A stretch of 38,583 nucleotides of DNA from an uncultured Pseudomonadota bacterium (GTDB lineage: Bacteria; SAR324; NAC60-12). Under the pieces are notes generated by a model, which did no database searches, was not told the DNA's origin, and saw only the letters and a program-made list of their open reading frames with translations. Both the position numbers and the translations under genes were made by a program. Below, one piece after another: positions 1 to 38,583 of this stretch. Each line of letters opens with the position of its first letter. The first letter of the stretch is position 1. Location: contig CAJWCD010000013.1 of NCBI GenBank assembly GCA_913020725.1, positions 1-38,583 of the forward strand, in the 5' to 3' direction.

Positions 1-248
1 AATTAATTGATATTCAACAATATTTATTAGATGTCACCGCCGGGCATAGTGTTCGATTTTTAATGGATTTTACTATAATAATGGATAGCCATCCGATTAA
101 GTTCGGTTTTCTTGTCAGGCACGCGAATTTGTGACACTTCTTGTAAATGTGTCACAGCCCCCTCAACGTGCCACACAAATGCTCTGCTGAAATCATGGGA
201 GGTGGTGTGACTCCGGAAAGGGCTGGGAGCGGAGCCCAGCCGTGATTT

Positions 249-670
249 TCAGCTTCGTTTCAAGAGCAGCAGGTTCCCGGTCAGAGTGAGGCCCACGCCA
301 AGGAGAGCGGGGAGGGTCCAAGCGTAGCTCTCGAAGAGGGTGGAGAGGCCGAGGGCAACGAAGGGGAAGAGCAAGGTGGCCACGAAGTCAAAGCTCTTTC
401 CGGACACGAACACCATCTACAGCATCAATCCTGCTCCGTAGGTCATCGCCCAAGCGTTGGACGACATCACCGAGATTCCAACCTTTTTGTTGCGGGCGGA
501 GGCGATGTTGCCGAGTGAGGCGAGAAGGGTGGCCACAACGGACAGCCCAAGTCCATACAATCCAGACTCGTTGGCCTCAAAGTTTTGCACCTCCGGCCAG
601 AAAACGAGACCAATTTCGCACAGCCCAACCCCGCCCCCAGCAGTACCCTGCGATCTGGCGGATGCCGAAT
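249..670 (-). pseudogene. EamA/DMT family transporter remnant (C-terminal half)
   Basis: Minus-strand reading RHPPDRRVLLGAG / frameshift / LCEIGLVFWPE...ATLLASLGNIASARN...NAWAMTYGAGLML*(TAG 417-419)MVFVSGKSFDFVATLLFPFVALGLSTLFESYAWTLPALLGVGLTLTGNLLLLKRS*(249-251). These are EamA motifs with an in-frame stop, a frameshift, an apparent internal deletion and no 5' end. Confidence 0.85.
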
Positions 671-765
671 CCACGATCTCCAGTTGCACAACTCTTTGTG
701 CGAGCAGCCGGAGCGTCCAGTTGGCGAAGCCCTTGGGGGGGCTGCCCAGCCGCATCGCTGGAGGT

Positions 766-1062
766 CGGAGTCTGCTGGTGAACGTACTCAACCTTGCCGT
801 GGAAACCTGGGAAACGGGAACCGACAAAACCAAAGCGGACCTCGCGCAGGAAAGCGGGCAGCGGGGCACCCATCTCGAAAAAATCGGAACTTGGCGCACC
901 CGCAGCTTGGACAAGTACCTCCCCCAAAAACCGCACTGGCGCAAGGCCGTGCAGACCGCCCGCCATGTGCTGCACCACACCCCGGAGGGCCGGCCTCTGC
1001 GCACCTCACTGACCGAACGGCTGGAGGAACTGGAGTCGATGCTCCACCACTCCCGGTTTTGA
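766..1062 (+). pseudogene. Remnant of a ChiS-type C-terminal DNA-binding domain
   Basis: RSLLVNVLNLAVETWETGTDKTKADLAQESG...WRTRSLDKYLPQKPHWRKAVQTARHVL resembles the recalled ChiS DBD pattern (NLA..W...T..TKADLA..SG.W......RT.TLD.YL....P.KP.W). No credible start codon or upstream domains. Confidence 0.65.
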
Positions 1063-1079
1063 GGAAGCGGCCTTTGGGG

Positions 1080-1487
1080 TCAGTTGGATGGAGCGCTGTC
1101 TGATGGCAGGGGCGGTGCTTCCTTTTGCTCCAGAGCCGACGAGGGTTTTTCCTCTGCCACCGGGAGCGTCACCGCCTCTTGCCCGGTGGAGGCAGGCGCG
1201 GCCTGCTGGGTGGTTGGAATCGTGGGGGTTGTCTCCAACTCACGAACAACCGAATCCTTGGAGGTTTCGGAGGAGAGGAACGCAAGGGAGAGCGAAGTCA
1301 GCATGAAGACAATGGCGACTCCAGTGGTGATCTTGCCCACGCCCGTCATTTGCCCCCGGACAGAATTGGCCTGCCCCACGCCGCCAAAGGCTGCGCCAAG
1401 CTCGGCACCGCGTCCGGATTGCAGGAGGACGAAGAAAATGATCATCAGGCAAGCAACGACGTGAATGATCAGCAGCAATGTGAACAT
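1080..1487 (-). CDS. secG: Preprotein translocase subunit SecG
   Basis: VLLQSGRGAELGAAFGG motif, two TM helices, conserved position downstream of tpiA. Confidence 0.95.
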   Translation of the reverse strand: MFTLLLIIHVVACLMIIFFVLLQSGRGAELGAAFGGVGQANSVRGQMTGVGKITTGVAIVFMLTSLSLAFLSSETSKDSVVRELETTPTIPTTQQAAPASTGQEAVTLPVAEEKPSSALEQKEAPPLPSDSAPSN

Positions 1488-1693
1488 GGTGTGTTTTAGT
1501 AATTCAAGTTTGGTTTGGTGAAAGCATTCAGGATTCAGTACTCAGAAATTTTAGCATCTCAATTTACGCAAGCTTCCAAATCCGGACACTTCGTGCGGCA
1601 ATCTCAGCATTTTGCGTAAATCCTAAGAAAAAAGACTAAAGACCAGTGCATTGCACTAAATGGCAAAGACTCCTGACTCCTGAATTCTTCTGA

Positions 1694-2446
1694 TTAACCG
1701 CCAGCAAGGACGATCCGGCGGAAATCCTCCGGCTTGAGGCTGGCTCCGCCCACAAGCGCCCCGTCAATGTCAGACTGACCCAGCAGGGTTTCGGCGTTTC
1801 CAGCGTTGACGCTCCCGCCGTAAAGGATTTGCAAATTAGCGGCGATTTCCGCAGAGGCCAAATTAGCGGCTTCCTGCCGAATCACCTGGTGCATGGCGTT
1901 CGCTTGTTCTGGAGTCGCGGTGCGGCCTGTGCCAATCGCCCAAACCGGCTCGTAGGCCACCACGCAGCGTCCGAGGTCATCCGGATTGAGTTCGGCCAGC
2001 CCTTGGCGCAACTGCCGGATCACCACGGCTTCGTGAACGTCCTGTTCGCGCTCCTCCAGCACTTCGCCCACGCACAGCACGGGGCGGATGGCGTGTTGCA
2101 GCAGAATGCCGATTTTCTGGCGGATGAACTCGTCTGTTTCGGCAAACAAGCTGCGGCGCTCCGAGTGCCCGACAATGCAAACCTGCACTCCGGATGCCTG
2201 CAAGATCGTAGCGGGAACCTCGCCCGTGAAGGCTCCGGACGTTTGTGTGTGCACGTTTTGCGCACCCACAAGAATCCGCGAACCCTGTACCGTCTCGCAA
2301 ACCACCGGGATCAGCGGAAAGGGTGGACAGAGGGCGATTTCGCAGCTCGTGCGCTCCAGTTCTGGACGCAGTGCCGCAAACAACTCGGACGCCAGCACCG
2401 CTGAGCCGTGCATCTTCCAGTTTCCTGCGATCAGTTTTTTCCGCAA
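1694..2446 (-). CDS. tpiA: Triosephosphate isomerase
   Basis: IAGNWKM, GHSERR, AYEPVWAIGTG, YGGSV, LVGGASL; probable TTG start at 2446. Confidence 0.97.
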   Translation of the reverse strand: MRKKLIAGNWKMHGSAVLASELFAALRPELERTSCEIALCPPFPLIPVVCETVQGSRILVGAQNVHTQTSGAFTGEVPATILQASGVQVCIVGHSERRSLFAETDEFIRQKIGILLQHAIRPVLCVGEVLEEREQDVHEAVVIRQLRQGLAELNPDDLGRCVVAYEPVWAIGTGRTATPEQANAMHQVIRQEAANLASAEIAANLQILYGGSVNAGNAETLLGQSDIDGALVGGASLKPEDFRRIVLAGG

Positions 2447-2587
2447 TCCCAATTTCGGCTCAAGTGCAAAACAGATCAATTTAGCAAATTTGCTTGGAAA
2501 CTCAAGCGAATCCGGAAAATCGGGACTTCAGACTGCGAGTTGCATTTTGTTCAAGTTCTGGTCATCCTGATGCTTTTGGAGGAAATC

Positions 2588-2887
2588 ATGAGCTTGGACG
2601 AACTAAGAGCGCAGATAAACGAGATTGATGCAGATCTGCTGGCACTGATCAACCGCCGGGCACGATGTGTGGTAGAAATTGGAGAAATCAAGCGCCGCAC
2701 ACAGGCAGCGGTGCTGGTTCCGGAGCGGGAGCAGGAGTTGTTCGCTCGGCTGGTGGAACTCAACGAAGGGCCGATCAGCGAGGTCATGCTACGCCAGATT
2801 TTTCAGGAAATCATCAACACCCTCAAAGTGCTCCAACGTCCGGGAAAGGACTCGTCCGCAGAAGTTCCGGAACTGCGGGTCAGTTGA
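2588..2887 (+). CDS. Monofunctional chorismate mutase (AroQ/type II)
   Basis: LDELRAQINEIDADLLALINRRA..V.EIGEIK...VLVPEREQE; GGAGGA RBS before ATG 2588. Confidence 0.85.
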   Translation: MSLDELRAQINEIDADLLALINRRARCVVEIGEIKRRTQAAVLVPEREQELFARLVELNEGPISEVMLRQIFQEIINTLKVLQRPGKDSSAEVPELRVS

Positions 2888-3392
2888 CCTTCAGCAGTTC
2901 CACCTCGAAGCGCAGAACGGCGTTGGGTGGAATGAGATCAGGCACTCCCTGCTCGCCATAAGCGAGGTGTGGCGGGACGACCAGCTCCCATTTTGCGCCC
3001 TCCCGCATGAGTTGCAGGGCTTCTGTCCAGCCCGAAATCAACCCGTTCACCGGGAAACTGATCGGCTTGCCGCGTCGGTAGGAACTGTCGAACTCGGACC
3101 CCTCCACCAACAGGCCCCGATAGTGGACCAACACAGTCGAGGCGGCGGTGGGTTGGGCACCTGTGCCCTCCTGAAGGATGCGATATTGCAGGCCACTGTC
3201 GGTGACGATCACGCCTACTTGCTGAGGGTTGCTTTCCAAAAGTTCTTGATTTTGCTGCATAAATTTTCCCGTGGCTACTTGAATGGCTTTTTGTTTTTCC
3301 GGATCAAAGCGACCTTCAAGGAGAAAATAACCCGTCAGGACCGCGCCAACGATCATGAGTGCAATGGCGAGGGGACGCTTGAGGCGTTTCAT
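2880..3392 (-). CDS. FKBP-type peptidyl-prolyl cis-trans isomerase, N-terminal membrane anchor
   Basis: SGLQY, VHYRG, FDSSY.RG.P, LISGWTEALQLM, PPHLAYG, IPPNAVLRFEVEL; start uncertain (3392 or 3413). Confidence 0.95.
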   Translation of the reverse strand: MKRLKRPLAIALMIVGAVLTGYFLLEGRFDPEKQKAIQVATGKFMQQNQELLESNPQQVGVIVTDSGLQYRILQEGTGAQPTAASTVLVHYRGLLVEGSEFDSSYRRGKPISFPVNGLISGWTEALQLMREGAKWELVVPPHLAYGEQGVPDLIPPNAVLRFEVELLKVN

Positions 3393-3538
3393 AGAGAACT
3401 TTTCCGTCAGCAAATACGGTTTGATTTTCCAGATTTTTCAGGTCAGGTGCAATGCGATTGGAAAAATACGGCCCCTGAATTTTTGAAATCCCCACTCAAC
3501 AACCCAAGACTCTCTCTGCCTAAACGCCCCTTTTCTGC

Positions 3539-4441
3539 ATGAACCTCACGACATTACGGTCCTCCAAGTCCACGAGAGGGCTGGCCTTCATGGGACTGGC
3601 CCTGATCGGAGGTGGATGCTTTGCCCTGCCCTATCAACACGCCCTCAACACGCTCGAGCCGCTCACGGCGGTGTATGGCGTGTTTATCTGGGCCTTGCTG
3701 TTTTCCGCGCCCGGCGCATGGGCGTTGCGGCGCAACACGCGATTTTCACCAAAGGTGGCGCTGTTGCTCATCGCTATTTCCTTGTCCGGAGTGTTGGGAA
3801 ACTTCGCGGTCTGCACCGCCCTACAAGGCGGTTCGCCCACGCTGGTGATCATTGTCAGCCGCATCGAGATCGTGCTGGCTTTGCTGTTGGGCTGGGGATT
3901 GCTGCGCGAGGTCGTGGCCCCCAAGGTGTGGGTGGCGGTCGGCATCATGCTGCTGGGCATCACCCTGATACGTCACGACTCCCTCAGCATCGAGGACGGC
4001 TCCGGGGGCTTCGTGCTTTGGGCGTTGATCACGGCCTTCAGCTTCGCGCTGATGCAGGTGCTCTCAAAGCTTATCATCAGCCAAATCGACCCGCAGGCGC
4101 TCAACGTCTGCCGCCTGATGATCGCACTGGCAGTCCTCAGCGTGGTTCCGGGAGTGCTGGGGCAGGTGCAGGCGATGCCCTTGGCCACCTGGGGTTGGCT
4201 GGGACTGGCAGCGTTTTTCGGACCTTTCCTTGGGCGCGTCGCCTACACTTACGCCCTGCGCGACCTCACCATTGCCAAGGCCATGACTATCGGCACCTTC
4301 GCTCCGGTGCTGACGCTGTTGCTGGAGTACCTCTTGTTCGGACGGGTGTTGCGGTGGTTCGAGCTTTCCGGCGGAGCCTTGGTGATGAGCGGAATTCTAC
4401 TGTCCTTCCTTCGGCTCTCGTTTTTCAGACGGCAGTTCTGA
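3539..4441 (+). CDS. DMT/EamA family transporter
   Basis: 300 aa, about 10 hydrophobic helices, two EamA-like repeats (LLLGWGLLREV; LLEYLLFGRVL). Confidence 0.85.
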   Translation: MNLTTLRSSKSTRGLAFMGLALIGGGCFALPYQHALNTLEPLTAVYGVFIWALLFSAPGAWALRRNTRFSPKVALLLIAISLSGVLGNFAVCTALQGGSPTLVIIVSRIEIVLALLLGWGLLREVVAPKVWVAVGIMLLGITLIRHDSLSIEDGSGGFVLWALITAFSFALMQVLSKLIISQIDPQALNVCRLMIALAVLSVVPGVLGQVQAMPLATWGWLGLAAFFGPFLGRVAYTYALRDLTIAKAMTIGTFAPVLTLLLEYLLFGRVLRWFELSGGALVMSGILLSFLRLSFFRRQF

Positions 4442-6038
4442 GTAATTCGTTTTGAGCCAGCCCAATGCCCCGGAAGAGGTCGGAGGCCGTCAGCGCCGTA
4501 GGGGGTAGCCCCTCTTGAACAAGCTGATCGGCGGCGAGTCCGTGGAGATAGACCCCGACAAGGGCGGCGGCGAGGGGGGAGCAGCCCTGCGCAAGCAAGC
4601 CGCCGATCATGCCGCTGAGGACATCTCCGGACCCAGCGGTGGCGAGCCCTGCATTGCCTGTGGGATTGAGGAAGACGGCGCCATCCGGAGCGGCGACCAC
4701 GGTGCGTGATCCCTTCAGCACCAGCACAACTCCCCACGCTTGCGCCCAGCGGCGGGTAGTGGCGATCCGGGACGCCTGAATTTCAGCAACGCTCTGTCCG
4801 CACAACCTTGACAACTCCTTGGGGTGCGGAGTGATCACCGTTGGTCCGGAGCATTCCACCAAATCCTGTCCGCTCAAGTGGTTCAAACCGTCGGCATCCA
4901 CCAACAGTGGCGCCTCGGTTTCCATGACAAACGTCCGGACGAACTCCCCGGTTTCGGAGTGATTGCCAAGACCACAACCCAACACAACCGCATTGCGTGA
5001 AGTGGCATGGCTTAGGGCGGCATCCGTGTGTTCCGGCGTGAGAAAATCTGGAGAACCCGGCGAGGAGAGCGTCATCACTTCGGGCGGCTGGCTGGGCAAA
5101 CCATCCCGGAAACGTTCGGGCACAAAGGCGGAGACGAGGCCAGTCCCGGATTTGAGGGCAGCGGTGGCGGCAAGAGTTGCAGCCCCGCCCATGCCTGCCG
5201 AGCCGCAAACCGTGAGCAGGTGTCCGAAATAACCCTTGTGCGAATCGTCCGGAACGTCGGGGAGCAAACTTGAGATCGCCTGCCGAGTGAGCTGCCATAT
5301 TCTGGGACCCTGCTCTGACCAGTGCGGTGGGATGGAAATATCCGGAATCGTGATTTTCCCGCAAAACTCGGCTCCGGGCTGTTGGAAGCATCCTGGTTTG
5401 CCGATCTGGAAGCAGACCGTGTGATGGCAGCGCACCGCGACTCCGTGCAGGCGACTGTCGTCGGAATTGATGCCGGACGGCACATCGAGCGCAACACGGA
5501 GGGCACGGGAGTTGGCATTGATCGTCTCAATCCATTCGTGATGGGCACCTTCGATTTTTCGCTCCAAACCAATGCCAAAAATCGCGTCGAGGATCACGTC
5601 GGCTCGCTCCAGCCAGCGTATGGCTTCTGGACTCGGAAAGGATACACTCTCGCCGAAATGAGACCAGAGGTGCTGGTTGGTGCGGGCGTCATCGGTTTTG
5701 GCCTCGCCTGCGTCAATCACGGAAACGTGAAAGCCCCGATTGACGAGCAGTCGTGCAACCGCAAAACCGTCCCCACCGTTGTTGCCCCGTCCACAGCAGA
5801 CCACCACCCTTGCTTCCGGACGTTCCCGCAGGATTTCGGCTTCCACAAGATCGGCCACGCTGCGGGCGGCGTTTTCCATGAGGATGAGCCCCGGAATTCC
5901 CAGTGCCTCGATGGCGTGTTGGTCCATGGCCCGCATTGTTCCCGAGTCGGCCAAACGCTGAAACTGTTTCCACGGCAGGTTTGGATCGTGCCATGCAGGT
6001 CCGGGATGCTTGGCAAAATCGTCGGCAGGATCAGACAT
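4425..6038 (-). CDS. nnr: Bifunctional NAD(P)H-hydrate epimerase/dehydratase (YjeF/Nnr)
   Basis: LMENAA, CGRGNNGGDG, DAIFGIG, DVPSG, HKGYFG, DADGLN, TPHPKEL, LATAGSGDVLSG. Confidence 0.95.
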   Translation of the reverse strand: MSDPADDFAKHPGPAWHDPNLPWKQFQRLADSGTMRAMDQHAIEALGIPGLILMENAARSVADLVEAEILRERPEARVVVCCGRGNNGGDGFAVARLLVNRGFHVSVIDAGEAKTDDARTNQHLWSHFGESVSFPSPEAIRWLERADVILDAIFGIGLERKIEGAHHEWIETINANSRALRVALDVPSGINSDDSRLHGVAVRCHHTVCFQIGKPGCFQQPGAEFCGKITIPDISIPPHWSEQGPRIWQLTRQAISSLLPDVPDDSHKGYFGHLLTVCGSAGMGGAATLAATAALKSGTGLVSAFVPERFRDGLPSQPPEVMTLSSPGSPDFLTPEHTDAALSHATSRNAVVLGCGLGNHSETGEFVRTFVMETEAPLLVDADGLNHLSGQDLVECSGPTVITPHPKELSRLCGQSVAEIQASRIATTRRWAQAWGVVLVLKGSRTVVAAPDGAVFLNPTGNAGLATAGSGDVLSGMIGGLLAQGCSPLAAALVGVYLHGLAADQLVQEGLPPTALTASDLFRGIGLAQNELLRTAV

Positions 6039-7134
6039 GGGAAGCCTCGTCAATGCGTTCGGTGTGGAAGCGATACTCGTGCCGATCTTCCTCCTTGAGC
6101 GTTTCGACCAACTGCTTCACATCCTGAGTGCGCCGCAGGTCGCAGACCAAGAGGGCGTCCTCGGTTTCGACGATGACAAGATTTTCCACGCCGATGCTCG
6201 TGACCAGCTTCTTGCCGCTGATGATCAGTGAATTGCGCGTGTCCCGGCAAATGACGTTGCCCCGCAGCACATTGCCGTTCGTGTCCTTCTCCGAAACTTG
6301 ATGCAGGCTTTCCCAACTGCCGAGGTCGCTCCAAGCAATGTCCACAGGCAGTACCGCGACGCGCTGCGATTTTTCCATCACCGCGTAGTCAATCGAAATG
6401 CTTGCAGTGGCTGCAAACACCTGTGCAACTGCTTCTGGGGTGGGTGATTTTCCCGCGTGTGGTCGTAACGGTTCAAATGCCTCGAAAAGCTTTGGCGCGT
6501 GTTGCCGGAATTCTTGGAGAAAGGTGGCGGCGGTGGCGAGAAAGATGCCCGCATTCCAGGTGTAGTCCGGGGAGTTTGCCAGCCGTTGGGCGGTTTCGGC
6601 ATCCGGCTTCTCGACGAAGCGGGAAACCCGGAACCCCACTGAAAGAGGGGCTCCCGACTGGATGTAGCCGTAGCCGGTTTCCGGGTGGTCGGGGCGGATG
6701 CCAAATGTGATCAGCCAGCCCTCTTCCGCCAGTGGGACTGCGCTGCGAACCGCCTCCACAAAACCTTCCGGATTTCCAATGAGATGATCGGCAGAGACCA
6801 CCAGCAGCGGTTCGTCCTGCTGATCCTCCGGAATCTGGAGCGCCCCCCACAGTACCGCCGGAGCGGTGTTGCGGCCAACGGGTTCCAGCAAAACATGGTC
6901 GTCCGGAAACCCTGAAACCATCTGTGCCAACTGGAGTCGCAACTCATGCTCGTGGGACTGGGAACCGATCACCCAGAGGTTTTTCGGAGGAACGAGCGGG
7001 GCGAGACGCTGACAGGTTTCTTGAAAAAGTGACTCGTGCGTGGCTCCCAAGGCAAGGAACTGTTTGGGACTCATGGTGCGGCTGTAAGGCCAGAGGCGAG
7101 TGCCGCTGCCGCCAGCAAGAAGAATCGCGTACAT
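6031..7134 (-). CDS. manC: Mannose-1-phosphate guanylyltransferase (GMP domain only)
   Basis: LAGGSGTRLWP.SR, EPVGRNTAPA, ETGYGYI, FVEKPD, WNAGIF, SIDYAVMEKS, WSDLGSW; no C-terminal PMI cupin. Confidence 0.92.
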   Translation of the reverse strand: MYAILLAGGSGTRLWPYSRTMSPKQFLALGATHESLFQETCQRLAPLVPPKNLWVIGSQSHEHELRLQLAQMVSGFPDDHVLLEPVGRNTAPAVLWGALQIPEDQQDEPLLVVSADHLIGNPEGFVEAVRSAVPLAEEGWLITFGIRPDHPETGYGYIQSGAPLSVGFRVSRFVEKPDAETAQRLANSPDYTWNAGIFLATAATFLQEFRQHAPKLFEAFEPLRPHAGKSPTPEAVAQVFAATASISIDYAVMEKSQRVAVLPVDIAWSDLGSWESLHQVSEKDTNGNVLRGNVICRDTRNSLIISGKKLVTSIGVENLVIVETEDALLVCDLRRTQDVKQLVETLKEEDRHEYRFHTERIDEASHV

Positions 7135-7304
7135 CCGGTGAAACGGAACGGGGTTGCAAAATTGCCCGAAGTGGGAGTCCTCAAATTATGCGGGAAATCG
7201 CCTCACACGACAACCCCATGCTGGATTTTAGTGTTTTATCTTGCTACATTATCGGAGTCTATGGTGCGATAGCACGGTTAAATTTTTTCTTTATACACGA
7301 AGGG

Positions 7305-8210
7305 ATGTCCGAAAAAACCACTCATTTGGCCCAGGTCACTGCCGCCCAGCCCAGTCGGTTGGCTGACTTTGTGGTGCTGACCAAGCCGCGACTGCTGGTT
7401 ATGGTGCTGGTGAGCACCTGCATCGGCTACGCCTTGGCCGAACCCGTGCAGCACAATCCCCTGCTGATTTTGGGCATGGTGATCGGTACGGGATTAGTGG
7501 GCGCCGCAGCCCATGTTTTCAATCAGTGCTGGGAGGTGAAGCGCGATGCGCTCATGCACCGCACCCGCAACCGTCCCCTGCCTGAAGGACGCATTGCACT
7601 GGAGGAAGCCTTCTGGCTGGGAATGAGTCTGGCCGTTTCCGGACTGTTGCTCTTGGTGTGGAGCGTGAACCTGCTGACCGCGCTACTGGGGTTGGTGACG
7701 TTGCTTTCCTACATTCTTGCGTACACACCCCTCAAATCTCTCACTCCTGCAAACACATGGGTGGGTGCCGTGACTGGTGCCTTGCCGCCTGTGATGGGCT
7801 GGACTGCCGCGACCGGAGAGTTGAGTTGGTCCGCACTTCCGATCTTCTTACTGCTCTACTTCTGGCAACTGCCCCACTTCTTTGCCATCGCGTGGATGTA
7901 CCGCGAGGACTACGCACGCGGCGGCTTCCGGATGCTCTCCCACAATGATCCGCATGGACGGCGCACGGCATGGCACACTTTGATCAACTGCGTGCTGCTG
8001 CTGCTGGCGAGTGTTTCGATCTACTGGGCGGGGCAGGCGGGTTTGATTTACTTGGTCAGCTCAACCCTGCTCGGATTTGGTGTCTTGGGGTATGCCGTGT
8101 GGTTTTTCTGGAGCCGGACCTACGTAAATGCACGGAGAGTGTTTTTGATGACAATTATTTATTTTCCGGTACTATGTATTGTGGTCATTCTGGACCGAAT
8201 TCTGCTCTAA
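7305..8210 (+). CDS. ctaB: Protoheme IX farnesyltransferase (heme O synthase)
   Basis: LTKPR, DALMHRTRNRPLP.G, YTPLK, WQLPHFFAIAWMYREDY; ATG at 7305. Confidence 0.95.
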   Translation: MSEKTTHLAQVTAAQPSRLADFVVLTKPRLLVMVLVSTCIGYALAEPVQHNPLLILGMVIGTGLVGAAAHVFNQCWEVKRDALMHRTRNRPLPEGRIALEEAFWLGMSLAVSGLLLLVWSVNLLTALLGLVTLLSYILAYTPLKSLTPANTWVGAVTGALPPVMGWTAATGELSWSALPIFLLLYFWQLPHFFAIAWMYREDYARGGFRMLSHNDPHGRRTAWHTLINCVLLLLASVSIYWAGQAGLIYLVSSTLLGFGVLGYAVWFFWSRTYVNARRVFLMTIIYFPVLCIVVILDRILL

Positions 8211-8227
8211 CTGTACGGAGTTGTTGA

Positions 8228-8332
8228 ATGAGTGAGCAAAACGAAGCAGAGGTCTTGACCTCGAAAGTGTTTTGGGTCGTGTTTTCGGGTGCGGTCCTTT
8301 TCATGCTGTCTGTTATTCTGTTTATCTTATGA
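8228..8332 (+). CDS. Small single-TM protein (34 aa) between ctaB and coxII
   Basis: GGAG at 8217-8220, then ATG 8228: MSEQNEAEVLTSKVFWVVFSGAVLFMLSVILFIL*. Below the ORF-track length cut-off. Confidence 0.7.
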   Translation: MSEQNEAEVLTSKVFWVVFSGAVLFMLSVILFIL

Positions 8333-8382
8333 ACCTGCGCAGCCCATGCTGCGCATCCTGAATCTGAGTCTCTAGGCGGAAC

Positions 8383-17244: not shown

Positions 17245-17313
17245 GCGGCGGCTCACTTCCCTGCCTTGCGGGGCGTTGAACGCCCCCGAACACGCGCCAC
17301 TCCGCCCATTTCG

Positions 17314-18219
17314 ATGCTGCTCTCTGCTTTCCAGATGATTCGGGCAATGTTCATGATTACGCTGATCATCCTCAACACGATGGTGTTTTCTGGCATCATG
17401 GTGGCCCTCTCTCCTCTTAAACTGATGCTGCCTTTTCCGGCGTGGCGACACTTCTGGACTGCATGGTTTGTGGAAATGGGAGCAACGTGGTCCACCGTCA
17501 ACAGCCGATTCCTCGACTGGAGCCACTCCACCAAAATTGTGCTGGACCTGCCGGAAGGTTTGTCCCGGAACCGCAGCTATCTCGTTTTGGCAAATCACCA
17601 GACCTGGGTGGACATGCCTGTTCTGGAATACGCGCTCGCTCGCCGGATCCCCGGACGACGCATCTTCATCAAACAATCCCTGATCTGGGTGCCGTTTCTT
17701 GGGCAGGCGTGCTGGGCGATGGATTTTCCGTTCATGAAACGCTACACCGCAAAGCAACTTGCGAAAAGTCCGGAACTGCGAGAACGTAATTTGGAAACCG
17801 TGCGTAAAAACTGTGAACGCATGAAAGGAATGCCCAGCACCCTGCTGAATTTTTCGGAAGGAACACGCTTCACCTCTGCCAAGCACGCAAAACAAAGCTC
17901 GCCGTACACGCACTTGCTCAAGCCAAAGATTGCGGGAGTGGCAACCGTGATCGGCCTGCTTGGGGATTCGCTGGATGCCGTCTTGGACCTGACCATCGTG
18001 TACCCAGACAACCCGGAATGTCCCACCGTCGTCGACCTGTTTGCGGGCAGAATTCCACAGGCGGTGGTACAGGCCCGGTTGCTGCCTGTTCCGGGGTCTG
18101 CCGAGTCTGAAGACTCAGGGGCCAGTCCTCGGGTGCGGAAGTGGCTACTGCAAATCTGGAAAGAGAAGGATCACACCATTGCCGAAATCCTCGGCAAGCC
18201 CCAAGCCAGTGCCGCTTGA
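17314..18219 (+). CDS. Acyltransferase (PlsC/YihG family)
   Basis: ANHQTWVD (HX4D), FIKQSLIWVPFLG.ACWAMDFPFMKRY, FSEGTRF, HLLKPK. Confidence 0.92.
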   Translation: MLLSAFQMIRAMFMITLIILNTMVFSGIMVALSPLKLMLPFPAWRHFWTAWFVEMGATWSTVNSRFLDWSHSTKIVLDLPEGLSRNRSYLVLANHQTWVDMPVLEYALARRIPGRRIFIKQSLIWVPFLGQACWAMDFPFMKRYTAKQLAKSPELRERNLETVRKNCERMKGMPSTLLNFSEGTRFTSAKHAKQSSPYTHLLKPKIAGVATVIGLLGDSLDAVLDLTIVYPDNPECPTVVDLFAGRIPQAVVQARLLPVPGSAESEDSGASPRVRKWLLQIWKEKDHTIAEILGKPQASAA

Positions 18220-18222
18220 GCG

Positions 18223-18750
18223 ATGCCTGAAAAGCTCCTCGTCCTCCAGCGTTTCGATTCCCCTTTGGGGCAAATGGTGATGGTCGCCCGCAACAATCAC
18301 ATCTGCAGAATCGATTTTGAAACCCTCTCGTATCAACCGTTTGATTCCAAAGCACTGGAGCGCAAGGGTTTACGGATTGTGGAACAGGAAACGGAAGTGC
18401 TGGCTGAGGCGCAACGTCAGCTTGAGGAGTATTTCGGCGGCAAGCGCTTTGAGTTCGATCTGCCGTTGGCTCCCGAAGGCACCACGTTTCAGCAGCAGGC
18501 ATGGCAGGCACTGCGAGAGATTCCCTATGGCGAAACCCGCAGCTATCAGCAACAGGCCGAGCGTTTGGGGGATGCCCGCTTTGCAAGAGCGGTGGGACAC
18601 GCTAACGGGCGCAACCCCATCTCCATCATCGTCCCCTGTCATCGTGTGCTTGGCAAGAACGGCAAGCTCACCGGCTTTGCCAGCGGCGTGGACAAGAAAG
18701 CCAAGCTGCTGGAATTGGAAACCCGTTACCGCCCCTTCACGCTCGAATGA
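18223..18750 (+). CDS. ogt: Methylated-DNA--protein-cysteine methyltransferase
   Basis: GTTFQQQAW, IPYGETRSY, ARAVG.ANG.NP, IVPCHRV. Confidence 0.95.
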   Translation: MPEKLLVLQRFDSPLGQMVMVARNNHICRIDFETLSYQPFDSKALERKGLRIVEQETEVLAEAQRQLEEYFGGKRFEFDLPLAPEGTTFQQQAWQALREIPYGETRSYQQQAERLGDARFARAVGHANGRNPISIIVPCHRVLGKNGKLTGFASGVDKKAKLLELETRYRPFTLE

Positions 18751-19390
18751 AAGCGTTGGTACGCATTTCCTCGCCAATCGTGGTGGGCGGGCCGTGTCCG
18801 GTGACCACAGTGGTTTCCTCGTCCAGCGTGTAAAGTTGCTCCCGGATGGAACGCTCAAGCGCCTGATAATCCCCGCCCGGAAAATCAGTCCGCCCGATTG
18901 ACCCCCGAAAGAGGGTGTCGCCTGCCGCGAGAAACTTGCTCTCTGCAAACAGGAAGCAAGTGGAGCCGGGCGTGTGCCCCGGCGTGTGCAGGGCGCATCC
19001 GCAGATGTCCGAAACCGAAATTTCTTCCTCATGCTCCAACCACTGATCCGGAGGTGGAGCGGGTTCATACGGCACTCCAAACATGCGACATTGCTCCTCC
19101 AATTGATCCCAGAGCATTTTGTCGTCCGGATGTAGGGCGAGTTCGGCCCCGGTCACTGCTTTGATGCGCCCGGAGGCGAGGAAGTGGTCGAGATGCGCGT
19201 GAGTGTGGAGGATGCGGGTGACGGACAAACCGTGATGCTGGAGCCGTTCAAGAATGAGATCGGCATCGCCTCCGGGGTCAATCACAAGTGCCTGCTGGGT
19301 GATGGGATCGCCAAGGATGGTGCAGTTGCACTGGAGCGGGCCAACCGGAAAGGTTTCGATCACCGGCTGGGAAATTGTGGTCTCAGTCAT
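18737..19390 (-). CDS. MBL-fold metallo-hydrolase (glyoxalase II/YcbL-like)
   Basis: VGPLQCNC, THAHLDH, TPGHTPGS, GDTLFRGSIGRTD, GHGP.TTIG.E; ATG at 19390. Confidence 0.93.
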   Translation of the reverse strand: MTETTISQPVIETFPVGPLQCNCTILGDPITQQALVIDPGGDADLILERLQHHGLSVTRILHTHAHLDHFLASGRIKAVTGAELALHPDDKMLWDQLEEQCRMFGVPYEPAPPPDQWLEHEEEISVSDICGCALHTPGHTPGSTCFLFAESKFLAAGDTLFRGSIGRTDFPGGDYQALERSIREQLYTLDEETTVVTGHGPPTTIGEEMRTNAFIRA

Positions 19391-19404
19391 GTCGGGTTTC
19401 GGCT

Positions 19405-21699
19405 TCAGGCGGATTTGCGTTTGGCGCCACGACCCCGTCGCGCTCCTGGAGGGGGCGCCTTGGCAATGACCTGCTGGCAGGTGGATTCGTCCAAAGTTTC
19501 CGGATCGGTGCCCTTGGGGATTTTGTAGTTGCTCTTGCCCTGCTTGATGTACGGGCCGAAACGTCCGTTCAGCACCTGGATTTCGCCAAAATCGTGAATC
19601 AAGCTTTTCGCCTTGGTCTCCCGACCCTCCCCGATGACTTCGAGGGCGCGTTCCAGCGTGATCGCCATTGGATCCTCCTCGGCAGGCAACGAGTGGTATT
19701 CCCGCTGAATCCGGACATAAGGACCGTAGCGCCCGCGCCCCACCGAAACGTCCTCTCCTGCCTCGTCCTGCCCCAGTGTCCGGGGCAAGGCAAAGCAATC
19801 CAGCGCCTGCTCCAGCGTGAGTTCGTGCATGTTGGAACCGACAGGAATGGAGGCGAACAGCGGCTTGTCTTCGTCGTCCTTGGTGCCGATTTGCACCATC
19901 GGTCCGAAGCGTCCCATGCGCACACTCAGTTCGCGCCCGGATTTCGGATCGGCACCCAACACCCGCGTGGCGGAGGCTTCGGCGCGAGTGACGGACTTGC
20001 CCTTTTCCTCAACGCGCTGATGGAAGGGGAAGTAGAAGCCTCCCAGCATGGAAATCCAGTCCTCGTCGCCCTGCGCGATGTGGTCGAACTGCCGCTCGAT
20101 CTTGGCGGTGAAGCCGAGGTTGACGATTTCCTCAAAGTGGTTGGTGAGAAAATCGTTGACGACCTCGCCGATGTCCGTGGGCTGGAGGCGTTTGTCAGTC
20201 TCCCGCCGTTCCACATACTTGCGGTCTTGGATTGTGGAAATCGTGGGGGCGTAGGTCGAGGGGCGTCCGATGCCTTCGGATTCGAGCTTCTTCACCAGCG
20301 TTGCCTCGGTGTAGCGGGCGGGCGGCTTGGTGAACAACTGCTCTTTGCTGAAGCCTTTCAGCGTGAGCGTCTGCCCCTGCTCGACGTGTGGCAGGATCAC
20401 GTCCTTCTCGCCCAGCGCAACTCCGGGGTCTTCTCCTTCCCGGACGTAAGCCTGCAAAAATCCGGGAAAAAGGATGCGCTGTCCCTTCGCTTCAAACAGG
20501 CACTCGCGCTGCGCCCCGGCTTCGACCTGCACCACGGTGCGGGCGAAATTGGCGGCGGCCATTTGACCCGCCACCATGCGACGCCAGATCAGTTCGTAAA
20601 GCCGGGCCTGCTCGTCCTTGAGGAACCCCCGGACTGCCGTTGGGGTTTTGGAGAGATCGACCGGACGAATCGCTTCGTGAGCCTCCTGTGCGTTTTTGGA
20701 GCGGTTGCGAAAACGTCGGGGTGTCGGCAGGGCAAACTTGGCTCCAAACTCCTGCGTGACCACCTGCTGCGCCTGCTTGAGCGAGTCTTCTGAGAGCGTG
20801 ACCGAATCCGTTCGCATGTAGGTGATCAAGCCACCGCTGTAGCCCGGAATCTCGAAGTTGCCCTCGTAAAGCTGCTGGGCCACCGACATCGTGTGTTTGA
20901 CCGAGAAACTAAGCTTAACGGAGGCATCTTGTTGCAGCGTCGAGGTTGTGAACGGCGGAGGCGGTTGGCGTTGTGTTTCCTTTTCGGTCACGGACTGCAC
21001 CGCCCAGGTTCCGCTGCGGACACTGGTTTCGATGGCCTGCGCGGCGTCCTCGTTGGGCACTTTCGCGGTTTTGCCGTTGATTTTCGCAAGCTCTGCCTCA
21101 AAGCCGGGAAATTGTGCCTTGAGCCGCCAGTATTCTTCAGGTTCAAATTTCCGAATTTCACGCTCACGGTCCACGATGATGCGCACGGCAACGCTCTGCA
21201 CACGCCCGGCGGAGAGTCCGGGCTTCACCTTGCGCCAGAGCAGCGGCGAGAGTTCATAACCGACGGCGCGGTCGAGGATGCGCCGCGCCTGCTGCGCGTC
21301 CACAAGTTTCTGATCCAACTCGCGGGGATTTTCGAGGGCGTTGAGGATCGCCGATTTTGTAATCTCGTGAAAGACGATGCGCTGCACCGGACGGTCATCG
21401 AGTCCCAGCGCCGCGATCAAGTGCCAAGAGATGGCTTCCCCTTCGCGGTCTTCGTCGGTTGCAAGGAAGACGGTGGTGTCCGGGCCGATTGACTTGCGGA
21501 GCGCCTTGATGGTCTTCTCCTTGTCCTTCGAGATTTGGTACTGCGGCGCAAAGTCTTGTGCAGGGTCAAAGCCGAGGTCGCGCTCCGGGAGATCCCGGAC
21601 GTGGCCCATCGAGGCGGTGACGGTGTAATCCGGCCCAAGGAACTTGCTGATGGTCCGGGCTTTGGCAGGTGATTCGACGATGATCAGATTCTTTGACAT
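19405..21699 (-). CDS. topA: DNA topoisomerase I (type IA) with C-terminal Topo_C repeats
   Basis: LIIVESPAKA, ATDEDREGE, SAGRVQS, ITYMRTDS, QEAHEAIRP; GRFGP/GRYGP repeats and a basic tail; ATG at 21699. Confidence 0.97.
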   Translation of the reverse strand: MSKNLIIVESPAKARTISKFLGPDYTVTASMGHVRDLPERDLGFDPAQDFAPQYQISKDKEKTIKALRKSIGPDTTVFLATDEDREGEAISWHLIAALGLDDRPVQRIVFHEITKSAILNALENPRELDQKLVDAQQARRILDRAVGYELSPLLWRKVKPGLSAGRVQSVAVRIIVDREREIRKFEPEEYWRLKAQFPGFEAELAKINGKTAKVPNEDAAQAIETSVRSGTWAVQSVTEKETQRQPPPPFTTSTLQQDASVKLSFSVKHTMSVAQQLYEGNFEIPGYSGGLITYMRTDSVTLSEDSLKQAQQVVTQEFGAKFALPTPRRFRNRSKNAQEAHEAIRPVDLSKTPTAVRGFLKDEQARLYELIWRRMVAGQMAAANFARTVVQVEAGAQRECLFEAKGQRILFPGFLQAYVREGEDPGVALGEKDVILPHVEQGQTLTLKGFSKEQLFTKPPARYTEATLVKKLESEGIGRPSTYAPTISTIQDRKYVERRETDKRLQPTDIGEVVNDFLTNHFEEIVNLGFTAKIERQFDHIAQGDEDWISMLGGFYFPFHQRVEEKGKSVTRAEASATRVLGADPKSGRELSVRMGRFGPMVQIGTKDDEDKPLFASIPVGSNMHELTLEQALDCFALPRTLGQDEAGEDVSVGRGRYGPYVRIQREYHSLPAEEDPMAITLERALEVIGEGRETKAKSLIHDFGEIQVLNGRFGPYIKQGKSNYKIPKGTDPETLDESTCQQVIAKAPPPGARRGRGAKRKSA

Positions 21700-21716
21700 G
21701 GCAGCAGTGTGTGAAA

Positions 21717-22931
21717 CTAGGCGGCTTTGGTTTCTAGGATTTGTGGGATACGGAAGGCTTCGGGGCACAGCAGTGAACCTGCCGGAGTTTCCCAGCCACT
21801 GCGATGTGTCAATTGCGCAGCGAGGTGCCCGATGGCGTCCGAAGATTTTGCCGACAACCCACAGCCGCCAGCGGCCACGAAGAGTCGCTCCGGAACCACG
21901 GTGTCGAGGTACGGGCGGTTGGTGGGTGTATAGGTGAGCACACAGGGTTTGCTGTGAAAGGCCGTGGCCCGTAGGTCCGGAATCAGCGCAAACAGCGCAG
22001 CTTTGAGCGGGTCCACTTCTTCCGGACAATCCCCGGTGCGGAACCACGCCTTGAGTTCGTCCTGATTTGACGGGATACGAGGCCTGTGGGGTTCCCCTCC
22101 GATCTTGAGCAAGTTGGTTCCGTCCGGGTAGCAGATGGGCGGCAGCACATAGACATCCTGCAACGTGGGATGGTTGGCAAACCCTTGGATCACGTCCGGC
22201 ATGTCCTGAAGCCGGGCGGCTTCGGCCTCGTCCAGTTCGGCAAAGAGCACGATGCGCAGTTGCACTTCAAAATCCAGCGGAGTTGGCAACACTCCGTTGC
22301 TGAACGCTCCAGACGAGACCAACACCCGCTTGGCCTGAAGCTGTTCCCCGGACGCGCACCACGCGGTGACCGATTCTGTATTCACTTCCAAGCGTTCAAC
22401 ATATGAGGACACTAGCGTAGCCCCGCGTTTTTGTGCAATGCGTGTCTGGGCTTGCACAAGGGCACGGGGGCTGATGTGCCCTGCCGTTCCGGATTCGAGC
22501 ATTCCGGCGTGTCCACTGAGCGCGAAGTAAGGAAACCGATCCTGAAGTTCCGCACTGCGCAACGACTCGCAGGTGGTCAGGTTCAACCGCTTCCGAACCG
22601 ACTCCAGCGAGGCGTGGAGTTCCGCAAATTGTGGAGTGTCCGGAGCGACCTTCAAGCATCCTCCCGGCTGGAAAAACTGTAAGCCGCTCTCGCGTTCGAT
22701 CTCCGGATAGGCATGGATCGCACGACGCGCTAGTTCCGCCCAGAGCGGATCAGGATCGAGCATCCGGGTGATGCGGCCCTCATCGTAATGGCTGGCAAAC
22801 ACGCCGGAATGCGACGCCCAATCTGTCGGTTCCAGCGGGCCTGCAATGACAACTTTCAAATCGGTGCCGCTGAGGTATTTTGCAGCCGCCGAGCCGATTA
22901 GACCGTTGCCAATGACGAGGATATCGTACAT
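21717..22931 (-). CDS. FAD-dependent oxidoreductase (sarcosine oxidase/DAO-like)
   Basis: VIGNGLIGSAAA Rossmann motif, SHYDEGRITR, C-terminal GGCGLSAKSS. Confidence 0.85.
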   Translation of the reverse strand: MYDILVIGNGLIGSAAAKYLSGTDLKVVIAGPLEPTDWASHSGVFASHYDEGRITRMLDPDPLWAELARRAIHAYPEIERESGLQFFQPGGCLKVAPDTPQFAELHASLESVRKRLNLTTCESLRSAELQDRFPYFALSGHAGMLESGTAGHISPRALVQAQTRIAQKRGATLVSSYVERLEVNTESVTAWCASGEQLQAKRVLVSSGAFSNGVLPTPLDFEVQLRIVLFAELDEAEAARLQDMPDVIQGFANHPTLQDVYVLPPICYPDGTNLLKIGGEPHRPRIPSNQDELKAWFRTGDCPEEVDPLKAALFALIPDLRATAFHSKPCVLTYTPTNRPYLDTVVPERLFVAAGGCGLSAKSSDAIGHLAAQLTHRSGWETPAGSLLCPEAFRIPQILETKAA

Positions 22932-22946
22932 TATTTCCTTCTTGGA

Positions 22947-23203
22947 TTAGCCTTCCAACCAGCTTCTGAGTATTGGAACCACGCTTACAATGATGATCAG
23001 TGACAGCATCCATTTGATGACCAACAACTCTCCCTTGATTTCCAAGCGTAGTTCGTTCAAATCTTTTTTGGTGGACAACTCATCCAAATGCGTATCTTGT
23101 GCTTCTTGAAACGCAGATGTCAACCCCTTAGCCTCTGCTCATCAAATCCCGATTTTTTAAGGGACTCAACGAACTTCAGAGTATCGAATGTTATTGTAGG
23201 CAT
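22947..23203 (-). pseudogene. DUF1640/CCDC90-like coiled-coil membrane-anchor protein, 1-nt frameshift
   Basis: MPTITFDTLKFVESLKKSGFDEQ / AKGLTSAFQEAQDTHLDELSTKKDLNELRLEIKGELLVIKWMLSLIIIVSVVPILRSWLEG*; span is 257 nt, one short of a whole number of codons. Confidence 0.85.
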
Positions 23204-23211
23204 CGCTCTTC

Positions 23212-23802
23212 TCAGGAACTGAGTTCCTTTCGTGTACGCACCACCTTGTCAAGCAGTCCAAAATCAAGGGCTTCTTCCGCAGTGAACCAGTTGTCGCGGT
23301 CAATCGCCTGTTTGATCTCATCGTAGTCGCGTCCGGTGTACTCGCAGTAGAGATTGATGAGATGTTCCCGCGTTTTTAGAATTTCGCGGGCTTGGATTTC
23401 GCAGTCCGCCGCACGCCCCTGATAACCCATCAGCAGAGGTTGGTGGATCAGAATCTTCGCCTGTGGCATCGCAAAGCGCCGCCCCTTGTCCGCCGCGAGG
23501 CTGAGGATCGAACCCATGCTGGCGGCGAAGCCCGTGACGATGGTGGTGACGGGGCAACTGACGAAACGCAGGGTGTCAAAAATCGCGTACCCTGAGAACA
23601 TCTCGCCTCCGGGAGAGTTGATGAACACCATGATCGGCGCTTCAGGATCCTCTTGCTCCAGCAGGAGGATCTGTCCGAGGACTTTCTGTGTGAGTTCGGA
23701 GTTGACTTGCTGAGAGATGATGATGGTGCGGGTTTGCAGCATCTTGGTGGCCAAGCCACCCGAGTCTATTGAGTCGTCCTTTTTTTCCTCGTCTTTTTTC
23801 AT
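23212..23802 (-). CDS. clpP: ATP-dependent Clp protease proteolytic subunit
   Basis: FINSPGG, AASMGS (Ser), IHQP (His), DRDNWF (Asp). Confidence 0.95.
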   Translation of the reverse strand: MKKDEEKKDDSIDSGGLATKMLQTRTIIISQQVNSELTQKVLGQILLLEQEDPEAPIMVFINSPGGEMFSGYAIFDTLRFVSCPVTTIVTGFAASMGSILSLAADKGRRFAMPQAKILIHQPLLMGYQGRAADCEIQAREILKTREHLINLYCEYTGRDYDEIKQAIDRDNWFTAEEALDFGLLDKVVRTRKELSS

Positions 23803-23929
23803 GAAGATTCCTTAAAGAGATACCGGGGTTCCGGGCAGCTAGCGCTCCATTGCAAGTTTTCACGCTAAGGGACACATTTCCGGAACGCAAGCCTTTTGTC
23901 AAACGCAGGCCAACATTCCGGAAGTGCAG

Positions 23930-24718
23930 TCAGTGCTGGAGAATCTGGCTCAGGAAGAGCTTGGTGCGGTCGTTCTGGGGATTGTTGAAGAATTCGTGAG
24001 GGATGTTCTGCTCGATGATCTCACCCTCGTCCATGAACATCACTTGGTGAGCAACGGCGGTGGCGAAACCCATCTCGTGGGTGATGACGAGCATGGTCAT
24101 GCCGCTTTCAGCGAGTTCGATCATGACATCCAGCACCTCCTTGATCATCTCCGGATCAAGCGCAGAGGTCGGTTCATCGAAGAGCATGATCCGGGGGTTC
24201 ATGCAGAGCGAGCGGGCGATGGCGACACGCTGCTGCTGACCGCCGGAAAGCTGACCGGGATACTTGTGGGCCTGTTCCGGAATCTTGACGCGCTCCAGAT
24301 ACTTCATCGCCGCTTCCTCAGCTTCCGCCTTGGGAGTATTGCGCACCCAGATGGGCGCAAGCGTGAGGTTCTCCAACGCGGTCAGGTGAGGAAAGAGGTT
24401 GAAGTGCTGGAAAACCATGCCGACTTCGGAGCGGATGATTTCGATGTTCTTGAGGTCATGGGTCAGTTCCGTCCCGTCCACCTCAATGGTTCCTTGCTGA
24501 TGCTCCTCCAACCGATTGATGCAGCGGATCAGGGTGGATTTTCCGGAACCGGACGGGCCGCAGATAACAATGCGCTCGCCCCGGTGGACCTTCAGGTTGA
24601 TGTTCTTGAGAACGTGAAAATCACCAAACCATTTGTGCATCGCGTCAATGGAGATGATCACCTCGGAAGCATCCACAGACGGTGCGGAGCTTATGTTCGT
24701 TTCGGTGTTAGCGGTCAT
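23930..24718 (-). CDS. aapP: Amino acid ABC transporter ATP-binding protein
   Basis: [36 protein letters not shown]. Confidence 0.93.
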
Positions 24719-24729
24719 AATCGTTTCCG

Positions 24730-25905
24730 TTAGTGGCCCGTGTCCAGTTTCTTCTCAAGGTAAATCGAGTATCTCGACATGCTGAAACAGCTAATGAAGA
24801 AGAAAATCGCGATAAACAGATAGACTTCCCGGGCCAGCCCCGCCCACTCGGCATCGGCCAGCGAGGAGCGCCCGATGCCCAGCGGGTCGAGCATGCCGAT
24901 GATCAGCACCAGGGTGGTGTCCTTGTAGAGACCAATGAAGGTGTTGACGATGCCGGGGATCGAGATCTTCAGCGCCTGCGGCAGGATGATCAGCCGGTTC
25001 GCCTTCCAGTAGTTGAGCCCAAGCGAATCAGCAGCTTCGTGCTGCCCGTTGGGAATGCCCTGCAAGCCGCCACGCACGACCTCGGCGATGTAAGCCGCCG
25101 AGAACAGTGTCACCATGATCAGCACCCGCACCAAGAGGTCAAAGACCGTTCCGGGCGGCATGAAGTAGTTGAGCATCGTCGAAGCCAGGAGGAGCAGGGC
25201 GATCAGGGGGACGCCGCGGATGAACTCGATGAACAGCACACAGAGGATGCGCACCACCGGCATCTTTGAACGGCGCCCCAAAGCCAGCATGATTCCGAGC
25301 GGTAGCGAGAAGGTGATCCCGGTCACTCCGAGGATGAGAGTCAGCAGGATGCCGCCGAACAGGTCCGTCTCCACAGGGGAAAGCCCGAATCCGCCAACCA
25401 GCAGCCAGCCCGCGAGGAACGGGAACGCCACCGCATACCAGAGGAAAATTTTTCGTCCCGGCATCTTGTCCCAGAGGACGGACAGCACAGCAACGACCAG
25501 CATCAGGAAGGAGAGCTTGACGCGCCAGCGTTCGGGTTCCGGATAGAAACCATAGACGAAGAGCGACATGCGGTTTTCGATGAACGCCCAGCACCCGCCG
25601 GGTTGCACCCAGCCTCGGGGAAGTTCCTTGCTCAGGTAATCCGGATCGCCGGGAAAGGTCATTTGCTTCCAGCAGTCCACACGATTTTCGGCGTCCCAGA
25701 CGGCGTTGATCAACAGCCACTCAATCAGGGAGGGAATCACGGTTCCCAGAAACCAGAGGGCCACAACGGTCATAACGATGTTGAGCGGCGAGGAGAGCAG
25801 GTTGAGCCGCACCCAGCCGATCACCCCCGTGGTTTTGACGGGTGGTGGCCAATCCGGATGTGCGCCGGGTTCGTAGTTTGGATTTGGGGTGTTGCTTTCG
25901 CTCAC
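24730..25905 (-). CDS. aapM: Amino acid ABC transporter permease
   Basis: [44 protein letters not shown]. Confidence 0.92.
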
Positions 25906-25917
25906 AAGTCCTCCGGA

Positions 25918-27117
25918 TTACCGTTCAGCAAGTTTCATTCTGCGATTGAACCAGTTCATGAACGCAGAAATCAGCAGAGAGAAGAACAGGTAGGTCAGGA
26001 GTACGATGATCATCGTCTCCATCTCCTTGCCTGTTTGCATCAGGGTGATGCCGCCAATGGTCGCCACCACATCCATGTAGCCGATGGCGATGGCCAGCGA
26101 CGAGTTCTTGGTGACATTGAGGTACATGCTTGCCAGCGGCGGGATGATGACCCGTAGTGCCTGCGGGACGATGACGAGTTGCAGAGTACGGCTGGGGCGC
26201 AACCCAACGGCATAAGCGGCTTCCGTCTGACCGTGGCTGACAGCGAGGACGCCCCCGCGCACAATCTCCGCGATGAAGGAGGCGTGGTAGTAGGAAAGCG
26301 CGAGCCAGAGGGCAAGGAATTCTGGCTTGAGTGCCATACCGCCCTTGAAGTTGAAGCCCTTGAGCGCAGGCATGCTCCAGGAAAGCGGCATGCCCATCAA
26401 GAAATAGGCGATTCCGGTGGCCCCCACAATCGCCCCCACCGAAACCCAGAACACCGGATAGATTTTTCCGGTTTCGTCCCGCACCTGCTTGGCCCAACGC
26501 CAGAAGCCGATGACGCACAGGATGGCGAGTCCCAAAATAATAACAACCACTCCGGCCCCTTCCTCAAGCACGGGGGCCGGAACATAAAAGCCACGGTTGG
26601 TCAGAAAGAAGGTGTCCGAAATGTTCATCGCCTGTTTGGGCACCGGCAGGGTGGTGACGATGATCCCATGGACGAAGAAGATGTGCAGCAGGAGCGGCAC
26701 GTTGCGGGTGAATTCAATAAAGACGTAAACGATGCGGTTGACCAGCCAGTTGCTGGAGAGCCGCAGGATGCCCATGGTGAAGCCCATGACCGTTGCCAGC
26801 ACAATGCTGCACACGGCCACAAAAATCGTGTTGAGGATGCCGACGGCAGCAGCCCGGAGGTGGGTGCTGCGTGAACTGTACTCGATGAAGGGCGAGAAGG
26901 TGATGTCGTAACCGGATGGCGCGAACAAGAAGTCGAAACTGAAACTCTTGCCGAGGGCCGCAAAGTTGATGACCACATTGCGGACGAGCAAGGCAAGAAC
27001 CGCAAAGACAACCGTCAGCGTCACGATCTGGATGATGACGGAGCGGGTTTCTTCGTTGCCCCAGAGCCTTGCGATCAGGTTACCTGAACTTGGCTCTGTG
27101 CCAGTGGGAACACCCAT
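25918..27117 (-). CDS. aapQ: Amino acid ABC transporter permease
   Basis: VGILNT, RLSSNWL, RNVPLLL, FIAEIVRGG, EAAYAVGL, KNSSLAIAIGY. Confidence 0.92.
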   Translation of the reverse strand: MGVPTGTEPSSGNLIARLWGNEETRSVIIQIVTLTVVFAVLALLVRNVVINFAALGKSFSFDFLFAPSGYDITFSPFIEYSSRSTHLRAAAVGILNTIFVAVCSIVLATVMGFTMGILRLSSNWLVNRIVYVFIEFTRNVPLLLHIFFVHGIIVTTLPVPKQAMNISDTFFLTNRGFYVPAPVLEEGAGVVVIILGLAILCVIGFWRWAKQVRDETGKIYPVFWVSVGAIVGATGIAYFLMGMPLSWSMPALKGFNFKGGMALKPEFLALWLALSYYHASFIAEIVRGGVLAVSHGQTEAAYAVGLRPSRTLQLVIVPQALRVIIPPLASMYLNVTKNSSLAIAIGYMDVVATIGGITLMQTGKEMETMIIVLLTYLFFSLLISAFMNWFNRRMKLAER

Positions 27118-27162
27118 CGCTGCCAGCTTGTGTCGAGAATTGGGAAGCAGGAGTGGACAGCA

Positions 27163-27207
27163 CATGAAGCGTGTGCCGATCCCCGCAGGAACCGGCACAC
27201 TTTCATG
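27163..27207 (-). other. Intercistronic stem-loop between aapJ and aapQ
   Basis: CATGAA..GTGTGCCG / CGGCACAC..TTCATG inverted repeat. Confidence 0.6.
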
Positions 27208-27245
27208 ACTACCGATGAAAAGTCGCTGAGCGACGAATCAGACGA

Positions 27246-28265
27246 TCAGCGGAACGGCGGGGAGTAGATGAGACCCCCATCCGTCCAGAGGGCGTTGATG
27301 CCGCGCTCAATGCCGAGCGGGGTGTTCACGCCAATATTGCGCTCAAAGATCTCGCCGTAGTTGCCGACTTGCTTGATAATCTGGTACGCCCAGTCTTTGC
27401 TCAAGCCAAGTTCAGCACCCTGGTTGCCCTCGACGCCGAGCAGGCGCAGGACTTCCGGATCCTTGGAGTTCATCATGCTGTCCACGTTGTCAGAGGTGAT
27501 GCCTTTCTCCTCAGCCGTGATGGTGGCGTTCAGCACCCAAGTGACGATGTCGGCCCAATGGTCGTCCCCATGACGGACAGCGGGACCGAGCGGCTCCTTG
27601 GAGATGATTTCCGGAAGCACGATGTGATCGTCCGGATTCGGGAAAGTGGAACGCTGCGCGGAGAGACCGGAAGCGTCCGTGGTGTAGATGTCGCAACGGC
27701 CGGCGAGGTAGTTCGTGCGTCCCTCGTCTGCGGTTTCGATCGTCACCGCTTCATACGACATGCCGTTGGCATGGAAGTAATCGGCAAGGTTCAACTCGGT
27801 GGTCGTTCCGGTGGCGATGCAGACCGATGCCCCGTCCAACTCCTTAGCACTCTTGATGTCGTACTTGGTCTTGTTGACCATGAAGCCCTGGCCGTCGTAA
27901 TAGTTGACGCCCAAGAAGCGCAGTTTCACGCCCACATCACGTGTGAAAGTGATGGTGGTGTTACGCCAGAGCACATCGGCCTCTCCGGCGTTGAGGATGG
28001 TGAAACGGGTTTTTCCAGTGGACTTCACTGCCTTGATCTTGGTCGAATCCCCAAGTACAGCGGCTGCCGTGGCCCGGCAGAAGTCAATGTCGAACCCACG
28101 CCAGACGCCGTTGGCATCCGGATAGGCGAAGCCGGCGAGGCCGGTGCTGGTGACGCAACGCAGTTCTCCACGTGCTTTGACATCATCGACCGTTCCGGCA
28201 TTGGCCGTGAACACCAATGCGCCTGTGGCGATGAACGCCAGTGCGATTTTGGCAAGTGCCTTCAT
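27246..28265 (-). CDS. aapJ: General L-amino acid ABC transporter substrate-binding protein
   Basis: Signal peptide, DFCRA.AAAVLGD, RNTT.T..RD, YYDGQGFM, GTTTELNLADYF, EIISKEPLGP; AGGAG RBS. Confidence 0.93.
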   Translation of the reverse strand: MKALAKIALAFIATGALVFTANAGTVDDVKARGELRCVTSTGLAGFAYPDANGVWRGFDIDFCRATAAAVLGDSTKIKAVKSTGKTRFTILNAGEADVLWRNTTITFTRDVGVKLRFLGVNYYDGQGFMVNKTKYDIKSAKELDGASVCIATGTTTELNLADYFHANGMSYEAVTIETADEGRTNYLAGRCDIYTTDASGLSAQRSTFPNPDDHIVLPEIISKEPLGPAVRHGDDHWADIVTWVLNATITAEEKGITSDNVDSMMNSKDPEVLRLLGVEGNQGAELGLSKDWAYQIIKQVGNYGEIFERNIGVNTPLGIERGINALWTDGGLIYSPPFR

Positions 28266-28291
28266 TATTTCTCCTTTTGAAAGCATTAATG

Positions 28292-28318
28292 AAAAAACCG
28301 TCCGGACCATCCGGGCGG
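28292..28318 (-). terminator. Terminator-like hairpin with U-tract between cheB and aapJ
   Basis: Minus strand CCGCCCGGA-TGG-TCCGGACGG-TTTTTT. Confidence 0.5.
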
Positions 28319-28412
28319 AAAGACAAGCGGAATTATCATCCCGAGTTTGGCTCCGAAGGTCAAGCCCGAATCAATATTTGTTTTTCATCACCTCCTGAAA
28401 CCCGCTCCCCAA

Positions 28413-29477
28413 TCAGCGCAATTCAAGCAAACGTCTGACAATCTGCTCCGGGTTAAGCACTTCATCAACAGCTCCGCTTTCGACTGCCACTCGCGGCATT
28501 CCATAAACCACACAGGAGTCTTCGTCTTGTGCCATCGTGTGGGCTCCAGAGTCGTGCATTTCGGCCATCCCTTTGGCCCCGTCATTGCCCATTCCTGTCA
28601 GGATGACACCTATGGCTGCGGATCCTGCCATCGATGCCACCGAACGGAAAAGCACATCCACTGCGGGACGATGGCGGTTCACGAGTTCGCCTTCGTTCAG
28701 TCGTGCCTGGTAGCCCGCAGGGTCAGCCTCCAGAATCATGTGCATGTCCCCAGGAGCAAGTAAAGCCGTTCCGGGTAACACCCGGTCCCCTGCTTCCGCT
28801 TCTTTCACGTCAATCTTGCAGACCCGGTCGAGACTCTCGGCAAAGGAACCGGTGAATGCTTTCGGCATGTGCTGCACGATGGCGATGCCGGGCATGTCTT
28901 GGGGCAGGCTGCTCAACACTTCCCGCAGAACCTCGGTGCCGCCGGTGGAAGCGCCAATCGCGATCAAGGGTTGCTGCTTTGCAAGAGGACGACTTGGTTT
29001 TTTTGGTGGGAGGACAGCGTCGGTATCGTGTCTGGGCATCGGCTCCAGAAACCGCTGACGTGGAGTTTTTAGCTTGGCCTGCGCGGCAGCCTTGACCTTG
29101 TCGGTAATCAGGATGGCCAGTTCGTTGAGACCTTCACGCACCTCGATCTTGGGTTTTTCAATGATGTCAACTGCACCAAGTTCCAAGCTGCGTAAAGCCG
29201 TCTCGGAACCCGCTTGGGTGTAGGCACTGACCATTACCACCGGCATCGGCCTAGACTTCATCAGCCTTTCCAGAAAGGTCAGACCGTCCATCTTGGGCAT
29301 CTGGACATCAAGGGTCAGCACATCCGGATTCAGTTCGGGAATCTTGCGCAGAGCGATCAGGGCATCGGGTGCGGTTCCCACCACCTCAAGCTCAGGGTCT
29401 TCGGAAAGGATGAGTTTCAAGGTCTGACGGGCGACCGCCGAATCATCAATGATGAGAACCTTGGCAGGACGGTTCAT
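28413..29477 (-). CDS. cheB: Chemotaxis REC-methylesterase
   Basis: REC domain (IIDDS, TLDVQMP); IGASTGG, VQHM, TGMGNDG catalytic motifs. Confidence 0.97.
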   Translation of the reverse strand: MNRPAKVLIIDDSAVARQTLKLILSEDPELEVVGTAPDALIALRKIPELNPDVLTLDVQMPKMDGLTFLERLMKSRPMPVVMVSAYTQAGSETALRSLELGAVDIIEKPKIEVREGLNELAILITDKVKAAAQAKLKTPRQRFLEPMPRHDTDAVLPPKKPSRPLAKQQPLIAIGASTGGTEVLREVLSSLPQDMPGIAIVQHMPKAFTGSFAESLDRVCKIDVKEAEAGDRVLPGTALLAPGDMHMILEADPAGYQARLNEGELVNRHRPAVDVLFRSVASMAGSAAIGVILTGMGNDGAKGMAEMHDSGAHTMAQDEDSCVVYGMPRVAVESGAVDEVLNPEQIVRRLLELR

Positions 29478-29496
29478 GAATGCGAGAAGCTTCGGG

Positions 29497-30027
29497 TTAC
29501 TGGGGAGTCAGTTGGGCGAGTTCCTGCTCTGAGAGCAAACGATCAGCATCCAGCAGGATCACCATATCCGCCTTGATGTTGGCCACTCCTTGGACGAACT
29601 GGGTGTCGATGTTGGTCGCAATGTCTGCGGTTCCCTGCGTTTCCTCCTCTTCTAGGTAGACCACGTCGGCAACCGAATCAACTGTCAGGCCGACCATTTT
29701 ATCTTCGACTTGGACGATGATGATGACCGTGTACTTGTCATACTCTCCGTCAGCCATACTGAACCGCAGACGCAGATCCATGATAGGTATGACAAGGCCA
29801 CGCAGGTTGATCATGCCGACAATAAAATCCGGCATTCCGGGAATGCGGGTCACAACTTCCGGATAGCTGATCAGTTCTCGGACCTTGAGGATCTTAAGTC
29901 CGTATTTTTCCTCCCCAAGTATGAAGGTGATCAGTTGGGTGCCCTCCCGATGTGTGAGTTCAAGGTCAAATTCCTCTTCTTCCTCAAGATCACTGAGGAA
30001 CCCGATGTTGTCGGAAGTGGTATCCAT
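29497..30027 (-). CDS. cheW: Chemotaxis coupling protein
   Basis: ITFILGEEKYG, GMINLRG..IPIMDLR.RF, GLTVDSV; AAGGAG before ATG 30027. Confidence 0.95.
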   Translation of the reverse strand: MDTTSDNIGFLSDLEEEEEFDLELTHREGTQLITFILGEEKYGLKILKVRELISYPEVVTRIPGMPDFIVGMINLRGLVIPIMDLRLRFSMADGEYDKYTVIIIVQVEDKMVGLTVDSVADVVYLEEEETQGTADIATNIDTQFVQGVANIKADMVILLDADRLLSEQELAQLTPQ

Positions 30028-30040
30028 AGTCACTCCTTTT

Positions 30041-32224
30041 TCAGGCAGCTAGGGTAGAGACATCCAGAATGAAGGAAACCGAGCCGTCTCCCATAATAGT
30101 TGCTCCGGCAATGCCGGGAACTTGGATGAAGTGATCCTCAAGGTTTTTGATCACCACAGGGCGTTGGTCAATGATTTCGTCCACAAGCATGCAGTGTTTT
30201 TGGCTGCCTTGCTGGATGACGATCACCAGTCCACGGCTGGGATCTTCGGTGGCACCGTCGAGTTTGAGGCGTTCATGAAGCCGAATCAAAGGAATGTATT
30301 CCCCACGAAGGTCAATCAGTTCCCCGCGACGTTTGAGCCGTTTGATCTGCTCGGGGCGGGGCCGCAGGGCTTCAAGCACCGCAAGCAGGGGCAGAATAAA
30401 GATCTGGACACCGACTCGAACGATCATCCCTTCAATGATAGCCAAGGTCAGAGGGAGTTTCAATCGTACCAGTGTTCCCTTGCCGACGTTGCTGTGTATT
30501 TCGATGTTGCCCAAGAGGGCTTCGATTTCGCGCTTGACCGAGTCCATGCCCACCCCGCGTCCGGAAACACTGGTCACTTCGGTGGTGGTGGTAAATCCGG
30601 GTTGGAAGATGAGCTGAAAGGCTTCCTGCTCCGAGAGTTGATCCCCGGCACTGACCAGTCCCTTGCGCACCCCGGCCTCCATGATCTTCTGCGGGTCCAT
30701 CCCCTTCCCGTCATCTTCAATTTCCACAATAACAAAGCCCTCCTGATGGGAGGCTCGCAGGGCGATGGTCCCGGTGGGATCTTTGCCATGCTGCTGTCTG
30801 ATTTCCGGTTCTTCAATGCCATGGTCCATGGCGTTCCGGATGAGGTGTACCAACGGACCGTGGAGTTGTTCGGTGACGGTTTTGTCGAGTTCCGTATCGG
30901 CTCCGCTGATTTCCAGTCGAATCTGCTTGTTGCTCGCAATGGCAAAATCGCGGACAAGGCGCTTCATGGGAGTGAAGATGCTGCCCACCTGCACCATGCG
31001 GACTTGGAGGATTTGATCTTGCAGTTCACGCACAGACTGCTCGTTTTCCTCGACAAATTGCAGGACCATCTCCCCGAGGTTTTCATCGATCGCGATGATT
31101 TCTTCGCTAAGACGCATCAGTCGCGACTGGTTAATCACCGTTTCTCCCACGAGGTTCTGGAGTTTGTCCAACTTATCGACGTGAACCCTGATGGACTGCA
31201 CCACCTGAGTTTCCTTCATCGGCTTGAGGGTTCCTGTGTTCTCAGGAGTGTCCTGCACCTTTGGCTCCACTGTTATGCTGGTCGTCTCCACCTCTGGTGT
31301 GCTGCGATCCGGCTCGGAAGTGACCATTTCGGTGTCCAGATCCCCCTCCCGATGGGGCGGTTCGAGGGTTGATGCGGAGTCCTCGGCCTGCCGGATCATG
31401 CGCTGGTGAGCTTCCACGACAACTCCACTGTCTTCGGGGGGTGTATCAATGGACTCAATGCTGAGGTCGTTGCCTTCCTGAAAGAAAACGAGGATGTTTT
31501 CGATTTCCGTAAGTGGAGATTCGGTGACGAGCTTGAGGCTCCACCAGAGGTATAATCGTGCCGGATCAAAGTCTTCGAGATCTGGAAGTTTTCCGGGATG
31601 AACAATGACGGCCATTTCTCCGAGTTCATCAAGCTGCCGTAGCAGCAACAGAGGATCCCCCCCTCTCTGGAACAGGTCGTGGCTGAATTTCAAAGTCAGC
31701 AGGTAAGCTTGCCGATGCTCCGCAACAGGAGACGGAGCGGGAGGTTCTGGCTTTAAATTCTCAACAGGAGATGGAGCGGGAGGCTCCGGCTCTGCATTCT
31801 CAACAGGTGCGCTGCTCGGTGCGGTCGGTTGTTTGGGAGCCGTGCTGTCAAAAGACTGAATCTGGTGCAGGGTTTCCTCCTTCAGAGCCTGATTGATCTC
31901 TCCTTCACCGCGCAGACTGCGGATGAAGGACTGGAGACAATCCAAGGATTTCAGCAACAGGGAAATGAGCTGCGGTGTGCATTCAAGCTGACCTGAGCGA
32001 ATCCGGTCCAGCATTGATTCCAGTTGATGGGTATAATTTGCAAGTTCCGTTTGTGCGACCATCCCGGCTCCACCCTTCAGGGTGTGGACATCACGGAAGA
32101 CACGCCCCACCAGTTCACGGTTCTGCGGTTCGGACTCGAGTTCCAGCAGGGCGGTTTCGAGGTCTTGGAGCAAATCTTCTGCTTCCTCAATGAACTCGTC
32201 AACGGGAAGTTGGTCGGGGGTCAT
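30041..32224 (-). CDS. cheA: Chemotaxis histidine kinase
   Basis: Hpt FRDVHTLKGG, P2-like DPLLLLRQLDELG, LQNLVGE, HLIRNAMDHGIE, DDGKG, SGRGVGMD, LPLTLAI, CheW domain; no fused REC. Confidence 0.97.
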   Translation of the reverse strand: MTPDQLPVDEFIEEAEDLLQDLETALLELESEPQNRELVGRVFRDVHTLKGGAGMVAQTELANYTHQLESMLDRIRSGQLECTPQLISLLLKSLDCLQSFIRSLRGEGEINQALKEETLHQIQSFDSTAPKQPTAPSSAPVENAEPEPPAPSPVENLKPEPPAPSPVAEHRQAYLLTLKFSHDLFQRGGDPLLLLRQLDELGEMAVIVHPGKLPDLEDFDPARLYLWWSLKLVTESPLTEIENILVFFQEGNDLSIESIDTPPEDSGVVVEAHQRMIRQAEDSASTLEPPHREGDLDTEMVTSEPDRSTPEVETTSITVEPKVQDTPENTGTLKPMKETQVVQSIRVHVDKLDKLQNLVGETVINQSRLMRLSEEIIAIDENLGEMVLQFVEENEQSVRELQDQILQVRMVQVGSIFTPMKRLVRDFAIASNKQIRLEISGADTELDKTVTEQLHGPLVHLIRNAMDHGIEEPEIRQQHGKDPTGTIALRASHQEGFVIVEIEDDGKGMDPQKIMEAGVRKGLVSAGDQLSEQEAFQLIFQPGFTTTTEVTSVSGRGVGMDSVKREIEALLGNIEIHSNVGKGTLVRLKLPLTLAIIEGMIVRVGVQIFILPLLAVLEALRPRPEQIKRLKRRGELIDLRGEYIPLIRLHERLKLDGATEDPSRGLVIVIQQGSQKHCMLVDEIIDQRPVVIKNLEDHFIQVPGIAGATIMGDGSVSFILDVSTLAA
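31723..31807. repeat. 39-bp tandem repeat (about 2.2 copies) in the cheA linker
   Basis: caacaggagacggagcgggaggttctggctttaaattct / caacaggagatggagcgggaggctccggctctgcattct / caacagg; encodes PVEN..PEPPAPS twice. Confidence 0.9.
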
Positions 32225-33627
32225 TTTTGGGTAAAGGTATAAATGCCGTCCCAATTGCGGGGCGGAGGATTCTTGAGGAACTGCCGACAGCGTTCCGCAT
32301 AGAGCGGGAAGACTGCATCCTGAGGACACCCTTGATGACAGTCCTCAAAAGCTTGCAGACCCTTTTTCCATTGGCGCTTGCGGTAGCAAGCCAAACCGTC
32401 CTCAAAAATATCAAAACTATCTTGCTTGGCTTGCTTGAGAGCCGGAGCGTCACCATTAAAAACTTCATAAATGGTCACCGGCGCCTGACGTCCTTTGACC
32501 ATCACTCGGTCCAACTCCCGTAGTAATAGGTCCTTCCTGTTTTCGAGGAGATCAAAGGTATCATTAGAAATGATCACTGGACACCCGTAATGCTTCGTCA
32601 ATCCTTCCAGTCTGGAAGCCAGATTGACGGCATCGCCAAGCACCGTGGAGTCCATGCGCTCTTCAAAACCGATCGTTCCGATGATCACGTTCCCGCTGTG
32701 AATCCCAATCCCCATCGCCACCGGGGTCAATTTTTGTTTCCGGCGTTTGACATTGAGCTTGGCCAGCATCTTCTGCATTCCCAGTGCCGCATCAATCGCG
32801 TTTCTCGCCTCTTCCGCATCGGACTGATCTGGGCTGTCGAAGACGGCCATGATTGCGTCACCAATAAACTTATCTACAAACCCGTGGTTCTCCATGATTG
32901 GTGGATTCATCTGCTTCAGGTAGCCGTTCAGGAAATCCATCAGTTCCTGAGGGGAGTAGCTTTCTGAAATCTCCGTGAAGGAGCGGATATCGGAAAACAG
33001 GATGGTGATATTGTCACTTTCTGCATGGCCGAATCTGAGATTCTCCAGTCCATCTGGCGCAATGCGCGTGAGAAACTCCTTGGGCACAAACTTTTCAAAA
33101 ACTCCCGTCAGTTTTGCAATTGCTTCGGTTTCGGCGAGGCGAATTTTTGTCTCCTTGAGATCCTCGTAAGCTTTTTTCTGAAGCACGAGGGATTTTTCTA
33201 GGTCCCGGTTCAACTGATGAGTCAAATCTTCTGCATGCTTGATACGGATTAAAACTTTGATCCGGGCCAGTAATTCATCAGGATCGAAAGGTTTTGGCAG
33301 ATAATCCTCTGCTTCAAGTTCTGCAAGTCCTTTCACCAACTGACTCATCTCGACCTGCGCCGTCAGAAACAACACGGGGATTCTCTTCCAATCCTCATCT
33401 TTTTTTAAAATCCGGATGCACTCATCCCCACTCATCTTTGGCATGTTCCGATCCAACAAAATGAGATCGGGAAATTCCTGCTGGTGGAGTTGAGAGAGCC
33501 AGTTCAGTGCTTGATGGCCATCGGCCTGCTCAATCACTTCATACTCTTCTGGCCCAGAATCTAGTATTCGGCGGACATGATTTCGGATCATCCGGGAATC
33601 ATCTACTATTAATATTTTAGAATTCAT
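32221..33627 (-). CDS. Response regulator receiver + class III adenylate/guanylate cyclase + C-terminal helical domain
   Basis: REC (IVDDS, LLDRNMP, FLTA, PKPF); cyclase (FSDIRSFT, VDKFIGDAIMAVF, GIGIHSG, STVLGDAVNLASRLE, VKGR). Confidence 0.95.
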   Translation of the reverse strand: MNSKILIVDDSRMIRNHVRRILDSGPEEYEVIEQADGHQALNWLSQLHQQEFPDLILLDRNMPKMSGDECIRILKKDEDWKRIPVLFLTAQVEMSQLVKGLAELEAEDYLPKPFDPDELLARIKVLIRIKHAEDLTHQLNRDLEKSLVLQKKAYEDLKETKIRLAETEAIAKLTGVFEKFVPKEFLTRIAPDGLENLRFGHAESDNITILFSDIRSFTEISESYSPQELMDFLNGYLKQMNPPIMENHGFVDKFIGDAIMAVFDSPDQSDAEEARNAIDAALGMQKMLAKLNVKRRKQKLTPVAMGIGIHSGNVIIGTIGFEERMDSTVLGDAVNLASRLEGLTKHYGCPVIISNDTFDLLENRKDLLLRELDRVMVKGRQAPVTIYEVFNGDAPALKQAKQDSFDIFEDGLACYRKRQWKKGLQAFEDCHQGCPQDAVFPLYAERCRQFLKNPPPRNWDGIYTFTQK

Positions 33628-33654
33628 TCATTCCACATTGAAGACGGTAATGGT

Positions 33655-34494
33655 TCATTTTTTCTTGAAAACATTATGTCGAATTTTGGTTACCCCTTCG
33701 ACTTGATGCCCTGTTTCCGTACCGCCAAAAATTAGATAACCGTCTCGGGCCAGAAATTCAACCAATTTGTCGAGAATCATCGTTCTAGTTTCATTGTTGA
33801 AATAATAAAGTACATTACGGCAAAAAATGACCTCGAATTTCGTAGCAATAGGATAACGAGAATCCAACAGATTCAGTATTCTAAATTCAACCCTTTGCTT
33901 GATGTGTTCACGAACCTGAAGCTGGCGGTTTTTATTGTTATTTTTGATGTACCGGAAGTGTTTCCCCTGAACAGGACGTGGGATGGTTTGTAATTGGTTT
34001 TCATCGTAAACTCCCTGTATTGCATAAAATAATACGTCTGTGTTGACATCAGAAGCCAGTATTTTAAATCCTTCCGGGGTTCTTGATAATAATTGGGCCA
34101 ATTGATCGGTTTCAAAAGCAAGGGTGTAGGCTTCTTCGCCCGTTGAACAGCCTACACTCCAGATACGTATTTTTTCCCGTTTTCCTGTATTGATTTGGTG
34201 GAAATATTCAGGGAGGACATTCTCCCTGAACCAATCAAACAGTGCCGGGTCTCGGTAAAATTCTGTTTTTGTAGTGGTTACTAAATTGTAAAAATACTGA
34301 AGTTCCCCCTTGTTCTTGCTGTCTTGCAGTACTTGGAAGTACTCATCGTAATCCAAACCCAGCTCGTACAACCTAGAGTTGAGGCGACCGTGCAGCAGGT
34401 ATTGCTTCCCCTTGCTCCAGTCAATGCCTAGCTGAGATTCGACAAAATCTTGATACTTTTGATACTGTATATCACTCGGTTTTTGAACCACCAT
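33655..34494 (-). CDS. cheR: Chemotaxis methyltransferase
   Basis: TTTKTEFYRD, IWSVGCSTGEEAYT, ILASDVN, IFCRNVLYYF. Confidence 0.95.
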   Translation of the reverse strand: MVVQKPSDIQYQKYQDFVESQLGIDWSKGKQYLLHGRLNSRLYELGLDYDEYFQVLQDSKNKGELQYFYNLVTTTKTEFYRDPALFDWFRENVLPEYFHQINTGKREKIRIWSVGCSTGEEAYTLAFETDQLAQLLSRTPEGFKILASDVNTDVLFYAIQGVYDENQLQTIPRPVQGKHFRYIKNNNKNRQLQVREHIKQRVEFRILNLLDSRYPIATKFEVIFCRNVLYYFNNETRTMILDKLVEFLARDGYLIFGGTETGHQVEGVTKIRHNVFKKK

Positions 34495-34562
34495 AAAAAC
34501 TAATATCTGAAGAAGCGATCAATTCCCTCAACAAAAAAACTTTCAGACTTAGGCTGTTCGGA

Positions 34563-37106
34563 TTATTTGAAGGGTGATAAATTTCTCAATTTATTGAGTG
34601 CCTTCCCTGGGTCATGATTCATCATTGCTGGATTGGATTCGGACTCTTCTGCTGAATCTCGATCATGTGTGTTTTTAGATTCAATGAGATAGGAGTCGGT
34701 TGTTGGAAGAGTTTTTGCGGCATTAGGATCAGTTTCCTCACCAACCTTGAAGCTGTTGAGTAGCTCCTCAAGGTGTTTTGTGTCTTGGGCCATACTGGAA
34801 CTGGCTCTAGCATTTTCTTCGACTAGAGTGGCATTCTCCTGAGTGATTCGCTGCATGTCAGCAATGGTTGTGTTGATCTGCCCCACACCCTCTGCCTGTT
34901 CTGTAGCTGCGACTTTGATGTTTTCCATAACTTCCGAAACTTCGAGGAATGCTTGAATGATGTCATTCAAGTTGGAGTCACTTTCATTTTTCAGATGGTT
35001 GAGTATCGATTCAATTTTAGATCTCATTTCCTGAGTACCTTTTTCTCCCTCAGTGACTAGCTGCCGACCCGTCTCGATGCTCTCAAGGGTGTTTTCAATC
35101 AAGACTCCGATTTCTTTTGAAGCTTTCGCTGAACGATGAGCCAGTTTTCTCACTTCCGTGGCGACAACAGCAAACCCCTTACCATGTTCCCCTGCGCGGG
35201 CGGCTTCAACGGATGCATTCAGTGCGAGCAAATTGGTCTGGAACGCAACGTCGTTGATCAAGGTGATGATTCCAGCAATTTTTTTCGAACTCTTCATGAT
35301 GTCTTCCATGGCATTGACGACTCTGGAATTTGTCTCCTGAAGATTTAAGAGCATTTCTTGGTTGGTTTCGATCGATTTGTTGACGGTATCTAGAAGCTGC
35401 TGGCGGCTGTTTTCCACGGATTGCTGCGCGTTTTTTGTTAGATCACTGGCGTTTTTGGCTTCTTCGGCACTGTTCTGGACAATGCTGTTGATTTCCTCCA
35501 TAGAACTTGCGGTTTCTTCCAAAGATGCACTTTGCTGATGTGTTCGTGTCGAAAGCTCTTGGTTCCCCGAAGCCATCTCTTGGGAAACTTTGTTGATATT
35601 GTGAGACCGTTTTTTGACTTGAACAATGATGTTGTTTAGTTTTTTGAGAAACAAATTATACCAGTTTGATAGATTCCCAAGCTCGTCTTGTCCAGAGACT
35701 AGGATTCTTTTTGTGAGATCCCCCTCCCCTTCAGCAATGTCTTTGGCCATCTCAACGAGATTATCAACAGGATTGGTGATTGATCTGCGGACAAGAAAAC
35801 CAAAAAAGAGACTAACTAGCACACCGATGGCTGATACAACAAGAACCACCCAGATGAATTCTTCTGCTTCACTGATTACACTTTTATTGACAAGATCAAT
35901 GTCTTTATTGACGACTGAATTGATGTCATCCAATATGTGCGACAATCCTAAATTTGTATCAGAAAAATGATTAGCTAGTAGCTCGCTTGCAATAATTACG
36001 CTTCCGGATTTTTTTGCACTTTCAAAAGTTTTCGTGAAGTTTAAATCCATCTTATTGAAGGAGTCGATGTTATCTTGGACATCGGTTTCTTTGACGATGG
36101 TAGATAGTTCTTGTTGGATTCCAGAATACTCAATAAGAATCTTGTCTAAATTGTTGAGGTTGTTTAAACCAGTTGTATTGGTTTTTTTATCTTCTTTTTT
36201 TTGTGATGAACTGACCATCTCGTCCAATTTTTCTATCAGTAACGTCAGGCGATGATATAGATTTTTATTCAATAAACCATCTTCAGGATTTTCTTCGCCG
36301 CCCATCATTTTTGCCATAAATTCCTCATACGCCGGCTTTCCTGCGATGAGTCCTCGTTTGGACCTGATGCGGAAGATGATTCTTTTGCGCTGCCCTTTGA
36401 ATTCGTTAAAGGCATTGATTAAAATGGATATATTTTTTTTGGATTGTGGTGTTGATTCTAATTTTTCTAGAGAATTTATTGCGATTTTTTTTGTAAGCAC
36501 ATTTAGTCTATTTATATCTGTATTTATCAAGCTCAAATCTGAAGAAATTATGGTTTTTAGTCTTGAATTCCCTAAGGTTGTTTTTAGATTTTCAAGTTCA
36601 AATTCTTTTATGTTTCTAGTGATCATAAAATTGTAAACAAAATCTTGATTTTTGTGTTTTTCTTTGAAGGCATTCCAGTTATTTTTATTAGTGTCACCTG
36701 AAATATTTGAATCAAATTCATCTAACTGGTCCCCTCTTAAAGAGTATCGGTGTGAGCTTGTCACCTCACTTTGGTTGATTGAGTTGTTATTTTCTGTTTT
36801 TAATTTTGTTAGCGATTCTTCAATTCGACCAATCGAATCTTTAATGACTTGGATGCCGTTTTTAGCAGATTCCTCGGTTACATTCAAATAAAATGACTGC
36901 GCGTAGCCTTTGAGCTTGGCTTGTTCAATTCTGATTAAATCCAAATTTATTTTGTAGGTGGATAAAACCTCAGAGCTGTAATGCAGGGTCTTTGACAGGT
37001 CTAAAAATGAATTAATCACTAATCCGGAAATGGTGATAGTAATGATGGAATTGATTAAGAAGATAAAAAATATCTTCCTGCTGATTGTAATAGACAGTAA
37101 TTTCAT
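34563..37106 (-). CDS. Methyl-accepting chemotaxis protein (2 TM, large periplasmic domain, HAMP)
   Basis: TM1, TM2, HAMP ([14 protein letters not shown]), [36 protein letters not shown], methylation tracts [15 protein letters not shown] and [12 protein letters not shown]. Confidence 0.96.
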
Positions 37107-37117
37107 TTTACTTTCTC

Positions 37118-37423
37118 TTATGAGATCGGTTGAACAGGATCAAGAAAATGCTGTTCCAGTCCTACAAGATTAAGAAGATCAAGAAGATTTTCTTTCAAAT
37201 GAACGAACTCTAGGTTTTTATTATTTTTTAGAAGATTTCGTTTTAAGCACAAAAAATACTGTAACACCGCAGTGTCCAATGAGGTCACTTCTTGCATATC
37301 AAACTGGAGATGCGTGCCGAGTGAGTCAAGTTCAGATTCAAGTACCTCTTTGATCTCAGTAATGTTTTCTAGGGAGAGCGATTCCTTGAAAAAGATTATG
37401 TTTTCATTGATGGTGTATTTCAT
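37118..37423 (-). CDS. STAS domain protein
   Basis: 101 aa; [19 protein letters not shown]...LLNLVGL STAS pattern, typical first gene of F7/F8-type che clusters. Confidence 0.85.
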
Positions 37424-37618
37424 AACTCGGATGTCTTATCTCAAGATCAGGCTTCAATGCAGTTGCTGGTCTGATGTTGTGATCCCCTTCGCTCCTGTCT
37501 AAGCACCTGAACAAAAATTCCCTGACCATTCAACAGGTTGGGCGAAGGCCGTGAAGATCGTGCCCAACATCAGGTTCCCAGAGCGTTGGGTGTACTGCAT
37601 CACCCATAATGGATCCCA

Positions 37619-37647
37619 AGGGTAAAGCCATCAAGCACGGATGTCAA
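37619..37647 (-). promoter_or_regulatory. Putative sigma70 promoter of the chemosensory operon
   Basis: Minus strand TTGACA (37647-37642), 17-nt spacer, TACCCT (37624-37619). Confidence 0.55.
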
Positions 37648-37733
37648 GCCGGTGCGCTTTCCCTTTGGGGTGGAGTGCCCTAGGATGGGGCCGTCCGCCT
37701 AATCAACGGTTTCCTCTTCTTTGAATGCTCCGC

Positions 37734-38489
37734 ATGGTTCCTTGGTGCCGCTGGTTCGGTTTGTTGCTCGAAGACTTCTTCACCGGGACCGCCTACGGGG
37801 TGCGACTGGAGGAGGAGCTTTCGCTCAAGCGGCAGTTCCTCGACGTGCTGATCCTGCGCTGGGGGGATGGCCCGGAGCCGGAGTCGCTGCCCGACGGTCT
37901 AGAGGGGCTGGGCGAGCACAACCTCGTCACCTCAAGTCCTCGGCAGAATCCCTGGACTCGTGGGCGCTGGACGAGTTGTTCGGGCACTACGTCAACTACC
38001 ACAAGCAACTCCGGGAGCAGAACGTTGATGCCCTGGAGTCAGCGTTCCGGTTCTACGCGGTCAGCCCCACCACCCGCGCAGCCTGTTCCAACAGGTGACG
38101 GCGGAATAAAAAAGCGCGGGTGCGTTCGACATTCTTTGAGGCACGCACCGGGTGCGGCTGGTCGTGCTGCGCGACATCCCGGACGCCCGCACAACGTGCC
38201 GTGGCAGATCTTCAGCGACGAGTCCCGCTGCGTCGAGTCCGGGCTGCAATGCTACGACTGGCACCAGGAGGAGGCCCGGAGCCTGATCAACCAGTTCGCC
38301 CAACACTACCACTTTGAAGGAGCACTCATGGCCTCACGCTGCACGACTTTGCCCTCGACTTCACGAAGGAACACCTCCACGAACTACCCCCCGGAGGTGC
38401 TGCGCAACGCCCTGCCTCCGGAGGAACGTCTCAAGGGACTCACCCCGAAGAAATCCTCGAGGGGCTGGAAATCGAAGAGGTTGCCGTGA
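37734..38489 (+). pseudogene. Degraded Rpn-like/PD-(D/E)XK-type multicopy family protein
   Basis: FGLLLEDFFTG..Y.V.LE.ELSLKRQFLDVLILR, LPDGL..L.EHNLVT/KS, WALDELFGHYVNY.K, HNVPWQIFS, PEERLKGL; several frameshifts and in-frame TAA/TGA stops. Confidence 0.7.
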
Positions 38490-38583
38490 CGGGACTTATG
38501 AAGCTCGTCAATCAGGCTCTCGCTCTGTTCGCGGGCCGTGTTGAGCAGCTTCGTATCCGTCGGATAAGGAATGTCAGCCGGGG
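38485..38583 (-). mobile_element. IS5-family transposase fragment (continues beyond the window)
   Basis: Minus strand from 38581 reads PADIPYPTDTKLLNTAREQSESLIDELH, matching the recalled IS5-family motif DAT..PADI.YPTD..LLN.ARE..E..ID.L. Confidence 0.75.

Follow-up and report, generated by a model that had tools for sequence, protein, structure and literature searches.

What does a chemosensory array control when a cyclase occupies the place of the motor switch? The question is raised by a seven-gene operon in the window analysed here, 38,583 nucleotides of contig CAJWCD010000013.1 of an uncultured SAR324 bacterium (genome G000). The seven genes are intact, lie on the minus strand between positions 28413 and 37423 in the order STAS-MCP-cheR-[REC-cyclase]-cheA-cheW-cheB, and are separated from STAS to cheB by 11, 68, 27, -4, 13 and 19 nt. 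The encoded features are as follows.

37118..37423, minus strand: stand-alone STAS protein, 101 aa (Pfam STAS_2, 4.6e-11)
34563..37106, minus strand: transmembrane chemoreceptor (MCP), 847 aa (Pfam HAMP and MCPsignal)
33655..34494, minus strand: CheR methyltransferase without TPR, 279 aa (Pfam CheR_N and CheR only; motifs present)
32221..33627, minus strand: receiver-class III adenylate cyclase, 468 aa, the predicted output (Pfam Response_reg 5-124, Guanylate_cyc 202-385)
33256..33615, minus strand: receiver domain of the cyclase, with D9, D10, D59 (predicted phospho-acceptor), T89, K112 and the subfamily motif DRNMP
33088..33282, minus strand: continuous helix 116-180 (65 residues) linking receiver to cyclase, predicted coiled coil (structure model)
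32473..33024, minus strand: cyclase catalytic domain, with D213, D257, K253, T328, N335 and R339 (Pfam and CyaB alignment)
30041..32224, minus strand: CheA, 727 aa, ATG at 32224, with P1 (H47), a P2-like domain and P3-P5 (Pfam Hpt, H-kinase_dim, HATPase_c and CheW; no REC)
31448..31711, minus strand: P2-like domain of CheA, residues 172-259 (structure model)
29497..30027, minus strand: CheW, 176 aa (Pfam CheW, 1.5e-35)
28413..29477, minus strand: CheB methylesterase with receiver, 354 aa (Pfam and NCBIfam PRK00742 above cut-off; catalytic motifs)

The seven open reading frames and the domain searches bear out the order and tight spacing described in an earlier, sequence-only reading of this DNA, together with the ATGA overlap between cyclase stop and cheA start (32224-32221), the lack of a receiver on CheA, and the absence of cheY, cheD and cheC/X/Z among the 30 window proteins scanned. 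Its statement that motility genes are missing holds for these 30 proteins but not for the genome, where flagellar genes and an orphan CheY are found. For cheA and cheW, ATG starts that align with relatives were preferred to longer upstream GTG starts (32329 and 30033, respectively). Scans for promoters (10 vs 9.8) and terminators (13 vs 10.4) gave counts at chance level. A drop in GC content prompted us to consider an assembly chimera, which was rejected: gene order and GC gradient are common to two other genomes (G022 and G016), and both the cheR/cyclase and the MCP/cheR junction are bridged by contigs from RNA libraries. Contigs from 4 of the 22 RNA-library runs listed cover most operon genes, although contigs do not reveal whether, from which strand or at what level the genes are transcribed.

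The cyclase protein keeps every residue that the sequence-only reading had pointed out, in the receiver (the DD pair, phospho-Asp, Thr and Lys) as in the catalytic domain (the metal Asp pair, Lys, Thr and the N...R pair). D9, D10, D59, T89, K112, D213, K253, D257, T328 and N335 are invariant in all 44 full-length members of the subfamily, and R339 is kept in 43. From the literature on class III cyclases, we take D213 and D257 to be metal ligands and K253 and T328 to recognise adenine. Among solved structures, CyaB of Pseudomonas aeruginosa (3r5g, E 3.5e-33) matches the catalytic domain best, and K253 and T328 align with its K and T residues. Judged by its sequence (fold, two metal Asp, N plus R, adenine-type Lys plus Thr), the protein is a class III adenylate cyclase of the CyaB/CyaC type, and K253 and T328 predict cAMP as its product. 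In the structure model (pLDDT 83.6), fold matches include the WspR structures 3bre and 3i5a. The linker helix ends in a conserved F-x-x-F-V-P element, and the spacing from K112 to D213 is 101 aa in 43/44 members and 94 aa, one heptad less, in the remaining one. One sequence (P0181) that reads as a REC-cyclase-Hpt fusion was set aside, since its broken ends suggest a frameshift artefact.

The proposal made from the sequence had been staked on the cyclase keeping its place in relatives, and it does so more than by chance. cheA lies directly downstream of 45 of the 48 receiver-cyclase genes of the subfamily (two others are contig-cut, one is an exception) vs none of 17 other REC-cyclase genes, a control set that excludes a second SAR324 REC-cyclase type without a match to the receiver query. 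In the exception (G021), the cyclase follows a gene for a 1025-aa ATPase-domain protein without an adjoining cheA; the receiver can thus exist without an adjacent CheA. Among 80 metagenome loci, 54 have cyclase plus cheA, 23 are contig-cut, one is frameshifted near a contig end, one lacks this REC, and in one a PP2C phosphatase fused to the same receiver type likewise directly precedes cheA. None of the 80 contains a stand-alone CheY, and the examined clusters hold no non-CheB receiver besides the one linked to cyclase or PP2C. Hosts of the subfamily comprise SAR324, marine Gammaproteobacteria, Magnetococcales and Alphaproteobacteria, and this CheA lineage occurs in 22 of 88 SAR324-phylum genomes; the genomes are 51-100% complete and related, so these counts are not independent. 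A search at E 1e-20 found the receiver-linker part on no plasmid.

The history of the kinase ties the two proteins more closely. In a quick tree of CheA cores, 34 rows (32 cyclase-linked and 2 contig-cut) form one clade with SH-aLRT 100, and 8 further cyclase-linked cores fall inside the F8 clade. The P1 domains of all 40 cyclase-linked CheAs nevertheless form a single clade (support 98/92 in a careful 37-row tree), and grouping the P1 of the F8-type cyclase-linked CheAs with F8 P1 is rejected (p-AU 0.007; the alignment has 104 columns, and groups were named after the first trees had been seen). A single cyclase-linked clade is rejected by CheR alone (p 0.0025) and by core plus CheR (p 0.007), and is not rejected by the kinase core alone (p-AU 0.089). 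The careful trees are built on hand-picked subsets of 37 and 30 of 80 rows; from the quick tree, duplicates and CheA cores of fewer than 330 aligned residues were left out. That P1 is one clade while core and CheR are partly F8-type suggests a joint transfer of receiver and P1 to another scaffold; no other observation speaks as strongly for the cyclase receiver as the target of CheA. A complex prediction for P1 and receiver, run without controls, gave a score of 0.00 and was given no weight for or against.

Several known systems resemble parts of this layout. In Wsp of Pseudomonas, of the ACF class, a chemosensory kinase likewise feeds a receiver (that of WspR, a REC-GGDEF protein) from which a helical stalk leads to an enzyme of second-messenger synthesis, whereas the output enzyme here is a class III cyclase, CheA lacks a receiver and CheR a TPR, and there is one CheW. 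The ACF class is defined by the order WRW...ABO, CheA:REC, CheR:TPR and a 40H receptor (PMC9321776 Table S1). The window lacks that order, the C-terminal receiver on CheA and the TPR on CheR; what it shares with ACF is a multidomain response regulator as the regulator of the cluster, a feature almost absent from the other 18 classes (PMC3447774). A REC-mononucleotidyl cyclase, D8FCI6, is listed once as the response regulator of a CheR-TPR (ACF) cluster (PMC3447774 Table S2); it is likewise a receiver-cyclase in a chemosensory cluster, but of the ACF class and a single unstudied table row. The sequence-only reading's statement that no characterised system has this layout is qualified by this entry, and stands insofar as the literature searched yielded no characterised system with an adenylate cyclase under direct control of CheA. 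Pil-Chp of P. aeruginosa also raises cAMP via a class III cyclase, CyaB, which is activated via a separate regulator, PilG (PMC12632253). Here, by contrast, a soluble cyclase encoded within the operon carries its own receiver, CheA has one Hpt, and PilT was not found above cut-off in the genome; a Tfp output is accordingly not supported.

The flagellar-class (F7/F8) scaffold proposed earlier did not hold. Likenesses to F7/F8 are a CheA with P1, P2-like and P3-P5 domains, a STAS gene near cheA, and a regulator slot directly before cheA, as in the stage-1 F7 gene order (PMC7184735). The window differs in lacking CheD and CheY in the operon, in its receptor, and in its CheA, whose P3-P5 region falls outside both reference sets in a clade of its own (100), apart from F7 references of E. 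coli, Comamonadaceae and Vibrio (labels other than E. coli were assigned by us from gene order). The F8 traits, a CheA core in the F8 clade and a 34H receptor, are absent from the window and present in the 8 sister loci, which are F8-type with the cyclase cassette grafted on; a STAS gene stands at the head or close of most loci of the other clade. The P2-like domain is modelled as beta-alpha-beta-beta-alpha-beta and aligns within a P1-P2 match to 2lp4, with no Pfam match and an hhalign value of 2.3% to E. coli P2. The receptor consists, by hydropathy and Pfam, of a TM segment, a periplasmic sensor of about 385 aa, a second TM segment, HAMP and the signalling domain; the sensor's resemblance to four-helix-bundle sensors is a lead only. 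Its signalling arms (100/127) are 22 residues longer than those of E. coli Tar (78/105), so that it is not 40H, which would be +14 per arm, and is neither 36H nor 34H. A 42H receptor model exists. Contig C53 of the source genome encodes another receptor with this unusual length, and receptors of the lineage extend beyond Tar by +22, +33, +51 and +65 per arm, in non-heptad steps. It is conceivable, and we hold this tentatively at somewhat less than an even chance, that the system represents a so far unrecognised class of chemosensory system, additional to the 19 described and devoted to making cAMP, with its own CheA and CheR lineage relative to tree references that lack minor classes such as F10, F13 and F16, with non-heptad receptors, and with a portable "receiver-enzyme plus CheA P1" cassette as output, grafted onto F8 and with a swappable enzyme (cyclase or PP2C).

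Could CheA instead serve the motor? The source genome encodes FliM, FliG, 18 flagellin and 4 MotB matches, and on contig C117 an orphan CheY which is intact (DD, D, T and K are kept, as are W and Y at the positions that face FliM); the FliM of the genome keeps the N-terminal peptide LAQEEVDALL, which resembles the CheY-binding peptide. Contig C99 encodes a further, CheY-like protein. The window CheA, with its P2-like domain, is the only CheA and carries the only Hpt domain found in that genome. These observations leave a side branch to the motor open, and a cognate orphan CheY elsewhere, as the preferred target, is what the sequence-only reading had named as speaking against its proposal. Comparative data argue that this CheY is not the main target. 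It adjoins a frameshifted cheB remnant, and its counterparts in relatives stand at the head of, or are linked to, another che cluster. Of the 22 genomes with this CheA, 7, the two closest among them, gave no match to the orphan CheY, which is kept in 12 of 14 genomes without a CheA match. All four relatives examined in which this is the sole CheA carry a CheY with changed catalytic residues (D to N in G001, D to E in G023; G013 and G019 likewise changed). CheZ, CheX and CheD were searched for and none was found. That the single CheA also or mainly phosphorylates CheY, which would then bind FliM, with the cyclase as a second branch or phosphate sink, hence appears unlikely.

A different input to the cyclase, through another kinase, a small phosphodonor, or binding to the array or STAS protein, with the cyclase gene co-transcribed with the che genes, is suggested by the G021 gene order, by related but distinct REC-cyclases that follow hybrid histidine kinases, and by several histidine kinases in the source genome. 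We consider it improbable: the part that travels with the receiver is P1, the phospho-donor, the same receiver fused to PP2C also directly precedes cheA, and the clusters hold no other non-CheB receiver. Hardly credible is an output of cGMP or another cyclic nucleotide, or an inactive enzyme acting as a scaffold. Nucleotide specificity is not provable from sequence, and the close structures include a guanylyl cyclase from a cyanobacterium (2w01), but K253 and T328 fit the adenylate pattern and match CyaB, and of six catalytic positions five are invariant in 44/44 members, with R339 in 43/44.

We therefore return to direct control of the cyclase by CheA. With a cyclase in the place of the motor switch and the pairing recurrent in dozens of genomes, the receptors likely govern a second messenger and not swimming: CheA probably phosphorylates the receiver encoded next to it, the attached cyclase is predicted to produce cAMP, and receptor signals would thereby set cAMP rather than steer the motor. 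The core of the sequence-only reading, that CheA phosphorylates a soluble adenylate cyclase in what would be the cAMP counterpart of Wsp, built on a scaffold outside ACF, seems well supported, given residue conservation and the joint travel of P1 and receiver. Receptor, CheW, CheA, CheR and CheB are intact. Following textbook chemotaxis, ligand binding would alter CheA autophosphorylation at H47, with adaptation by CheR and CheB; P1 would then phosphorylate D59, as conserved adjacency and P1 history suggest. The fixed-length helix and the WspR-like layout are consistent with phosphorylation shifting the register of a dimeric coiled coil, most likely switching on the cyclase, and cAMP would be made. 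The source genome has five cNMP-binding genes and no clear CRP, so one might speculate that cAMP acts on cNMP-binding enzymes or transporters, such as a cNMP-GGDEF diguanylate cyclase encoded on contig C11 or two MMPL-cNMP proteins; both the direction of control and the effector are guesses.

Multidomain outputs have been held to be nearly confined to ACF (PMC3447774), yet the lineage described here, conserved and outside ACF, has one and is spread over 22 of 88 SAR324-phylum genomes, magnetotactic cocci and metagenomes. It offers a small soluble module predicted to turn chemoreceptor signals into cAMP with adaptation, and a natural case of chemosensory classes mixing parts, which has been called rare (PMC9239204). 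The graft of P1 and receiver points to the residues that set specificity, for which the candidates within P1 are His+14 (L), +17 (Y), +41 (S) and +53 (F). The lineage may also explain the role of chemoreceptors in those SAR324 lineages that encode flagella but in which CheY is decaying.

The operon lies on the minus strand of the window, which is the entire contig C13 of a 3.45-Mb genome (93% complete), and comprises seven genes in the order STAS, MCP, cheR, REC-cyclase, cheA, cheW and cheB, with intergenic gaps of 11, 68, 27, -4, 13 and 19 nt. The gene in the CheY position is the following:

32221-33627 (-), receiver-class III adenylate cyclase (REC-cyclase), 468 aa

A structural model (pLDDT 83.6) of this protein shows a receiver, a 65-residue helix, the cyclase domain and a helical tail. 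Its closest solved structure is Pseudomonas aeruginosa CyaB, with K253, D257, T328, N335 and R339 aligned. The window's CheA has a P1 phosphotransfer domain (H47), a P2-like domain and the P3-P5 kinase core, and carries no receiver; CheR is devoid of TPR and CheB is complete. The sequence-only reading had described the layout, the ATGA shared by the cyclase stop codon and the start codon of cheA, and the receiver and cyclase residues correctly throughout. Just upstream of the operon, an apparently frameshifted gene (37725-38489, +), with a 72% copy on C35, resembles PD-(D/E)XK or transposase_31-like proteins over its first 65 residues.

A search for cheA beside receiver-cyclase genes, as that reading had proposed, bears out the pairing. 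Among 41 related genomes, 15 of 20 loci fetched have a full-length REC-cyclase (AC) homologue directly upstream of cheA (A), in gene orders as varied as STAS-M-R-AC-A-W-B and STAS-AC-A-W-M-R-B (M, R, W and B being MCP, cheR, cheW and cheB). The best 80 of 263 matches in a GTDB scan add marine Gammaproteobacteria, Magnetococcales, Alphaproteobacteria and one genome labelled Actinomycetota. In the receiver subfamily, defined by at least 110 bits to the window's receiver (48 distinct genes, one of them frameshifted and added by hand), cheA lies directly downstream in 45 cases, two being cut by contig ends and one (in genome G021) a true exception, versus 0 of 17 other REC-cyclases; such counts are not independent because the genomes are kin. 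The best 80 of 226 metagenome loci comprise 54 with cyclase and cheA, one with a PP2C fusion and cheA, 23 cut, one frameshifted near a contig end and one lacking a subfamily receiver, and none of these 80 has a stand-alone CheY. Among the loci behind the 48-gene count, one has a weak stand-alone receiver nearby on the opposite strand. Those relatives that bear a name belong to SAR324, and within this phylum the receiver was found in 22 of 88 genomes, all in one family. Receiver and catalytic residues are invariant in 44 full-length members, except R339 (43/44). Receiver and cyclase are 101 residues apart in 43 of these members and 94 in one, a near-fixed spacing consistent with a coiled coil in which register is important. 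Some cyclase or cheA copies (L032, L180, L206, G056:C4) are split by stops or frameshifts, through sequencing error or decay.

The sequence-only reading had placed the system on an F7/F8-class scaffold, a placement the CheA tree does not uphold. In a quick tree whose references are E. coli and nine plasmid che regions (apart from that of E. coli, the class labels are ours and follow gene order and receptor length), the CheA core of the window lies outside F7 and F8 in a 34-row clade (clade I; SH-aLRT 100) of 32 cyclase-linked and two contig-cut rows. Eight more cyclase-linked CheAs, with 34H receptors, fall within F8. Relative to Tar, clade-I receptors are extended by 22 residues per arm in 20 sequences (one more at +22/+29), by 33 in eight, by 51 in two and by 65 in two; these symmetric extensions of the signalling domain (window 34563-35430; L155, L156, L089, L162, L176), not being multiples of seven, would fit 11-residue repeats. 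The genome's sole other receptor, on C53, has +22 per arm like the window's. Relative to the E. coli and plasmid references the system is not F7 or F8; it may belong to a minor F class, and the MiST HMMs include a 42H receptor model. In PMC9321776 Table S1 no cyclase is entered for any of the 19 classes, and the marks of ACF are not those of the window's system, which would work like Wsp but is no ACF member. The system possibly represents a new chemosensory class.

Whether the receiver is the CheA target is best approached through P1. All 40 cyclase-linked P1 domains, F8-type ones included, form one clade (98/92 in a careful 37-row tree, in which grouping the F8-type ones with F8 P1 is rejected, p-AU 0.007); P1 is short, and the groups received their names once the first trees had been seen. 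The rest of the system points the opposite way. The kinase core puts the F8-type cyclase-linked CheAs with F8 (support 99); alone it does not reject a single cyclase-linked clade (p 0.089), which CheR (p 0.0025) and core plus CheR (p 0.007) do reject. All 13 held-out P1 domains score higher with the clade-I than with the F8 profile, from unequal training sets (32 vs 11). Most simply, the gene for the receiver-cyclase would have moved onto an F8 operon in a single piece together with the neighbouring P1. P1 could have been carried along by physical linkage alone; against this, three named lineages have retained the graft, and the domain that has to match the receiver is P1. The subfamily receiver is also found fused to a PP2C domain directly before cheA; PP2C- or HD-type fusions (P0175-P0180, P0182, P0187, P0197; L255) include several from Magnetococcales.

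The main rival is that CheA acts on an orphan CheY, which the sequence-only reading had named as a possible preferred target. The genome has FliM, FliG, MotB and 18 flagellin hits (on C3, C17, C67 and other contigs), a single CheA and a single Hpt domain in 3.4 Mb, and, within C117:9488-10455 (L085), an intact canonical CheY with, after it, a frameshifted remnant of the catalytic part of cheB; FliM retains an N-terminal peptide resembling the CheY-binding one. FliM-like genes number three, as two or three in most relatives, and a second stand-alone CheY-like receiver (C99:11146-11544) keeps DD, D and K, without the switch Thr. No CheZ, CheX or CheD turned up in this genome. Among 22 family genomes with clade-I CheA (nine assigned by identity rather than by tree), the orphan CheY was found in 15, but not in G016 and G022 (genomes 87-90% complete), which have the closest operons, and it occurs in 12 of 14 genomes without a CheA match. 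Of 12 sequences of it read, six are altered, among them all four from relatives that have clade-I CheA only: G001 has a D-to-N and G023 a D-to-E change, while G013 and G019 have a substituted lysine. The lineage has thus not in general taken up CheY as output, although cross-talk may occur in this genome itself. The orphan CheY comes first in another che cluster in G003 and G014 and stands apart in other relatives, and cheR or cheR-cheD remnants at its site in same-genus genomes suggest decay of another cluster. Direct CheA-to-cyclase signalling is the best reading and a probable one. The chemosensory system itself is real and conserved, lies outside ACF and has a receiver-adenylate cyclase in the place of CheY.

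A second SAR324 che cluster (L126 4758-16000, L127, L128, L129 and L130, in G024, G015, G003, G014 and G021) has, directly before cheA, both a different REC-cyclase, with an insert in its receiver, and a Cache-HAMP histidine kinase; cheA is followed by cheW-MCP-MCP-cheR-(cheD)-cheB, and cheY and a CheX-like gene stand at the head in G003 and G014. That REC-cyclase may belong to the histidine kinase.

A copy from a relative of lower GC has likely replaced the original operon. The amino-acid-binding protein encoded next to it shares 94% identity with its counterpart in same-genus G001, which has a copy of the system at the same site whose four shared proteins are only 26-58% identical to the window's; in G022, of another genus, all seven operon proteins have counterparts that are 38-78% identical. 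STAS, MCP and cheR (33000-37423) have 34-43% GC and GC3 of 0.35-0.42, versus 57% GC genome-wide; GC3 climbs from 0.38 to 0.63 along the operon, with flanking genes at 0.69-0.76, a gradient repeated in G022.

No characterised CheA-to-cyclase system was found in the literature searched, which lies largely outside subscription journals and includes PMC9239204, PMC7184735, PMC6943060, PMC12632253, PMC11253619, PMC2853384 and PMC10782961. In the supplement of PMC3447774, one REC-cyclase (D8FCI6) is listed as part of a CheR-TPR cluster.

Besides the window's enzyme, the genome (G000) encodes four class III cyclases. Its cNMP-binding genes number five: two are MMPL transporters, one is a cNMP-GGDEF, and the others code for a metallo-beta-lactamase-fold and a POPDC-like protein. 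Candidate downstream features are:

G000:C11:16209-17654, cNMP-GGDEF fusion, candidate cAMP-controlled diguanylate cyclase
G000:C19:19136-22846, MMPL/RND transporter fused to a cNMP-binding domain
G000:C16:782-4672, MMPL/RND transporter fused to a cNMP-binding domain
L236 5969-9640, MMPL/RND transporter fused to a cNMP-binding domain

In G013 an MMPL/RND-cNMP gene immediately precedes the degenerate cheY, and G019 and G023 have a similar-sized gene in that place. HTH_Crp matches in the genome are weak and on genes other than the cNMP-binding ones. Given these and the cNMP-binding gene set, we speculate that cAMP would more likely act through a relay to c-di-GMP or through transporter control than through CRP-type transcription.
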